A stretch of 64,000 bases of DNA from an uncultured virus (IMG/VR IMGVR_UViG_3300042878_002054) (lineage: Duplodnaviria > Heunggongvirae > Uroviricota > Caudoviricetes): IMG/VR virus record IMGVR_UViG_3300042878_002054, one strand, 5' to 3'. A program made the translations under genes and the position numbers. Positions 1 through 64,000 of this stretch are shown in pieces (the first letter of the stretch is position 1; each line of letters starts with the position of its first letter). The notes under the pieces are model-generated. The model saw nothing but the letters and a program-made list of their open reading frames with translations, did no database searches and was not told where the DNA came from.

Positions 1-147
1 GATATCCATCCAAACCTCTGTCGATCTAACATTATGTGCACTTTTATAAAGCTCCGCACCAGGTATTTGGGCATCTTCTGAAAAGAACTTTCCAAGTGAG
101 TGGAAAAATCCGGCTTTTAATTGGCTATTTGAAATCTTATTAGGCAT
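1..147 (-). CDS. 5' end of a virion structural protein running off the window; paralogue of 484..4701
   Basis: Hand translation [49 protein letters not shown] matches the N-terminus of 484..4701 (AFFHWLGK...[15 protein letters not shown]); TTTAATATATA upstream. Confidence 0.85.
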   Translation of the reverse strand, partial: MPNKISNSQLKAGFFHSLGKFFSEDAQIPGAELYKSAHNVRSTEVWMDI

Positions 148-227
148 ATTATTAAAATTTTTATTTTAAATTAACTATGGTATATATTAAATTTTCAACT
201 CAGAAAATAAAGAATATTGTTATATGC

Positions 228-263
228 AAAAAAATAAGGCCATTTAAAATGGCCTTATTTTTT
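228..263. terminator. Intrinsic terminator (bidirectional form)
   Basis: AAAAAAATAAGGCCATTT-A-AAATGGCCTTATTTTTT inverted repeat with A/T tails. Confidence 0.8.
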
Positions 264-276
264 GATTTTAATTTTT

Positions 277-447
277 TTACTTCAATGAGTTGTTGAATAT
301 TGATCTAATACCATAGAACAAGCTTTCAAACTGTTCTTTTGTACAAGCAATATTGTGATAGGAATCTCCCATTTTAATAGAAAGAACATATATGTCTTTT
401 CCGGTATTGTTGTCTATGAATGTTTTAGTTAGTTTTACTTCTACCAT
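277..447 (-). CDS. 56-aa hypothetical protein (not in ORF track)
   Basis: MVEVKLTKTFIDNNTGKDIYVLSIKMGDSYHNIACTKEQFESLFYGIRSIFNNSLK*; AATATATA motif upstream and terminator downstream. Confidence 0.7.
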   Translation of the reverse strand: MVEVKLTKTFIDNNTGKDIYVLSIKMGDSYHNIACTKEQFESLFYGIRSIFNNSLK

Positions 448-483
448 TTTAAATATTATTATTTTTTATTATATATTATTTTT

Positions 484-3400
484 CTAAACCGGAAATGATA
501 GGTTTATATCAGTAATCCAAATTTGTTTACCTCTTGCAGTGTTTCTATATCCAACAAAAAGCCATACTTTTTTAGTGGCTATTGTAGATCCCCATTGTCC
601 AATCTGCCATCTTAACTGCTTAGTAGCATTTGTTCCGTTGAAGTTGTATGTAGGTTCGTCCATTCTAGCACCCCAAGTGTCAGCGTCTCCAGAAATATAA
701 GCAAACTTGTCTGGTTTTAGATTGTCACCAGTACTATCTAAACCTAATAGTACCACTAAATCTGGTGTTCCATTTAGAGTAAAACTTCCATCAGTGTTGT
801 AAGCTTTTTCCATATCAAGCTCTCTGAAGTTTGCATTAAATGTGAAGAGTGCGTTATTGAATGTTGTACCTGCAACAGAATCTTTTGAATATGATGTAAC
901 GTGCCATTTAAAATCTACAAATGAAGTTGTTGTATAGTCACCACCACCAGCACCAGAGTCTGTAGTACTCAATCCAAGAGCAGTATAGATATCAAAAGAC
1001 TTAGTTACTCCACTTAAACTAGAGTAGTCTACCGTGGCAGTTGTGTTAGCAACTGGAAAATATTCAGTAAAGTTTGTCTGAGGATAAATAACTCTTCCAA
1101 AGATGTACTGAAGCTCATCAGTTGCAGTATTCAATGATATTATGGAACTAAAAGTTGCTGTTCCTAGCTGAGTAGTAGAAGAAGGATGAACTCCTTTATT
1201 TGAAGCACTAGATAGACCAGAAAAAGAAAGTCTTTCACTCTCACTATCCAATGGATTACTGTTATAAGTTACTGGATCTGTTGTATCAGTATCAAAAAGC
1301 ATCTTTTTTACGGATGTTGTAAATGTTGCCGCTAATCCGAAATCGTATATGTTAGATTTTGCATAAGAAAAGTTATTTGTATTCAATGTGTTTACACCTG
1401 ATGCAAAATCAGGAATGTATTGACCAGCCACATTAACGGTGGCAGTTCTTGAGAAAGTAAGTCCTGATTTATTCCAGCTTGCAGTCCACCCTGTTATGAT
1501 AGTACCTACTGAAGTTTTTGTTCCATCGGCGTATCCTTCAAGAGTTCCTGAAATCGCCATATAATAAGCGTCTATATCGATTTGTTTAGTAACAGGAATT
1601 GTTGTATCATTTAGTAAATCTATTCCAGAAACGGTAAATCCAAATGTAGAGCCGGTATCATAATAAGCAACACCTGAATAATATACCAACGCCGAAGTTT
1701 TTTCATCAAATGTGACATTACCAATAGTAGAACTAGAATCTTGTGAATCCGAACCTAAATCTATATCATAGAAAACTGCTGCAGATGAATAAGAGTAGAT
1801 ACCTACAACTGTTGCTGCAACATTGTTGTAACCAGGTCCGACACCATTGTTATCATGTTCTATCTTCCAACTAAATCTTCCACCATAAGGGAATATAGTA
1901 GCAACATCTATAGTTCCAGATACTTTTGCTTTCCATCTATCATTATCTACTGCCCAATCAGTTATTGTAAGTGTCAATCCAGGAGTTGTACTTGTATAAG
2001 CAAAGTCTCCGTTTACTGGAGTTGCTGATATTGATCTCAACACCGTTGCACCGTCTCCAGCATAAAGTGTAAAGGTAATCGATGTAGTGTCACTTGATAA
2101 AGAGAAATAAGAAGAACCTGTTGTAAATGCAGTAAGTGTTGTATTATAAACTTTAACTGAACGTGTAGTTGATGCACTAAAATCTGTTCCTACGTTCCAA
2201 GTACCTATACTATATTCACCAGGTGTTGTTCCTGCTATTAGATTACTTGTAGGATTCATAACATATCTATTTGCATCTCCCGAACCAATAGAGGGTGCAA
2301 AAAAGTTTACATAGTTAGGTGCAGGTATCCAAACCATCACCGATCCAGCCTCTACTGGATTATCTTCTGTTACAAGAACACCAGTTGCAGTAGCACCACT
2401 TGTAGGATGAACAACTACCGTATTTCCTCTGAATATTATGTTGTTTATGTTTCCGAATGTAGCACCAGTTAGATAGTCTTCAACTGTAAGTGAGAATGTT
2501 GGTCCACCACCAGATCCACCAGTTTGGTCTACCCATTGTGTATTGTAGTCTGTTCCATCTATCTTAGACAAAACCTGACCTGATGTACCACCTGAAGGAA
2601 TTCCTATACCGCTTGTTCCTGATGTTCCATCAACACCACTAGTTCCAGATGTTCCATCGATTCCGGAAGTTCCTGATGTTCCATCGATTCCGGAAGTTCC
2701 TGATGTTCCATCGATTCCAGAAGTTCCTGATGTTCCATCAACTCCGGAAGTTCCTGATGTTCCATCAACTCCTGATGTTCCTGATGTTCCCGTAGTTCCA
2801 GATGTTCCCGTAGTCCCAGATGTTCCACTTGTTCCGTCAACTCCCGATGTTCCACTTGTTCCGTCAACTCCTGATGTTCCTGAAGAACCGTCACCACCAG
2901 ATGCACCATCTAAATTCACTACAAATGTAGTTCCGGTCATTGTTCCGGTTGTAGTGACTCCAACTATGGATATTTGTCCTGTTCCTGCATCGTATGATGA
3001 TACGGTTCCTTGTATAAAGTTGTTCGTGTCTTTTGATATTATTATCGATTGAGCGGGACTGTATGCATATTCGGTTCCTATTGTAAGGTTCAAAGGGTCT
3101 GTAGGTGTTATACTACCACTATAGTCATATCTGTATTTGTCTCCTGCATATCCAGAAGTTCCTGATGTTCCTGTTGTACCCGATGTTCCTGTTGTACCCG
3201 ATGTTCCTGATGTTCCTGATGTTCCTGATGTTCCATCGATTCCGGAAGTTCCTGATGTTCCGTCAACTCCAGAAGTTCCTGATGTTCCATCGATTCCGGA
3301 AGTTCCTGATGTTCCATCGATTCCAGAAGTTCCTGATGTTCCATCAACTCCGGAAGTTCCTGATGTTCCATCAACTCCTGATGTTCCTGATGTTCCATCG

Positions 3401-4701
3401 ATTCCAGAAGTTCCTGATGTTCCACTTGTTCCGTCAACTCCTGATGTTCCTGATGTTCCGTCAATTCCTGATGTTCCACTTGTTCCGTCAACTCCTGATG
3501 TTCCACTTGTTCCTGATGTTCCCGTAGTTCCTGATGTTCCGTCAACTCCTGATGTTCCACTTGTTCCGTCAACTCCTGATGTTCCACTTGTTCCTGAAGA
3601 ACCGTCTCCACCAGATGCACCATCTAAGTTTACAATCCATGTTGCAGAAGCGTTTGTAGGAGTTCCTACAACACCACTTGAAAGTGGGTGTAAAGTGTTT
3701 CCTTTTGTGGCACTCATAGTACCAGTTCCTATATTATAAGAAGTTACCGTTGCCTCTATATAGTTTAGACTATCGATTGCAAGTATTATAGATTGTCCTG
3801 GACTATATGCAAGTCCTGCTTCTATAGAAAGTGTCCATGAAGGTTGTGAAGAATCGATAGTAAGTGTGTTTATACTTCTGTATCTATCACTGACTCCAGA
3901 AGTACCCGATGTACCATCTGACCCAGTCGCACCGGTAGCACCAATAGACCCAGTCGCACCGGTAGCACCTTTTGTGAAGGTATCTAATGTTTGTCCTACA
4001 TATTGATATGCGATTGCTCTAAGACCACCATTTACACTCTTTATAAAGTTTATTGCGTCAGCTACTCCGATATTTCTAGCAGCCTCAAACGCCGCCTTAT
4101 CCATTGTATAACCGGAACCATTTCCTAAGTCAATAGGTGTTTTACCAACGTTGAATCTGAATATTCCAGAAAAAGTATCTATGTCATAATATGCATTGTC
4201 ATATGATACAGAATTGAATTTTCCTGCAGTAGTAGGTGCATATAATATAACAGCATATCCTGTAGAAGGTGCTCCTAATAAATCGGGAATATCTGATATA
4301 TTTATTATTGGTTTTACCCATTCATCTGAAGGAATAAACTCACCAAAAGCATTTCCTAAACTAGGTGTACCAGTGTCAAGAAACCAAGATTGGTATAAAG
4401 TATTATGAAGTGGATATAGATAACCAGGTTGTCCTACAAGGTCATTTCCTAATCCGTCATTACCGACAGAACTAACCGTTCCTACTTTTCTTATTATGTT
4501 TGGATATGCGTCAGAATATGCAGAAGCAGAAGCAAAAGTATAAGCAACAGGAACATCGTCCATCCAAACTTCATTGGATCTAACATTATGAGCACTTTTG
4601 TAGTTTTCACTACCTGCATAGTTTCCATCTTTTGTGTTTACCTTACCCAACCAGTGAAAAAAGGCACCTGTTAGCTTACTATCTGGATTTATTATTGGCA
4701 T
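484..4701 (-). CDS. Large virion structural/tail-associated protein with collagen-like G-T-S repeats
   Basis: 1405 aa, Gly/Ser/Thr-rich, two GTSG(V/I)D repeat blocks; C-terminal ~670 aa paralogous to 4749..7778. Confidence 0.7.
2600..2910 (-). repeat. Tandem 9-nt-unit repeat encoding (GTS/GVD/GID/GTT)n, block 2
   Basis: gttcctgat / gttccatc units. Confidence 0.9.
3150..3622 (-). repeat. Tandem 9-nt-unit repeat encoding (GTS/GVD/GID/GTT)n, block 1
   Basis: Same units as block 2; both blocks are preceded by [16 protein letters not shown]. Confidence 0.9.
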
Positions 4702-4748
4702 ATCTTAAATGTATATTTTTATCTATTATATATTAAATTTGAATCTTA

Positions 4749-7700
4749 TTAAACACCGGTAAACTGAATATCGCTTAAATAAAGTGCTTTTCCTCTTGTA
4801 GTACTTTTAAATCCTATGAAGAGCCAAAATTTAATACAAGGTGCAGAAACATAACCCATCGTAAAAGAAATGGTTGAGTTTCCACTAGAGCCAAAATAGT
4901 TTACAGAACCATTTGTTCTTCCACCATAGGTTCCTGTGTTTCCTGTCAAGAAAAGGTATTTATTTGGTGCTGAATTTGCACCAGATCCATCAAATCCTAT
5001 CATTATTATGGCATCTTCGTTTCCACTAACAGAAGAAACTCCTTTTTGACAATGAAAGTCTGCCTCAGTTATGTTAGATTCTATTACGAATTGACCCGCA
5101 GTAGAGGATTGCCCACTTGCTTTTTGATACTGTGTAACGTACCATCTATAATCAGTAGTTGTATATGGTGTAGTTGTTCCTGCGATGTTCAAAGCAACGG
5201 TTAACATATTAAAGGTATCTGTCGATCCGGCAAGAGCAGAATAGTTACAACTTGTTCCAAAGTTATAGTATGGCATATAAGTTGTGAAATTGTGTTGTGG
5301 ATATATTATTCTTCCAAAGATATACTGAAGTTCTGCAGTGTTTGGTGCAGCTCCTAATAGTATATTAGAATCAAATACACTAGTACCGGTGCCAGCTAAA
5401 ACACCAGAAAAAGAAAGTCTGTTATTTTCACTATCTATAGGGTTACTCACCGTAGTAGTTGCACCAGCAACATCGGTATCTATTAATGTCTTTTTAGCAG
5501 AGGATATAAGAGTAATATCAGGATTTCCGTAGTCAAAAAGTCTTACGGTAATGCTTGAATCCTTACTGGTATCCAAAGTGTTGGTTGTGTGTGGTGAAAA
5601 ACCAGGTATATAACCAACGGTAGCTATTCCAGGAAAGAGTGTGCTATTATCATTGTTCATAACAACATTTATCGCACCTGATCTTGAGAATGTCAATCCA
5701 CTTTTGTCCCAGTTTATTCCCCAACCAGTTATTGCAACACCAACACCGGATTTTGTTCCATCTGCATGTCCATTTAAGAAGTTTACTCCGGAATTAATCA
5801 TAGAAAGGTTGTTTGGAAAAAAGTCTATTTGTTTAGTAGTTGGAAATGTTAAATCATTCAAAAGGTCTATGTTTGATGCAGTCATTGCAAATGTAGAACC
5901 TGAGTTATAATAAGCAACTCCTGAAAACTTTTTAAGAACCGCAACCTTTTCATCAAAAGTAACAGATCCAACACTTGCACTTGTTGGTAAAGCATCACTA
6001 TCATAAAAGAAACTCATTGTGTCTTTTATGATAGTTCCATCCACACCATTATCATGTGTTATTCTACATTTGAATCTACCACCATTTGGAAATAGCGTAT
6101 TGCAATTTACCTTAGCAGTAAGACTGGCAACTTTGAATTTGTCTTGATCGTTTGAGAAAACACCTAATATAAGACTTACTCCAGTTAGAGAACTATCGTC
6201 TGTTGTATATGTTTGACCACATGTTGCAACATTTAATGTTTTTGTCATTGTTCTGATTGCAGTCGATTCATCTTCTTTAAAAACTTCAAACTTTATAGTA
6301 GTTACTTGTGAAGAACATGAAAATGCAGAAGAGCTAACAAATGGTGAAAACTCAAACGAAGTTAAGTTAGTAGTATTATTTTTAGTCTTTCTTGTAGTTC
6401 CTACTGATGTAGAGTTTGCCTGAAAGTCAGTTAACATACTCCAATCTCCTGTTCCAAAAGTACCAGGTGTACTAATAGATGAATAAGATTGAGTAGCTGG
6501 TAAAGAAACATATCTATCTGCACCAGTTGCATCTATGTTAGGATTGAAAAAAGAAACGTAGTTAGGAGCTGGAATCCAAACAACAACCTCTGGAGTCTGT
6601 CCCGTAACAGTAACCCCTGTTGCAGTAAGTCCAAGTGCATGGTTTACAACTACGGTGTTTCCTCTAAATATTATCTTGTTTATATCAGTGAACTCTTCTC
6701 CAGTCAAATAGTCTTGTATAGTTAATGAAAAGGTTCCACCTCCAACACCACCAGAAACGGTCGTAGATCCGTTACATGGACCACAATTACTAGGATCCAT
6801 ATATTCGTCATAGTCGACACCTGTTTGGAAAAGAACGTAGTCTAAATCCCAAGATGTTTTTGATGCACTTGCACCACCTATCATTCTAACGGTAAGTCCC
6901 TTTATGGTTTCTACTTTTGTTCCAAACTTGATTGTAGGAACGACAACATGTTGCCATTCATTGATTACATTTGGTTCAAGACCATATGCCATCAAATTGA
7001 TTGTGTTACCAGATGCAGTACCCACGTAGTTACTTGAAGTACCATATATTTGAACACTTAAAAATCTATTGTGATCCAATACACTATTGAACCTAACTCT
7101 CATAGAAAGAGATGCATAATCACTTCTTTTGATAGTACCCACAGATTTTGTAAAGTTAAGTCCTGTTCTATAGTCTGTGTTTGCTGCTATGCAGTATGTA
7201 GAAGTATATTGATTTGTAGTAGATTGAAAATTAACGTCCAGTGGATCTAAAGTTCCTGATATCTGGTATGCTGATGTGGCCCACTGACCATTGTTTTCAT
7301 ATACTTTTTCTAAAGTTCCTACCTTATCGACAGATTTCTTTATAAGAGCGTATTGGATAAGAACCTCATCTTCTGCTAATACCGGTTTTTTTGGAATCGG
7401 AGCAGGAGTTCCTTGTTTTATTTTTACAACACCATCTTCATTTATAACTATGGCATCTATTCTATCATAAGTTGGATGTGATACAGAAACAGCAACAGCT
7501 GGCATACTTGCAGTCTTGAAGATTATCTCATCTGCAAAAGTATATGCTAAGTTAGTAAGACTAAAAGTAAGTGAGATAGTTCCAACATTAGACCATTCGG
7601 CACCACCATAATAAAGCCTTTTTACTGGCTTAACCAAAGAGTTTACGTAGAATTTGTCTATTATGGAATATTTAGAATAGGTTCCAGTATAGTTGAAATT

Positions 7701-7778
7701 ATAGCCAATAGGCGAGCTAAACGGATATATTAAATACTCGCTTGTTATATTTGTGTAGCCATATCTTGATTCTTGCAT
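4749..7778 (-). CDS. Virion structural protein, paralogue of 484..4701, possible carbohydrate-binding module
   Basis: Shares [36 protein letters not shown] and LQYIFGR.IYPQ with 484..4701; N-terminal HPTYDRIDAIV..GTPAP.P motif seen in tail proteins. Confidence 0.65.
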   Translation of the reverse strand: MQESRYGYTNITSEYLIYPFSSPIGYNFNYTGTYSKYSIIDKFYVNSLVKPVKRLYYGGAEWSNVGTISLTFSLTNLAYTFADEIIFKTASMPAVAVSVSHPTYDRIDAIVINEDGVVKIKQGTPAPIPKKPVLAEDEVLIQYALIKKSVDKVGTLEKVYENNGQWATSAYQISGTLDPLDVNFQSTTNQYTSTYCIAANTDYRTGLNFTKSVGTIKRSDYASLSMRVRFNSVLDHNRFLSVQIYGTSSNYVGTASGNTINLMAYGLEPNVINEWQHVVVPTIKFGTKVETIKGLTVRMIGGASASKTSWDLDYVLFQTGVDYDEYMDPSNCGPCNGSTTVSGGVGGGTFSLTIQDYLTGEEFTDINKIIFRGNTVVVNHALGLTATGVTVTGQTPEVVVWIPAPNYVSFFNPNIDATGADRYVSLPATQSYSSISTPGTFGTGDWSMLTDFQANSTSVGTTRKTKNNTTNLTSFEFSPFVSSSAFSCSSQVTTIKFEVFKEDESTAIRTMTKTLNVATCGQTYTTDDSSLTGVSLILGVFSNDQDKFKVASLTAKVNCNTLFPNGGRFKCRITHDNGVDGTIIKDTMSFFYDSDALPTSASVGSVTFDEKVAVLKKFSGVAYYNSGSTFAMTASNIDLLNDLTFPTTKQIDFFPNNLSMINSGVNFLNGHADGTKSGVGVAITGWGINWDKSGLTFSRSGAINVVMNNDNSTLFPGIATVGYIPGFSPHTTNTLDTSKDSSITVRLFDYGNPDITLISSAKKTLIDTDVAGATTTVSNPIDSENNRLSFSGVLAGTGTSVFDSNILLGAAPNTAELQYIFGRIIYPQHNFTTYMPYYNFGTSCNYSALAGSTDTFNMLTVALNIAGTTTPYTTTDYRWYVTQYQKASGQSSTAGQFVIESNITEADFHCQKGVSSVSGNEDAIIMIGFDGSGANSAPNKYLFLTGNTGTYGGRTNGSVNYFGSSGNSTISFTMGYVSAPCIKFWLFIGFKSTTRGKALYLSDIQFTGV

Positions 7779-7795
7779 CTTTTCGTTTTAATTTT

Positions 7796-10198
7796 TTAGA
7801 AATCTCCTAAGTATAAATTTTGGTCGTATATAAATCCACTTGGTGTAAAGTGATCCTCTACGTTATCCGAGTTGTCTTTGTTTGATCTTGTATTGTGCAT
7901 TCCTACAGATACGGTTCCTGCACAATAAATAAAGTTTCCTGAAGTTCCTGCCATATATGCAGTCGAGTTGTATATACCAAATCGAGAACTTGTTGATGTC
8001 ATCAATATGGCTCCTGAATTTTCAAGTGAGTTGTATATTCTCGTATTATAGAGATACGTACTAGACATAGATCCCGCGTTTATGTGTATTGGATAGGTGT
8101 TGGTTCCAAGACCTTCTGTCTTTATAAGAGAATTATTTACTTTAAAGTTTGTGTTATTACTTTCGTTTATTATAGACTCTTTTTTACTTACTATATCTCC
8201 TGTAACAGAAACATTTGCAACTGCACTATCACCAAGATACAGACCAGGACATTCTCCTCCAGATATATTTCCAAATATACTTACGGTTCCTGCATTGATA
8301 TAAACTGCAGAGTTTATTCCACCACCATTAGCAGAAGAGCTTTCAAGTAAATCTGCATTTATTCTAACACTTGCACTTGCACTTCTAACCAATAAAGCAT
8401 GTTGAAGTTCAGATTGTGGACCACTTGTATTAAAATCTGAATTACATTCTATTAAAGAAGTATTTACTTCTAAAGTACCACTAAATCTATTGGTAACATT
8501 TATAGTATTATATGCAGATTTTATATTTTCACCAATTCTTATATTTACGTTTGAAGAAACATCGGCATCACCATTGATACTACCTATCAATATTGCAGTT
8601 GAAGAAGCCGCCTTACATGAGATATAGTCACCTTTCATGTTCACATTAGAAGTACCTAATGTATTAGTTATCTTTAAAGCAACACTTTGGTTCTCTATTC
8701 TAGAAAACTCAAAGTTTATATTAGAAGATTTAGTAACATCTAAAGGAATCAAGTTTTCATCTGTTCCAATAAATTTGGCATATCCAAATATCGAAGAGTT
8801 TACTGCACCTTTTATGTCTGTAAATCCATTTTGAGAAAAGATTACATCTGCTTCACAATAAAAATTTAAATGATTATATAGATATGCAGGTAGTGTATAT
8901 GATCCTTTTTTAAGATATACAAGTCCTGGATCTCCATCAGCGAAAATATATGATGTAGTAAGGCCATATATGGCCTTTTCTATTGATTGGAAAGGTTTAT
9001 CCACTCTATCAACTAAACCGGTAGTATCACTACCCTCTGATGGATCAACATACGCAGTTTTGTATGTCGTAAATACGTTTCCTAACTGAGAATCTACATA
9101 TTGTTTAGTAATCAAAGAGTTATTTACAAATGTAGTAGTATAGTCTGCAGAGTATTGAAGTCCTTTAAGATCACCAGTCGTTACTGTTCCAGAAGTTGCA
9201 CTTATAACAAGTGTAGAGTTATCTATTTCTATATAAGATTTGGCCTTTGTAGTACCATCCGTTGACATAAGTATTTTATTACTAGTTGATTCACTATCTA
9301 AAAATATAGTAGAATTACCATTTGTGGATCTAAGAGAAGTTCCTGTTCCTAAAACTATACTATAAGATCCAGAGTTGTTACCAACTTCTAATACTTCATT
9401 TAAAGGTGCTGTTGTTGCAGTAACATCTTCCCAAGTGATTGTTCCATCTCCTGCAGTTCTAAGATATTGATTAGTGGTTCCATCTACATTTGGAAGAGTA
9501 TATGCGTTGTTTATGTTTACATAGTTTCCTAAATAAACTGTGGAACTAATCGATGCGGTCAATCCACTACCACCTATAACTACAGAGTTTTTAACACCAC
9601 TATTAGTATAAGCTCCTTTAGAATTTATATGAAAATATACTTTATTTTCTAAAATATCACCATCATAAGAACTACCTATTTCCAAAGCATTAACTGAACT
9701 TATAGCAGCGTCTTTATCTCTGTGTATGATAGAAAATGTGTTTCTATTTTGAGTAAGTAAAACAGAATTTGTTGCAGATCCTACTTCTACAGAATATGTA
9801 CTTCCTGAAAGTTTGAAAGTGCCATAGTTTGATTGTGTAGAGTTAGAGATATCTATACCAGAATTAGATAAAGTAATCGATGATGTTCCTGTTGAAGATG
9901 AGGTTGATGAAATGAAAACAGAACCGTTATGATCCAATATTATTCTTCCGGTAGAATTCGAACTATAGATAGAAGTTGAAGTACCCATCATTATAGAGTA
10001 GATTCCGGAATCATTTCCAAGATTAAGAGTCTGTCTCAAAGTCTGTGACGAACTAGTAAACAAAGGAGTAACCACACCTGCAGAATCTTTTTGTTTTATA
10101 ACACCGTCTGTATCATATCCGATAGTATATCCATCCACGGAAGGTGTCGCAGCGGTCGTTACCATATTTATACGATTATTAAATATAACTTGAGCCAT
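7796..10198 (-). CDS. Putative tail fibre/spike with beta-helix-like C-terminus
   Basis: Duplicated L...L..GN.SG.YSI motif; YTLPNVDGTTNQYLRT.G.G..TW fibre motif; YVDP..G.D...PFQSI..AI beta-helix cap. Confidence 0.6.
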   Translation of the reverse strand: MAQVIFNNRINMVTTAATPSVDGYTIGYDTDGVIKQKDSAGVVTPLFTSSSQTLRQTLNLGNDSGIYSIMMGTSTSIYSSNSTGRIILDHNGSVFISSTSSSTGTSSITLSNSGIDISNSTQSNYGTFKLSGSTYSVEVGSATNSVLLTQNRNTFSIIHRDKDAAISSVNALEIGSSYDGDILENKVYFHINSKGAYTNSGVKNSVVIGGSGLTASISSTVYLGNYVNINNAYTLPNVDGTTNQYLRTAGDGTITWEDVTATTAPLNEVLEVGNNSGSYSIVLGTGTSLRSTNGNSTIFLDSESTSNKILMSTDGTTKAKSYIEIDNSTLVISATSGTVTTGDLKGLQYSADYTTTFVNNSLITKQYVDSQLGNVFTTYKTAYVDPSEGSDTTGLVDRVDKPFQSIEKAIYGLTTSYIFADGDPGLVYLKKGSYTLPAYLYNHLNFYCEADVIFSQNGFTDIKGAVNSSIFGYAKFIGTDENLIPLDVTKSSNINFEFSRIENQSVALKITNTLGTSNVNMKGDYISCKAASSTAILIGSINGDADVSSNVNIRIGENIKSAYNTINVTNRFSGTLEVNTSLIECNSDFNTSGPQSELQHALLVRSASASVRINADLLESSSANGGGINSAVYINAGTVSIFGNISGGECPGLYLGDSAVANVSVTGDIVSKKESIINESNNTNFKVNNSLIKTEGLGTNTYPIHINAGSMSSTYLYNTRIYNSLENSGAILMTSTSSRFGIYNSTAYMAGTSGNFIYCAGTVSVGMHNTRSNKDNSDNVEDHFTPSGFIYDQNLYLGDF

Positions 10199-10251
10199 TT
10201 AAAAATATTATTTTATATTCTATATATAAAATTTCAGATTCTTTTTATTAC

Positions 10252-10259
10252 TATCTTTG
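10252..10259 (+). promoter_or_regulatory. Bacteroidota-type -7 promoter element TAnnTTTG
   Basis: TATCTTTG 4 nt before the ATG at 10264. Confidence 0.6.
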
Positions 10260-10263
10260 TTAA

Positions 10264-10539
10264 ATGAAAGACTTCATAGATGAAGATAAGTATAAAGAGT
10301 ATTATGAGTTTATAGATTTCATAATGAATATGGCTATAAAATCACAGTACTACGAAATCGCGGCATGGATAAGAGGTGTTAAAAAAGAATTGGGATATTC
10401 TATAGTATTCGAAGAAGATTTAAGTATAGAAAGTTTTCTAAATTTAGTAAACCATAGAATGGAAATATTAGATGAAAAGGATCGAAATATCGTAACACCT
10501 CATTTAAGAGACTTAAAACTAAAAATGCTTAATATTTAG
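10264..10539 (+). CDS. Hypothetical protein with UVR-like YE.AA.IR motif and C-terminal RDLKL tag
   Basis: AIKSQYYEIAAWIR; ends LRDLKLKMLNI. Confidence 0.6.
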   Translation: MKDFIDEDKYKEYYEFIDFIMNMAIKSQYYEIAAWIRGVKKELGYSIVFEEDLSIESFLNLVNHRMEILDEKDRNIVTPHLRDLKLKMLNI

Positions 10540-10897
10540 GGATTGGCATATCACTTGTTATTTGTATCTTAAATCCATAACCACTATCTTCATCAGATCC
10601 ATATTTAGTTTCTGTATGATATCCATATCCACCATCAAACGAAATAGGTTTTGGACCATTCATTTGTTGCCTTCTTCTCATTTCCTCTTCTTTTCTCTTA
10701 GATTCTTCCTGTGCCAACATTTGTTCAAATGTTAATCCGTTATCTACATGAGTAGTAGGTTCTTGATGTGTAGAATATTGTGTATTTTGATATCCATACT
10801 TTCTCAAAAGCTGCTCTGCTTCCCAACTATCAATGTTAGGATTTTCGTTTGTCTCAACTTGTTGGCCTTGTATAAGCCTTACTTCTGGTCTTTGCAT
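10529..10897 (-). CDS. Hypothetical protein
   Basis: 122-aa ORF, closely coupled to 10900..11355. Confidence 0.7.
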   Translation of the reverse strand: MQRPEVRLIQGQQVETNENPNIDSWEAEQLLRKYGYQNTQYSTHQEPTTHVDNGLTFEQMLAQEESKRKEEEMRRRQQMNGPKPISFDGGYGYHTETKYGSDEDSGYGFKIQITSDMPIPKY

Positions 10898-10899
10898 GT

Positions 10900-11355
10900 T
10901 TAACTTATTGTTTTTATTAGGTTTATCCTATTCATGTCACTTTCTAATCTATATCCTTCTATAGGATTGTTTTTCAAATATCTAGTATAAAGTTTTGTTC
11001 TTTTTGTTATTACATATTTACCTTCTGTTTCCTTAGAGATTCCTTCAAATCTTAAAGTCTTTACCCAAGGTGTCGAATTCAAAAAAGAAGTAACAACATC
11101 ACCAAAAATAGTCTTTGTAACTCTAAATATGCTAGAATTAACAATCTTATCAACGCTCCAATCCAAAATATCCTCATCCCAAACAAAATAAGTAAGTTCG
11201 TAAGAACTACCTAAAATAGAGTTGTTAGGTCCTGTCGAATCGTTTTTGAATTGAACCAAATAATCATTTCCATCCATATCGGTGAATCCATATTTCACTA
11301 CAAACTTATCACAAGGTAACAAGCTTATTTCATATGATTCTATCATAACTATCAA
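10900..11355 (-). CDS. Hypothetical protein
   Basis: 151-aa ORF; TTTAATATATA upstream; start uncertain. Confidence 0.7.
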   Translation of the reverse strand: MIVMIESYEISLLPCDKFVVKYGFTDMDGNDYLVQFKNDSTGPNNSILGSSYELTYFVWDEDILDWSVDKIVNSSIFRVTKTIFGDVVTSFLNSTPWVKTLRFEGISKETEGKYVITKRTKLYTRYLKNNPIEGYRLESDMNRINLIKTIS

Positions 11356-11435
11356 TGTATTTATAATACATTATATATTAAAAATATAATATGATTATAA
11401 AGAAAATAGAAACATGATAAGAAGATATATAAACT

Positions 11436-12161
11436 ATGAAATATAATATAGTAGCATTAGACCCTTCTTTGATATCGACCGCTCTCGTAATAAGCTCTGG
11501 AGAAACATTTAAGATGTATAATTATTGTAGAGAAAGCTCTGCATTTGGTAAAACAGGAATAAAAAAATGGTTCAAATTAGCAGAACAATTCGTAACTTAC
11601 AAGTTTATAACGTATAGAGAATTTGTAGACTATTCAGAAGGAGAACTTACAAAGTTAAAAGACTATGATAAGATAACTGACGAAATCATATCAGATATAT
11701 TGTCAAATATCGATACATCAAAACCAACAAAGATTGGAATAGAAGGATATTCTTTTTCAAGTACTGCAGGTGATATAATCGATTTAGTTACATTTTCAAC
11801 TCTATTAAGAAAGAAACTATTTGATCAGATTTCGGAAGATATAACAGTTATGTCTCCGTCTACACTAAAATTAGAATCATGTAAACTGACTTATCCACCT
11901 ATTGTTACCGAAACAGGGAAAAAAGTGAAAAAAGTAAAGATTGAGTATAGAAATAATCTTGGATTATCAGGCGGAAAGTTCACCAAAACTGATATGTTTA
12001 TGGCAATAGTTGATAACAACGAAATGCAAGACTTTTGGACTAAACATTGTAAACTTGTAAAGTCTGATGTGTTAGGTGTTGCCACAATTCCAAAACCGTA
12101 TGAAGATGTAAATGACGCATTTTTGATATACAGCGTTCTTAAAAAAGAAAACCAGTCTTAA
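11436..12161 (+). CDS. RuvC-like (RNase H fold) Holliday junction resolvase
   Basis: IVALDPSLISTAL, IGIEGYSF, SPSTLK, EDVNDAF acidic catalytic pattern. Confidence 0.7.
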   Translation: MKYNIVALDPSLISTALVISSGETFKMYNYCRESSAFGKTGIKKWFKLAEQFVTYKFITYREFVDYSEGELTKLKDYDKITDEIISDILSNIDTSKPTKIGIEGYSFSSTAGDIIDLVTFSTLLRKKLFDQISEDITVMSPSTLKLESCKLTYPPIVTETGKKVKKVKIEYRNNLGLSGGKFTKTDMFMAIVDNNEMQDFWTKHCKLVKSDVLGVATIPKPYEDVNDAFLIYSVLKKENQS

Positions 12162-12177
12162 AAGACTGGTTTTTTTT
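12148..12177. terminator. Bidirectional terminator between convergent genes
   Basis: AAAACCAGTCTT-AA-AAGACTGGTTTT. Confidence 0.85.
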
Positions 12178-12178
12178 A

Positions 12179-14335
12179 TTATTTTAAATGCCATAACTTG
12201 TTTGGTGGAAGCTCGTCAAATTCGGTTTGTTCATATTTCTCAATTAGAGGCTTAAGATATTCTAAATATAGTTTTTTTCTATCTTCTATAGCTAGTTTTC
12301 TACTATGTCCTAACCAAGTGTATGCTGAAGCGAATCCCATTGTTCCTCCATTTTCAATAACATAATCAATAACTTCTGTTCTACCATATTCAATAGCCCA
12401 TTTTATAATCATATATCTACCTCTTTTATCAGTAAGACTTGCACCATAATCAAGTAGCATTTTAATACCATCTAAGTAGCACTCTCCAATATCTGAGGCA
12501 CTTACATAACTACCCTTACAAGATCTTCTTACAGGAAGTGAATCTTCAAAACTAGGATCTAATCCATTATCCAAACAGAATTTAACCGCATCTATATCAT
12601 GACAGATATTGTTGTATACCGTTGCAGTAAGTTCTGAATTATTTGCAACTAAAAGTTTAATCATTTCCAATGAAGTTGCATCGTTGATAACACCTTCTTT
12701 TGGTGGTTTTAGATTTGGTGAACCACCAAGAGATAATATCAATTTAGCTTTCTCTAAATCATTTTCCTGAACAGCATGTTGAAGAACTTTACAAGCTTCT
12801 CTATTGATATCGGCACCATCTACAGTAACATATTGCTTAATCTGTTCCATGGTTATTCCTTTTTTAACAATCTCAATATTTGCGGCTCTTGATTTTCTTC
12901 TTTTTTCAAGATCTTCAGAAGTAACTGGTCTTAAAAGAGCGAAAAGTGCACCGTATTTTGAAACCTCAGCATCTGTAGCACCAAGTTGTTTAGCCTTTTC
13001 TTTAGCATTACTTTCCACATCGTATTCTGTACCCCAATCCTTCAATATGTTTATCACGTTTCCTGCAACATTTCCATCTATCTTGTTGTGTGCTGCTCTA
13101 ATGTGATTTTGTCTATCATCTGGCTCGATTGTGATTCCTATAGTAAAAAGAGAGTTTGATTGTGCCAAGTTGAAGTTATAAACATAATATTGCATGTTTT
13201 CTTCTACCTGTCTACCCTGTCTGTCTTTGTTCACATAACCCTCCCATTGTGACAAAGAGTCTTTGATACAATGTGAAGTATGTGCATTAAGTATTCTATT
13301 TGCACCAAAAGACTTAACTGATATGATGAATATGCCGTTTTCGTTGAAAATCTCTTCTCCACCCATCGCACCAAATTTCATTGTACAATCTTGAAACTTT
13401 TGGTAGAAGCTGTTGAATCCATCATTGTCTGTTGCTTTTGCATATGCTAATGCCTTTTCAATCAAATCTCTAATATTTTTATATCTAGAAACAGGGCTTC
13501 TAAAAACTACCTGTCCTTTTGTTTTTGAACCTTCTCTATCATCCAATAACATTCTTCCCCAGAATCCTTTGTATAGTTCATCGTGTTTTGATTTATCACC
13601 ACCACCAAGAGCGTCGAATGCCATAGCTACTTCTAAAAATTGGTCTTTGATTATCTGTGGAGAATCCTTTAAGTCTCTTTTCAAATGTGGCGGAAGATCT
13701 GCCTCCATTTTCTTATAGTATCTTAGATTCTCAAGCCTGTTCAATCCATCAATCAAAAGCTCCATATTGTTAGGAACTTTCATGTTTATGTAGTTAGTAT
13801 CGAATGCCTTTTTGGTTATTTTACCATTTACTGATATATCAAGGTTTGACAATATATCTTTATTTAGTAATAAATTTGTGTATAAAGTTTTTAAATCCTG
13901 AAGATTAGCATTTTCATAATAGTAAAAATAAACAAAATTTCCCAACCAACCCATGTGGTCTCTATCTAATTGATATTCTTTTTCAATCGTATTACCATTT
14001 ACATCCTGAACAGGAATTTTGGTCTTAAGCTCTCTTACTTGTTTAAACTCGTTAGTAGATATGAGTTCTCTAAGCTGTTCTTCACTCACCGTGATTGTTC
14101 TCATAGTATCACCAAGCTCTTTTTTCTTCTCGGCGTCTAATTTTATAAAGTCTAAAGGAGTTACAGAACGTTTATTACCATTTGACATATCATATTTTGT
14201 CTCATCATCAATAAGGTTCAATTGATTTGCAGCAGTAGTAAGGATATATCTATCCTTCATGAGCTTTTTGGCTTTGTCTAGATTTTCGTTTATTGAAAAC
14301 TGATCTAAAAATTGGTTATATTTCTTAAATATCAT
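12179..14335 (-). CDS. Ankyrin-repeat-containing protein with N-terminal K.YNQF..E motif
   Basis: LQHAVQENDLEKAKLILSLGGSPN, IKMLLDYGA and IKWAIEYGRTEVIDYVIENG ankyrin-like repeats. Confidence 0.7.
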   Translation of the reverse strand: MIFKKYNQFLDQFSINENLDKAKKLMKDRYILTTAANQLNLIDDETKYDMSNGNKRSVTPLDFIKLDAEKKKELGDTMRTITVSEEQLRELISTNEFKQVRELKTKIPVQDVNGNTIEKEYQLDRDHMGWLGNFVYFYYYENANLQDLKTLYTNLLLNKDILSNLDISVNGKITKKAFDTNYINMKVPNNMELLIDGLNRLENLRYYKKMEADLPPHLKRDLKDSPQIIKDQFLEVAMAFDALGGGDKSKHDELYKGFWGRMLLDDREGSKTKGQVVFRSPVSRYKNIRDLIEKALAYAKATDNDGFNSFYQKFQDCTMKFGAMGGEEIFNENGIFIISVKSFGANRILNAHTSHCIKDSLSQWEGYVNKDRQGRQVEENMQYYVYNFNLAQSNSLFTIGITIEPDDRQNHIRAAHNKIDGNVAGNVINILKDWGTEYDVESNAKEKAKQLGATDAEVSKYGALFALLRPVTSEDLEKRRKSRAANIEIVKKGITMEQIKQYVTVDGADINREACKVLQHAVQENDLEKAKLILSLGGSPNLKPPKEGVINDATSLEMIKLLVANNSELTATVYNNICHDIDAVKFCLDNGLDPSFEDSLPVRRSCKGSYVSASDIGECYLDGIKMLLDYGASLTDKRGRYMIIKWAIEYGRTEVIDYVIENGGTMGFASAYTWLGHSRKLAIEDRKKLYLEYLKPLIEKYEQTEFDELPPNKLWHLK

Positions 14336-16044
14336 TTTCTTCTTGTTATTTTTGATTCATTTATTCTTTTTAACTCAGCAAGATATACTAAACCCTCTTT
14401 TAGATAGTTTGGAAGTTTTGCCAATCTTTCTACTTCTTTATAGTCTTCAGCATCTAATGCATCATCTATAAGTTCTTGTATCTCTCTTTTACTAAGGTCG
14501 CTTTCATCGTCTTCTTTAGCTGGTTTTTCCAAAGATTGTCTTACCAATCTATCGATATCAGATTGAGACTCTTCACCTTGTTCTGGATAATCTTCACCAT
14601 CACCTTGTGGTTCTGGTGCATTGTGTCCAAATCTTTGTTCCATTTCCCATTTGTTGAGTTCATCTCTATATTCGTCTTCTGCTCTAACTATATCAGCAAC
14701 TACTTTTTCAATCTCAGATTTTGCTTTAGATTGTGCAAATCTTTCTTGATTTATTACAAAAGATGTTTTACCTGCTTCAGTTTTACTATCAAATACAGAA
14801 AACAAACTTTTTGTTATTTCTAAAAACTCTTCATCAGTATATCTACCTCCTCTTCCTTTATCAACAGCAAGTTGTGCAAATACTCTAGCTCTCATTTGTG
14901 TATATTTACCAGCGTCTTTACAGGCATTGATAAAATCTCTAAACATATTTTGTGCAACTACACCATATTTAAAGTCTTGTGATTCATCTTTGAAAGAAGA
15001 AGTTGCTCTTTTAATCTCTTCGGCAATCTCATCATCTTTTTTGATAGCACTTGATTGAAGAAGTAAATAGATTCCTTTTATAGCTTCATGTAAAAGCATT
15101 GGAAAATCTATACCATAAGCTCTTATTACAATCTTATTGAAATCTGTATTTTCTGTTAAAAGGTGTATTTTGTTAAATTTACTTGTAGTGTTTTCCCAAG
15201 TCAAATCAACTGCACCAGCTAAACCACCAGGCATGTTTTTCATCATACTACCTTTTGCTTTATCGGTTACAGCCCAATCTAATTTGTGTGCTACTTCAGA
15301 TGTTTTTACCCAAACGTCTAAAAGTTCTCTGTGAGAGTCTCCTAAGATTTCTCTTAAACCACTTTCAACTACTTCTGAAAATTTGATGATGTCTTTAGTT
15401 GCTTTACCTTCACCTTGAGTAAGCATGTTAAGAATCTTTTTCTTATCGATTGCCATTGCAACATCTTTGTTAGTAAGCTCTTCTACTTCTTCAGGATTTT
15501 CTTCTTCTTGATCCTCATAATCTGTATCATCATCAAAAAAAGACATGAAGTCATCTTCTTCCTCTTCGTCTTCAGTTTCTTGTTGACCTTGTGGTTGACT
15601 TTGTGGTTGACTTTGTGGTACATCTGTTTCAGTTTCTTCTTCAGAATACTCTGGTCTTTCATCTGACTCTGCAGGAACGTTCAATAGGTTTGGAACTTCT
15701 CCTAATACCGATTGATTAGGTCTGATAAGTTTTATCAAAAGCTCAACTGGTTTTTCAGAAGCTTCAATAATATCACCATACTCATCCATTATAACTCTTT
15801 TAGCAAGTTGTTCTAATTTAGTGTATCTTTCTTCTATTTGGTCTGTATTTAAACCATTAGTAAGAAGTTGTGCGGATCTTCTCATCAAAGAACCTATGTC
15901 TCCTGCAACAGGAACATTTGTATTTGGTGTTACTCCAAGATTTTGCTTAGCTTGATCCTCAGCCTTTTTCATGAAATCGTCATCAATTCCCTTATTACCT
16001 TTAAGATCAACTTCTTCTTTTAAAAATTGTAAATAATTCTTCAT
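14332..16044 (-). CDS. Acidic hypothetical protein, probable internal virion protein
   Basis: Starts MKNYLQFLKEE; C-terminal IQELIDDALDAEDY (IDEAL/UVR-like helix). Confidence 0.7.
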   Translation of the reverse strand: MKNYLQFLKEEVDLKGNKGIDDDFMKKAEDQAKQNLGVTPNTNVPVAGDIGSLMRRSAQLLTNGLNTDQIEERYTKLEQLAKRVIMDEYGDIIEASEKPVELLIKLIRPNQSVLGEVPNLLNVPAESDERPEYSEEETETDVPQSQPQSQPQGQQETEDEEEEDDFMSFFDDDTDYEDQEEENPEEVEELTNKDVAMAIDKKKILNMLTQGEGKATKDIIKFSEVVESGLREILGDSHRELLDVWVKTSEVAHKLDWAVTDKAKGSMMKNMPGGLAGAVDLTWENTTSKFNKIHLLTENTDFNKIVIRAYGIDFPMLLHEAIKGIYLLLQSSAIKKDDEIAEEIKRATSSFKDESQDFKYGVVAQNMFRDFINACKDAGKYTQMRARVFAQLAVDKGRGGRYTDEEFLEITKSLFSVFDSKTEAGKTSFVINQERFAQSKAKSEIEKVVADIVRAEDEYRDELNKWEMEQRFGHNAPEPQGDGEDYPEQGEESQSDIDRLVRQSLEKPAKEDDESDLSKREIQELIDDALDAEDYKEVERLAKLPNYLKEGLVYLAELKRINESKITRRK

Positions 16045-16056
16045 ATATCGTTGTTT

Positions 16057-16263
16057 TTATTTAAAGTATGAATTGATTTCAGACTTTTCATCTTCTGACA
16101 ATCCGCTGTATATTTTGGAAAATCTTTCTACTACTTCTGATTCTGTGCTTTCTTCTCCTTTGTGACTAAGTGTCAAGTTATCTGATAGCAAAGTTTTCTT
16201 AGCAACTTCTGGTGCAACCATTGTAGTTTCAAAAAACTTGATGTATTTTTTAATATACTTCAT
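16057..16263 (-). CDS. Small hypothetical protein
   Basis: Starts MKYIKKYIKFFE; AATATAT motif upstream. Confidence 0.7.
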   Translation of the reverse strand: MKYIKKYIKFFETTMVAPEVAKKTLLSDNLTLSHKGEESTESEVVERFSKIYSGLSEDEKSEINSYFK

Positions 16264-16326
16264 ATCGTTATTTTTTTTTCTTACGATATATATTAAAATG
16301 ATAATCTCAAAAATAATATATAACGT

Positions 16327-17433
16327 ATGAAAATATACAATTTCAAAAATTTCATATTAGAGAGACTTGGAGTGGCTTTACCATCGATTGAGTATGCGGA
16401 TGCCATATACAAAAAGACTATAGAAGAGTTAAAATCATTTCTTACAGAACATTCGAGTTATAAAGAGTATTTGAATGATCCTAAGATTTCTACAGAAAAC
16501 TTGAAATCATCAATAGGAACCGAAGAAGAGTATAAAAAGTTTCCAGTAGTAGGAATCACATTAGACTTACATTTCAAAAAGATAGAAGATGATATATTTG
16601 AAGATGAGTTTAATTCAGGAAAGTCACATTCGGTTGGTGGAAGTGCTTATAGGTTTGGACATAAGAACTGGTCAGGATATTCAAAGAAAGTAAAGACCGA
16701 GATTAAAGACCTTCCATTTGGTATAAACCTGCTTATTGGAATCGAAGTTTACATACCTAAAAGCTATAAGATTGAACAAGACGAAAAACTTGAAGATACT
16801 CTTATGGAAACAATATATCACGAACTGAATCATCTATATGAGTATTATGGTAGACTTGTAAATCAAAAGGGACTACCTATATACAAAAGAAGTCCAAAGC
16901 TTGCTATAACTTATGCAGACGTAAATAGATGGAAGATACCAAATGATGTTTATTCTATATGGTCTAATGATTTAGTCTATAATTTCTATCTATCAGAGCC
17001 TTATGAGATAAACGCACAAGTTCAAGAAGCCGCTTATACCGTAATGAAACACGGATTCGAACGACTTTTCGAAACAGAGGCTTGGAAGAACGCAATTTTG
17101 ATGACAAGATTCAGCGCTGAAGATTTCATAGAAATGCTCGACTCTACAATCGACGAATATATTTCGACAAAAGGACCTGAAAGAACAGGGCTTTACTCAG
17201 GAGTATTGGCTCTTCCATTAAAAGAAAGGCTTAAAGAAATGTGGCTTAAAGAGTATCAAAAGCAATTCGAATATGAAAAGGAAGGACCAAGCATTGACTT
17301 TGAAAGACTAAAGAAAAATGATTGCAACTACTTCATAAAGTATATGGGTAAGAGAATAAACAAAGCTGGTACAAAACTAAAGACAAAGCTTGGGAAGCTT
17401 TACGATTTTGCAGAAAAGAAAAATAATATATAA
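16327..17433 (+). CDS. Putative zincin metalloprotease-domain protein
   Basis: TIYHELNHLYE (HExxH) plus downstream EPYEINAQVQE; starts MKIYNFKNFILE. Confidence 0.6.
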   Translation: MKIYNFKNFILERLGVALPSIEYADAIYKKTIEELKSFLTEHSSYKEYLNDPKISTENLKSSIGTEEEYKKFPVVGITLDLHFKKIEDDIFEDEFNSGKSHSVGGSAYRFGHKNWSGYSKKVKTEIKDLPFGINLLIGIEVYIPKSYKIEQDEKLEDTLMETIYHELNHLYEYYGRLVNQKGLPIYKRSPKLAITYADVNRWKIPNDVYSIWSNDLVYNFYLSEPYEINAQVQEAAYTVMKHGFERLFETEAWKNAILMTRFSAEDFIEMLDSTIDEYISTKGPERTGLYSGVLALPLKERLKEMWLKEYQKQFEYEKEGPSIDFERLKKNDCNYFIKYMGKRINKAGTKLKTKLGKLYDFAEKKNNI

Positions 17434-17454
17434 TAAAAACTAATCAAAAAACAG

Positions 17455-17997
17455 ATGAAGAAATTTTCAGACTTAAAAAAACCTAAAATAAGAAGAATAT
17501 TCGAGCAAGACGAAATGTCTGTAGCAAACCTACCACAAGCAGTAGGTGCACAAGTACAGGCTCAAGCTCAGGCAGAACAAGAAAGTGGTGTTGAAAGACC
17601 ACAAATATTAGGAGAAGGTTCACACCCAGGTAAATTTTTCTCTAAATTGTTTGAATCTAGAGAAATGGCACACATTTATCACTTACAAGTAAATGGTGAT
17701 ATGGGTTCACATGCAAAACATATTGCATTAGGTGAATACTACGATGGTGTTTTAAGTTTAATCGATGATGTGATTGAGACATATCAAGGTCAATATGGTA
17801 TTATCGAAGAGTATGATGTGATTGATACTAAAGATACTAAATCAAAAGATACTATTGAATATTTTAATGAGTTAGCAAGATTTGTCAAAGAAGAAAGAAA
17901 ATGTATCAATATAGAAGATACTCACCTACATAGTGTAATAGATGATATTGTTGTTCTGGTTTACAAAACTCTTTATAAGCTTAAATATACTAAATAA
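17455..17997 (+). CDS. Dps/ferritin-like four-helix protein of T4-like phages
   Basis: AHIYHLQV...HIALGEYYD...IDDVIETYQGQYG...KTLYKL. Confidence 0.7.
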   Translation: MKKFSDLKKPKIRRIFEQDEMSVANLPQAVGAQVQAQAQAEQESGVERPQILGEGSHPGKFFSKLFESREMAHIYHLQVNGDMGSHAKHIALGEYYDGVLSLIDDVIETYQGQYGIIEEYDVIDTKDTKSKDTIEYFNELARFVKEERKCINIEDTHLHSVIDDIVVLVYKTLYKLKYTK

Positions 17998-18012
17998 AAG
18001 TATTATTATATC

Positions 18013-18042
18013 AGAAAAGCCTACTCTTCAGTAGGCTTTTCT
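18013..18042. terminator. Bidirectional terminator
   Basis: AGAAAAGCCTACT-CTTC-AGTAGGCTTTTCT. Confidence 0.8.
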
Positions 18043-18254
18043 ATTTTGTATATCTTTTCTATTCTTGATTTTCTTCTCCAGTTCTTCATCCAGAAATCCA
18101 TATAGAATCCGTTGTTTACGGTTGTAGTTGAATATCTACTTTTAAGTGTCATTCTTGGTGAGAAATTGCTTTCTACTATTGCAGGTGTTGTACTTTGTAT
18201 TAGATAAGGAGCCCAGACTACTCCCGGACTATTTCCTTTCTTTCCTATCAGCAT
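18021..18254 (-). CDS. 77-aa protein resembling the C-terminal segment of a gp23-type major capsid protein, with C-terminal tag
   Basis: IGKKG..PGVVWAPY...NFSPRMTLKSRY resembles gp23 VGYKG..AGIYYAPY...NFQPVMGFKTRY; ends RKSRIEKIY. Confidence 0.65.
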   Translation of the reverse strand: MLIGKKGNSPGVVWAPYLIQSTTPAIVESNFSPRMTLKSRYSTTTVNNGFYMDFWMKNWRRKSRIEKIYKIEKPTEE

Positions 18255-18333
18255 TGAATATTCTTTCTATTTTTATTATTCTAAGTATATTTCTAAACTC
18301 AGAACCGAACTTCTTCTTTTTGAATTTTCCCAT
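18229..18333 (-). CDS. 34-aa tagged micro-protein (not in ORF track)
   Basis: MGKFKKKKFGSEFRNILRIIKIERIFNADRKERK*. Confidence 0.55.
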   Translation of the reverse strand: MGKFKKKKFGSEFRNILRIIKIERIFNADRKERK

Positions 18334-18472
18334 CAAATATCTTTCTTATCTTTTTGATTCTTTTCTGGGACCTAAACATTGTTCCGATATTGGGGTTGAA
18401 TTTCATATTTTCCCATTTATTACTGGAAGGGCCTCCCATTACGACTAGATTAGGATCTGGAGCACAAAACAT
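18299..18472 (-). CDS. 57-aa tagged micro-protein (not in ORF track)
   Basis: MFCAPDPNLVVMGGPSSNKWENMKFNPNIGTMFRSQKRIKKIRKIFDGKIQKEEVRF*. Confidence 0.6.
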   Translation of the reverse strand: MFCAPDPNLVVMGGPSSNKWENMKFNPNIGTMFRSQKRIKKIRKIFDGKIQKEEVRF

Positions 18473-18581
18473 TGTTTATCTTTTCTTTTCGTTTGTCTTT
18501 TCTCAACATCTTAGAAAATGCTCTAATTCCTTCAAGAATTGTTTTCTTCGTCGTTTCCGAGTGATTGTCCCAAATCGCCAT
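18450..18581 (-). CDS. 43-aa tagged micro-protein (not in ORF track)
   Basis: MAIWDNHSETTKKTILEGIRAFSKMLRKDKRKEKINNVLCSRS*. Confidence 0.6.
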   Translation of the reverse strand: MAIWDNHSETTKKTILEGIRAFSKMLRKDKRKEKINNVLCSRS

Positions 18582-18684
18582 ATATTCTTTCTATTTTTTC
18601 TTTTCTTAAAAGGTTTCGTATGGCTTTCCAATCTATTTCGAATATCGGACTTAGATAGTCACCATCATCATTAATCACTGCCAT
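18532..18684 (-). CDS. 50-aa tagged micro-protein (not in ORF track)
   Basis: MAVINDDGDYLSPIFEIDWKAIRNLLRKEKIERIYGDLGQSLGNDEENNS*; AAAC-N17-TATAA directly upstream. Confidence 0.65.
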   Translation of the reverse strand: MAVINDDGDYLSPIFEIDWKAIRNLLRKEKIERIYGDLGQSLGNDEENNS

Positions 18685-18689
18685 ACTTA

Positions 18690-18715
18690 TTATATCCGTA
18701 TAGTATTATTTGTTT
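18690..18715 (-). promoter_or_regulatory. Putative phage middle promoter AAAC-N17-TATAA
   Basis: The same motif precedes the helicase, DinG, polB and the ncRNA locus. Confidence 0.55.
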
Positions 18716-19026
18716 TCAGTATAAAGATATTTTCTACCATCGTCGTTGTAACTCTGAAGGTTTCCAATAACGGTGTCTGTTTTGTCTGTAGAGTTTTCTA
18801 AATCTTTCATTATAACCTGAAGGGCCGCGATTGAATCGTCTATTTGATCGTTTCCTTTGTCGGATTTGTTTTTATAGTTGTTTAACTCGCTAATCAAAGA
18901 ATCTATCATCTTTTTCTTATCATCTAAAGTAGATGTAAGTTCTTTCAAATCGACTAATATCTCATCAACTCTTTCTGTCGATACGTCAACTTGTTCACTT
19001 TCGTTAAATCTTTTGATTCTTTTCAT
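18706..19026 (-). CDS. Coiled-coil hypothetical protein
   Basis: Starts MKRIKRFNESE; heptad pattern. Confidence 0.75.
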   Translation of the reverse strand: MKRIKRFNESEQVDVSTERVDEILVDLKELTSTLDDKKKMIDSLISELNNYKNKSDKGNDQIDDSIAALQVIMKDLENSTDKTDTVIGNLQSYNDDGRKYLYTENK

Positions 19027-19042
19027 TTTTAAATATTAGATT

Positions 19043-19058
19043 TTAATATATATATTAA
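19043..19058. promoter_or_regulatory. Divergent late-promoter-like palindrome TTAATATATATATTAA
   Basis: Lies between the divergent genes starting at 19026(-) and 19060(+); contains AATATATA on both strands. Confidence 0.55.
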
Positions 19059-19059
19059 T

Positions 19060-19743
19060 ATGAAAAAGAGAAATAAACTAATTCTAGAATTCACAGAGTT
19101 TAATATGCAAAGGTTGAACCCAGATTCGGTACAAGCATCTATGCATGTTGATGATCCTTCTCTATCAACAAATGCATTTGATAAACACCAGGATGCGATA
19201 AGACAAGCAATGTCAAGAGTAAATGATATACTTTGGAATCTAACTGGTTCTAATGCATACAAAAATCTTAGAGGTAAGCTTGCATTAGAGAATCAAGACA
19301 TAAAGAGTATGAAAATACTCAGAATAACAAAGGTAAATGGTATAAACTACGATGTGTATGTAACATTTGTTATTGGAGACAACGAATATTGGGGAGTCAT
19401 AAATGGAATACTTACCTCAGATCCAGAACTTGAATCAGAAGTGTTTAAAGATTATGACCTATATCAAGCAAAAGAATGGATAATAAAAATAAAAGGTTTG
19501 GTCATAAAGACTATAAAAGCTTGGATGAAACCAGAACCAGGAAAATACAAATTGATAAATGATGAAGTAATCTGTTTCTCAATAGAAACAGGAAGACAGT
19601 TAGAAATGAAAAAAGGTATTGAAATAGAGGTTGTAAGAGCATATGATAATAGAATCGTAGTACGACACGAAAGTGAGACTTATAACTTAGTAGGAGACAA
19701 CTTTGTTTATTTCAACTGGTGGTTCGAAAATATAGATAAATAA
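19060..19743 (+). CDS. Hypothetical protein
   Basis: 227 aa; N-terminal KLILEFTEF motif. Confidence 0.75.
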   Translation: MKKRNKLILEFTEFNMQRLNPDSVQASMHVDDPSLSTNAFDKHQDAIRQAMSRVNDILWNLTGSNAYKNLRGKLALENQDIKSMKILRITKVNGINYDVYVTFVIGDNEYWGVINGILTSDPELESEVFKDYDLYQAKEWIIKIKGLVIKTIKAWMKPEPGKYKLINDEVICFSIETGRQLEMKKGIEIEVVRAYDNRIVVRHESETYNLVGDNFVYFNWWFENIDK

Positions 19744-19773
19744 AAAAACCCGTTCAAAAGAACGGGTTTTTTT
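19742..19773. terminator. Bidirectional terminator
   Basis: AAAAAAACCCGTTC-AAAA-GAACGGGTTTTTTT. Confidence 0.9.
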
Positions 19774-21764
19774 TATTTTGCTTCTAAGATTTCTATCTTT
19801 TTGTTTAGCTCTTGTATAGACTTTATTAAGACAGGTATTATTCCATTGTAGTCTAATGCCTTTATCTCTCTATCACCATCCATAGAAGTGTTTACAAGCT
19901 CTTTAAGAACTTCCTCAACTTCTTGTGCAATCAAACCTATAGAAGGTGTTGTAGAGTCACTATAAAGCCAAGTATGGGTAACAGGGTTAAGTCTCAATAC
20001 TTCATTAAGACCATATTCAAGTGGAATAATGTTTTCTTTTTGATTTCTATCAGAAAGTCTGTAGTAAGTTCCATCGGGCCAGATATAAGCTTTGGCGGCC
20101 TTTGTACCACCAATATCACTATAGAAGTGACAGATGGCATAACCACCAATCGTAGTAGGTCTATAGATCTCAAGGCTGTTTGTTCTTGTAGTTCCTTCTA
20201 TTCTAGTACTATCACCAAATATATAAGCTAGGTTAGAGACTTTAGGAAGTCTTATTTCTGTATCTGATATAGTAAGTACTTTTTTGTTATTGGCAACAAT
20301 TCCAATCTTTCCTATAGACTCTAAAAAGAATCCTGTATTTTTACCTTGTGCCTTATCACTATCAAAACATATAGATGGTGCGTTTTCACTACCTGATAAT
20401 ATTTGAAGTCCTCTATCGGTAAAGTAAGCAATAGTTTTAGAACCATTATCAAATCTTGCAGAAACCGTATTGGGCCCACCACCTGATCTAACAATCAAAC
20501 CATGTCCCATTGAAGGATTTGAGTTGTATATGTCACATCCGTAAGCACCATTTAGAAATGGAGATCCAGAACTTCCTGCAACACCACCAGTGAATGTGTT
20601 AACAACAGAACCAACGTTTGTCGCGATTATAGTACGACCATGTGTGTCCAAATTTATCATATGTCTTCTTCCATCAGTAGGTGCAGAAATATTAGCATCA
20701 AAATGTGCAGTTGTCTGAGGATATGTAACCGTGGCAGTACCTGCAAGATTTTCTATAATAAGATCTCTTAATGGACCACCATTAAATAAACCTGAAAATC
20801 CAATAGATCCACTCATTATAGAATCACCGTTTAGTCCATATAGTGCGGTGAATGGTCTTCCTCCACTATTAAGAACTTTCAATGTTGATTCGGTGTTAGA
20901 AGTAGACTTTATAAGTACTCCATTTTCTGTAAATCTCATCTTTTCTTTACCAGCTGCCGATATACCAAGCATATTCCATCCAGCTCTATAGATTCCTGTG
21001 CTATTATTAGTAGAAAATGCAACAGATGGATTTGCCTCACTTCCATTAGGAACTTGAAGCTGTGCACCCTCAGTCGTACCTACTCTTGGTATGAATTTAA
21101 AAGAATCTCCACCAGTTGTTTGATAGTATTTAGTTACACCACCAGTTGTTGAAACAAACGGTACATACAAAACATTTGTAGAATTTGAAAAAGTATCTGG
21201 TTGAGGTGCTGCAGAAGGAATTTGATTTGCAGGAATAGAACTTAGTGCCATCCACTCTGGAGTGGAAGTTCCTGATTTCAATATGTATATTTCGCCAGTA
21301 GTTGGACTATCTTTTGGAGATAGTTTACTTACTGCGATAGGACCAGTTATGTTCGATCCTAAAATGTTTGTAATATCTGTTCCTAATCCTCTAAAGCCGG
21401 TGGCTTGAACAATACCAGCAACTTTTAAAGCATGTAGTGTGTAGTTTCCGGTGGCGATATTTACATATTTCTCAGTAGGACCAACAGTAAACTGTGATAT
21501 TAAACTATTTGTTATTTGAGAAGTACTAGTATCAAAAGTAGGTATATAACCTGTTGTAGTTGTTCCTGTTATTGTAACCGTACTACTATTTTCACTTGTC
21601 CATATAGTACCATTCCAAACATATGGTTGGTTTGCCACTATATCATATACTCTAAGACCATTGTATTTATAAACAATGGCATTTCTAGAGGCAGTACCTG
21701 AAGTGACTAATCTATCATCTATTGGTTGTGCAGTATTTACTGTGAATCCATCTATTATTTGCAT
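19773..21764 (-). CDS. Tail fibre protein with C-terminal intramolecular chaperone (peptidase S74-like)
   Basis: LSDRNQKENI...LNPVTHTW...IGLIAQEVEEV...LDY..IIPVLIKSIQEL; GS..NPS/APS fibre motifs. Confidence 0.85.
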   Translation of the reverse strand: MQIIDGFTVNTAQPIDDRLVTSGTASRNAIVYKYNGLRVYDIVANQPYVWNGTIWTSENSSTVTITGTTTTGYIPTFDTSTSQITNSLISQFTVGPTEKYVNIATGNYTLHALKVAGIVQATGFRGLGTDITNILGSNITGPIAVSKLSPKDSPTTGEIYILKSGTSTPEWMALSSIPANQIPSAAPQPDTFSNSTNVLYVPFVSTTGGVTKYYQTTGGDSFKFIPRVGTTEGAQLQVPNGSEANPSVAFSTNNSTGIYRAGWNMLGISAAGKEKMRFTENGVLIKSTSNTESTLKVLNSGGRPFTALYGLNGDSIMSGSIGFSGLFNGGPLRDLIIENLAGTATVTYPQTTAHFDANISAPTDGRRHMINLDTHGRTIIATNVGSVVNTFTGGVAGSSGSPFLNGAYGCDIYNSNPSMGHGLIVRSGGGPNTVSARFDNGSKTIAYFTDRGLQILSGSENAPSICFDSDKAQGKNTGFFLESIGKIGIVANNKKVLTISDTEIRLPKVSNLAYIFGDSTRIEGTTRTNSLEIYRPTTIGGYAICHFYSDIGGTKAAKAYIWPDGTYYRLSDRNQKENIIPLEYGLNEVLRLNPVTHTWLYSDSTTPSIGLIAQEVEEVLKELVNTSMDGDREIKALDYNGIIPVLIKSIQELNKKIEILEAK

Positions 21765-21782
21765 ATACTATATATAATTTTT

Positions 21783-23345
21783 TTAATATTTAAAATCGAA
21801 GTTTTCTGATGGAGGTCCAATTTGTGAAACATTGCTCCATTTGTATATTCTATATTCTTTTGATGTCCATAGACCAGTTGGTGAAGATAGTATCTTAGTA
21901 GATGTAGAAAAGGTTGCAAAAATATTTATACCATCGTTATCAACTATAGATGATAGTAAACCATAGTCTGCATCATATGCAAAAAAGAAGTTTTCACCAC
22001 CAACTAAATCAAATGTTTTATCACCTTTTGGTTCCACAACTTTTGTCATAGATTGTAATGCAGCAACGGTAAGTGTATTTGATGATGTAAATCCATAGAA
22101 ATAAGGATATATTCCGGTAACCGTAGTACTAACACTACTATTAGAAGTACCATCGTTTACTTTTATAGTAAAGGTTGAAGATGTTGCAGTAATAGGACTT
22201 ATAACAACACCTCTTACAACACCACTTACCGTAGATTGTCCATTAGTGGTTATAGGTGGATAAGTACCGGGTATCATATTTGTAAACTTTGTAGGAAGTG
22301 TCGGATTAGTTCTTTTTGTTATTGAGTAGTCTAATCTTATGTCTGGATATGTTCCAACTTCAACATAACCTGTCGAATTATTTAGACTAAGTGTACAAGA
22401 AGGAGCTAAGTATGGATATACTATTTTTCTAAGAACGTCTGTCATAGACATACCATTAAAAGTTGATCCAAGCGTAATATCCCCTATCGTTGCTGGAATC
22501 GGACGACTATCTGTAAATTCCAAAGAATGTCCATTTAGGTTTACAGGAGTTCCATGAATGTTGATAAGACTTCCGGTTATACCTATAAAGTCTCTCGGAG
22601 GAAACTTTATCTTTTCCCAATTTAATAAATCACCTCTATCAATAAGAGCCATTCCGCTTAATGCGTTAGAAGATGATGCAATAGTAGGGAATACTACATT
22701 GTTGATAGATACTGTTCCGCCTATATTCACGTCATTACCAAAAAAATCGACTCCCTGTGATTGAAAGTATATGTTTCCACCATTATTGACAATATCAAAC
22801 GAAAGAGATTGTGAACCACCTATCAAAGAAACTACCTGAGATTGTAAATATGGTGCAGTATTAAATAGTGTAGGGTTTGTGCCGGCCAACAATACAACTC
22901 TTGTGCTTCTTTGATTTTCTATATCAGCTCTCGTATTATTAAAAAATAAATCAATATCATTAGATATCAAACTATCAGACATTATATCATGAGATTGTGC
23001 ATAAGAATAAGTTCCTGAATATGATCTTTTACCTATCAATATTTTGTTTACCTCTAAATCTCTATTTGGTTTTTGCAAAAGATCATCTGCAAGTCCAGAA
23101 TCTATACCTATATACTCTGTAGTAGATCCTGATGCATATGTTGGTTTGAATACGGTAGTGTCCCAAACAGATATTATCATATCTCTTAAATATCTAGGTA
23201 GAATATAATATTCTTCATTATCCTTTAGATTTTCCAAAACTGTGTTGTTGGTAAATTCAAAAGATGTACTATTTGTAGTACCTATTATAAGTGTACTACT
23301 TGTAGCATGCCAAGGAAGTCCGTCATATTTGTCGTATATCGCCAT
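21783..23345 (-). CDS. Virion structural protein, paralogue of 23355..25130
   Basis: Shares EYIGIDSG, KI..GKRS, LNGHSLEF and VLRK..YPY.AP with the neighbouring gene. Confidence 0.65.
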   Translation of the reverse strand: MAIYDKYDGLPWHATSSTLIIGTTNSTSFEFTNNTVLENLKDNEEYYILPRYLRDMIISVWDTTVFKPTYASGSTTEYIGIDSGLADDLLQKPNRDLEVNKILIGKRSYSGTYSYAQSHDIMSDSLISNDIDLFFNNTRADIENQRSTRVVLLAGTNPTLFNTAPYLQSQVVSLIGGSQSLSFDIVNNGGNIYFQSQGVDFFGNDVNIGGTVSINNVVFPTIASSSNALSGMALIDRGDLLNWEKIKFPPRDFIGITGSLINIHGTPVNLNGHSLEFTDSRPIPATIGDITLGSTFNGMSMTDVLRKIVYPYLAPSCTLSLNNSTGYVEVGTYPDIRLDYSITKRTNPTLPTKFTNMIPGTYPPITTNGQSTVSGVVRGVVISPITATSSTFTIKVNDGTSNSSVSTTVTGIYPYFYGFTSSNTLTVAALQSMTKVVEPKGDKTFDLVGGENFFFAYDADYGLLSSIVDNDGINIFATFSTSTKILSSPTGLWTSKEYRIYKWSNVSQIGPPSENFDFKY

Positions 23346-23354
23346 TTTTTCTTA

Positions 23355-25130
23355 TTAAATTAGTGGTCCCATAAGGCCCTTATTTCCATTTAAAGCAATC
23401 ACCGGCCAATTAAAAGTACTTGAAGTTCCAAAAGTCAATTCAAAGAATCCAGTAGCGGGATAGCTACACGGAAATTTGGATACCCAAAGAACATGATCAG
23501 TCCATCCAGATTGTGAATTCATATCAAATGATGCCGGGTAAAAAGCAGACGCGGTCGGATTTCCTTTCTGATAAAGAACAAATCCATTAGGATCTTTGAT
23601 TGTCAAAAGGCTGGATTCATTTAAAACGTCACCGATTCCGTTTGCACGTGGATAAGAAAAGTATATTCTACCAGTTCCAGAAACACTAAGCTGAAGAGAT
23701 GAATTTATACCAGGATATGGCTTTATAAGCTTAGTCAACTTAGTATTCTGTAGAGTAGTCAATTTCGTTTTGAATGTATTTAATACATTAGTAGTGGTAG
23801 GATTTAAAGAAACTACAGATGAAGTTCCACTAAAACCATAGAATATAGGTCTGATAAATCTTATTTCAGCAGTCGTACTATAACTCCATCCAGAATTATA
23901 AGAACTTGATAAAGGATATCCAGGTACGGTTGTTCCAGGAACATTTGAATAAGCCATAGTGTATTTGTGGAAACCACCTGATGATGGTCCGGTTATAGTG
24001 AAAGGTATATCGGCAGAGAATGTCTTTCCAGGATCTCCAGAAAAAGAAAGTCCGCTATATGATGTTCCTGCAGTAATACCGATAGCTGCAATAGTGTTAA
24101 CTTGATTGAGTATATAATAGTTACTGACGTATTCATCTACAGTCCTTGGATATATTGTTAGTAGATAAGATAATTTGGCGGTTATTGTAGTTCCTGCCTC
24201 GGCGTATGTAGATCCGGTAATGTTATCTGTCAGACTAAGTGATAATGTTGGTGCAACATAAGGATAAAGAACTTTTCTAAGAACTTCTGAAATAGGCCAA
24301 TTTTGTTGTGTTGCAGTTATTGCACTATAATATGAATTAGAAGAGAATGAAAATCCTGCAGGAACACCACCTACCGTATTAGGAACTATAGAATTTTCCA
24401 CAAACTCCAGAGAATGACCATTTAATTTTACCGGAGATCCGTATATATTCGTAGGAACACCGGCAGCACCGACATTTGTCTCATCAAACGATATAGGACC
24501 CCATTTCAAATATCCATTTGGGTAAGATCCAGAGTATTTAAGTATAATATCGGTTGGTAGCTTTGCTGCAGTTTCTGCAACGGTAGGAAATAGTATTCCG
24601 TTTATGGCAACGCGACCGGTAGAACTATATATGCTTATTGGACCATTACTCAACGAAGGATTTCTAAATTCAAAATGATTGACGTTGTTGACTATTTTAG
24701 ATTCTATATAAGGAGCTGTTTGGTATAACGTAGAATTTGTTCCTGCTAATATGGCAACTTTGGTAGAACTTTGTGTTAAATAACTATCAGGTTTTGTATT
24801 GTATATGTAAATATCTGCTCTATTATTAGATAATAAAGTATCTGTCATTATATCAAGATTTGCAAAACTTCTCTTACCTAAGAATATCTTTTGCTTTATG
24901 TCTCGGTCCGCAGGATTTCCAGAATCGATTCCAATGTATTCTGTACCAGATAAATTCTTTGTCTGTTTAAATGGTGAATTTGCCCATGTAGACAAAAAAG
25001 CGTCTCTGATGTCTTTTGGAGATATCAGCTTATGTGTATTATCAGGAATATCTTTTAAAACAGATATAATATCAGTTTTTCTATAAGCCTCAAGCTGAGT
25101 TCCAACATTTATACTATACGTTGCCGGCAT
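23355..25130 (-). CDS. Virion structural protein
   Basis: Ser/Thr-rich; paralogous to 21783..23345; TTTAATATATA upstream. Confidence 0.65.
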   Translation of the reverse strand: MPATYSINVGTQLEAYRKTDIISVLKDIPDNTHKLISPKDIRDAFLSTWANSPFKQTKNLSGTEYIGIDSGNPADRDIKQKIFLGKRSFANLDIMTDTLLSNNRADIYIYNTKPDSYLTQSSTKVAILAGTNSTLYQTAPYIESKIVNNVNHFEFRNPSLSNGPISIYSSTGRVAINGILFPTVAETAAKLPTDIILKYSGSYPNGYLKWGPISFDETNVGAAGVPTNIYGSPVKLNGHSLEFVENSIVPNTVGGVPAGFSFSSNSYYSAITATQQNWPISEVLRKVLYPYVAPTLSLSLTDNITGSTYAEAGTTITAKLSYLLTIYPRTVDEYVSNYYILNQVNTIAAIGITAGTSYSGLSFSGDPGKTFSADIPFTITGPSSGGFHKYTMAYSNVPGTTVPGYPLSSSYNSGWSYSTTAEIRFIRPIFYGFSGTSSVVSLNPTTTNVLNTFKTKLTTLQNTKLTKLIKPYPGINSSLQLSVSGTGRIYFSYPRANGIGDVLNESSLLTIKDPNGFVLYQKGNPTASAFYPASFDMNSQSGWTDHVLWVSKFPCSYPATGFFELTFGTSSTFNWPVIALNGNKGLMGPLI

Positions 25131-25164
25131 TAGATTAAATATTTTTCTTTATATATTAAAAAGC

Positions 25165-25192
25165 AAAAGCCTGATAGTTTTATCAGGCTTTT
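25165..25192. terminator. Intrinsic terminator
   Basis: AAAAGCCTGATA-GTTT-TATCAGGCTTTT. Confidence 0.85.
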
Positions 25193-25275
25193 AATTTAAA
25201 AATATTACTTATCTTTCGCTTTCTTTTAATATGTGTGGCATTAAAAATAAAGTGTGTGTAGTGTGGTAGTGGCAT
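25183..25275 (-). CDS. 30-aa tagged micro-protein (not in ORF track)
   Basis: MPLPHYTHFIFNATHIKRKRKISNIFKLKA*; TAATG coupling to the upstream gene; RKRKISNIF tag. Confidence 0.55.
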   Translation of the reverse strand: MPLPHYTHFIFNATHIKRKRKISNIFKLKA

Positions 25276-25676
25276 TAGTCAAAAAGAAACTCTAGCTTTA
25301 TAAGGTCTTTAACCTTTGCAGTCTGAAGATTCAACTCTTCAAATTTTATCTTTTCATATGGAATCTCATTTTCTATATCTAATAGTGTTTCCATTTCCTT
25401 AGAAAATGCAGTCGAATCTGATATGTTTACAGCACCTTCGATTATATTTCCAGCTTCATCTTTTGCGTCAGTTGGATTTCCAGCCTCGTCTTTTGCGGTC
25501 CATTTGTCGAGAATTCTTTTTTCCATTTTGATTTTGTCATCTAATATAGAAGAAAGTTCTTTTATTATTCTCATAAGCCTAAAGGCAGATTGTGCATTGA
25601 TGTCCAAATCAATCAACATATTTAATGCTGTGATTGTATCGTCGTTTAATTGAGAGTTTTTTACTTTAATAGACAT
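25275..25676 (-). CDS. Hypothetical phage protein
   Basis: 133-aa ORF with typical composition. Confidence 0.75.
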   Translation of the reverse strand: MSIKVKNSQLNDDTITALNMLIDLDINAQSAFRLMRIIKELSSILDDKIKMEKRILDKWTAKDEAGNPTDAKDEAGNIIEGAVNISDSTAFSKEMETLLDIENEIPYEKIKFEELNLQTAKVKDLIKLEFLFD

Positions 25677-25702
25677 ATTTTTGTTTTTATTTTTATCTTT
25701 GT

Positions 25703-26431
25703 TTATATATTATCCAATTCTTGTTTTGTTGATAGTCCATCTATTCTTTTTTTCAGTATCTCAAAATAGTTTTCGTCTCTTTCTATAAGAATGTATTTTC
25801 TATCATTCAGAATACAAGCATGTCCTGTAGTTCCAGTTCCTGCAAAAGTATCAAGTACCGTATCACCAGGTTTAGAATGTTTAAGTAGAAGCTCTGATAT
25901 CAACCCTAATGGTTTTTGTGTTGGATGGTCTAATCTTTCCTTTCCATGACATAAAGGATATCTATATACCCCGTTGTCGTAAACAGAGTTGAAAGTTGGT
26001 TTTTTTCCTTTTGTAAAAGTAAAGAAATACTCAATCGCGTTAGACAAATAGTTTATCTTCGAATTTATAGGAACTGGATTCGTTTTTTGCCATTGTCCTA
26101 TCCTTGGTTGCTTGAACTTGTATTTTTCTGCAATCTCCTTTATCATTGTGGATTTCCAGATATCAAAGAAAAATATTAGAGTACCACCATCTCTAAGAAC
26201 TCGATGATATTCTTTTAGAAGAAGATCCCAATCGATTTCGTCTTTGTCCCATTCACCAAAGTCTATAGAAACTTTTCCATATTTTGTTATCATATCTGAG
26301 TTCGCATCGTCTGAATATCTTGTAAAACCTGACTTTTTCGATATTAGGTAGGGTGGATCAACTAATATCAAATCAACCGATCCGTTTGGTATTTCCTTTA
26401 GGTAGTTGAAGCAGTCATCGTTTATAGTCAT
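25703..26431 (-). CDS. N4/N6 DNA methyltransferase (beta class)
   Basis: DLILVDPPY, HPTQKP, VLDTFAGTGTT. Confidence 0.92.
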   Translation of the reverse strand: MTINDDCFNYLKEIPNGSVDLILVDPPYLISKKSGFTRYSDDANSDMITKYGKVSIDFGEWDKDEIDWDLLLKEYHRVLRDGGTLIFFFDIWKSTMIKEIAEKYKFKQPRIGQWQKTNPVPINSKINYLSNAIEYFFTFTKGKKPTFNSVYDNGVYRYPLCHGKERLDHPTQKPLGLISELLLKHSKPGDTVLDTFAGTGTTGHACILNDRKYILIERDENYFEILKKRIDGLSTKQELDNI

Positions 26432-26493
26432 AAACTATATATTCACCGAACATGTGCGCCTAAAAATAATATATAAAAAAAATAGAATTTAAT

Positions 26494-27267
26494 ATGATAC
26501 TAATAGATTTTATAAAGAGGTTCTTCACCAAGAAGAAGACAATAGATATTAAAAACCTTCCTTCACAAGGATTGTTTTACAAAGATAATTTTAAGATAAC
26601 TATTAAGAAAGTTGATAAGAAAGAAGTATTAGAATATGAAACCGGGTATGACAGAGAAGATCTTAGTATAGTTTTAGGAAAGTTGAAGAGAATCGTAGAA
26701 AACAACATAGTTTTAACAGAAGGATACTCATTCAACCATATAAAGAGTATAGACGTAATATTCATATTCCTGGAGATAGTAAGACTTACCAAAAACAAGC
26801 CAGTACAATTGGAATACTTCAATGATGAAATTGGGTTGATAGACAAAGTAGACTTTGATGAAAAAACATTCAACTATTGCTATCTTGATGAAGAAATAAT
26901 GAAGGATTGGAATTCCGAAGACAGATGTTTTGACATAAACGGATACAAGTTTACACTACCATCGATAGGTATAGAAAATTCTTTAACTAGTTTTCTTATA
27001 GACAAATCATATGAAGAAGACTCAAGTCAATACAACGACTATAGCTATAACTTTACTTACTTTTTAGGAGATAAAGAATTTGTCACCTTCGACGAAATAG
27101 AAAATCTTATACAAATATTCAACTTCGATATGGATGAAGAAGAAGTCGATAAGACAGATAGTGTGGTAAAGATGTTTATTCCTCTTCAAAAGTATTCTCT
27201 AAAGAGAAACAACAAGATAATAGAAATGAGTTCGAAGATAAACCTTCAAGAGATCTGGAAACTATAG
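26494..27267 (+). CDS. Possible T4-like baseplate hub assembly protein
   Basis: LPSQGLFY N-terminal motif; D..FIFL.I.; late motif upstream. Confidence 0.45.
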   Translation: MILIDFIKRFFTKKKTIDIKNLPSQGLFYKDNFKITIKKVDKKEVLEYETGYDREDLSIVLGKLKRIVENNIVLTEGYSFNHIKSIDVIFIFLEIVRLTKNKPVQLEYFNDEIGLIDKVDFDEKTFNYCYLDEEIMKDWNSEDRCFDINGYKFTLPSIGIENSLTSFLIDKSYEEDSSQYNDYSYNFTYFLGDKEFVTFDEIENLIQIFNFDMDEEEVDKTDSVVKMFIPLQKYSLKRNNKIIEMSSKINLQEIWKL

Positions 27268-27912
27268 TCCAAATCTAGTTTTTAGAGCGTTGTAGTTCTG
27301 TAATATCTCGTCAGCAGAAAGGTTTCTGTTGTATATCTGAACATTGGATATTTTTCCGTTAAAATATGAACCGACTACATTGGAAGGATAGACTCCTATA
27401 ACAACATTACCCGAATTGGTAAAAGAAATAGTTGAAGATATCGGAGATCCACCATTGAGGTATATAGTTAGTGTAGTTCCACTCCAAACAAAAGAAGCAA
27501 AGTTCCAAGATGTAGATCCATTTAACAATATTCCGCTAGAGTAAGTCGTTCCGTTGTATACACCCAACATGGTATTTGCACCCGAACCACCTATATATAG
27601 CCATGTGTTCGTACCAATACCCACCAATCCCTTGTTCGCCACTGCTGCATCCTGTTTGAACCAAACATTCACAGTTCCCGAACTACCAATTGGTATATTA
27701 CCACAGGTGACATTACTAGTAGATCCGTTAAAAACCATACTTCCACTATCTACAGAGTTGTATGTTACGCTGTTCAGTGTAGAATTATACTCGCTCTTAC
27801 TTATATCAGTCCATATGATAGAGGAACCAGTATAACTTTTAGGATTGCCAGCATCCAAATATAGTATTAGACTTCTATCATTTATGATTCTCGGCGAATA
27901 GTGAAATGCCAT
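27262..27912 (-). CDS. LamG/concanavalin-A-like jelly-roll virion protein
   Basis: LILYLDAGN..SY, FNGKISNVQIYNRNLS.DEI.QNYNA.K.RFGL. Confidence 0.85.
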   Translation of the reverse strand: MAFHYSPRIINDRSLILYLDAGNPKSYTGSSIIWTDISKSEYNSTLNSVTYNSVDSGSMVFNGSTSNVTCGNIPIGSSGTVNVWFKQDAAVANKGLVGIGTNTWLYIGGSGANTMLGVYNGTTYSSGILLNGSTSWNFASFVWSGTTLTIYLNGGSPISSTISFTNSGNVVIGVYPSNVVGSYFNGKISNVQIYNRNLSADEILQNYNALKTRFGL

Positions 27913-27940
27913 AGTTTAAAATTTTACTTTCTCTATATAT

Positions 27941-27974
27941 AAAAAAAACCCACTCGATTTGAGTAGGTTTTTTT
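27941..27974. terminator. Terminator downstream of the Ro60 gene
   Basis: AAAAAAACCCACTC-GATTT-GAGTAGGTTTTTT. Confidence 0.75.
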
Positions 27975-27976
27975 AT

Positions 27977-29431
27977 TTAGCTAAGTTGAATAGCTTTAAT
28001 CTCATTGAAGAGAGCCTTTTTGTCAATCTCCATCAACTTCATGATGTCGAATACTTTGTCAGAGAATCCTGCCAATGCGAAGACATTTTGTTCTGGGAAC
28101 TGAAGTGTTCCAAGACCAGCCAAGTCCCAAGAGTAAACAAATGGGTTAGCATCGAATTTCTTCTTGTAAGAAGCGAACTCATATGCTGGAGTGGTATAAC
28201 CCATCCATCCTTGCATGTCTGAAAGGATAATCACTCTGTCATACTTCTTGTTGGCTTTGTTGAAGATTGCCTTGAAGTTAGTACCACCACCAGAGTATCT
28301 GAAAGATCCTCTTATTGTCATTACAGAATCCAATGGATTGTAAGACTTATACTGAGCATCGTTTGAGAATGTCATAACGTCGCAGTTGTTGACTTTCGCC
28401 AAAATAGCTCCAAACAAACTCGCGATTTCAGATGGTTTACCAGACATAGATCCAGAAACGTCCATAACAACAAGCGTCTCACCATCAAACTTAGGAACGT
28501 TCACCAAAGAAACTTCAAGTGCTTGGTTGATAGCAACCAAAACGTCTCTCACCGCTTTGTCAGAACCTAGCTTAGAGATTTCCTCATAAGCCGTAGCGAA
28601 TCTGAAAGGAAGTACACGACTTCTTTTGATTAAGTTTTCATCAACTAACAACTCACAAGCAGCGGTTACTGCATCTGGTGCTTGAGTGATGATGTTTCTC
28701 AAGTTTCTCAAAAGAGCAAAGTATCCAATTCTTCTTGTAGAGATTAACTCTCCCCAAGCATCAGACTTCAACTTAGATAAGTCTTCTTCATTCTCAGCAG
28801 TTTGACCCGCCGCAGAAAGTTTTGCTTCCCAAGTGTCAGTGTTTTTCAACTTATCGTTGATTAACAAGTTAAGTGCCTCACGGTTTCTATCTGTTGGGAT
28901 AGGGTGTACGATGTTCACGACATCAACAAGTTTAACTTCTTTGTTTTCACCTTTATACTTAGCCAATTGGTATCCATCAAACTTATCAAACGCAGTAGCA
29001 AAACCTTTCTTCAAAGCGTTAGGAAACTTTGGTTTAGACTTATCAGTCTTATTGGCTAAGTAATAAGATAAGATTTCAGTCATGTCGTCTGGACGAACAA
29101 CTACTTTATCATAAAAGTTCTTACCCCAATCAAAACCTGTAAGTTGAGACGTAAGTTCACCTGCCAATCCGTGAGTGATTGATCTCATACCAAACTTATC
29201 TCTAGCATAGATTGCAGCTTTAGCCACAAACTCTTTATCTTTAATCTTTTCAGACAAAGCTTTAAGATCCTTTAAAGTAGTTGAACCACTTTTATAGAAT
29301 TGGTCGTTTACAAACGAAGTCAATAACATTGATACCAATGCTAGTTCATTAGATTGTGCATATGCTTGACCACCTGCCAAGTTTTCTGTTAAAGTCTTAG
29401 ACTTTGTTACGGTTGTGTTGAATTTACTCAT
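27977..29431 (-). CDS. rsr: Ro60/Rsr RNA-binding protein (TROVE + vWA domains)
   Basis: N.AGG.AY, DQFY, ARDKFGMRS, FDGYQLAKY, TWE..LS, ALLRNLRNI, LPFRF, vWA MIDAS DVSGSM, GGTNF, IILSDMQ. Confidence 0.93.
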   Translation of the reverse strand: MSKFNTTVTKSKTLTENLAGGQAYAQSNELALVSMLLTSFVNDQFYKSGSTTLKDLKALSEKIKDKEFVAKAAIYARDKFGMRSITHGLAGELTSQLTGFDWGKNFYDKVVVRPDDMTEILSYYLANKTDKSKPKFPNALKKGFATAFDKFDGYQLAKYKGENKEVKLVDVVNIVHPIPTDRNREALNLLINDKLKNTDTWEAKLSAAGQTAENEEDLSKLKSDAWGELISTRRIGYFALLRNLRNIITQAPDAVTAACELLVDENLIKRSRVLPFRFATAYEEISKLGSDKAVRDVLVAINQALEVSLVNVPKFDGETLVVMDVSGSMSGKPSEIASLFGAILAKVNNCDVMTFSNDAQYKSYNPLDSVMTIRGSFRYSGGGTNFKAIFNKANKKYDRVIILSDMQGWMGYTTPAYEFASYKKKFDANPFVYSWDLAGLGTLQFPEQNVFALAGFSDKVFDIMKLMEIDKKALFNEIKAIQLS

Positions 29432-29454
29432 AATATATAAAATTTTTTTAAGTT

Positions 29455-29495
29455 CAAAAAAAAACCAGAATAGTACATTTCTGTAGTATTCTGGT
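29455..29495 (-). terminator. Intrinsic terminator between the ncRNAs and the Ro60 gene
   Basis: Minus strand ACCAGAATACTACA-GAAA-TGTACTATTCTGGT followed by a T-run. Confidence 0.85.
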
Positions 29496-29506
29496 CATTA
29501 GTAGTT

Positions 29507-29795
29507 TAGCAAACAAGAAAGGTTAGCCTAAGGCGTTACAGAGAATTCTCCCGAAACTCTGCCTGTGGTTAACGTGTCCATCCCACGAGTTTTTTTATTT
29601 AAAGGAAGTAAACTTTTTCCTTGACGCCGCCTCTTAAAAAGAGGACTTCAGTAGTCAACTGGACTTTTTCACTTTAATCAAGAATGTCTCTTTCGAGCTT
29701 CGTTTCTTGATTCAGTAGCTTCGCTGTCGCTAGGCACTTTCGATCGTAGTTATAATTTAGTTTCGAAGTAACTTAAACTATTGCTATGTTTGCTA
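29507..29795 (-). ncRNA. Putative ~289-nt structured Y-RNA-like ncRNA
   Basis: The ends pair (TAGCAAACA/TGTTTGCTA, then TAGTTTAAG/CTTAGGCTA); internal hairpins AATCAAGAA/TTCTTGATT, CTC-GAAA-GAG, CCTCTT/AAGAGG, AAGGAA/TTCCTT, CAGAG/CTCTG; no ORF; adjacent to Ro60. Confidence 0.7.
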
Positions 29796-29804
29796 TAATA
29801 AAAT

Positions 29805-29876
29805 GACCGAGAAAAGCGATAAAGAGTGTTTTTTTAGAATCCAATTTCGAAGTAACTCTTTTGTCTTGCTACGGTT
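29805..29876 (-). ncRNA. Putative ~72-nt Y-RNA-like stem-loop ncRNA
   Basis: ACCG/CGGT and AAAGAG/CTCTTT stems; shares TAGCAA, AGTTACTTCGAAA and 3' TTTCT with the longer RNA. Confidence 0.65.
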
Positions 29877-29968
29877 AAATATTGTTTATGTTTTATTAAG
29901 TTTTTTTAAAAAGTTTTGATTTAGTTAAAAATATTTCTTTGCTTGATTTTGTCTTACACAGATATATT

Positions 29969-29994
29969 TTATATTTCAATCTACCAAAAAGTTT
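29969..29994 (-). promoter_or_regulatory. Putative middle promoter AAAC-N17-TATAA for the ncRNA/Ro60 locus
   Basis: Exact motif with 17-nt spacing. Confidence 0.5.
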
Positions 29995-30082
29995 TAAAGT
30001 TTTTTATTTTGTTTAGTATATATCGACCTCTAAAATTTCGTTTTTTTCTAAAGTGGATTTTTTATAGTCGATTATTCTTCTA

Positions 30083-30090
30083 CAAAGATA
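30083..30090 (-). promoter_or_regulatory. Bacteroidota-type TAnnTTTG element upstream of the ncRNA/Ro60 locus
   Basis: TATCTTTG on the minus strand. Confidence 0.5.
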
Positions 30091-30109
30091 AGAATAAAAT
30101 TCAAATACA

Positions 30110-30141
30110 AAAAAATAGTGAGAAAAAATCTCACTATTTTT
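30110..30141. terminator. Terminator after nrdA
   Basis: AAAAATAGTGAGA-AAAAA-TCTCACTATTTTT. Confidence 0.8.
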
Positions 30142-30145
30142 ATTT

Positions 30146-32698
30146 TTAAGCTCCACACGCCAAACAATCATCTGGATTGTCAAGTGAACAACTGATTTCT
30201 GCCATTTGTTCTTCAACAGTTTTCTTAGACTCTTCTTGAACCGTAAACTTAACAGCATCGTTTGCAGATTTGTTTCTTAAATAGTAGATCCCAGTTTTCA
30301 AACTATATCTCTTATCTCTATAACATCTTGCCTCACCTTCTGAATCATAAATGATTTGTATATTATCACCTTGTGGTATGATAATCTCACCATTTTCATT
30401 TTTCATAAAGTTTCTTCTTCCCCAACCATAAAAATGCATAGCAGTTAACTTAGCAAAGTTTGGAGAATCCATAAAGATGTTCATTGATTGTGTTTGGTCG
30501 ATGAAAGCACCTCTTTCAGCCGCCATATCAATAACGTCTTTTTGTTTAATCTCATAAACAGTTTTGAATATTTCTTTCAAGTTCGTGGGAACCTCAGGAA
30601 CATTCTGAACAGAACCGTTTTCAGTAATGATTTTCTTTCTTAATGCCTCATTCCACAATCCAAGTTTAACAAGTTCTTTCACTAAGTATTTGTTTACCAT
30701 AATGAAAGTTCCAGAAAGAACACTTCTTGTGTACATATTTGATGTCTGTGCCTCACAAGATGCTTCGTTTCCTAAGATAGATGCAGTTGATGCAGTTGGC
30801 ATGATACAAGTCGTTAGAGAGTTTCTAACACCGTGTTTCTTAACTTCTTCTCTAAGTTTTTCCCAATCCCATCTTTTACTAGGTTTAGCACCCCATAAGT
30901 CAAACTGAAATTCTCCTTTAGAGATTGGAGATCCTTCGTAAGTAGCATAAGTACCTTGTTCTTTAGCTAAGTCACAAGAAGCTTTGATAGAAGCGTAATA
31001 GATAGTTTCAAAAATCTCTTTGTTGATTTGTTTAGCTTCTTCTGATTCATAAGGAAGTCCCATCATAAAGTAAACATCTGCCAATCCTTGAACACCTAAA
31101 CCAACTGGACGATGACATAAGTTTGAAAACTTAGCACCTCTTGAAGGATAGTAGTTCACATCAATAACGTTGTTTAAGTTTACGATAGCATCGTAAGCAA
31201 CTTCATACAATTTGTTGTAGTTGTATGTTTTGTTCTTATTGACAAACTTAGGAAGAGCAACAGATGCTAAATTACATACAGCTGTTTCGTTTATAGACTC
31301 TTCACCATAGAAATCTCCTAATCCTAATTTCTCTAACAATTCTTTGTTATTCAAAATATCCTTTTGAGTCTTAGTAGCTCCAGTTGCCTCAACAATTTCT
31401 GCACAAAGGTTTGAGGATCTGATGATTCCAATATTTGATTGGTTAGATTTCATATTGATAGAATCTTTGTAAAGTAAATAAGGAGTTCCTGTTTCGATTT
31501 GAGATTCTAAAATTTTGTTCCAAACATCTCTAGCCTTAACAACCTTTTTGTATTTACCTTCTGCTTCATACTTAGTATAAAGTGCTCTAAACTCTTCACC
31601 GTAAGTCTCATTAAGACCAGCACATTCGTGAGGACACATCAAAGCCCAATCTTCATCAAGTTCGATTCTTTCCATGAAAAGGTCGTTCATCCACATTGCC
31701 AAGAATAAATCTCTAGCTCTAATCTCATCCTTACCTTGGTTCTTTCTCAAATCCAAGAAGTCCATGATATCACCGTGCCACGGTTCCATATAGATTGCAA
31801 TAGATCCTTTTCTTTTTCCACCACCTTGGTCCACCGCTCTTGCAGTTTCGTTGAAGATTTTCAAAAAAGGAACGATACCATTTGAAGTTCCGTTTGTACC
31901 TGCAATGTAAGTTCCTTTAGATCTTACTTTGTTAAAAGAAATACCGATACCACCTGCATTTTTAGAAATCAAAGCCGCTTCTTTTAAAGTATCAAAGATA
32001 CCTTCGATAGAATCCGACTCAGTATCTAAAAGGAAACAAGAAGACAATTGAGGTCTTGGAGTTCCAGAGTTGAACAACGTTGGAGTTGCGTGAGTGTAAT
32101 ACCCTTCTGATAGTTCGTTATACGTTTTGAATGCTCTTTCTAGGTTCTCTCCCCAGATTTGAAGTGCAGTTCTCATATACATATACTGAGGTCTTTCAGC
32201 AACTCTACCATCAATCTTCAAAAGATAAGATTTCTCTAATGTTTTGAATCCAAAATAGTCAAAGTTGTGATCTCTAGAGTGAACAATCGCAGAATCAATT
32301 TCGTCTGCGTGTGCTTTTACTAAAGCGTTGAATTTTTCAGAGACGATTGGAGAGTGTAGTCCAGTCTTAGGGTCAACGTATTTGTATAAATCTTCTACAG
32401 TCTCAGAGAAACTTTTCTTAGTTTCTTTGTGTAAAGATGTAATCGCCAATCTCGCGGCTAGTATCGAATAATCAGGATGCTTTGTTGCAAGAGACGCTGC
32501 GGTCTCCATCGAAAGCTGGTCAAGAATAGAAGTCTTAACATCGGGAGTGATTCCTTCGATTACCTTTTGGGCAATCTCGAAAGGCACGATCCATTTCTGG
32601 TCTAGCCCGTAAGTTTGCTGAGTTATACGATCCACGATCTTATCAAACTTCACTGGCTCCTTCTTGCCATTTCTTTTTGTTACTTTTATCATGCTCAT
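30146..32698 (-). CDS. nrdA: Ribonucleoside-diphosphate reductase alpha subunit (class Ia) with ATP cone
   Basis: VTKRNG ATP cone, ATPTLFNSG, QLSSCFL, SNLCAEI, VCNLAS, MPTAST, KTGIYYLR, C-terminal CLACGA. Confidence 0.97.
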   Translation of the reverse strand: MSMIKVTKRNGKKEPVKFDKIVDRITQQTYGLDQKWIVPFEIAQKVIEGITPDVKTSILDQLSMETAASLATKHPDYSILAARLAITSLHKETKKSFSETVEDLYKYVDPKTGLHSPIVSEKFNALVKAHADEIDSAIVHSRDHNFDYFGFKTLEKSYLLKIDGRVAERPQYMYMRTALQIWGENLERAFKTYNELSEGYYTHATPTLFNSGTPRPQLSSCFLLDTESDSIEGIFDTLKEAALISKNAGGIGISFNKVRSKGTYIAGTNGTSNGIVPFLKIFNETARAVDQGGGKRKGSIAIYMEPWHGDIMDFLDLRKNQGKDEIRARDLFLAMWMNDLFMERIELDEDWALMCPHECAGLNETYGEEFRALYTKYEAEGKYKKVVKARDVWNKILESQIETGTPYLLYKDSINMKSNQSNIGIIRSSNLCAEIVEATGATKTQKDILNNKELLEKLGLGDFYGEESINETAVCNLASVALPKFVNKNKTYNYNKLYEVAYDAIVNLNNVIDVNYYPSRGAKFSNLCHRPVGLGVQGLADVYFMMGLPYESEEAKQINKEIFETIYYASIKASCDLAKEQGTYATYEGSPISKGEFQFDLWGAKPSKRWDWEKLREEVKKHGVRNSLTTCIMPTASTASILGNEASCEAQTSNMYTRSVLSGTFIMVNKYLVKELVKLGLWNEALRKKIITENGSVQNVPEVPTNLKEIFKTVYEIKQKDVIDMAAERGAFIDQTQSMNIFMDSPNFAKLTAMHFYGWGRRNFMKNENGEIIIPQGDNIQIIYDSEGEARCYRDKRYSLKTGIYYLRNKSANDAVKFTVQEESKKTVEEQMAEISCSLDNPDDCLACGA

Positions 32699-32793
32699 TT
32701 TTTATTTTTGTTTTTTATATATTGATTAAAAATTTGATTTAAAATTTCAAATGCTCGAAAAAAAAAGATTTTTTATAGTCGTAAAAATTACTT

Positions 32794-33753
32794 TTATAAA
32801 AAGTCAATATTGTTAAGTTTATTTAAATTGTTTTTAAATTTGTTGTTATTTAGAATTTTTGTTATGATACTCAAATGAACTTCATAAATATTTTCATACG
32901 AATCTACGTTGAAAGTAGAGTTAGGATAGTCTGTTTCCATTACCACTCCTGTTATAATCATAGGTTCACCGAACTCGTCTTCCCATTCAAATTCTATTTC
33001 TGTACCTTCATAGATGTTTCTATTCTGAACTTCTTTAGAGTTAGAAGTTTTTCCAATATGTTCCTGCAACTCATTTATTATTTGGTTTCTCCATTTGTTG
33101 TCAAGTAGTTTGAACATGTTGAAAAGATTGTCTGAAAAATATACCGCAAGCTCGTTAAAAAGTTCTATGTTTGTAAAACTTTCACTATCTAAATGTTTCT
33201 TTAGAAGATTGAAATACTCATTAAAGTCTACTCTTGATGGTTTTCTTCTGTTGTTTAAAAAGTTAAGACTGGTGTTCTCACTCAATACTAAATAAACTTT
33301 TTCTTTCACAAGCTTTGTTCTAACATAAGCTTCGTTGTCAATAGATTCAAAGTAGTAGTTTGAAGATTTATCAACTTCAATAGACTCTTTGTGGTAAAGT
33401 GCGAATCCATCCATGTCATCTTCATCCAAAGGATCTTCTTTCTTACCTTTAAAGATAGAGTCGTATTTAAGTGAGTGTTTTCCTTCAAGCTTGTGTTTAG
33501 AAAGAACTATATCGTTCTCTGAGTCTTCGTCTTTCTTTTCTTCTTCTTTATCTAAAAGTTCTAAATCGTCTTCGTCTATCTCAATCAGTATGTCAATGTC
33601 TACGTCATCGTCGTCATCAAGACTTACTCCTGATTTTTCGTCATCCGAATCGTCATCTGTGTCGTCTTCATCTGATTGGTCTTCGACTATTTCGTTTAGG
33701 TTGTCGTCCATTTCGTCTTCGAAGTCGTCTTCGTCTCTGGTTTTCTTGGCCAT
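32794..33753 (-). CDS. Hypothetical protein with highly acidic N-terminus
   Basis: 319 aa; first ~80 aa are D/E-rich. Confidence 0.8.
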   Translation of the reverse strand: MAKKTRDEDDFEDEMDDNLNEIVEDQSDEDDTDDDSDDEKSGVSLDDDDDVDIDILIEIDEDDLELLDKEEEKKDEDSENDIVLSKHKLEGKHSLKYDSIFKGKKEDPLDEDDMDGFALYHKESIEVDKSSNYYFESIDNEAYVRTKLVKEKVYLVLSENTSLNFLNNRRKPSRVDFNEYFNLLKKHLDSESFTNIELFNELAVYFSDNLFNMFKLLDNKWRNQIINELQEHIGKTSNSKEVQNRNIYEGTEIEFEWEDEFGEPMIITGVVMETDYPNSTFNVDSYENIYEVHLSIITKILNNNKFKNNLNKLNNIDFL

Positions 33754-33796
33754 AAAATATAATGTTTTTTTTTATATAAACTAATAATAGCTTTGT

Positions 33797-35128
33797 TTAT
33801 TGATCAATGAATTGATCGTTCTCTAATGTCAAAAAGGTAGGGTTAAGATTAAGCTTTATCTGTGATTTGGAAAAATCTCCATCACGTTGCTTTAGAAGTT
33901 TAAACCTAAACATATTTTGTCTTTTCATTTCTTCTGTTCTTATTATGGCAAAGAAAGTATCTGCAGTCTCTGCAATTGCCTTTGATTCTGGAACCGATTC
34001 TAATGTTATGTCTGATGCATTCCAAGCATCTTTAGCAACCTGTACTCCTGTGATTACAGGACATTTGTATTTTGCACCAACTGCTCTTAAACCCTCTGCA
34101 AGATTTTTACCTTTTGTATAAAGGTTGTCTGCCATCGCTCCTTTTACAGTTGCAACCAAAGTAATATAGTCGACTATTATCATGTCGATTTTTATATCCT
34201 TCTTTTCTTTTAACTTCTGAATGTAGTTGTCAAAATCCTGAACGGTGGCAGTTCCTGCTGCCCAGAATTTTGTGATAATCTTACCAACTTTTTTCTCAAA
34301 TAAATCGTTTCCTCCAACCGTCTTAGATAGGTTGGCAATCTTCTTCTTAATCATTTCGGTGTCTTTAGAGAGAGTATCATAGTCATTGATAGGGATATGA
34401 AGTCTCATCGCACCAAGTCTCTTCATAACCTTTCTTTCACTCATCTCGAGTGTTATATAAAGAACGTTATGACCCATGTTGGCAGACTGAACAGCAAAGT
34501 TTTGCATCCATAATGACTTACCACCATTTGTTTGAGCCATGATTACATTTAGTGTAGAGATATCCCAACCACCACCAAGCATATGGTCAATAGTTTCATA
34601 TCCACACTTTACTTTAAATCTCGAAGAGTCTTGTACGTGATGTTCTGCGTCATCAAAGTCGGATCCCATGTCATCGTCTTGTATGAAGTTGGTTGAAGAC
34701 ATTTCTTCTACGATTCCTCTTATTCGATTGGCGGCTTCAACTGCTTTACCAAAGTCTGAAATAGAATCTAAGTTTCTTGTTTCATCAATGATGTCTACGG
34801 TTCCTGTCTTTAAACGATTTGCCAATACCCAACCATTGAAGTTTGGTTCGATGAAGTTCTTTTCATCATACTCTTTCAAGTCTACTTGAAGTATTGATTT
34901 TAATATCTCTTTGGTGATAAGTGCTTCTTTGTCCTCGATGTTGACCATGTCAAGTATCTGTCTCGGAGTAGGTACTTTTGCGTCTCCTTTGAGCATATAC
35001 TCTCTTATCACGCCATAGACGAACTGTATTTCAGAGTTTCTGAAAAAATAGGACTTTACAATATCGAAATACTTCTTGTTGTTCAGTATGTAATTGAAAT
35101 AAACTTTCTCTAGTTGAGGCGTTGTCAT
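33797..35128 (-). CDS. Replicative DnaB-like helicase (T4 gp41 type)
   Basis: MAQTNGGKS Walker A, VLYITLEMSE, IIVDYI, ES.AIAETAD, LKQR. Confidence 0.92.
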   Translation of the reverse strand: MTTPQLEKVYFNYILNNKKYFDIVKSYFFRNSEIQFVYGVIREYMLKGDAKVPTPRQILDMVNIEDKEALITKEILKSILQVDLKEYDEKNFIEPNFNGWVLANRLKTGTVDIIDETRNLDSISDFGKAVEAANRIRGIVEEMSSTNFIQDDDMGSDFDDAEHHVQDSSRFKVKCGYETIDHMLGGGWDISTLNVIMAQTNGGKSLWMQNFAVQSANMGHNVLYITLEMSERKVMKRLGAMRLHIPINDYDTLSKDTEMIKKKIANLSKTVGGNDLFEKKVGKIITKFWAAGTATVQDFDNYIQKLKEKKDIKIDMIIVDYITLVATVKGAMADNLYTKGKNLAEGLRAVGAKYKCPVITGVQVAKDAWNASDITLESVPESKAIAETADTFFAIIRTEEMKRQNMFRFKLLKQRDGDFSKSQIKLNLNPTFLTLENDQFIDQ

Positions 35129-35156
35129 TTTGTGGATTTAATTATTTTAACATGTA

Positions 35157-35182
35157 TTATATCAAACTATAGTGGTTAGTTT
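35157..35182 (-). promoter_or_regulatory. Putative middle promoter AAAC-N17-TATAA
   Basis: Upstream of the helicase gene. Confidence 0.55.
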
Positions 35183-35204
35183 AAATTAAATCCGCATGAA
35201 AGAA

Positions 35205-36116
35205 TCAAGGCTCTTCCTTTATAAGAGGTGGTTGTGCCTCAGAATCAAAGTCTTTGTAGTTAGCGATTTTTTGTATTATAGGCGTTTCAATCTCATCCAT
35301 TATCTCTTGTTCGTCTTCTGTGTCACCAAATCTTGAAATAAGCTTTGCTATTCCATGCTTAGCAACAACTACACCAATACCACCGGCAAATGCCAATAGG
35401 TTCTCTGGAAGAATCTGAGCAGTTTTGAAAAGGTCAGGAAAGTTGTTTATCGCGTTGTCTAAAACATTCATAACAGGAATAAGCATTGCAGTATAAGCAA
35501 GCATATCGATAAGACCACCCGCGGCTTGATTAAAGCCAGTCTTTACAGAGTCCCATGTCATCTTTACTTTAGATCTAAGCCCTGTAAGAGTATTTTTAAG
35601 TTCACCTTTGAATATTTTTTTCCAAAATGATTCGTGGAATGACTTTATTATAGAAACTACTTTTTTTAAGATAGGAGATTGACCAGTAGAGGAGTTTGGA
35701 GAAACCGTTTGATTAAGTTCTTGAAGAACTTTAACATTTATATCATCAACAACCAAGTCTCTTTCAACATCTGCCTCACTTTTTTTGTCTTTTTTCTTAC
35801 CATCTCCGATTATTATTATAGATATGGCGGCTAAAGTAAGAAGAACAACACTTCTTCTAGATATCTCAAATCCCTCAAGTCTCATTATACTTTCGACTAT
35901 AGGATAAAAACCACCAATACCAAATCCAAATGTAGGAATAAGTCTAGAGTTTAGTCCTAAATCGTCTTTTATTTTTCTAAACTCGTTTTTATACTCTTCT
36001 ATTTTTGCGTTCGCATTTGAGTCTCTTCCTTCAGATACTGTTAATAGTGAATCTACCACGAAATTAGTCATAAGTTCGTTAGAGAAATATTGATTGAATC
36101 TTTTAATCGTTGCCAT
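35205..36116 (-). CDS. Hypothetical protein with hydrophobic segments and N-terminal IKRFNQY..NE motif
   Basis: VVLLTLAAISIIII, LLAFAGGIGVVVA. Confidence 0.7.
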   Translation of the reverse strand: MATIKRFNQYFSNELMTNFVVDSLLTVSEGRDSNANAKIEEYKNEFRKIKDDLGLNSRLIPTFGFGIGGFYPIVESIMRLEGFEISRRSVVLLTLAAISIIIIGDGKKKDKKSEADVERDLVVDDINVKVLQELNQTVSPNSSTGQSPILKKVVSIIKSFHESFWKKIFKGELKNTLTGLRSKVKMTWDSVKTGFNQAAGGLIDMLAYTAMLIPVMNVLDNAINNFPDLFKTAQILPENLLAFAGGIGVVVAKHGIAKLISRFGDTEDEQEIMDEIETPIIQKIANYKDFDSEAQPPLIKEEP

Positions 36117-36128
36117 ATATTCTATATA

Positions 36129-37412
36129 TTATTTTCCTGGATTGAAATTTTCATTAGAAGCCCAGTCTCCATTATTATAGATTGCCTCTGGTCTCCAGAT
36201 CCATTGTCCTTCTTTCTCGGAATAGACACAATGTTTTTGAAAATACCATTTTCCATCAATCTCTACGAAACTTACTCTTTTCCCGTATTGAGGTATTCCT
36301 GTCTCAACAAATTCACTTTCCAACCAGCTTTCAAAAGAATAGCTTTCAAAACCGGAGCCACCATCATATTTAAGATGAACTGCATCTGACTTCCAGATAT
36401 ATCCATTTTGATATTCAGAAAATACATAGTCAGAGATATCTTCAATCTCTTCACCATATATATCCACCAAAGAGTTGAATTCTTCATATTCGCCATCGGT
36501 ATCCTGAAGTTTGTAGTATCTACCATCTGGTTCGTAGTTCATTACCCATTCGTCTTGTGCATAGCAGAAAGTATCCATATAAGGAAATCCATCGCCTCTA
36601 TATGTGAATACATTAGGAACTTTTATTTTTGTTTCAATCCTTTCTTCTTTATCACCTAATATGAATGTACTTTGAGTCTTTTTGTAATAAACATTATTTT
36701 CTTTTGCCCAGTTTAAAAACTTTTGATAGTCCTTACTGAAGTTATAGTAAACTCTATCCATTATTCTTCTTCCTTTATAATCTGTCCAAACTAATGCTCT
36801 TCCTTTTATAGTAGGACCATAAGACCTATCTTCATCTAAAAGAACTAAAACTTCACATTCTTCTATAGCGGAATAGAAAAGAACATATTCACTATCATTC
36901 ATACATGAGTTGTCTAAATGAGATCCACTACAATCTTCATAGTTTTCCGAGCTATATGCATCCATTATGTCTTGTCCTTTCCAAAGCTCGAATGTTGAGA
37001 TATCTTTCAGTGCTCTCCATTTATCAACAAACTCACCATATTCTGGATCGGTAAAAGTATCCAATAAAAGTGATTTAGTAAACTTACCAATCTTTAATTC
37101 GACGTGACGAGCATCTTCTTTACTAAGCCATGTTATTCTTATGAACCTATTTAGATAACCAGGTGGCATAGCCGTTTTCGATTTTAGGAAGTCAAATACT
37201 TTATCTACTTCAATAAATGTGATTGTATTGTCTTTTTCTCCTAAATCAATATATGTAAACTCTTGCTCAGTCATCTCAAGATCAAGAAGTGCTTCTGCGA
37301 CTTTACCACCAATCTTGTTGAGTTTGCTTTTCATTTCAGCCGAATATCTCATCTGACCCTTCAATTCAGATCTTTCTTCAAGAATAAAGTCAAAATAGTT
37401 TAATAATCTCAT
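36129..37412 (-). CDS. Hypothetical phage protein
   Basis: Starts MRLLNYFDFILEE; motif-like SCMN, GRALVW, MDRVY, FPYMDTF. Confidence 0.75.
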   Translation of the reverse strand: MRLLNYFDFILEERSELKGQMRYSAEMKSKLNKIGGKVAEALLDLEMTEQEFTYIDLGEKDNTITFIEVDKVFDFLKSKTAMPPGYLNRFIRITWLSKEDARHVELKIGKFTKSLLLDTFTDPEYGEFVDKWRALKDISTFELWKGQDIMDAYSSENYEDCSGSHLDNSCMNDSEYVLFYSAIEECEVLVLLDEDRSYGPTIKGRALVWTDYKGRRIMDRVYYNFSKDYQKFLNWAKENNVYYKKTQSTFILGDKEERIETKIKVPNVFTYRGDGFPYMDTFCYAQDEWVMNYEPDGRYYKLQDTDGEYEEFNSLVDIYGEEIEDISDYVFSEYQNGYIWKSDAVHLKYDGGSGFESYSFESWLESEFVETGIPQYGKRVSFVEIDGKWYFQKHCVYSEKEGQWIWRPEAIYNNGDWASNENFNPGK

Positions 37413-37486
37413 ATTCTATATATAAAAAGTAAAAAAACGATTTTTTATTTTAATATATATCATTATAAAACTAATTGACTAAAACT

Positions 37487-38080
37487 ATGAAACATTTAAA
37501 AAAGTTTGAAAACTTCGAATTGAACAGATTTGGAGCAGAAGAAGAAAAAGACGCTTTCGCACCAAAATATGGTCAGGAAGATGAAGAAGACTTTGAAGTA
37601 TTCCATTCTGAAGAAGGGGAAGAAGACGAAGAAGATACTTACGGTGAAGAAGAAGAATACTTCGACGAAGATGGTGAAGAATGTGATGATTGTGAAGACG
37701 GAGACGAAGAAGTTAAAGACTGGAACGATGCACAAACTTTAGAAAGAGTTAAATCTTTTGGATCTTTCGTAAACGAAGAGAAAAAATTCTCTGCAGCACA
37801 ACTTGCAGCACAAAAGAAATTCAAAGAACGTCTTAAAGGTAAAAAGTCTGATGATAAAGAAGACGATAAAAAAGATGACAAAAAAGCACCTGCTAAAAAA
37901 GGAGCTAAACCTGATTTCTTAGATTTAGACAAAGATGGTGACAAAAAAGAGCCAATGAAAAAAGCTGCTAAAGACGCCAAAGATAAAAAAGACGATAAAG
38001 AAGAAACTGGTAAAAAAGACGCACCTATCAAAAAAGTACCTTTGAAAGGAAGAATCGCAAAAACACAAAGTAAAAAATAA
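37487..38080 (+). CDS. Acidic/basic low-complexity protein, probable internal head protein
   Basis: ATG at 37487 gives MKHLKKFENFE; KPDFLDLDKDGDKKEPMKKA EF-hand-like motif. Confidence 0.75.
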   Translation: MKHLKKFENFELNRFGAEEEKDAFAPKYGQEDEEDFEVFHSEEGEEDEEDTYGEEEEYFDEDGEECDDCEDGDEEVKDWNDAQTLERVKSFGSFVNEEKKFSAAQLAAQKKFKERLKGKKSDDKEDDKKDDKKAPAKKGAKPDFLDLDKDGDKKEPMKKAAKDAKDKKDDKEETGKKDAPIKKVPLKGRIAKTQSKK

Positions 38081-38108
38081 TTAGAGTATCATCGAATTAT
38101 ATATAAAC

Positions 38109-38137
38109 AAAAAACCACTCATTGAGTGGTTTTTTTT
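38109..38137. terminator. Bidirectional terminator
   Basis: AAAAAACCACTC-ATT-GAGTGGTTTTTT. Confidence 0.9.
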
Positions 38138-39803
38138 ATGCTTCTATTTTTATGTTTATTCGTTTGATTGCTTCTTGTATCCAATCTGGTAAATAATGAG
38201 AGCTATGTTTGATTACATCTCCAAAACCACCATCAATAATAATAGTATCGGCATAATCTGTGTTAGATCTTACAGAACGACCAGTCATCTGAACAATTCC
38301 ACATACGGTCTTCCAGGAATACCATTCCGGATTGTTGCTTTGTCTCATTTTGTTCTTTTGTGAACCTAAACTTGGATAAGGTATTTTTGCGATTATCTGA
38401 AATCTTGCTCGGTCATTATCAAAACTGACTCCTGTTCCCATTGAAGGTGAAACTATAACTGTCGGTTCTTCACTTTCAAAGTGTAGTTTCAACATCTCGT
38501 CTTTGTTAGACGAGTCGTGAAATATCAATCGATTGTCTTTAATAGACTTTTGAATCCAGTTGGAAAGTTCGAACGAATTGGTATGTATGATACCCTTCTT
38601 ATTCTTGTATTTATCAAGTAGTTTCTGTATATAAGGAATATATCTTTGAAATGTTTCTTCTTTACTCTTATAAGACATCTTACCTAATGGCATGTAATAG
38701 ATTGGTCTATTATTGACAGGGAAAGGAGATCCTATAGAATAGTAAGCTGCTTTTGATGAGTCTACCCCATTTAAAGTACAGAAAAGATTTTTATCTAAAA
38801 TAGTTCCTGACATAAGGAATACCATATCATAGTGACTGAAAACATACTTATCTAAGTAGTCAAACGCCCAGATTGGTTCAAGTGACAATTCTTTTTGTCT
38901 AAGTTTTTCGTTGTAGTTACTTTCTAATACCCAGTTGTCTGGATTCTCTTTATATTCTTTCAAAAATACTTCTATCTTAAGCTGATATTGCTTTAAGTCA
39001 GAAACAAGATTCATAAGTTTTACATCTCCGTTCTTTACGTTCAAAACTTTCGAAATCTTCAAATCTCTTTTGTCTTCCTTCGCGTTTCTTTGTACGGTAC
39101 CCATTCCTTTCTCCATCTGCTCACAAGTCTCTAATATCTCACCATTTAGGTATCTAAGAAACTCTACGTAACCCGGTATACCGGAAACGGCCTTAAGCTT
39201 TTTGATGATTTCGTATTCGTTGGCAAATTTGAACTTCTTAACAATAGTTTCAGTTATCTTTATAGAAACGAAATCAGACATAACGTCGTCAAACTCATGT
39301 GATTCATCTACGATAAGAACTCGAGCGTCTCTTGATTCCATAAGCTTCTGGTTATAGATTGCGTATAGTATGTATAAATAGAAGTTTGTTAGAGAAACAC
39401 CACCACTAATATATGACTCTCTGGCATTGGCATAAGGACAACTTTCACAACTGGTTTTATTCAAACGATTGAACTCACCACCAGATGCACAAGAACAAGC
39501 ATATTGTTCACACTCATAGTTTTCTTTTCCTTTTAGGTCACATATAGAGTCGTATGTTCCAGAGTACTGATCTTGTAGAATCTTACTATTGGTTATCACA
39601 TCGACTCTTGCAAACTTACTAACATTGGTTTTGTACCAATCAGAAATCATCATCGCTAAATGAGATTTTCCCACACCGACTGGCAGGTTGAGCAAGAAAA
39701 ACTTGTTCATTTTATTCTTTTGATATTCAGAGTTTATAAATTCTAAAGCCTCTCTCTGTTCTTTTCTCGGCTTGAATTTAGCCACATCTTTTTTTAACGA
39801 CAT
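38136..39803 (-). CDS. DinG/Rad3-family SF2 helicase
   Basis: PRKEQ Q-motif, LPVGVGKS, KGKENYEC with Cys cluster, VDESH, MSGT, KIPYPSL, QMTGRSVRS..D. Confidence 0.9.
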   Translation of the reverse strand: MSLKKDVAKFKPRKEQREALEFINSEYQKNKMNKFFLLNLPVGVGKSHLAMMISDWYKTNVSKFARVDVITNSKILQDQYSGTYDSICDLKGKENYECEQYACSCASGGEFNRLNKTSCESCPYANARESYISGGVSLTNFYLYILYAIYNQKLMESRDARVLIVDESHEFDDVMSDFVSIKITETIVKKFKFANEYEIIKKLKAVSGIPGYVEFLRYLNGEILETCEQMEKGMGTVQRNAKEDKRDLKISKVLNVKNGDVKLMNLVSDLKQYQLKIEVFLKEYKENPDNWVLESNYNEKLRQKELSLEPIWAFDYLDKYVFSHYDMVFLMSGTILDKNLFCTLNGVDSSKAAYYSIGSPFPVNNRPIYYMPLGKMSYKSKEETFQRYIPYIQKLLDKYKNKKGIIHTNSFELSNWIQKSIKDNRLIFHDSSNKDEMLKLHFESEEPTVIVSPSMGTGVSFDNDRARFQIIAKIPYPSLGSQKNKMRQSNNPEWYSWKTVCGIVQMTGRSVRSNTDYADTIIIDGGFGDVIKHSSHYLPDWIQEAIKRINIKIEA

Positions 39804-39827
39804 ATAATATGAAAGTTTTTGTAAAAT

Positions 39828-39853
39828 TTATATCAAATAATCAGAAATAGTTT
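39828..39853 (-). promoter_or_regulatory. Putative middle promoter AAAC-N17-TATAA
   Basis: Upstream of the DinG-like helicase. Confidence 0.55.
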
Positions 39854-39924
39854 AAAATAGTTTAAAAAGTGGGGTTTTTTATGTTTTTTCCTTAATATAT
39901 AAAGAAAAATAACTGCCGGACCCA

Positions 39925-40110
39925 ATGCACATCCTCGACTACGACGAATTCAACATCTACACGACGCCAACCGACGTCGAAAACTACATCGAAAGCCTAA
40001 TAAACGAAGGAATCGAAATTAAAGAAGAAATATATAGTAAATGTTTAAGCTACTTTGGAATAGACTTTAAACACATTATAGACGATATATTTTTTTATGA
40101 CGAGGATTAA
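39925..40110 (+). CDS. Small hypothetical protein
   Basis: 61 aa; TTAATATATA upstream. Confidence 0.65.
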   Translation: MHILDYDEFNIYTTPTDVENYIESLINEGIEIKEEIYSKCLSYFGIDFKHIIDDIFFYDED

Positions 40111-40768
40111 AAAATTTGAAAGTTTTTCTAACGAAGACACTCTTTACGTGTTTGACTATGACGATACTTTAGTGGTGACACCAGACTTTGAGGAGCTGGC
40201 TATAGACTTTTTGAAAGAAAACGTGACGATTGAATCGTTACTCAACATGTCTATAAAAACAATAGGAATATCTCTATCAGATTTAAAATGGCAGGATGGT
40301 AGAATATACGTCGAGGACCCAAATGCCAAAATATCGGTACAGAATAATGACAAAAACTGGGTAAGAAAAGGTGCTAGAGTTTATCTTCTTCAACCAGACG
40401 AATTTGGTTTAAGTGACATGTCTCTTCCTACAATGACTACAGATCTAAAATCATTCTACAACTCTGTACAAAACAAATGTATAGTAACCGCGAGGCCGAT
40501 TCAAATGAGAGAAAAGGTTGAAAGGTCACTTGGAGAACTTGGATTAAACTATCCAAAATACGGAGTTCATATGTATCCTCACTTAAATCATTATAGAGCA
40601 GGTACTTGGAAAGGAAATAAGATAGTCGAGCTTATCGAAAAGACAGGATTCAAAAAGGTTGTTTTCTACGACGACAATCAAAAATACATAAAAGCGGCAA
40701 GTAAAGTGGTAAAAGAAGTTTTACCAGACTTTGACTATACCGCAATAAAGTATCAAAACAAAGCTTAA
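40097..40768 (+). CDS. HAD-superfamily phosphatase (resembles RNA-repair HADs)
   Basis: YVFDYDDTLV motif I, IVTAR motif II, K, FYDD motif IV; starts MTRIKKFESFSNE. Confidence 0.8.
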   Translation: MTRIKKFESFSNEDTLYVFDYDDTLVVTPDFEELAIDFLKENVTIESLLNMSIKTIGISLSDLKWQDGRIYVEDPNAKISVQNNDKNWVRKGARVYLLQPDEFGLSDMSLPTMTTDLKSFYNSVQNKCIVTARPIQMREKVERSLGELGLNYPKYGVHMYPHLNHYRAGTWKGNKIVELIEKTGFKKVVFYDDNQKYIKAASKVVKEVLPDFDYTAIKYQNKA

Positions 40769-41385
40769 GGTCTGAATCCTGCAGCTAAAGCTTCTTCCAT
40801 ATGTTTTTCACAGAATGGTAGATTTCCCTTTTCATCGAAATATCCATTCATAATACATTTATATTCATCGCAGTGATCCATACCGAAAGAATGTGAAAGC
40901 TCATGTATCGCAATCATTTCGATGTAAGATTTTTCTAAAAATGATGGTGAATCAATAGGATGTGGTATATAGATACTATTACCATAACAAAGACCTGTTT
41001 TAATATTTCCATTTGTACTTATTTTAGAATTTGTGACATAAATAGTTATTGACTCACTTTCATCATATACGAATGATCTTGTCAGTCCAAATTCATTTTG
41101 GAGAAGATCACAATCTTTATTATCATCGTTTTGATAAGATGTAGTTATAGGAGATTCGATTTTACATATGACACCATATTTATTTTCGATGATAGTCTTT
41201 ACAATATTCAAATCTTCTTTATTGAAATTGTCCAATCCTCTTATATAGACTTTTACATCAGAATTATCGGATACGATTTCATTATTTTCATTGTTTTCAA
41301 CATTTTCTTTAGAAGGTAAAGAATCATCAAAAAATAGTATGTAAGATGAGAATATTACGGCAAGAAGTACTAGTATGTTTTTCAT
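40765..41385 (-). CDS. Membrane-anchored archaemetzincin-like Zn metallopeptidase
   Basis: HELSHSFGMDHC...CIM...FCEKH; N-terminal hydrophobic anchor; TATATTTG at 41404..41411 supports the start at 41385. Confidence 0.8.
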   Translation of the reverse strand: MKNILVLLAVIFSSYILFFDDSLPSKENVENNENNEIVSDNSDVKVYIRGLDNFNKEDLNIVKTIIENKYGVICKIESPITTSYQNDDNKDCDLLQNEFGLTRSFVYDESESITIYVTNSKISTNGNIKTGLCYGNSIYIPHPIDSPSFLEKSYIEMIAIHELSHSFGMDHCDEYKCIMNGYFDEKGNLPFCEKHMEEALAAGFRP

Positions 41386-41414
41386 AGAGCTTTTTTGTTT
41401 ACACAAATATAAAC

Positions 41415-41446
41415 AAAAAAAAGCTTCTATTTAAAATAGAAGCTTT
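41415..41446. terminator. Intrinsic terminator
   Basis: AAAGCTTCTATTT-A-AAATAGAAGCTTT. Confidence 0.75.
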
Positions 41447-41478
41447 ATATTTTTAATTAAATTTTATTTTCCAAGTAT

Positions 41479-41524
41479 TCCATAGAAACCAAGATTCCTT
41501 CACCATATGGTTTATTTACTTTAC
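41479..41524. repeat. Dispersed 46-nt repeat, copy of 48575..48620
   Basis: 43/46 identical by manual alignment. Confidence 0.85.
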
Positions 41525-42202
41525 ACCAGGTGGCGGTACTATAAATGGAGTGGGTGCATCAGGAATCCAAACTTTTGTTCCAGGTGCAAAATCCAATAAG
41601 TCACCAGCGGTTTTACCAGTTCCTGACATACTTCCTTGAAATATTTCACCTAGTGTATCACCATATTCATGAGGATTTGAATATAGATTATTAAAAACAT
41701 TTATGGCCTCGTCGCGGGCTGCACCCGAAACTCCTCTTGTCATAAAATCTAATCCTTTATGAAAGTCGCCATTAGCACCTGGCCAATTTTTAATAGCTTC
41801 TATAACGTCTTCTGGAGGAGAATCTGGTGTAAGATGAGATCCTGTTTTGTCGTTAAGAATGTATGTGTAACCGGTTCCTCCATCTTCCCAATGACCATCT
41901 GGTCCTGGTTTTGGTGGCGGATCAACATGATTAGCTTTGTATATCATTCCGGCACCAGCCAATACTAAGGCTAATCCCAATCCAAACTGAGAGTTTTTCT
42001 CTTTGATGATTATACTTCTCAAATATTTTGCAGCCTCCGTTGGATCTTTACGATACAAATCAAGCAGTCGGTTTTGCTGTTCAATAGACAGCTTTTGTAT
42101 TTCGTCCCCAGCAGATTGCCCAGTAACGATTCTTCTCATTTTAGAACCAGTCGAAGCTAGTCCTTCATTAGCGAAGTTTTTGAAATTTTCTATTCTACTC
42201 AT
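41516..42202 (-). CDS. Hypothetical protein with one TM helix and N-terminal IENFKNFANE motif
   Basis: FGLGLALVLAGAGMIY. Confidence 0.75.
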   Translation of the reverse strand: MSRIENFKNFANEGLASTGSKMRRIVTGQSAGDEIQKLSIEQQNRLLDLYRKDPTEAAKYLRSIIIKEKNSQFGLGLALVLAGAGMIYKANHVDPPPKPGPDGHWEDGGTGYTYILNDKTGSHLTPDSPPEDVIEAIKNWPGANGDFHKGLDFMTRGVSGAARDEAINVFNNLYSNPHEYGDTLGEIFQGSMSGTGKTAGDLLDFAPGTKVWIPDAPTPFIVPPPGVK

Positions 42203-42211
42203 ATCTTTGGT

Positions 42212-43948
42212 TTATTTGTTATTATATTTTTCAAAAGAAGAAATATATCTTAAGCTTTCTTTATAGCTTTTCTCTTTTAATGGTGTAAGTCTAGATTTAA
42301 GAATTGGTTGGAAGTTAGTTGAAGTTGTGTATTCACCGTTTTTATCTTGATAAATAACGTCAACATATTCGTCTTTCAGTTCTTCTCTTTTTTTGTCATC
42401 ACCTGTAAGCCATTTTTTGTCTTTTCCAGATAAAGTATCATGTGTTAAAGAAACTACCTTAACTACTCTTTCTTTTCCTTCTCTGTTTTTATAGATGTAT
42501 TCTTGACCAACTTGTAAATCTGCATTTAAAGGTGTAAGTTTTGATATAAGAATCGGAACAAAGTTAGTTGTAGTTGTGTATTCACCGTCTTTATCTTGAT
42601 AGATAACGTCTACATATCCGTCTTTAAGTTTTTCTCTACTTTGGTCATCACCTGTAAGCCATTTTTTATCTTTTCCAGATAGAACATCGTTAGTCAATGA
42701 AACTACCTTAACTATTTTTTGACCTTTTTTACTAGTATAGATATACTCTTGACCAACTCTCAACTCAGATTTAGAAACTCTCATACTAGAGTTACTATAA
42801 CTCGTCGAGCTTGTGTTGTTCACGTTTGTGTTGTTCACATTCGTGTTGTTCACGTTTGTGTTGTTCGCACTTGTGTTGTTCACGTTTGTGTTGTTCACAT
42901 TCGTGTTGTTCACGTTTGTATTGCTTAAACTTGTGTTGTTCGTGTTGCTAGTGTTACTAATACTTGTATTTGCGATACTTGTATTTGTTATAGTAGTATT
43001 GTTGATATAGTAATAGTTAATATTTTGTACAAAAATGTTAGGAACATTAACAACTGCACAGTTACCACCAAACGCGATATGAAGATATGCCAAACAATCA
43101 TCTACGGTAGGATAAGGTTTACAAACCCAGATTGCTAATATAATCAACCCAGCCATCAACAACATACCACCAATAGCAGCCATTGCTATAGGACTCATTC
43201 CTAATGTTAATGCACCTAAACTAAGACCAGCAAATTTTAATATACCCATGATTATAAGACCATAAGTACCCTTTTTCATAATCTGAGAAACAACACCATT
43301 GAATCTAGCGTTTTTGACACCCAAAGCATGTGCTATTTTTTCAAACATTCCATAATACTTAACTTCATCATCACCAATAGAGTGTGCATCAGATTCGTTT
43401 ATTTTTATTTTTTCTCCTGCTTGTGCAAGCTGTTCAGGAGTAACTCCTTCTTTTTCCCAACCTACCAAATCTTTTCCTTTTTGACATAAAGTAGACCAGA
43501 TATTTCCAAATTTTGGCTTGTTGTTTTCATCCACCATATCGTTTCCAACGATGAACTCTTTAAGTGATCCAAGTGCTTCTTTGATTTTGTTCCACATTGC
43601 AGAACCAATCGATTTGATTTTCTCCCAAATACCACTAATCAGTTTTGATAAAGAAAAGTTTTTAAAGAAGTCTACAATCTTACCGAAAAAGGCAGCTATT
43701 GCATCTTTAACCGTATTAAAAACTTTTTTAGTTCCGTCCCATACTTGTCCAGCAACCTTTTTAGTTCCTGCCCATAAATCACTAGCCCAATTTTCGTTCA
43801 TGAAATAATCTAGAAATTCTTCATTTACTAAATCCTCTAAAGGAGTGATGATATCGTCTGCTGTAATATTCTGCTCTCTAAAAAAGTCGCATTCCTGAAG
43901 TCTGGATTCGTACATTTTTGTGTAATTTGAAAAATTATTAACTCTCAT
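42212..43948 (-). CDS. Membrane-segment protein with Asn-rich repeat and duplicated ~80-aa C-terminal domain
   Basis: Likely start MRVNNFSNY; hydrophobic hairpin; (NNTNV)n; two copies of VGQEYIY...KVVSLT.D.LSGKDKKWLTGDD...YVDVIYQDK.GEYTT. Confidence 0.75.
   Translation of the reverse strand: MRVNNFSNYTKMYESRLQECDFFREQNITADDIITPLEDLVNEEFLDYFMNENWASDLWAGTKKVAGQVWDGTKKVFNTVKDAIAAFFGKIVDFFKNFSLSKLISGIWEKIKSIGSAMWNKIKEALGSLKEFIVGNDMVDENNKPKFGNIWSTLCQKGKDLVGWEKEGVTPEQLAQAGEKIKINESDAHSIGDDEVKYYGMFEKIAHALGVKNARFNGVVSQIMKKGTYGLIIMGILKFAGLSLGALTLGMSPIAMAAIGGMLLMAGLIILAIWVCKPYPTVDDCLAYLHIAFGGNCAVVNVPNIFVQNINYYYINNTTITNTSIANTSISNTSNTNNTSLSNTNVNNTNVNNTNVNNTSANNTNVNNTNVNNTNVNNTSSTSYSNSSMRVSKSELRVGQEYIYTSKKGQKIVKVVSLTNDVLSGKDKKWLTGDDQSREKLKDGYVDVIYQDKDGEYTTTTNFVPILISKLTPLNADLQVGQEYIYKNREGKERVVKVVSLTHDTLSGKDKKWLTGDDKKREELKDEYVDVIYQDKNGEYTTSTNFQPILKSRLTPLKEKSYKESLRYISSFEKYNNK
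42811..42945 (-). repeat. 15-nt tandem repeat encoding NNTNV
   Basis: tt(t/c)gtgttgttcac units. Confidence 0.9.
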
Positions 43949-44014
43949 ACATGTTTTTTTATTTTTATAATACATTATATATTAAAATAAAAAACGCATT
44001 TTTTGAGTTTTAAC

Positions 44015-44042
44015 AAAAAAAGACACCATATGGTGTCTTTTT
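44015..44042. terminator. Terminator after the polB N-terminal half
   Basis: AAAAAGACACCA-TA-TGGTGTCTTTTT. Confidence 0.85.
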
Positions 44043-44044
44043 CT

Positions 44045-45571
44045 CTAAAGTTCTGCTTCAAGCTTCTCAATCTGGTTTTGTATGTCCTTATATTCTTCTT
44101 TTTTGTCCATCATCACCTTCTTGGCTTTCTTTCTATCTGCGTAGACATCTTCAAGCATTCTCAGTGTTGGAGAAAGTCTTTTTTCGAATACTGCACCATT
44201 CACACATAAAACATGTTTATCCAAATCGATTGGCCTACCATTATCACATTGTGATTTGTTGTTTGGATTCTGTATTCCAATGAAGTTTTCCGGTGCAATA
44301 AAGAATTGTCTTTGTGTTGTAGGATAAAGTGAGGCAAAATCGTATGTCACGCACCATCTGTTCATTCCAACTACAGGGTCTTTTACCCATCCACCAGCAA
44401 TAGTAGACTCAGCATCACCTCTATCTTCTTTAAAGAGTACGATGTTGTCTTGCTCTCTGAATCGATTTCTTAAAACTCCTTCTGTAATAGCCAAAGATCC
44501 TAAGGCGTTGTTCATCTGTGAAACTACGTCGACAATTCTAATCCTTGCTAACGATGAAATCGCATAAATGATTGATATGTAGTTTCTTGCATCGTGAATC
44601 TTTTGAACCAAAACACTATCGACCGCGTTATAATACATAAAAGTCTCAAAGTCATCTTCATAAAGCTTTTGTAAAGAACCATTGTACTTAATCTTATCAA
44701 CTCCAACTAACTTACTAGAAACAAAGTCTAAAGATGATGACTCTTTTACTTTAATAGAAGTATCACAGATTTCATACAGCTGCATGTAGTCAAAAATCAT
44801 CCTATGTGCAGGAACTTCATATTCTGTACCCCACATCTTATTGATTTTCTTTACAGGTGAAGATTCTGCAGGGTTTATCTTGTACTCTTTACCATTCATC
44901 CATTTAGAAAGCTTTCTAGATCTGTTCACTAAGAACAACCAGTCATATTGTAAGAAGTTCCATCCTGTAAGAACAGGCATCTTTGGAACCATTTTGTGAA
45001 AGAAAGCATAAAGCATATCAAATTCGTCTTCATATTTGACATATTTGAATTTATACTCTGTACCAAACTTCTCAAAATATTTGTTGGTGTTATTCAAAAT
45101 TCTTTCCTGCATATCATCAGGCATGTCTTTCAGACCAAGAAGTATAATCTTATCATCATAAACGATAGAGATAGAAAGAACTTGTGTTGAAGCACCTTCT
45201 TTTGTTACGTTTCCTTCTAAATCTTTGATATCGGCAGCTTCAGGGAATCCGTCTACAATCTCGGTCTCGATATCTATAAAGTATATCTTAGGAAGGTTAT
45301 ATTCGAATAGTTCTTCTTTTTCTGATTCTGGTAAAGCATCCATAAACTCATAGATTGCATATCTGTCTGGATGACTTACCTCAACGTGCTTAACACACTT
45401 TCCGTCCCAAGACTTAAATGTTGGATGTCTTTGAGGGTCGTCGTCTTCACAGGAAACGTACTTCATTGGGTTATCCCAGTCGTAGTATTTTAGTTTGATA
45501 TCACCGGTCTTGTCGACGTAGCTACATACTAGCTTTTTGGTGTGACTTAAAAATTGAGTTTCAATTAACAT
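44045..45571 (-). CDS. Family B DNA polymerase, N-terminal subunit (3'-5' exonuclease + motif A); split gp43-like
   Basis: FIDIET ExoI, TGWNFLQYD ExoII, YNAVD ExoIII, GGWVKDP, YDFASLYP; ends after DRKKAK without KxxxNSxYG or YGDTDS. Confidence 0.88.
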   Translation of the reverse strand: MLIETQFLSHTKKLVCSYVDKTGDIKLKYYDWDNPMKYVSCEDDDPQRHPTFKSWDGKCVKHVEVSHPDRYAIYEFMDALPESEKEELFEYNLPKIYFIDIETEIVDGFPEAADIKDLEGNVTKEGASTQVLSISIVYDDKIILLGLKDMPDDMQERILNNTNKYFEKFGTEYKFKYVKYEDEFDMLYAFFHKMVPKMPVLTGWNFLQYDWLFLVNRSRKLSKWMNGKEYKINPAESSPVKKINKMWGTEYEVPAHRMIFDYMQLYEICDTSIKVKESSSLDFVSSKLVGVDKIKYNGSLQKLYEDDFETFMYYNAVDSVLVQKIHDARNYISIIYAISSLARIRIVDVVSQMNNALGSLAITEGVLRNRFREQDNIVLFKEDRGDAESTIAGGWVKDPVVGMNRWCVTYDFASLYPTTQRQFFIAPENFIGIQNPNNKSQCDNGRPIDLDKHVLCVNGAVFEKRLSPTLRMLEDVYADRKKAKKVMMDKKEEYKDIQNQIEKLEAEL

Positions 45572-45593
45572 ATTTTCTTTTCTATTGTTTAGG

Positions 45594-45620
45594 TTATAGT
45601 CATGATATTCAACATGGTTT
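45594..45620 (-). promoter_or_regulatory. Putative middle promoter AAAC-N18-TATAA
   Basis: Upstream of polB. Confidence 0.5.
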
Positions 45621-45631
45621 AGTATAAAAAC

Positions 45632-45655
45632 AAAAAAGTCCGCTTAATAGCGGAC
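45632..45655 (-). terminator. Intrinsic terminator
   Basis: GTCCGCT-TAAT-AGCGGAC with a T-tail on the minus strand. Confidence 0.75.
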
Positions 45656-45678
45656 CTCTCTACAAAAAATGACAGGAT

Positions 45679-46188
45679 TTAAAAATCACAATCAAACCAT
45701 TCTACCAAAACGCCATTTCTGTCGTTTGTAAAAATAAGTTCATCTCTTCTCATGACATTATATTCATAATGATGTCCTAATTTGAAGAGTGTTCTAATGA
45801 ACGGAATATCTTCTCTTTCGTTTATTTCTTTTTCATCAACCATAAGACAAAGAATCTTTTTATTATCTTCCGCATTATAGCTGGTAAGTTCATCGTCATG
45901 ATCCTTCTCTAATCCATCCTTAGCATAAGTTATGAACTGAGTTTTCAATTCTTCACCTGAAGGAAGATATTTGATAGTGATATAATCACCTATCTCAATA
46001 TTTGGATTTTCTTCTTTCATATAAACTCTTGTCCAGAAATAAACTTTTTCTGGAGTTATTTCTACCTCTGGATCTTGTGATACATCATCTGACAATTCAG
46101 TAGTATCTAAATCTTTAAGTTGTTCCTGAACAAACTCATATAGTGTTTGAGGTCCATCTGCGTTTAAGACAAATTCTTTTTCTGGCAT
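45679..46188 (-). CDS. Hypothetical protein
   Basis: 169-aa acidic ORF. Confidence 0.75.
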   Translation of the reverse strand: MPEKEFVLNADGPQTLYEFVQEQLKDLDTTELSDDVSQDPEVEITPEKVYFWTRVYMKEENPNIEIGDYITIKYLPSGEELKTQFITYAKDGLEKDHDDELTSYNAEDNKKILCLMVDEKEINEREDIPFIRTLFKLGHHYEYNVMRRDELIFTNDRNGVLVEWFDCDF

Positions 46189-46204
46189 GTTTTTTTTATT
46201 ATTT

Positions 46205-47047
46205 TTAAATAGCGATTTCTAGTTTTGACGAAAGTTTTTGTATTCCTTCAATCCCAGATATTTTAAAATCGTCTATGGTTATAGAGTAAAAGTCACGATT
46301 TGTTGTTATGATTAATAACTCTATAGAAGGATTTACATCAGTAAGGTTAGTTCTACCCAATATTTCTGGTATTGAGTCTACGTGTCTATCATAAACGTGT
46401 AGGTTTTGAACTAAATGACAGAACTTACCTACTTTATATCCTACGTGATGTGCAACCATCATTTGAAGTGCAACATACTGAATCTTATTGATATAACCTG
46501 CCATTAGATAGTCATTAGAACGCTGATCTAAAGTCATATCTAAATAGTATTCACCTTCTATTTTTCTTACAGACCAAGTAGTCTTGTATGCACAAGGAAA
46601 CAATCCTTCAGTTTCTTCTAAATCAGTATATTGGTACATATCGATGATGTGTCTTCTAGAAAATGGATCGTTCTTCAATCCGTTCAAAAGCTTGTTCATC
46701 AAATCATATCTTTTTACTGTAGCACCATATCTTTGACCGATTGTGTCATCACCTACATTCCATTCATCCCACCAGTTGATTCCCATCTCTCTAGCTTCAA
46801 CCAAAGAGTTAGATTGTTTTTGATAGATCCAAAGAATCTCTCTGATTCCTGTTTTGATTGCGGTGTTTCTCAAAGTAGTGATTGGAAACTCACCTTTTGA
46901 AATATCATATTCTTCGAATACTCCTGTTATAAACTTTGAGTTTGCCGGAGTTCCGTCAGCCCATTTTGGACGAGGATTTTCATCCCAAGATCCTTCTTTT
47001 AAAATCTTTCTTAGGTTTTGGATATAGTACCAGTCTGCTTTTATCAT
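46205..47047 (-). CDS. thyA: Thymidylate synthase
   Basis: FPITTLR, EILWI, WWDEW, IGQRYG, SRRHI, LFPCAY, QRSND, NLHVYDRH. Confidence 0.95.
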   Translation of the reverse strand: MIKADWYYIQNLRKILKEGSWDENPRPKWADGTPANSKFITGVFEEYDISKGEFPITTLRNTAIKTGIREILWIYQKQSNSLVEAREMGINWWDEWNVGDDTIGQRYGATVKRYDLMNKLLNGLKNDPFSRRHIIDMYQYTDLEETEGLFPCAYKTTWSVRKIEGEYYLDMTLDQRSNDYLMAGYINKIQYVALQMMVAHHVGYKVGKFCHLVQNLHVYDRHVDSIPEILGRTNLTDVNPSIELLIITTNRDFYSITIDDFKISGIEGIQKLSSKLEIAI

Positions 47048-47601
47048 TCTAATAGTGTTTTTATTTTTTCATCTCTTATGAAAGCTTTGATGAAGTCGTT
47101 TGCGATTACATCGTTTATTATAGCATAAGAACGTCCTTTGTTATATTTAGTTTGAAGAAAATAGTTTTTTGAATCGGTGATTTCCTCAGAAAAATTAAAT
47201 AAAGGAATAGAGGAACTATCACTACATGTAGCTATCTTTCTTACCGGAATCTTATCTAAAAAGTTGATATATTTCTTAGTTGTGGTGTCGTTATTTGGAA
47301 ATAGATAATCATATAGATAATCAATATCGTCTATGAATATAAAGTCTATTCCATCTTTTAAAGAAATCTCTTCTATTACTTTGAGTGTATTTATATTGTT
47401 TTCGTCGTCAGAGGATAAAAATCGACATAACTCGTATCTTTGATTAAGAAAGTGTGTTTTCTCTTCAAATTCGTTTGTAGCTGCCAAAAATATTATTTTC
47501 ATGTTTAGTTGAGACTTCATATCATAAGCAAGTGCATGCAACGCAGAGCTTTTCCACGTAGCATTACTACCTACTATTATATTGAAGTTATTTTCAAACA
47601 T
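47044..47601 (-). CDS. Degenerate RecA/DnaB-like P-loop fold protein with C-terminal tag
   Basis: IIVGSNATWKSS (altered Walker A), IDFIFIDDIDYL (Walker B-like); ends IRDEKIKTLLE. Confidence 0.55.
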   Translation of the reverse strand: MFENNFNIIVGSNATWKSSALHALAYDMKSQLNMKIIFLAATNEFEEKTHFLNQRYELCRFLSSDDENNINTLKVIEEISLKDGIDFIFIDDIDYLYDYLFPNNDTTTKKYINFLDKIPVRKIATCSDSSSIPLFNFSEEITDSKNYFLQTKYNKGRSYAIINDVIANDFIKAFIRDEKIKTLLE

Positions 47602-48389
47602 TATTTATAAGGACAATTTTGTTTCCATTTAGGGTTATACCAAAAAGTTCTTCCGGTGTTGTCTCTACATGATAAGCCTTTCTGATAGAATACCCATTTG
47701 AGGAACTCTTCATAGTCTGTATCGAACGGATTCTTCCAATCTTGTAGCTGACCACCATTGAGTTGGTAAGCTTTCATCGGAATATCTCTACACATGTCAA
47801 GTATCTCTGGATTTCTTTTTATGACTAAGCGAGCTTCCTCAAAAGGATCAACATCAAGATAGTAAAGAATCGTCGATCTCAAATAGTTTCCAATCCCGTT
47901 AAAGTACTTCTGTTCTAAAAGAGCTTCACAGATTGGTTTACTGAAAGGCTTCAGATGAAGATTGTCTACGACGTTGGTTTTAAAGGTTTCAAACTCTTTA
48001 GTTGGGTCCGGACCTCTTTTTGTAGCAAATCCACCTACTTTGTATTTTGGTCCCATATAGAGGCCGTAAAGAAGTAAAGACCAGCCATCGGTTGTATCCA
48101 TTCGCATTCTGACAAACTTTCTATCAGTCCAATCTTTGGTGGGTATCCAGAGCCAGTTCCCTGACATTCCCATAAAGACGGATATCTTAAAAGATGCAAC
48201 ATCATGATATACTTTTAATACTAATTCTTTACCATTAGATTCAGATTCAAGACGGAAATCTCCATCTGCAAGTGTAAATTCCGAAGGAATATTGCCTTTC
48301 GCTACATCGTATATCTTGTTGAATTTCTTTTCTTTGGCATTGACGTTTATATAGTCAGCCATTATTTTTAATTCTGCTAATTCAGGCAT
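47601..48389 (-). CDS. Fpg/Nei-family DNA glycosylase (NEIL1-like)
   Basis: MPELAE, GKEL, MGMSG, LLEQKYFNGIGNYLR (H2TH), DNTGRTFWY. Confidence 0.9.
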   Translation of the reverse strand: MPELAELKIMADYINVNAKEKKFNKIYDVAKGNIPSEFTLADGDFRLESESNGKELVLKVYHDVASFKISVFMGMSGNWLWIPTKDWTDRKFVRMRMDTTDGWSLLLYGLYMGPKYKVGGFATKRGPDPTKEFETFKTNVVDNLHLKPFSKPICEALLEQKYFNGIGNYLRSTILYYLDVDPFEEARLVIKRNPEILDMCRDIPMKAYQLNGGQLQDWKNPFDTDYEEFLKWVFYQKGLSCRDNTGRTFWYNPKWKQNCPYK

Positions 48390-48636
48390 CTAATATGTCG
48401 TTTATTTTTTCGTTTCTTATCAAGTCTTGGTTTAGCTCAATGAGTTCTCTTAGTGATATTTCTCTAGTTACCCATCTACCATGACCAGCATCACTTGTAC
48501 CGGGATTCTCTGTTCCAAACCAAACAACACATTTTGTTCGTTCGTATGTAATATATAGCCCATTGAATTCAGTCTCCATAGAAACCAATATTCCTTCACC
48601 ATATGGTGTGTTTACTTTACTATGTATTCTTAACAT
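48382..48636 (-). CDS. Small SH3-like hypothetical protein with C-terminal tag
   Basis: KVNTPYGEGILV; ends IRNEKINDILDA. Confidence 0.7.
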   Translation of the reverse strand: MLRIHSKVNTPYGEGILVSMETEFNGLYITYERTKCVVWFGTENPGTSDAGHGRWVTREISLRELIELNQDLIRNEKINDILDA

Positions 48637-49022
48637 CAGTTACAATTCTTTTTTACCCACTTTACTAATATATCTCCGTGACAAGACTTTCCACCTCCAC
48701 CTTCATTTTTACACCAGCAACCAAGTACTTTATCTTTCAGTTCGTAAAGAGAGCTCATAAGTTCTTCATTTGAAAGAAGATACTCTTCATAAGCAGCAAC
48801 AATATCTTTTCTTGGAGTTCCTGGTGGAAAACTATTTCTGAGTTCTTTTGGATAAGCCCACTTATTGTACTTACCACCCTGCATTCGTCCAATATAAATA
48901 TCGAATGGCTCCTTTTTAAAGTGAACCACTCGAACCTTATGATCATATTTCTTTTCTGGCTTTTTGAAACTGTCAAAAAAATCATCCATGTCTTTCCTTT
49001 CTAATATCCTGTAATACCTCAA
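48636..49022 (-). CDS. DUF4326-like protein
   Basis: DIYIGR, KWAYP, LKDKVLGCWC, CHGDIL. Confidence 0.85.
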   Translation of the reverse strand: MRYYRILERKDMDDFFDSFKKPEKKYDHKVRVVHFKKEPFDIYIGRMQGGKYNKWAYPKELRNSFPPGTPRKDIVAAYEEYLLSNEELMSSLYELKDKVLGCWCKNEGGGGKSCHGDILVKWVKKNCN

Positions 49023-49332
49023 TACTAAGATCTAACTCTGGTAGATTCTCGTCTATTAGCTTGATGGCTTCCTTTCTTCCCTTTAGAAACCAATAAAGAA
49101 AGTGCAGTACGGTAAACATAGAAACCGTCATTATGTTTAATTTGAAAAAACCTAAGTATATGAATACTGAAGGTATCGCAAGAAATGGAATAAAGGACAC
49201 AATCCAAAAGAACGTCTCACTGAACAACTTTCTAAGAACCTTACAGAACCAAATATACCTATCTAATTTTCTTTTAGAATAGTACCTGGTCACAATCAGT
49301 TCGTCGTTTTTTACTTCTTGATAAGTTTTCAT
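48982..49332 (-). CDS. Small membrane protein
   Basis: Two hydrophobic segments. Confidence 0.7.
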   Translation of the reverse strand: MKTYQEVKNDELIVTRYYSKRKLDRYIWFCKVLRKLFSETFFWIVSFIPFLAIPSVFIYLGFFKLNIMTVSMFTVLHFLYWFLKGRKEAIKLIDENLPELDLSIEVLQDIRKERHG

Positions 49333-49337
49333 TATAT

Positions 49338-49868
49338 TTATTTTATTGGTAAATACATTCCTAATTTCTCACAGCTCTTTACAACCCATTCATTATGTTC
49401 TATAAAAGTCGGATTTACCAAACCAATAGTCATGTGAAGACTGTGAAATGGTGTTCCTAAACCCATAGCAGTTCGTATATTCATAATATCGTCAGAATAT
49501 ACTTTTATGTGCCACCACATCTTATCACCTTTAGTATTACACCTGATAAGAGTTGGATCGTATGTGATTTCCACTTCTTTTCCGTGGAACATATCTTTAG
49601 CTTGTAAATAGATTTCATCATCTACAATATCGTTTATTGCAGTGACGTGAGTTCCACGAACAGGATCGTTAAGTCTTCCTCTCCATTCAAACACGTTTGT
49701 GTCTGGAATACGAAGACCAAATCTTTGTTCTAATAACCATTTGTAGTATTTACAGGTATCGTCTTCATAGAAACGAACCATTGCGACTCTTTTCCAAGTC
49801 GATTGTTGTGCATGTTTTTTAGACACGTCAACAGGATCAAATTCTAATATACCTTTTACTTTAAACAT
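49338..49868 (-). CDS. Putative 2H phosphoesterase
   Basis: Two HxT motifs, GTHVTAI and SLHMTIG; TATATTTG at 49873..49880. Confidence 0.65.
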   Translation of the reverse strand: MFKVKGILEFDPVDVSKKHAQQSTWKRVAMVRFYEDDTCKYYKWLLEQRFGLRIPDTNVFEWRGRLNDPVRGTHVTAINDIVDDEIYLQAKDMFHGKEVEITYDPTLIRCNTKGDKMWWHIKVYSDDIMNIRTAMGLGTPFHSLHMTIGLVNPTFIEHNEWVVKSCEKLGMYLPIK

Positions 49869-49887
49869 ACTACAAATATAGCAATTT

Positions 49888-50370
49888 TTATTCTTTTATA
49901 TATGTTATTTTGGATTTATAACAAAAAATACTCCAATATATTATATTTAATATTGGTGTCAAAAACCAGAATACTTTTATATCAAAAACAAATCTAGTAA
50001 TAAACTCAATAGCTATGCTCGTCAATATAGCGATTAGAAAGTACCAAACTAATCTATCAGATTTCTTTGAAAAAAGATACTTTTTAAATTTGTTTATTCG
50101 AGTAGCATCAGGAAATCCTGATTTTACAAACTGATCCAAACTTTCTTCTCTTTTACAAGCAACACAAAGTTTAAAATCTTCTTTTTGTAACATAGCAGCA
50201 AAGTCTGTGTAATCTAAATCATCGTGATTAACATCGGTAGAACAGCTATAACACTTCTCGCCTCTTCTTACTTCGAATGTTATTGACTTGTACTTTTTGA
50301 TTCGCCTGGTTGAATATATGAATCCAAAAATCAATGCGAAAAATTGAAGAAAAGTTAAAAAAGCTACCAT
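49888..50370 (-). CDS. Membrane protein with CxxC...CxxC zinc ribbon
   Basis: Three hydrophobic segments; CYSC and CVAC. Confidence 0.7.
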   Translation of the reverse strand: MVAFLTFLQFFALIFGFIYSTRRIKKYKSITFEVRRGEKCYSCSTDVNHDDLDYTDFAAMLQKEDFKLCVACKREESLDQFVKSGFPDATRINKFKKYLFSKKSDRLVWYFLIAILTSIAIEFITRFVFDIKVFWFLTPILNIIYWSIFCYKSKITYIKE

Positions 50371-50816
50371 TATCCTAAAATTGAAGTTAAAAATATATCT
50401 CTTTTTTCTGCCTTAGAAAGAGTTTTGAAACATTCCGGTCCTATTCCAGTTTCAATAGAAGAAGGAACGGTAAGTGGTCTATTACATTTACCACATTTAC
50501 CTTCATGCCATATTTCGATACACTCTGGTAAAGATTCTTTTTTGAGTTTATTAAGAACATAAGAGAAAACCTTCTCAGATTGAGCACCTGTGAAGTTGGA
50601 TTTTTTACCATGTTTGTAGATTCCGTTAGAAACTGTTCCTAAGTAGGAATACTGCTCGGGACCAGTTAAAACACTAACAAAGAAAAGATTACTATCTTTT
50701 GCTTTTTTAACTCGATAAGTGAATCTGTTTTCAGTTTCACTATTCAAAAAAGTAAATGTTGAGTTACCTGCGAAGATAAACTTTAACGCGTCGGAGTTAT
50801 TTAGTCTTTTGCTCAT
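50370..50816 (-). CDS. DUF6011-like zinc-binding phage protein with tag-like C-terminus
   Basis: CGKCNRPLTVPSSIETGIGPEC; ends KRDIFLTSILG; TATATTTG at 50832..50839. Confidence 0.75.
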   Translation of the reverse strand: MSKRLNNSDALKFIFAGNSTFTFLNSETENRFTYRVKKAKDSNLFFVSVLTGPEQYSYLGTVSNGIYKHGKKSNFTGAQSEKVFSYVLNKLKKESLPECIEIWHEGKCGKCNRPLTVPSSIETGIGPECFKTLSKAEKRDIFLTSILG

Positions 50817-50876
50817 ATATCAATGTTTCTACAAATATAAGGATTTTTTTCAATACTATAAAATAATATATAACAA

Positions 50877-51503
50877 ATGAAGCATTTGAAGAAATTTGAA
50901 AATTTTGATAAGGTAGCATTCCACGGATTCTTGATGACTCCACAGAAAATGAGACTTCCATCTTGTGAAATAGAATGGAAAGATTCTTCTCAGGACACAG
51001 GATGTCCAAAGTTTTCTGATGGTATGAATATAACCGACGAAGATGAAGAAAAGGCAATATCTTATCTTGATGAAGAAGATATTGGTGAGATAGTAGGATA
51101 TTCAAGAGGTGGTGCCATATTGATGCAAGCCATATATAAAGGAGCAAAAACTCCAAAGTCTGTTTGTATGGTGGCTTCTGCTTGGAAAAGACAATGGGCG
51201 ACAGTTCCTTTGATAGGAGACGAGTTGGAAGGAATAGATGGATTTGTTCTACACGGAGGAAAAGACGATAAAGTTCCCTTAAAGCATTCTGTTATATTGG
51301 CATTGAGTAGTGATCTTCCTTTGTATGTGTTTCCTGAGTGTGATCACGTAAACATATTAAAACATACCGAAGATGAAACCAAAGGAATATTGGTAGATTA
51401 TAAAAAAATGGCAGAACTATTGTATATACTTCCAGATTGGGGAACAGGTGTTGGTAGTAAAAAAGAAATAGAACTACAATACTCTATTTCAAAAAAATTA
51501 TAA
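50877..51503 (+). CDS. Alpha/beta hydrolase
   Basis: AFHG, GYSRGG nucleophile elbow, LHGGKDDKVP, DH; starts MKHLKKFENF. Confidence 0.85.
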   Translation: MKHLKKFENFDKVAFHGFLMTPQKMRLPSCEIEWKDSSQDTGCPKFSDGMNITDEDEEKAISYLDEEDIGEIVGYSRGGAILMQAIYKGAKTPKSVCMVASAWKRQWATVPLIGDELEGIDGFVLHGGKDDKVPLKHSVILALSSDLPLYVFPECDHVNILKHTEDETKGILVDYKKMAELLYILPDWGTGVGSKKEIELQYSISKKL

Positions 51504-51507
51504 TGAT

Positions 51508-52122
51508 ATGAGGCTTATATTAGAATTTCAAGAGTTTATTGATAGAGAGTCTAAAACTAGAACAAGAGGACTCGGTGAACAAGAGTTTTTAGAAGTTTTC
51601 AGAGAGAACTGTAAAAACTTCTCGTTTGATAACGACATGCTTTGGAGAAACTCAAACAACTTTGGAGACTTTGGTTTGTTCTTCGAAGAAGCTAGAAGAG
51701 GAACAATCGGAACATACAACTATAAAGACTTTTTTGATGATAGAAAAGACTATACCGTTCCAAGATATAAAAGTCTTATTGGTTCTACTACAAAAGAAGG
51801 TGCTGAAGCATTTGCATCAGATACTAATACTTATATCGTTATACCATTTGATGGTGCGAATATAGTATTCAGTTGTACTCCTGATTTGGCACTATTAGCA
51901 AAGACAAAACAGGAATTTTCAGATTCACTTTTCTTACTTAAACAATATGATACAGGATTCAAATCACCAGTTTCTGAGCTTTTTGAAATAATGTCTCATA
52001 CTACAATATCATCATATAGAGATATGTTTGTTAAGAGGAATTTAGGATTCGAATATTTCACAAATGCCAACTGTTTAATGATTAAAGAAGATAAGATAGG
52101 ATGGTTAAAAAATAATATATAA
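51508..52122 (+). CDS. Hypothetical protein
   Basis: Starts MRLILEFQEF. Confidence 0.75.
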   Translation: MRLILEFQEFIDRESKTRTRGLGEQEFLEVFRENCKNFSFDNDMLWRNSNNFGDFGLFFEEARRGTIGTYNYKDFFDDRKDYTVPRYKSLIGSTTKEGAEAFASDTNTYIVIPFDGANIVFSCTPDLALLAKTKQEFSDSLFLLKQYDTGFKSPVSELFEIMSHTTISSYRDMFVKRNLGFEYFTNANCLMIKEDKIGWLKNNI

Positions 52123-52137
52123 AAAAAAGTAAATAAT

Positions 52138-52629
52138 ATGAAGTATATTAAAAATTTCAGACTTTTCGAAAACGAAGAGACATCGTGGAAAAAATTCTAC
52201 GACGATGAAGAAGATGTTTTTTTAGTGAATGAAGAAACAACTCCTGATGAATTGGAAAACGTGTTAGAGAGTTATGTTGATGGATTACATGACTATGGAT
52301 CTGGAGATTCACTTGTAAGAAAGTGTTGTGATATATTGAGAGATAGTATTCTTTTTATACGTAACGAAGAAGAAGTGTTAGGTGATACCGGAAAAGAAGA
52401 GGATTATGCTGATAAGATGTATGATGAATTGGAAAGAAGGTTCACTGATGATTATTCAACTAAACGTAACGAATATGGTGAAGGTACGACCTCTGGTGTA
52501 TTGAAACTAGATGGTAGACCTGTATTTGAGTATGAGTCACACGACGATGGTTACGGTTTCGGTGGTAGTCTTAGCAACATTGACCATATATTGGAAGTTA
52601 TGCTTGATTTATTACAAAGAGAATTATAA
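52138..52629 (+). CDS. Acidic hypothetical protein
   Basis: Starts MKYIKNFRLFE; AATATATA upstream. Confidence 0.75.
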   Translation: MKYIKNFRLFENEETSWKKFYDDEEDVFLVNEETTPDELENVLESYVDGLHDYGSGDSLVRKCCDILRDSILFIRNEEEVLGDTGKEEDYADKMYDELERRFTDDYSTKRNEYGEGTTSGVLKLDGRPVFEYESHDDGYGFGGSLSNIDHILEVMLDLLQREL

Positions 52630-52654
52630 CATATAAAAAAAAATAAAAAGAGTT

Positions 52655-52846
52655 ATGGAAAACAAAGACTTAAAAATGATTAAAAATGAGGCTCTTCCTA
52701 AAGACGAAGCACTTTTACTTAGAGAAAAGTTCATCAGTGAATATTCTAAGAAAAAAGGATGGGATCCAAAAGAATTGAGCACTAACCAAATGTTAGAAAT
52801 CGTTTCTCAGAGAGAGTACAAAACTCCAGGTATTATACTTGGATAA
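52655..52846 (+). CDS. Small hypothetical protein
   Basis: 63 aa, followed by a terminator. Confidence 0.7.
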   Translation: MENKDLKMIKNEALPKDEALLLREKFISEYSKKKGWDPKELSTNQMLEIVSQREYKTPGIILG

Positions 52847-52873
52847 AAAAAAAGAGGCTTAAAGCCTCTTTTT
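52845..52873. terminator. Bidirectional terminator
   Basis: AAAAAGAGGCTT-A-AAGCCTCTTTTT. Confidence 0.85.
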
Positions 52874-52878
52874 TGTTT

Positions 52879-54012
52879 TTATAATACATTCATAAATGTT
52901 TTTTTCTTACCAGGAAGAACTTCAGATATTTTGTTTTTTGGAATAGCTTTCAACTCTTCAATCATTTCCATCAAATCTGTTCTGTTTCCAACAAACTCAA
53001 GTTTACCTGATTTTGCTTCAAAATATAGGCTGTGTCCATTCCACACGATACTTTGTACATCATAGTATTCTACTTGAGTACCTAACCATTTGTAGATTTC
53101 AGCCTTTTCTTCATCAATACGAGAAGTTGCAATATAAACTCTTTTAGTCTTACCATCCAAAAGAACGTGTGTATAGTTTTCTTCTTGCCACTCTGGGTTT
53201 TCTTGATAGTTCCCATAGTTGTACTTACTCATAGATTCGTATCCATATCCACTATAATAGTGATCATAATCGTCTTCTTCTAAAACATCTCTTTTTACAG
53301 GAAGAGTTTCCCAATCTACTTTAACAACCGTATTACACAATCTTCGTAAGAACTCGATATCTTGACTTTCTTTTCCAGTGTGTTCGTTTTGGTATCCTAC
53401 AGATATGTTAGTACACTCTGGAACTAACTTTACAAACTTTGCAGAGTCAGTTAAGATACCAGTGTCGTCTAACACCATCTTCATTTTGTTTCCTGTCGCA
53501 TTCATTCTGTTTCCTAACTCTTGTGCAAACTCGTCAGAGCAACATCTTCCAAACATTTGGTATGTGATAATAGAGTCTGTTCCTCGTCTGTCGAAAGAAA
53601 CCACTTTTTTGATGTATTTAGAAAATTCTGTTTTTGTCCAAGTGTCTGCAAGTTTTCTAGATCCGATACAACCAACTTCTTCACCAATGAAAAAGTAGTA
53701 AAGTCCTGGAACTTGCTTTTGTATCATATAAAGTATAACAGTCATACCAGCTTTATCGTCTGCTCCTAAGATAGACTTTCCATCAGTACGAATGATGTTT
53801 CCATCAAAGACGTGTTTTACTTTAGTTTGTGTTTTGTCCGCGGTGTCTAAGTGACAAGTAAACATCGTGGAAGGAGTTTCACCTATTTGAATGTAGTAGT
53901 TTCCTAAGCCATCTTCTTGATATCCTTCTGGAAGTTGGTGCAACAATTGATGCTCTTTTCCGTGTGGATATGTAAACTTTGTAAGTGCTAGGAATTTTTT
54001 AGTTATTCTCAT
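52879..54012 (-). CDS. M20/M28-family metallopeptidase
   Basis: CHLDT, LGADDKAG, GEEVG, FDRRG, TDS, GYQNEHT; TATCTTTG at 54050..54057. Confidence 0.88.
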   Translation of the reverse strand: MRITKKFLALTKFTYPHGKEHQLLHQLPEGYQEDGLGNYYIQIGETPSTMFTCHLDTADKTQTKVKHVFDGNIIRTDGKSILGADDKAGMTVILYMIQKQVPGLYYFFIGEEVGCIGSRKLADTWTKTEFSKYIKKVVSFDRRGTDSIITYQMFGRCCSDEFAQELGNRMNATGNKMKMVLDDTGILTDSAKFVKLVPECTNISVGYQNEHTGKESQDIEFLRRLCNTVVKVDWETLPVKRDVLEEDDYDHYYSGYGYESMSKYNYGNYQENPEWQEENYTHVLLDGKTKRVYIATSRIDEEKAEIYKWLGTQVEYYDVQSIVWNGHSLYFEAKSGKLEFVGNRTDLMEMIEELKAIPKNKISEVLPGKKKTFMNVL

Positions 54013-54092
54013 TTCGAATAATATTAAGTTATTATAAACTATTATGGTACAAAGATAAGGAACTTTTTCTTATTTAGAAAAGTTTTAAACAA

Positions 54093-54650
54093 TTATTTGT
54101 TGAAAATATCGTCGATTTTTTTATCACGGATATATCCAGTCTTTAAAGAATCAAGTGTTGCTGTCCAACCATCAATTTTATTTGTTAGCCAAATTTCTGA
54201 TCTAGTGGCCATATAGCCAGAAATACTATTAGGTGCCGAATCTTTGTATTCTGACTTTACATGAAAGTCTGCAACATCTTCAGAGTCTTTATAGATGTAT
54301 TCTTTTGCTACTATTATATAGTCTATACCTAACTCGTCGATTAGTTCTTTGTATTTAGGTATAAGACCCCGACTAAGAGTCCAAAAGTCAAATATCATTA
54401 GATTAACTCTGAATCTATTTGCGGGATCTTCAATCTTAGATTTAAAATCTTCAAAGTCATTAAAAGTTATCTGTGGTGATATGTAATAAATAAGATTTGT
54501 GATGTTTTTTCCTGAAGAAGTTGGTTTTGGTGATGTGAACAATATAGGATTTCTACCATCTAATTCCAAAAATTTAACAATAGAACTTACTGCACTTGAA
54601 ACACATGCTATGTCTCCAGTAAAATAATTACAACGCTTTAGCTCTATCAT
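54093..54650 (-). CDS. Hypothetical protein (possibly degenerate P-loop fold) with C-terminal tag
   Basis: NLMIFDF Walker-B-like strand; ends IRDKKIDDIFNK. Confidence 0.65.
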   Translation of the reverse strand: MIELKRCNYFTGDIACVSSAVSSIVKFLELDGRNPILFTSPKPTSSGKNITNLIYYISPQITFNDFEDFKSKIEDPANRFRVNLMIFDFWTLSRGLIPKYKELIDELGIDYIIVAKEYIYKDSEDVADFHVKSEYKDSAPNSISGYMATRSEIWLTNKIDGWTATLDSLKTGYIRDKKIDDIFNK

Positions 54651-55026
54651 TTATGTTCTTTTTTCTTACGTTCACCATATATTTAAACTTGTTCAGAAAT
54701 CTTCTTCCAATCAACATTGGATATTTCATTTTTTTCCTATTAGTTAAGGATATATGAACCTTATAACTTTTTTCACCTAAAACCATCTTTGATATTATAG
54801 AAAATCTTTTTTGTTTCTTACCAAAAGAGTTACGCACCACTATGGTTTTGTACTTATCATACACATATTCCTTTTCGTCTATTATAAAGAAAAGTTTGTC
54901 ATCTTTTATGAAAATCTCATCTACATGAAGAGCGTTTCCATAGGCACCTGTGTCTATTTTCGCGTCTGTTGTTTCTATTCCAAGCTCAGGAAAAGAAACT
55001 TTTTCTGTTCTTCCCACATATTTCAT
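54628..55026 (-). CDS. Retropepsin-like aspartic protease (RimK-associated family)
   Basis: VGRTE, AKIDTGA, VRNSFG, R..MKYPMLIGRRFL; TATCTTTG at 55051..55058. Confidence 0.85.
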   Translation of the reverse strand: MKYVGRTEKVSFPELGIETTDAKIDTGAYGNALHVDEIFIKDDKLFFIIDEKEYVYDKYKTIVVRNSFGKKQKRFSIISKMVLGEKSYKVHISLTNRKKMKYPMLIGRRFLNKFKYMVNVRKKNINDRAKAL

Positions 55027-55095
55027 AAATATTATATCTAATAATATAAACAAAGATACGATTATTTCATAAAAATAATAAAAAAATCATATAAT

Positions 55096-55857
55096 ATGGG
55101 ATTCAATTATAATTTCACCTATATAATCAGTTATAGACATAGTGTAGAAAGACTGAATAATCTAAAAAGAACATTGGAGTGGATAAACGCTTTTTCCGGT
55201 GCAGAGATTATTATAGTAGAACAGGACAAGCATTCAAAGCTTAAAGACATCAAATTACCATGTAGACATATTTTTATAAAATCAAACATGCCTTTCAACA
55301 AGTCTTGGGGATTCAATGTAGGATTAAAATATGCGAATTCAAACGTAATAGTATTTGGTGATTCTGATTTGATAATGGACCCACAAGAGTTTATCAAATC
55401 TGTAAAGATGTTAGACCAATACGAGATGGTCAATCCTTATAACTCTGTTATTGACCTAACTCCACAAGAATCTGGTGCCGGTTTTGAACAGATAATGCAA
55501 ATCAACAGAGCAGGTAGAGGAGAAACTGATATTCAGAAAGTTCCTTTATGTGGTGGAATCTGTATCTTTAGAAGAGAAGCTATACATAAGATTGGTGGAT
55601 GGCACGAGGACTTTATCGGTTGGGGCGGAGAAGATGATTTTCAGTCAGTTAAGGTAAAAGCATTCTTAAACTGGTATGAAAATAAAGCAAAATGTTTCCA
55701 TATCTATCACGATAGATCTGCACCAGATATGAAATGGTATCAAAGAAATCTTCAACTTCTTCAAAAACTTAGTCCAATGAATAAAGAAGAGTTGCAAAAA
55801 GTGATAAACAACGTCACTCCAAAATCAGGTTTGAAATACAAATATGACAACTTTTAA
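55096..55857 (+). CDS. Glycosyltransferase (GT2/GT7 galactosyltransferase-like)
   Basis: IIVEQ, FNKSWGFNVG, DSD, GGWHEDFIGWGGEDDF, HIYH. Confidence 0.88.
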   Translation: MGFNYNFTYIISYRHSVERLNNLKRTLEWINAFSGAEIIIVEQDKHSKLKDIKLPCRHIFIKSNMPFNKSWGFNVGLKYANSNVIVFGDSDLIMDPQEFIKSVKMLDQYEMVNPYNSVIDLTPQESGAGFEQIMQINRAGRGETDIQKVPLCGGICIFRREAIHKIGGWHEDFIGWGGEDDFQSVKVKAFLNWYENKAKCFHIYHDRSAPDMKWYQRNLQLLQKLSPMNKEELQKVINNVTPKSGLKYKYDNF

Positions 55858-56578
55858 TGATAAACTAAAATCAATCTGTAACTACTCTGAAGAAAATAAG
55901 AGTATAGGTCCAACTGCCCAATTGATGTATATGGATATGATAGTAGAAGACGACGAGACTAGAAGAGAGGTAAAGAGAAAGAAAAGAAATCTTACAATAG
56001 ACACCGTTTTAGATGAGGTAGACGAAAACGGAGACTACACATCTGAGACAATATCTTCAGAAGAAGGATCTATTGCGACAATATCTCCAAAGATCATGAC
56101 TCTAAATACTCAATCAAATCCTTTTGTAGATGATGAGAGTTTATACAATAATGTAATCACATTTTTAGAAAGTAACACAAAACAAAAACACCATTATCCA
56201 ATAAGTCTTGATTATGTGGCGATGAACGACCCACATAGTACATTAGAGGAAAACAACGCAATAAACTTCAGAAGGATTATAACAAAGATTGCACACGCAT
56301 CCAACTTTATCGCAGCAGAAGGAAGAATGGGTCCAGGAACCGCAGTGATTGTCGGTAGAAATAACTGGCATTGGTTCGATAGTCAATCAGATTTTATGCT
56401 TGGAACTATTTCTATTATATTAGATGAAAACATTAGTCCAAATAAGATTATAGTCGCTCGTGGTGGTAGAATGGATCAGAGTGGTATTATATGTGTAAAA
56501 AGTATACCAGATAATACTTATTGTCTAAAAGAAACTCCACATTGGGAAAAACAATATGTATGGTTTACTGTAAAATAA
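55844..56578 (+). CDS. Protein resembling a truncated gp23-type major capsid protein with an internal tag
   Basis: IGPTAQLMYMD; KRNLTIDTVL; FRRIITKIAHASNFIAAEGRMGPGTAVIVGRN; IILDE....KIIVARGG...SGII. Confidence 0.55.
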   Translation: MTTFNDKLKSICNYSEENKSIGPTAQLMYMDMIVEDDETRREVKRKKRNLTIDTVLDEVDENGDYTSETISSEEGSIATISPKIMTLNTQSNPFVDDESLYNNVITFLESNTKQKHHYPISLDYVAMNDPHSTLEENNAINFRRIITKIAHASNFIAAEGRMGPGTAVIVGRNNWHWFDSQSDFMLGTISIILDENISPNKIIVARGGRMDQSGIICVKSIPDNTYCLKETPHWEKQYVWFTVK

Positions 56579-56579
56579 G

Positions 56580-56604
56580 AAAAGCACTCATTTGAGTGCT
56601 TTTT
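56580..56604. terminator. Bidirectional terminator
   Basis: AAAAGCACTCA-TT-TGAGTGCTTTT. Confidence 0.85.
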
Positions 56605-57160
56605 ATGTATATTGAAGTTTTTTTGCTGGTATTCTTACCTTATCATATTTAGTAAGTAACTTATAAAGTTTTTCCCATTCTTCTTTAGGATTTCTAACGA
56701 TTCTTTCATACCATTTATTGTTGTTCTGATACTCTACAACCATTCCTATTTTAAGATCCTCTTGAGATTTTGGTTTCCAATATCTAGTCTTTTCTACAAA
56801 AGAAAATGATATTCCACTATGTATGTATGATTTGTTTGATTCGTTAGTATTGTACATTACTATCTCTAATGGTTCTTCTGAACCGTTAAAGAAAACTCTT
56901 TTGGCTTCTGACTCACCTAAATATTTTATGATTGCGTTTTTTTCGTTGAAATGTCCTAAAAGAAAAAGAACATCGTTTCTAAGTTCATCGTTGTCTGTTC
57001 TACCAAATGCCATTATTGAATCTTCGAACATACCTTCAAAATATCCTTTTATTGGAAGTATTTGATAGTTCTTTGCATACAATACTGATGTAATCTGATC
57101 CAGATTTTCAGAAGAAGAAATAAGCATGTATGAAGTGTTTGGTTGTTCTAATCCTAGCAT
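56603..57160 (-). CDS. Hypothetical protein
   Basis: 185-aa ORF. Confidence 0.75.
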   Translation of the reverse strand: MLGLEQPNTSYMLISSSENLDQITSVLYAKNYQILPIKGYFEGMFEDSIMAFGRTDNDELRNDVLFLLGHFNEKNAIIKYLGESEAKRVFFNGSEEPLEIVMYNTNESNKSYIHSGISFSFVEKTRYWKPKSQEDLKIGMVVEYQNNNKWYERIVRNPKEEWEKLYKLLTKYDKVRIPAKKLQYT

Positions 57161-57205
57161 AGTTTATATATAAATATTTCCTTCTGGTATATCTTATATA
57201 TTATT

Positions 57206-58477
57206 TTAAAAAAGGTGAAATTCCTCATAAAGCTTTGTTTTGAATATGGCTTCGACCTCATCTCTTTTATTTCTTGGTATTATTATACTATCGTGAACAG
57301 TAACTATTTTTATTTCTGGAAAAGAATTTTTAACTTCTCGTATTATTTTATTGAAGATTAAATTAGACTCTGCTTTTTGTAGTTCATATGCCAAAACTTT
57401 ATAGTCTCCTTTTTCCTTTTTGTATAGTTTTATGAAATTGTGTATAGTTGGAAATAGTTCTCTGAACACTTTGTCTGCTTTGCTATTGTGAACGTTTCTT
57501 CCAAATAAGACTTTGTACGTCATTTCTTTGACCATAGGACGATCATTTGTCTTCATATGATTCATTACGTGTTGGTAGTAGTTTCCGTTTACCGTAAGGT
57601 CTCTAAATAGCTCAAACTCCTCGGTGTTTACCCATTTAGAGTTACTATCTGCTATTATCTTAGTAAGGAACAAAGGTTGACTATTCTTTATGTCAATCTC
57701 ATGTGTTTCCTCACCATCCAATAAAAGACAGTTCTTTCTAATGAAAGATTTTAATATAGTGAAGTTTGTGTGCATTCTTCCGTAACTATCAAAATGATAG
57801 AATATATGTTTGTCGTTCACACATTCAACAGAGTATCTGTTTCTGTTATATATGTCAGTGTCGTTGTGTTGAAGATTATCTAAATAGAATATGGCTCTAT
57901 CAAACTCTATCTTTGTATAGAATAGGTCGTCTACAAGCATCGCTTTTATATCTGCGTCTATTAATCCATTTTTTATTCCATCTTCTTCTACTTGTGATAC
58001 CTTGTTTTTGTACTTCTTCAAAAGAGTCGTGTCTTTGTTGACGTATCTCTTTATTTTTCCTTTAAGTATGTGTTCTGATATCTTATAGACTTTGGCGTTT
58101 CTACCTGCTCTATAGTTTGCGACCATAGATATGGTCTTCGTTTCTATTAGATAGTCCATATAGTAGTTGTATAGGTGTCCGTACTTCTCTTTGAGAATGG
58201 TGGACATGAGATGAAATCTGTTGTCTTTTTTGAAATAGTATTTCAGTATTAAGTTGTGGACTATATCTAAAGCATATGAAGACTTTAGTTTTTGACCTTT
58301 ATATTCGAAGTTTTTGTTTTTTGAAAATTCCTCCATCGATTCTGGTAAAAACTGAAGACTGTGTTTTTTGTCTTCTAGTTTCTTTCTGATATTGGAATAG
58401 CCACTGATTTTGAATAATGGTACGATTGAATTTTCACTCATACATTTTATATCCACTAGTTCAGGATATGTTTTCAT
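57206..58477 (-). CDS. Compact PolA/T7-RNAP-like palm-domain protein with putative N-terminal winged helix
   Basis: YGRMHT, EIDIKNSQP, R..VK...YKVLFG, FPTI, LQKAES, VTVHDSII. Confidence 0.55.
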   Translation of the reverse strand: MKTYPELVDIKCMSENSIVPLFKISGYSNIRKKLEDKKHSLQFLPESMEEFSKNKNFEYKGQKLKSSYALDIVHNLILKYYFKKDNRFHLMSTILKEKYGHLYNYYMDYLIETKTISMVANYRAGRNAKVYKISEHILKGKIKRYVNKDTTLLKKYKNKVSQVEEDGIKNGLIDADIKAMLVDDLFYTKIEFDRAIFYLDNLQHNDTDIYNRNRYSVECVNDKHIFYHFDSYGRMHTNFTILKSFIRKNCLLLDGEETHEIDIKNSQPLFLTKIIADSNSKWVNTEEFELFRDLTVNGNYYQHVMNHMKTNDRPMVKEMTYKVLFGRNVHNSKADKVFRELFPTIHNFIKLYKKEKGDYKVLAYELQKAESNLIFNKIIREVKNSFPEIKIVTVHDSIIIPRNKRDEVEAIFKTKLYEEFHLF

Positions 58478-58689
58478 GATTCGTAAATTTTGCGAACCTT
58501 TGATCTTCTACCTGAAGTTCTGTTAATATCCTTCCATTCTTTCATAAGAGTTGCCTCTATTTCAGAGACATGGTCCATACCATACATACTCTGTAAATCA
58601 GTCGCTAGCTCGCGGGTCCATTGAGCACGCAAAGGTCTTGTCTCTGTTTTTACTTCAACAGAGGTCATCTTTAAATCTATAGATTTCAT
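58474..58689 (-). CDS. 71-aa protein resembling the central helix segment of a gp23-type major capsid protein, with C-terminal tag
   Basis: TRPLRAQWTRELATDLQSMYGMD..SEI...L..E...INR resembles gp23 SRQLKAAYSIELAQDLRAVHGMDADAEL..IL..EI..EINR; ends RRSKVRKIYES. Confidence 0.75.
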   Translation of the reverse strand: MKSIDLKMTSVEVKTETRPLRAQWTRELATDLQSMYGMDHVSEIEATLMKEWKDINRTSGRRSKVRKIYES

Positions 58690-60059
58690 TATTTGATTGG
58701 AGCTTTAGGTTCTTCTTCTACTACTTGTTCTTCAGGAATCGCAGGTCCTTTACCACCTTTACCTTTTTTCTTTTTGTCTGTCGCAGCACCTTTTGTGAAC
58801 TCATCATATACGTCAGGATAAACTTCACCTTCCGCATCAGTATCGTATTGAATATCGAAGAAATCACCAAAGTCTAATAAACCAGACCTCGTAAGTTCAA
58901 GTTCATGAATCTTATTTAGATAGTTATCAATGTGTTTACTGATATCATCTATGAAAAGATTTAAAAGTTTTACGGTATTTTCTGTAAAAACTCCGATTGG
59001 TTTTTTTCTTTTTTTGTTAAAAGAACCTAATATCACTTTGAATATGTACTCAAGTTTTGGACTTTCGTTTATGTATTCTTTTGTAAGTTTATTTTCAATC
59101 AATTCTGTGTTTATCTTAAACTTGTCTTTATCAAAAAATTCAGGAACTATAAACTCAAAATCTAATAAGTCTTGTTTTAGTTCTCCAATATAGAAGTTAA
59201 AAAGTTTACACATCAAATAGATATAGATGTCATCTTTTTTCTCTCCTTTCATTTTTATATCCTTTAAGTCTATCGATTGACAGAAATTCAAAAAGTTCAC
59301 TAATATCAAAGTGTATATTTCAACAAAGTCGGTGCTATTTGAATCACTTACTCTTGTGTAGAGAGGGTTTAAAAGTTCAAAAGAAACATCTTTTATTTTT
59401 GATCGAATTATTAACTTTTCAATGTTTGATTGGAATTCGTCTTCCATTAAGAAAGAGTTTTCTGATGCAGGATTAAGTATTTTGTAAAAGAAGAAAGCAA
59501 AGTTTTTTTCTCCAAAAACATATTCTAAATCTTCTTCACTTGTATTTAAGAAGTATTTAATGGCTTCTATCATTCTTTCTGATAAAACACCTTGAAACAT
59601 TATAGGAAGCATATCTACATCAAACAATCTAGCATATTCGTCTATCTCATCTATGATAAAATCATACTTTCCACTTTTATAGATTGCACTTAAAACAAGT
59701 TTGTTCTTAGGCATTCTTTCATATTCAATGTTTGCTGGTTGGTTGTCCGGAAAGTATTCAAAACAAAACCACCATTTTTTGTTCAAAAGAGATTTTACTC
59801 TTATATCTAAAGAGTTAAGATAATCTATTGCAGGATTGTAATAATTCTGCATTGCCAAATCGACAAGATTTATTTCTTGATTGCTTATAGACTTTGGTTT
59901 GATAGAAAAGTCTTTTCCATTCCAGTTTGCCCAGATTTTTGATCCTTGAACGTCTTCGAATACAACTATTTCGTTTGCGAAAATTTCGTCTAACAAAGTT
60001 TGACTTTCGGTTTCGTTAAGATTTATCAGTTTTCCCATATTTTTGTTATAGTCTTCCAT
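58689..60059 (-). CDS. Hypothetical protein with possible degenerate RNA-ligase (nucleotidyltransferase) fold
   Basis: VFEDVQGSKI resembles EKxDG without the Lys; FCFEYF; IEKLII; likely start at 60059 or 60038. Confidence 0.55.
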   Translation of the reverse strand: MEDYNKNMGKLINLNETESQTLLDEIFANEIVVFEDVQGSKIWANWNGKDFSIKPKSISNQEINLVDLAMQNYYNPAIDYLNSLDIRVKSLLNKKWWFCFEYFPDNQPANIEYERMPKNKLVLSAIYKSGKYDFIIDEIDEYARLFDVDMLPIMFQGVLSERMIEAIKYFLNTSEEDLEYVFGEKNFAFFFYKILNPASENSFLMEDEFQSNIEKLIIRSKIKDVSFELLNPLYTRVSDSNSTDFVEIYTLILVNFLNFCQSIDLKDIKMKGEKKDDIYIYLMCKLFNFYIGELKQDLLDFEFIVPEFFDKDKFKINTELIENKLTKEYINESPKLEYIFKVILGSFNKKRKKPIGVFTENTVKLLNLFIDDISKHIDNYLNKIHELELTRSGLLDFGDFFDIQYDTDAEGEVYPDVYDEFTKGAATDKKKKGKGGKGPAIPEEQVVEEEPKAPIK

Positions 60060-60116
60060 TTGATTTTTGTTTTTTATCAATAGGTTATATATATAAAATT
60101 GATATGGTGCTTTTTT

Positions 60117-60143
60117 AAACAAACATGTCGGGTACATATATAA
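60117..60143 (+). promoter_or_regulatory. Putative middle promoter AAAC-N18-TATAA
   Basis: Upstream of the glycosylation operon. Confidence 0.45.
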
Positions 60144-60149
60144 TGTCAT

Positions 60150-61088
60150 ATGAAGAAACTGCTATTTATTGTGCCTCATCTTTCCACAGGAGGAATGCCA
60201 CAATTCGTTTTAAAACAGATAGAGATTCTAAAAGAGGAATACGACATATCTCTTGTAGAATGGGAAAATATAACAGGTGGAGTATATGTCGTTCAAAGAA
60301 ATGCAGTAGAAAGTATTCTTGGTTCTAAGTTTTATAGTCTTAGTTTAAATAAAACAGAACTTCTGAGTATTTTGTCTGATGTCGAACCAGATATAGTTCA
60401 TTTTCATGAAATACCAGAAACGTTTGTCAATGTTGGAATACTAAACAACATCTATTCTGCAGATAGAGACTATCATATAGTAGTGACGACACATTCGTCA
60501 ACCACTAATCCATCTACTATAAAATATACTGCAGATAGATATGTTCTTGTTTCTGAATGGAGTAAAGATGTCTTTGATAAATTCTTCAAAGGTGAGATTG
60601 AGTGTGAGGTCTGGGAGTATCCTATTGAGAAATATGAATATGACAAAGATTCTGCAAAAGAAGAGCTAGGTTGGAACAAAGACTACAAACATATTTTGAA
60701 TGTTGGTTTATTTACAAGAGGTAAAAATCAAGGTGAGCTTTTTGAACTAGCAAAAGAATTCGAAAATGAAAAGGTTATGTTTCATTTCGTAGGAAATCAA
60801 GCAGTAAACTTCAAAGACTATTGGGGTCCTATTATGGAATCAATACCTAAAAATTGTATTGTTCATGGAGAACGAAACGACGTAGATAAGTTCTACAAAG
60901 CCGCAGACCTTTTTTACTTTACTTCCAACTTTGAATTAAGTCCTTTGGCAGTGAAAGAGGCTTTGAGTTATAACTTACCTACATTCATAAAAAAGTTACA
61001 CACATACAAAAACATGTATGATGAGAAAGTAACCTATATAGTAGGTGACAAATCTGAAAATAAAAAGAATATATTAAGATATGTATAA
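60150..61088 (+). CDS. GT4-family glycosyltransferase
   Basis: PHLSTGGMP, VG.F..GKNQ, AADLFYFTS.FELSPLAVKEALSY. Confidence 0.88.
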   Translation: MKKLLFIVPHLSTGGMPQFVLKQIEILKEEYDISLVEWENITGGVYVVQRNAVESILGSKFYSLSLNKTELLSILSDVEPDIVHFHEIPETFVNVGILNNIYSADRDYHIVVTTHSSTTNPSTIKYTADRYVLVSEWSKDVFDKFFKGEIECEVWEYPIEKYEYDKDSAKEELGWNKDYKHILNVGLFTRGKNQGELFELAKEFENEKVMFHFVGNQAVNFKDYWGPIMESIPKNCIVHGERNDVDKFYKAADLFYFTSNFELSPLAVKEALSYNLPTFIKKLHTYKNMYDEKVTYIVGDKSENKKNILRYV

Positions 61089-63102
61089 AGCATTGAAAAA
61101 AAATCCTAATCCAATAAAGGATGTAAATCCTATAAAATTTATATGCAACTACAACGAAGGTGCTTATTTAGAAGTTCAGTCGGAACTTGAAAGAAAATTC
61201 AAAGTTGAATTTACCAACTCAAAAGGTCAGATTGAATACTCTACTGAGATTGGATCAAATATGTGGTGTAGAACCAGTAAAAAATATGTAGAAGAATACA
61301 CATGTACCGTAAAGGACGAATCGGGTAAAATAGTCTTTGTTGAAAAGTACAATCCTACAGGCAAAAGAGTTTATATAACACTCGAATCAAAATCACTTGG
61401 TGATACTATGGCTTGGTTTCCTTATATTGACGAATTTAGAAAAAAGTGGAAATGTACTGTAGTTTGTTCAACATTCCACAACAATCTTTTTATAGACCAA
61501 TATCCTGATCTTGAGTTTGTATCACCAGGAACAAACGTGCCTGAAATATATGCAACCTATAGAATAGGTTTATTCTTTATGAATGAAAAAATTGATTATA
61601 GTAAGCATAGAAAAAATCCTACAAAGATTTCATTGTTAGAAATGGCTACAGATATACTTGGATTGGAATACTCTGAGATTAGACCAATATTGAGACCATC
61701 ACGAGTAGAAAAGAAAAAGAAAAGAGTTGGTATCGGAATGCATTCGACTGCACAGACGAAGTATTGGAACAACCCAACAGGATGGCAAGAGTTAACAGAC
61801 TTTTTGTTACTACAGGGTTATGAAGTAGTTATGATGTCTAAAGAGGCAGATGGTTATATGGGTAACTTTTATCCAAAAGGAGTTATTAAACTTCCAGAAA
61901 ACTCATTTGATGATTTGATTGATAATCTTTACTCTTGTGAGTTCTTTATTGGAATAAGTAGTGGACTTAGTTGGCTTGCTTGGGCGGTGAATATACCGGT
62001 AGTACTTATATCTGGATTTACAGGAGAGTATATGGAACCCACAGACAATGTAATAAGAATAATAGAAAAAAGTGTTTGTAACGATTGTTGGGCTAGACAT
62101 AAATTTGATCCAGGAGATTGGAACTGGTGTCCTGACCACAAAGGAACTCCAAGACAATTCGAATGTAGCAAATCGATAACACCGGAGATGGTCATCGAAT
62201 CTATGATATCAAACGGACTTTTAGGCGGAGAAAAGATTGTAAAGGACACTATAAAGTCTATCATATTCTATTCCGACGCAAACTACGAGTATCAAGCCAA
62301 ATCATTGGTGGAATCGATATTGATGAACACGGAAGAAGACATTAAAATGTTTTATTACACTATAGGATTTGAGTCTTCTATAGAACATGAAAGACTTACT
62401 AAAATCGAGATACCTATCGATGCGAGCAAGCCTACGGGATATAGAACTTTTGAGTTTTACAAACCAAACATTATATTAGAGCATTTGGATAGATTTGGTG
62501 GAAAAGCACTTTTCTTAGATACTGATATCATAGTAGGTAGAAGATTTGATATTAATTACTTTGAGAATAAAAACGATTATCCGTTATTGGCAAATGGTAA
62601 CTGGTCTTATCCTTATGCGTTTGAAGGAACACAAAGATATGACGAGGGTGCTTTGATGAAGTATTTTGGAGTATCTGAAAGATCAATGGAATATGTTTAT
62701 TCCAACATAATAAGCTTTTCTGAAAGATGTAGAGACTTTATAATGGAGTGGAAATCTATATGTGATAATCAGTATCTTCTTTCAAAGAGAAAAGTATTTT
62801 TCCCGTTTCCTGATGAGACTGCCATAAATGTAGTTCTTTGGAAAAGAAACGCGACAAAAAACCTTGGAAGAGTATATCTAAATACTTTAGAGTTTGAACC
62901 TTTTGAATATGTTGAGAAAAACGACGATATAAAAGGAGATCCTAAAATAAACAACGGAATAATGGGAAGTGATCTTTTAAGATGTGACAACTCATCTAAA
63001 ATAATGTTATATCATGGAATAAAAGATAAAGATGTTCTTGATAAAGTTGTTGAGTATATGAAAGTCAAAAATGAAAAAGTTAAATCTTTACAAACATTAT
63101 AA
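61081..63102 (+). CDS. Aah/TibC-like (autotransporter) O-heptosyltransferase fused to a GT-A-type domain
   Basis: SKSLGDTMAWFPY, STAQTKYWNNPTGW, FFIGISSGLSWLAWA, LISGF, CNDCW, WCPDH, FECSKSIT; C-terminal YKP and LFLDTD. Confidence 0.88.
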   Translation: MYKALKKNPNPIKDVNPIKFICNYNEGAYLEVQSELERKFKVEFTNSKGQIEYSTEIGSNMWCRTSKKYVEEYTCTVKDESGKIVFVEKYNPTGKRVYITLESKSLGDTMAWFPYIDEFRKKWKCTVVCSTFHNNLFIDQYPDLEFVSPGTNVPEIYATYRIGLFFMNEKIDYSKHRKNPTKISLLEMATDILGLEYSEIRPILRPSRVEKKKKRVGIGMHSTAQTKYWNNPTGWQELTDFLLLQGYEVVMMSKEADGYMGNFYPKGVIKLPENSFDDLIDNLYSCEFFIGISSGLSWLAWAVNIPVVLISGFTGEYMEPTDNVIRIIEKSVCNDCWARHKFDPGDWNWCPDHKGTPRQFECSKSITPEMVIESMISNGLLGGEKIVKDTIKSIIFYSDANYEYQAKSLVESILMNTEEDIKMFYYTIGFESSIEHERLTKIEIPIDASKPTGYRTFEFYKPNIILEHLDRFGGKALFLDTDIIVGRRFDINYFENKNDYPLLANGNWSYPYAFEGTQRYDEGALMKYFGVSERSMEYVYSNIISFSERCRDFIMEWKSICDNQYLLSKRKVFFPFPDETAINVVLWKRNATKNLGRVYLNTLEFEPFEYVEKNDDIKGDPKINNGIMGSDLLRCDNSSKIMLYHGIKDKDVLDKVVEYMKVKNEKVKSLQTL

Positions 63103-63115
63103 AAACAATAAAAGT

Positions 63116-63496
63116 ATGATTTTAGTAGAAGTAAGTATAGGTGAGATATTGGACAAACTGACAATATTGAGTATTAAAAAGAATCGTATTTCAGATCCTG
63201 AAAAACTTGTTCACATAGGGAAAGAGTATGATATATTAGAAGAGAAATCAAAACATTATCTTGATTCTAAAGAAGTGAAAGATTTGTTTGACGAACTCAT
63301 TGATGTAAATTTGAAGCTTTGGATAATCGAAGACGATTTGAGAGATTTAGAGTCACAGAAAAGATTCGATGATGAGTTTGTACAAAAGGCCAGGCTGGTA
63401 TACATGACCAACGACCTTAGATTTAAGTTAAAGAACCAAATAAACCAAATAACAAACTCTGGAGTTCAAGAACAAAAAGGATATAAGGTGTATTAA
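63116..63496 (+). CDS. DUF6165-like protein
   Basis: VEVSIGEILDKLTILSIK, N.KLWIIEDDLR, ARLVY.TND.R..LK..IN, EQKGY. Confidence 0.85.
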   Translation: MILVEVSIGEILDKLTILSIKKNRISDPEKLVHIGKEYDILEEKSKHYLDSKEVKDLFDELIDVNLKLWIIEDDLRDLESQKRFDDEFVQKARLVYMTNDLRFKLKNQINQITNSGVQEQKGYKVY

Positions 63497-64000
63497 ATGA
63501 AAAAGTTGATAATAATAGACACATATCCAAAAGCAGAGGAACATATAGATTGTCTAAACGAATGTGTAGATAGATTGTCAGGTAAGGGATATGACCTTAT
63601 GATAGTATCACACTATCCTGTTCCATTGGATATTCAAGAAAAGGTGGATTATTATATTTATGACAAAGAAAATATTTTAATGCCATACAATCTAACGCCA
63701 TATAGTTGGATGTCTAATGAATCATTTTACCTACAAGTAAATGCACAAGGACATGGTATTACTATATGTAAGAATATGTATAATGGTATATCAACTGCAA
63801 AGTCTTTAGGATACGATTTCTTCTTTTTTATGGAAGCAGACAATCTTCTTCATGAGGAAGATGTCATATTATTAGATAATCTTCAGTCCAAAATGAAAGA
63901 AGAAGATAAAAAAATGATATTCTTTAAAAGTAAAGAGGTTACTTATAACTTTTATGAGACATTGATATTTGGAGGATCACCAGAGTATTTTATGAATAGT
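63497..64000 (+). CDS. Partial CDS, likely a glycosylation-cluster protein; runs off the window
   Basis: MKKLIIIDTYP...IVSHYPVP..IQEKVDYYIYDKEN...FFMEAD; open to the window end. Confidence 0.75.
   Translation, partial: MKKLIIIDTYPKAEEHIDCLNECVDRLSGKGYDLMIVSHYPVPLDIQEKVDYYIYDKENILMPYNLTPYSWMSNESFYLQVNAQGHGITICKNMYNGISTAKSLGYDFFFFMEADNLLHEEDVILLDNLQSKMKEEDKKMIFFKSKEVTYNFYETLIFGGSPEYFMNS

Follow-up and report, generated by a model that had tools for sequence, protein, structure and literature searches.

A Conserved Mini-Gene of a Mahaphage-Like Huge Phage Encodes a Slice of a gp23-Type Major Capsid Protein

Gene Organization at the Locus

The window, which is the whole 64 kb stretch of DNA analyzed here, comes from a phage of the huge (~600 kb) Mahaphage-like group. 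Its minus strand carries an intact ORF of 71 aa with an ATG start (Table 1), here called the mini-gene. This ATG shares bases with the TAA stop of the 486-aa ORF upstream (TAATG), and at the other end the TGA stop of the mini-gene shares bases with the ATG of the 423-aa ORF downstream (ATGA). The coupling on both sides that had been proposed in an earlier note on this DNA is therefore present in the window, but only its upstream half extends to the relatives: the TAATG coupling, with the junction AAATAATGAAA, is kept in all five loci examined (5/5), whereas the ATGA coupling to the downstream gene is confined to the window and its closest relative. In the complete relative LR745206 (634 kb), a 1-base gap separates the mini-gene from the gene upstream.

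The names given to the two flanking genes are leads only. The 486-aa protein shows Atlas feature matches of 0.93-0.94 to RNA_ligase clusters, and Pfam, PHROG and PDB sequence searches returned no match for it. The Atlas cluster nearest to the 423-aa protein (0.97) bears the automatic name of a family A palm domain, with motifs seen by eye only; Pfam and PDB sequence searches gave no match for this protein. The operon that includes the mini-gene is described as one of RNA-ligase-like and polymerase-like genes, not head genes. It ends at a hairpin with a stem of 10-11 bp, found on both strands by a consensus scan that detected no terminators inside the operon. Six RNA libraries contained small shares of related sequence, and contigs from four of them, 90-99% alike to the window, span the genes flanking the mini-gene. 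None of the contigs of these four libraries spans the mini-gene itself at a likeness of at least 90%: one departs from the window sequence at 58508, and the next begins at 58690.

This arrangement would suit an accessory subunit of the co-translated RNA-ligase-like and polymerase-like proteins, given the start/stop overlap kept upstream and the operon without internal terminator. However, tight gene packing is usual in phages, the other mini-ORFs that carry the same C-terminal tag (see below) follow genes of unrelated families, and such a role would leave the capsid homology unexplained, which makes it very unlikely.

Table 1. Coordinates of the genes and features discussed, in window positions.
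Feature	Position	Strand	Basis
77-aa tagged mini-gene copying capsid C-terminal part (T4 gp23 ~436-479, P-loop region)	18021..18254	-	Pfam, clade capsid HMM
Three tagged mini-ORFs in overlapping frames (18532-18684, 18450-18581, 18299-18472)	18299..18684	-	Tag HMM 11.6-14.2 bits
30-aa tagged mini-ORF, followed by hairpin terminator	25183..25275	-	Tag HMM 13.1 bits
244-aa mini HK97-fold protein, second capsid-protein derivative in conserved block	55844..56578	+	BLASTP, AF2, Foldseek
Two-way terminator hairpin between convergent 185-aa and 244-aa genes	56579..56604	.	Consensus scan
185-aa gene, last gene of the mini-gene's operon	56603..57160	-	Synteny in all relatives; terminator directly after
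Downstream 423-aa gene, family-A polymerase palm-like (lead only)	57206..58477	-	Nearest Atlas cluster
71-aa mini-gene, gp23-type major capsid protein cut-out with C-terminal helix motif	58474..58689	-	ORF, Pfam Gp23, short-protein family, dN/dS
Single long helix (residues 40-70) that corresponds to the spine helix and continues through the tag	58480..58572	-	AF2 H40-70; hhalign
Residues 55-69, shared C-terminal tag	58483..58527	-	Tag HMM 13.8 bits; aligned to end of clade capsid spine helix
Short helix (residues 26-36), counterpart of T4 gp23 ~272-282, the short acidic helix of the P domain	58582..58614	-	AF2 H26-36; alignment; family-conserved E27, D31
Strand part (residues 1-25), counterpart of T4 gp23 ~252-271, the basic beta-strand of the P domain	58615..58689	-	Alignment; AF2 extended
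Upstream 486-aa gene, RNA-ligase-like (lead only)	58689..60149	-	Atlas feature matches; stop overlaps mini-gene start

Homology to Gp23-Type Capsid Proteins

The likeness to T4 gp23, first seen by eye, is confirmed by the Pfam profile Gp23 (PF07068), which matches the mini-protein with an E of 1.3e-9 and 38.4 bits (curated cut-off 24.4), aligning its residues 2-56 to profile positions 132-187 of 376. PHROG 138 (major head protein) matches at E 3.3e-9, and tblastn with the mini-protein against 50,697 phage records returned 1884 matching records, each below 60% identity; 35 among the 40 matches listed are annotated as major capsid/head or head-vertex protein, another four as "hypothetical protein", and the remaining one is unannotated. 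The likeness is shared by the family of the mini-protein, as 36 of its 42 members match Pfam Gp23 individually (E <= 0.01), and the profile of these 42 members matches residues 252-303 of T4 gp23 (6uzc_a) at E 1.6e-8 and residues 169-218 of gp24 at E 0.0033. The T4 letters of this gp23 alignment are the same as in the segment given by the earlier note.

Since the window phage's own full-length capsid gene was not seen, the 567-aa protein of its relatives was used as a stand-in and is referred to here as the clade capsid protein. Alignment of the mini-protein family with it by hhalign (E 3.6e-5, 65 columns) pairs mini-protein residues 4-71, tag included, with capsid residues 316-380, the long helix corresponding to residues ~351-380. 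Scored with one profile, the clade's own capsid proteins reach 21.7-25.0 bits, compared with 36.6 bits for T4 gp23.

According to these data, the mini-protein is a contiguous cut-out of a gp23-type capsid protein, comprising a P-domain beta-strand, a short acidic helix and the spine helix. The homology to T4 gp23 and gp24 (PF07068, HK97 fold; PDB 6uzc, 5vf3, 1yue) takes in the P-domain strand and the short acidic helix, together with half of the spine helix, namely its first half. In contrast to the 521 aa of T4 gp23, the mini-protein has only 71, lacks the A domain, the insertion domain, the P-loop and the N-arm, and holds a basic C-terminal motif; moreover, it is encoded apart from the full-length capsid gene, which lies ~18 kb away in relatives. 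Because of these missing parts, it cannot form a shell subunit. A complete HK97 fold is likewise absent, both from the stretch of the profile covered and from the AF2 model. The mini-protein is thus homologous to the Gp23 family but is not a capsid subunit.

The AF2 model consists of an unpaired extended N-terminal part, a short helix and one long helix (H40-70, pLDDT 86-92 in the middle), with no globular fold of its own (pTM 0.35). In an 11-member subset of the family, six residues are kept in at least 90% of the sequences (R18, W24, T25, E27, D31 and D39), which align to R264, Y270, S271, E273, D277 and D285 of T4; across all 42 members, R18 alone reaches 90% conservation.

Conservation and Selection

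The mini-gene appears as a short ORF with the same neighbors in seven IMG/VR loci (seven contigs), of which two (L008, L009) lie on contigs that another search had also returned and three (L012-L014) yielded the same values in each comparison, and two complete huge-phage genomes likewise keep it as a short ORF, so that the conservation in relatives that the earlier note had named as a check is indeed observed. No relative examined has a disrupted copy, and even genomes in which the proteins encoded next to it are only 30-70% identical retain the ORF whole; the relatives also encode a separate full-length 567-aa capsid gene. Against the closest relative, dN/dS is 0.18 (pN 0.105, pS 0.43; ~70 codons). 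Furthermore, a search of 1.84 billion cluster representatives gave 49 matches, 46 of which are proteins of 41-110 aa that stand alone; these short, diverged proteins have conserved residues and length in common. The protein nonetheless changes rapidly: it diverges faster than the neighboring genes, with 41-48% identity between relatives that share 75-78% identity in their capsid proteins, and segment 316-380 of the capsid protein hardly varies at all (21 sequences).

This rapid evolution, together with the coverage of just 56 of 376 profile positions, is what a functionless, decaying remnant of a duplicated capsid gene would be expected to show. A remnant of that kind, already disfavored, is made highly improbable by the intact ORF in all the relatives, even those with strongly diverged neighbors, by the dN/dS value, by the residues and length common to the 46 representatives, and by the absence of flanking capsid remains. 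The latter was established with tblastn, using five clade capsid proteins plus T4 gp23 and gp24, and with an HMM search of 2360 stop-to-stop frames, neither of which found other capsid pieces beside the mini-gene. In the 64 kb, tblastn found three capsid-like places only (18117-18254, 55961-56497 and 58519-58653). The rest of a frameshifted major capsid protein gene, whose presence in the flanking frames had been set in advance as grounds for refutation, was therefore not found there; the other ground named in the note, the lack of a significant Gp23 match, does not apply either, and the view that this is a kept small gene and not a decayed pseudogene stands. In this Mahaphage-like huge phage, the product of the mini-gene is a small protein that is conserved and under selection.

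Three further searches added little: megablast of 6 kb of the window against the phage collection gave no match, PADLOC returned no families for the mini-protein and its four neighbors (E <= 1), and an NCBIfam search yielded nothing useful.

A C-Terminal Tag Shared by Several Mini-Genes

The last residues of the mini-protein form a tag of basic residues followed by I/V-x-K/N-I-F/Y. A 15-residue HMM of this tag, built from 33 members of the mini-protein family, scores at least 8 bits with six of the 722 window ORFs of 20-130 aa and with none of the 722 reversed controls, in agreement with the shared tag that had been noticed from the sequence. The 71-aa ORF, which at 13.8 bits falls within the tagged set (at least 8 bits, below ~110 aa), belongs to the family used for training; the other five window matches do not. 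In the 71-aa family, the tag is paired in the alignments with the clade capsid protein's spine-helix end, so that it may simply be capsid sequence there.

Among the other five, the 77-aa mini-protein is a second capsid slice, which matches the clade capsid HMM at E 5.5e-9 and positions 304-368 of the Pfam Gp23 profile at E 1.2e-4 and 22.1 bits, just below the cut-off, and which is represented by 69 short clusters. In the group of three mini-ORFs located next to it, each following ATG sits at the end of the preceding tag. Two of them (18299-18472 and 18450-18581) had been taken by eye for capsid slices, a proposal that was rejected, as hhalign gave an E of 0.4 for each and the clade capsid HMM no match; no significant capsid likeness was found for any of the three with the clade capsid HMM, nor for these two with hhalign. 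With respect to the 30-aa mini-ORF, a 35-aa tagged ORF of LR745206 (261394-261501) has, by eye, the same first four residues.

The tag could also have been a by-product of the start region of the next gene, or a frameshift or bypass signal. These readings were set aside because the tag is kept where the next gene starts at least 33 bases on and also before a terminator, and because the codons differ between copies.

LR745206 holds 19 tagged mini-ORFs, against two in the reversed controls, and for part of the 19 the source proteins have been established. Three are capsid slices (Pfam E 2e-4 to 6e-3), two others are scaffold-like slices (E 2.7e-21 and E 0.009), and one holds a DNA-polymerase motif (E 1.3e-4). 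A match to the portal is weak (E 0.048). Slices resembling a terminase Walker A and a polymerase motif B were proposed by eye and dropped, as Pfam did not confirm them. A match of the mini-protein family profile at LR745206:144586, considered as a vertex protein, proved spurious, the ORF being kinase-like by eye and 417 aa long. None of the T4 core proteins gp67, gp68 and gp22 carries the tag at its end.

The occurrence of the tag at or near the C-terminus of otherwise unrelated mini-ORFs, 19 in LR745206 and six in the window, could point to a docking peptide for one hub protein. Tethered to this hub, the mini-protein would regulate or compete there and would use the capsid slice for sensing. 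Many of the tags read S/K, hydrophobic, x, x, hydrophobic, F/Y, and thereby resemble the clamp-binding tails of T4 gp43 and gp55, with which they have in common a hydrophobic/aromatic hexapeptide-like motif at the extreme C-terminus of unrelated proteins. Contrary to those tails, the tag is strongly basic and, in the 71-aa family, aligns to the capsid's own spine-helix end. In addition, the DNA-polymerase ORF of the window has no tag at its end, and a sliding clamp (PF02916, PF09116, PF02768) was found in none of three related records, two of them complete genomes, a search that a divergent or host clamp would escape. Docking on such a hub is accordingly regarded as unlikely.

Another comparison is offered by the T4 capsid-targeting sequence, likewise a short peptide on several unrelated small proteins of one phage. 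As described in PMC9958956, that sequence is N-terminal, has ~10 residues and is cleaved off, whereas the present tag is C-terminal, basic and helical.

The tagged mini-genes may also be viewed as a single system of Mahaphage-like phages, a possible but doubtful reading. Each genome would then hold a couple of dozen conserved mini-genes, every one consisting of a slice of a hallmark protein (capsid, scaffold, polymerase, perhaps portal and terminase) and of one docking helix derived from the end of the capsid spine helix. All of them would engage a single reader, whether as reporters on or competitors of their parents in the control of assembly or expression, or as a means to disarm sensors or rival phages. 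The 71-aa gene would represent the original form, whose slice and tag have stayed together as an uninterrupted stretch of the capsid protein. A design of this kind, with conserved mini-genes made of slices of the phage's own essential proteins plus one shared helix, was not found in the full text of PMC and bioRxiv, a corpus that leaves subscription journals mostly outside its coverage.

Proposed Role of the Mini-Protein

The region copied by the mini-gene has a defined place in the T4 head. In PMC9546572, the contacts between capsomers are described as pairing basic strands of the P domain with its short acidic helix, the P loops also taking part, and the 252-303 region makes charge contacts between neighboring capsomers at the quasi-threefold axes. 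The same paper reports head-length mutations A268V, A275T, D285V and D287V/N, which fall inside the segment copied by the 71-aa gene, and T457A, R460C and G461S, which fall inside the segment copied by the 77-aa gene (PMC9546572). Within the Gp23 family, no other parts are conserved as well as these two segments, and the limits of profile detection may therefore account in part for the recovery of these two and no others.

By analogy with T4, the preferred reading, to which a probability of roughly 30% is assigned, is that the free 71-aa copy mimics the capsomer-edge module in trans. It would dock on gp23-type capsid subunits, either those of its own phage or those of a co-infecting phage, and would adjust or prevent lattice contacts while the head is being built; the shared C-terminal helix would be a common handle to a partner. 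The higher score of T4 gp23 than of the clade's own capsid proteins is consistent with a role in conflict or interference. Several observations count against this mimicry: the operon partners of the mini-gene are RNA-ligase-like and polymerase-like, not head genes; the mini-protein evolves far faster than the near-invariant capsid segment 316-380, which is not expected of a partner of a fixed surface; and the tag is also found on scaffold-like and DNA-polymerase-motif slices of LR745206, so a purely capsid-directed role cannot explain the whole set. When the clade capsid protein (residues 85-567) and the mini-protein from its own contig were modelled as a complex, without controls, the score was 0.00, which counts neither for nor against the mimicry.

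The fast evolution compared with neighboring genes is also what an immune decoy might show. The mini-protein and the other tagged slices would then occupy or mislead host sensors of conserved phage proteins, with the tag as a common effector or handle. The slices stem from capsid, scaffold-like, polymerase and, weakly, portal proteins, which overlap the protein classes sensed by defense systems, and the N-terminal part of the mini-protein is nearer to canonical gp23 than to the phage's own (clade) capsid protein. A related case is the Gol peptide, a part of full-length T4 gp23 that triggers the Lit protease of e14; both cases would involve a short gp23 stretch acting by itself on another protein. 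However, Gol, which spans about residues 93-122, lies within full-length gp23, whereas the mini-protein is a separate gene that copies 252-303 and shows no correspondence to the Gol region, so the copied region is not the known Lit trigger. Since, in addition, a slice of 50 residues is unlikely to mimic a folded epitope and PADLOC gave no matches for the mini-gene and its four neighbors, a decoy function seems rather improbable.

The control of size and curvature in very large capsids is an open question. A ~600 kb phage is here found to keep a free copy of exactly the element that in T4 makes capsomer contacts and holds head-length mutations; if the mini-protein acts on lattice contacts, it would offer a way to approach size control, or the interference of phages with one another's assembly.

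A Second Capsid Derivative in the Conserved Block

The 244-aa protein, encoded convergently to the mini-gene's operon, matches the clade capsid protein in BLASTP at E 8e-10. A split capsid, in which the 71-aa protein would supply the spine helix to the 244-aa protein, was considered and dropped, because the AF2 model of the latter (pLDDT 80) has a strand and a long helix of its own (E24-35, H37-57) and matches whole HK97-fold chains, and because tblastn aligns its residues ~40-218 to capsid residues 331-511. The top Foldseek matches of this model are T4 gp23/gp24 and HK97 gp5, with an E of 2e-6 and a probability of 1.0.

Capsid likeness of the 71-aa mini-gene

The mini-gene shares bases with both neighbours: in TAATG its start codon runs into the stop codon of the upstream 486-aa ORF, and in ATGA its stop codon runs into the start codon of the downstream 423-aa ORF. 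Its product, the mini-protein, matches the Pfam Gp23 major capsid family with 38.4 bits (E 1.3e-9), above Pfam's own cut-off of 24.4 bits, its residues 2-56 corresponding to profile positions 132-187 of 376, and PHROG 138 (major head protein) is hit as well (E 3.3e-9). A tblastn search of 50,697 phage records returned 1884 matching records, every one below 60% identity, and in 35 of the 40 rows listed the match falls within a T4-like phage gene with a capsid, head or head-vertex annotation. Because of these three sets of matches, the by-eye gp23 alignment in the earlier note proves correct, and the mini-protein is, judged by sequence, homologous to the Gp23 family. It lacks the complete fold and so is no capsid subunit. 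The gp23 segment concerned differs from what we take to be the Gol region of gp23.

Features of the window. The last column gives amino-acid identity to the window across the relatives' loci L010-L014 (values for L012-L014 identical in every comparison)
Feature	Coordinates	Strand	Length (aa)	Tag HMM at least 8 bits	Identity
Mini-gene, ATG start	58474-58689	-	71	yes	41-48%
486-aa gene	58689-60149	-	486		71-76%
423-aa gene	57206-58477	-	423		57-70%
Operon 185-aa gene	56603-57160	-	185		52-63%
244-aa gene	55844-56578	+	244		32-33%
Two-way terminator hairpin	56579-56604
Second tagged capsid slice	18021-18254	-	77	yes
Tag-like ORF (by eye only)	18229-18336	-	35
Tagged ORF	18299-18472	-		yes
Tagged ORF	18450-18581	-		yes
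Tagged ORF	18532-18684	-		yes
Tagged ORF	25183-25275			yes
DNA-polymerase ORF	44045-45571	-	508
185-aa protein with tag-like end	54093-54650	-	185
Collagen-like ORF	484-4701	-	1405

When all six frames of the window were searched by tblastn with T4 gp23, gp24 and five clade capsid proteins (the full-length Gp23-family proteins of relatives), capsid-like sequence was found at three places only, namely 18117-18254, 55961-56497 and 58519-58653, the last being matched solely by T4 gp23 (37% identity over 46 aa, E 3.4e-4). Of these places, only the first two were found by a clade capsid HMM applied to all 2360 stop-to-stop frames. Neither search revealed the remainder of a capsid gene beside the mini-gene, or the frameshifted pieces in flanking frames that the earlier note had considered. 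On the two nearest IMG/VR contigs, the gene for a full-length Gp23-family protein (567 aa, 97.9 bits) lies about 18 kb from the capsid fragment, and with this spacing the window's own capsid gene would fall past the window end.

Conservation and selection

No close phage record for the window was found by megablast against the phage collection. A 70-aa orthologue with 77% identity to the mini-protein is encoded, in the same gene order, on the two nearest contigs. Their CheckV completeness values, 16% at 94.7 kb and 23% at 134.6 kb, point to a genome of some 590 kb. Among the more distant relatives are LR745206 (634,780 bp) and LR756502 (642,428 bp), which we infer from their matching sizes to be the complete 634-kb and 642-kb genomes, with predicted Bacteroidetes hosts, that Al-Shayeb et al. 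(PMC7162821) assign to the Mahaphage clade.

Among 1.84 billion cluster representatives, phmmer gave 49 hits at E <= 1e-3, 46 of them 41-110 aa long and three of them long repeat proteins that were judged spurious. Taken singly, 36 of the 42 aligned family members match Pfam Gp23 at E <= 0.01. The family profile found the short ORF in all five related records searched, as well as the full-length capsid gene in four, each of these matches being weaker than that of the short ORF. The order 486-like, mini-gene, 423-like and 185-like, with a 244-like gene and a glycosyltransferase on the other strand, is kept in six loci of relatives (L009-L014); the 244-like gene stays beside the block in nearly all relatives examined, the exception being L011, where it was not found at E <= 1e-3. 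The LR745206 mini-gene lies between a 440-aa ORF, separated from it by a gap of 1 base on the upstream side, and a 418-aa ORF downstream. The junction AAATAATGAAA between the 486-aa gene and the mini-gene is identical in five of five loci, and the downstream overlap occurs in the window and L009 only, so that the coupling claimed for both sides holds generally for the upstream side alone.

Against the nearest relative, the mini-gene shows pN 0.105, pS 0.43 and a dN/dS of 0.18, a value resting on a small sample of about 70 codons; neighbouring genes give 0.04-0.18 where dS is estimable. The mini-gene encodes a small protein under selection. This ratio, the short ORF in all five records and the lack of flanking capsid pieces bear out the view that it is a kept gene, not a decayed pseudogene, and a dead remnant is very improbable.

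The capsid segment copied

The family profile aligns to residues 252-303 of the solved T4 gp23 (E 1.6e-8) and to residues 169-218 of gp24 (E 0.0033). According to Fang et al. (2022, PMC9546572), two kinds of contact hold neighbouring T4 capsomers together close to the quasi-threefold axes: P-loop contacts, and charge contacts in which a short acidic helix of the P domain meets basic P-domain strands; the head-length mutations A268V, A275T, D285V and D287V/N adjoin this helix, and G292, V306 and V307 are spine-helix residues. The numbering of the printed alignment agrees with the residues named there, which indicates that three elements are copied in the mini-protein: the basic strand, the short acidic helix and the spine helix. 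In an 11-member alignment the best-kept residues are R18, W24, T25, E27, D31 and D39 (T4 R264, Y270, S271, E273, D277 and D285); in the full 42-member alignment R18 alone is kept at 90% or more. AlphaFold2 with the family alignment (mean pLDDT 80, pTM 0.35) predicts residues 1-25 as extended, a helix at 26-36 and one long helix at 40-70, modelled elements that match the copied ones and would form no fold of their own. The mini-protein corresponds to one unbroken piece of a gp23-type capsid protein.

Scored with one and the same family profile, T4 gp23 reaches 36.6 bits and matches up to profile position 57; the clade capsid proteins reach 21.7-25.0 bits and match up to position 67, with the tag within; gp24 reaches 20.0 bits. 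In the strand and acidic helix, the family is therefore nearer to canonical gp23 than to the capsid protein of the phage itself. The end of the helix resembles the clade's own protein only, which single-sequence BLASTP with the mini-protein did not match. By hhalign, the family aligns to 21 clade capsid proteins over 65 columns (E 3.6e-5, probability 71.5%), pairing mini-protein residues 4-71 with capsid residues 316-380 and the tag with the end of the capsid spine helix, and hmmsearch agrees. Within this family, the tag probably belongs to the capsid-derived sequence.

A tag common to several mini-proteins

An HMM of the 15-residue C-terminal motif, built from 33 family members, reached 8 bits in 6 of the 722 window ORFs of 20-130 aa vs none of 722 reversed sequences, confirming the shared tag noted earlier, and in none of 533 ORFs of at least 150 aa from the window and LR745206. 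The motif is common to other mini-proteins of the phage. Tag-like ends are not strictly confined to these, as the 185-aa protein at 54093-54650 (3.7 bits, under the threshold) and a similarly sized 187-aa ORF of LR745206 (5.1 bits) also have one.

At least one of the window's other tagged mini-proteins is a slice from another part of the capsid protein. The 77-aa ORF matches positions 304-368 of Pfam Gp23 just under the cut-off (E 1.2e-4, 22.1 bits) and the clade capsid HMM at E 5.5e-9, and through the T4/clade capsid alignment it corresponds to gp23 residues ~436-479. This stretch contains A455, T457, R460 and G461, listed as the P-loop group of head-length sites in PMC9546572. The 77-aa ORF has 69 short relatives (51-80 aa) in a collection of 5.8 billion proteins, and short counterparts in LR745206, LR756502 and the related record G003. 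It is the last of a chain of five overlapping mini-ORFs (18021-18684), before a hairpin terminator; four of the five pass the tag HMM, and from each ORF to the next the reading frame moves on by one, the new ATG falling at the end of the preceding tag.

LR745206 was analysed whole (6825 ORFs of at least 20 aa), the tag HMM being applied to those of 20-130 aa; 19 reached 8 bits (2 reversed) and 16 reached 10 bits (0 reversed). Three of the 19 match Pfam Gp23 at E <= 0.01 (positions 132-163, 164-194 and 308-356), two match a 707-aa repeat protein whose gene directly precedes the capsid gene (E 2.7e-21 and 0.009), one has 10 of 11 residues in common with a motif of the DNA-polymerase ORF (E 1.3e-4), and one weakly matches Pfam Portal_T4 (E 0.048); no source protein was found for the rest. 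Most start -28 to +5 bases from the end of a same-strand upstream gene, and these genes belong to unrelated families. The gene upstream of the capsid gene (L004:1-1143; LR745206:198546-200669) encodes a long protein of tandem 14-residue repeats that may be a scaffold, parts of which the two mini-ORFs copy. The copied polymerase motif lies near the end of the polymerase ORF (residues 411-421), which in the window is only 508 aa long; in this clade, two genes may share out the polymerase between them.

Possible mode of action

Since the slice makes capsomer-to-capsomer contacts in T4, the mode taken as most likely, tentatively and with a probability of about 0.3, is that the mini-protein would act in trans as a mimic of the capsomer edge, with the tag as a common handle. 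Against this stand its fast evolution, whereas the corresponding capsid segment is almost invariant, an operon shared with nucleic-acid enzymes, and the tag on non-capsid slices. A decoy for host sensors is a possible but less likely role. Somewhat more doubtful still is that the tag docks onto a hub: the clamp-binding tails of T4 are similar in form, but no clamp family was detected in any of three related records. Full-text literature searches, within the text they covered, turned up no account of capsid slices that stand alone, nor of any tag that such slices share.

The operon and its neighbours

The terminator hairpin follows the operon 185-aa gene, and between the four genes the hairpin scan detected no convincing terminator, its sole other minus-strand match falling within the coding sequence of the 486-aa gene; this places the mini-gene inside an operon of four genes. 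From language-model features only, the 486-aa protein may be RNA-ligase-like and the 423-aa protein family-A palm-like; neither has a profile match in Pfam, PHROG, PDB sequence, PADLOC or NCBIfam. An accessory function for these flanking enzymes is improbable for the mini-protein. The 486-aa protein has a low-complexity Lys/Gly/Glu tail, and the 423-aa protein shows, by eye, motifs like the palm of family-A polymerases, plus an Atlas lead. One RNA-library assembly of a relative contains a contig along the 423-aa gene that departs from the window sequence at 58508; the next contig begins at 58690, and none in that run covers most of the mini-gene at 90% likeness.

The 244-aa protein is, according to its AF2 model (pLDDT 80), a compact derivative of an HK97-fold capsid protein, with T4 gp23/gp24 and HK97 gp5 on top in Foldseek (E 2e-6, probability 1.0) and 109 clusters of relatives. 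It has evolved as fast as the mini-protein, and candidate roles include a vertex protein, an encapsulin-like shell or another function. Elsewhere in the window, the 1405-aa ORF has collagen-like tail-fibre matches and lies in a region of raised G+C (0.43 vs ~0.33).
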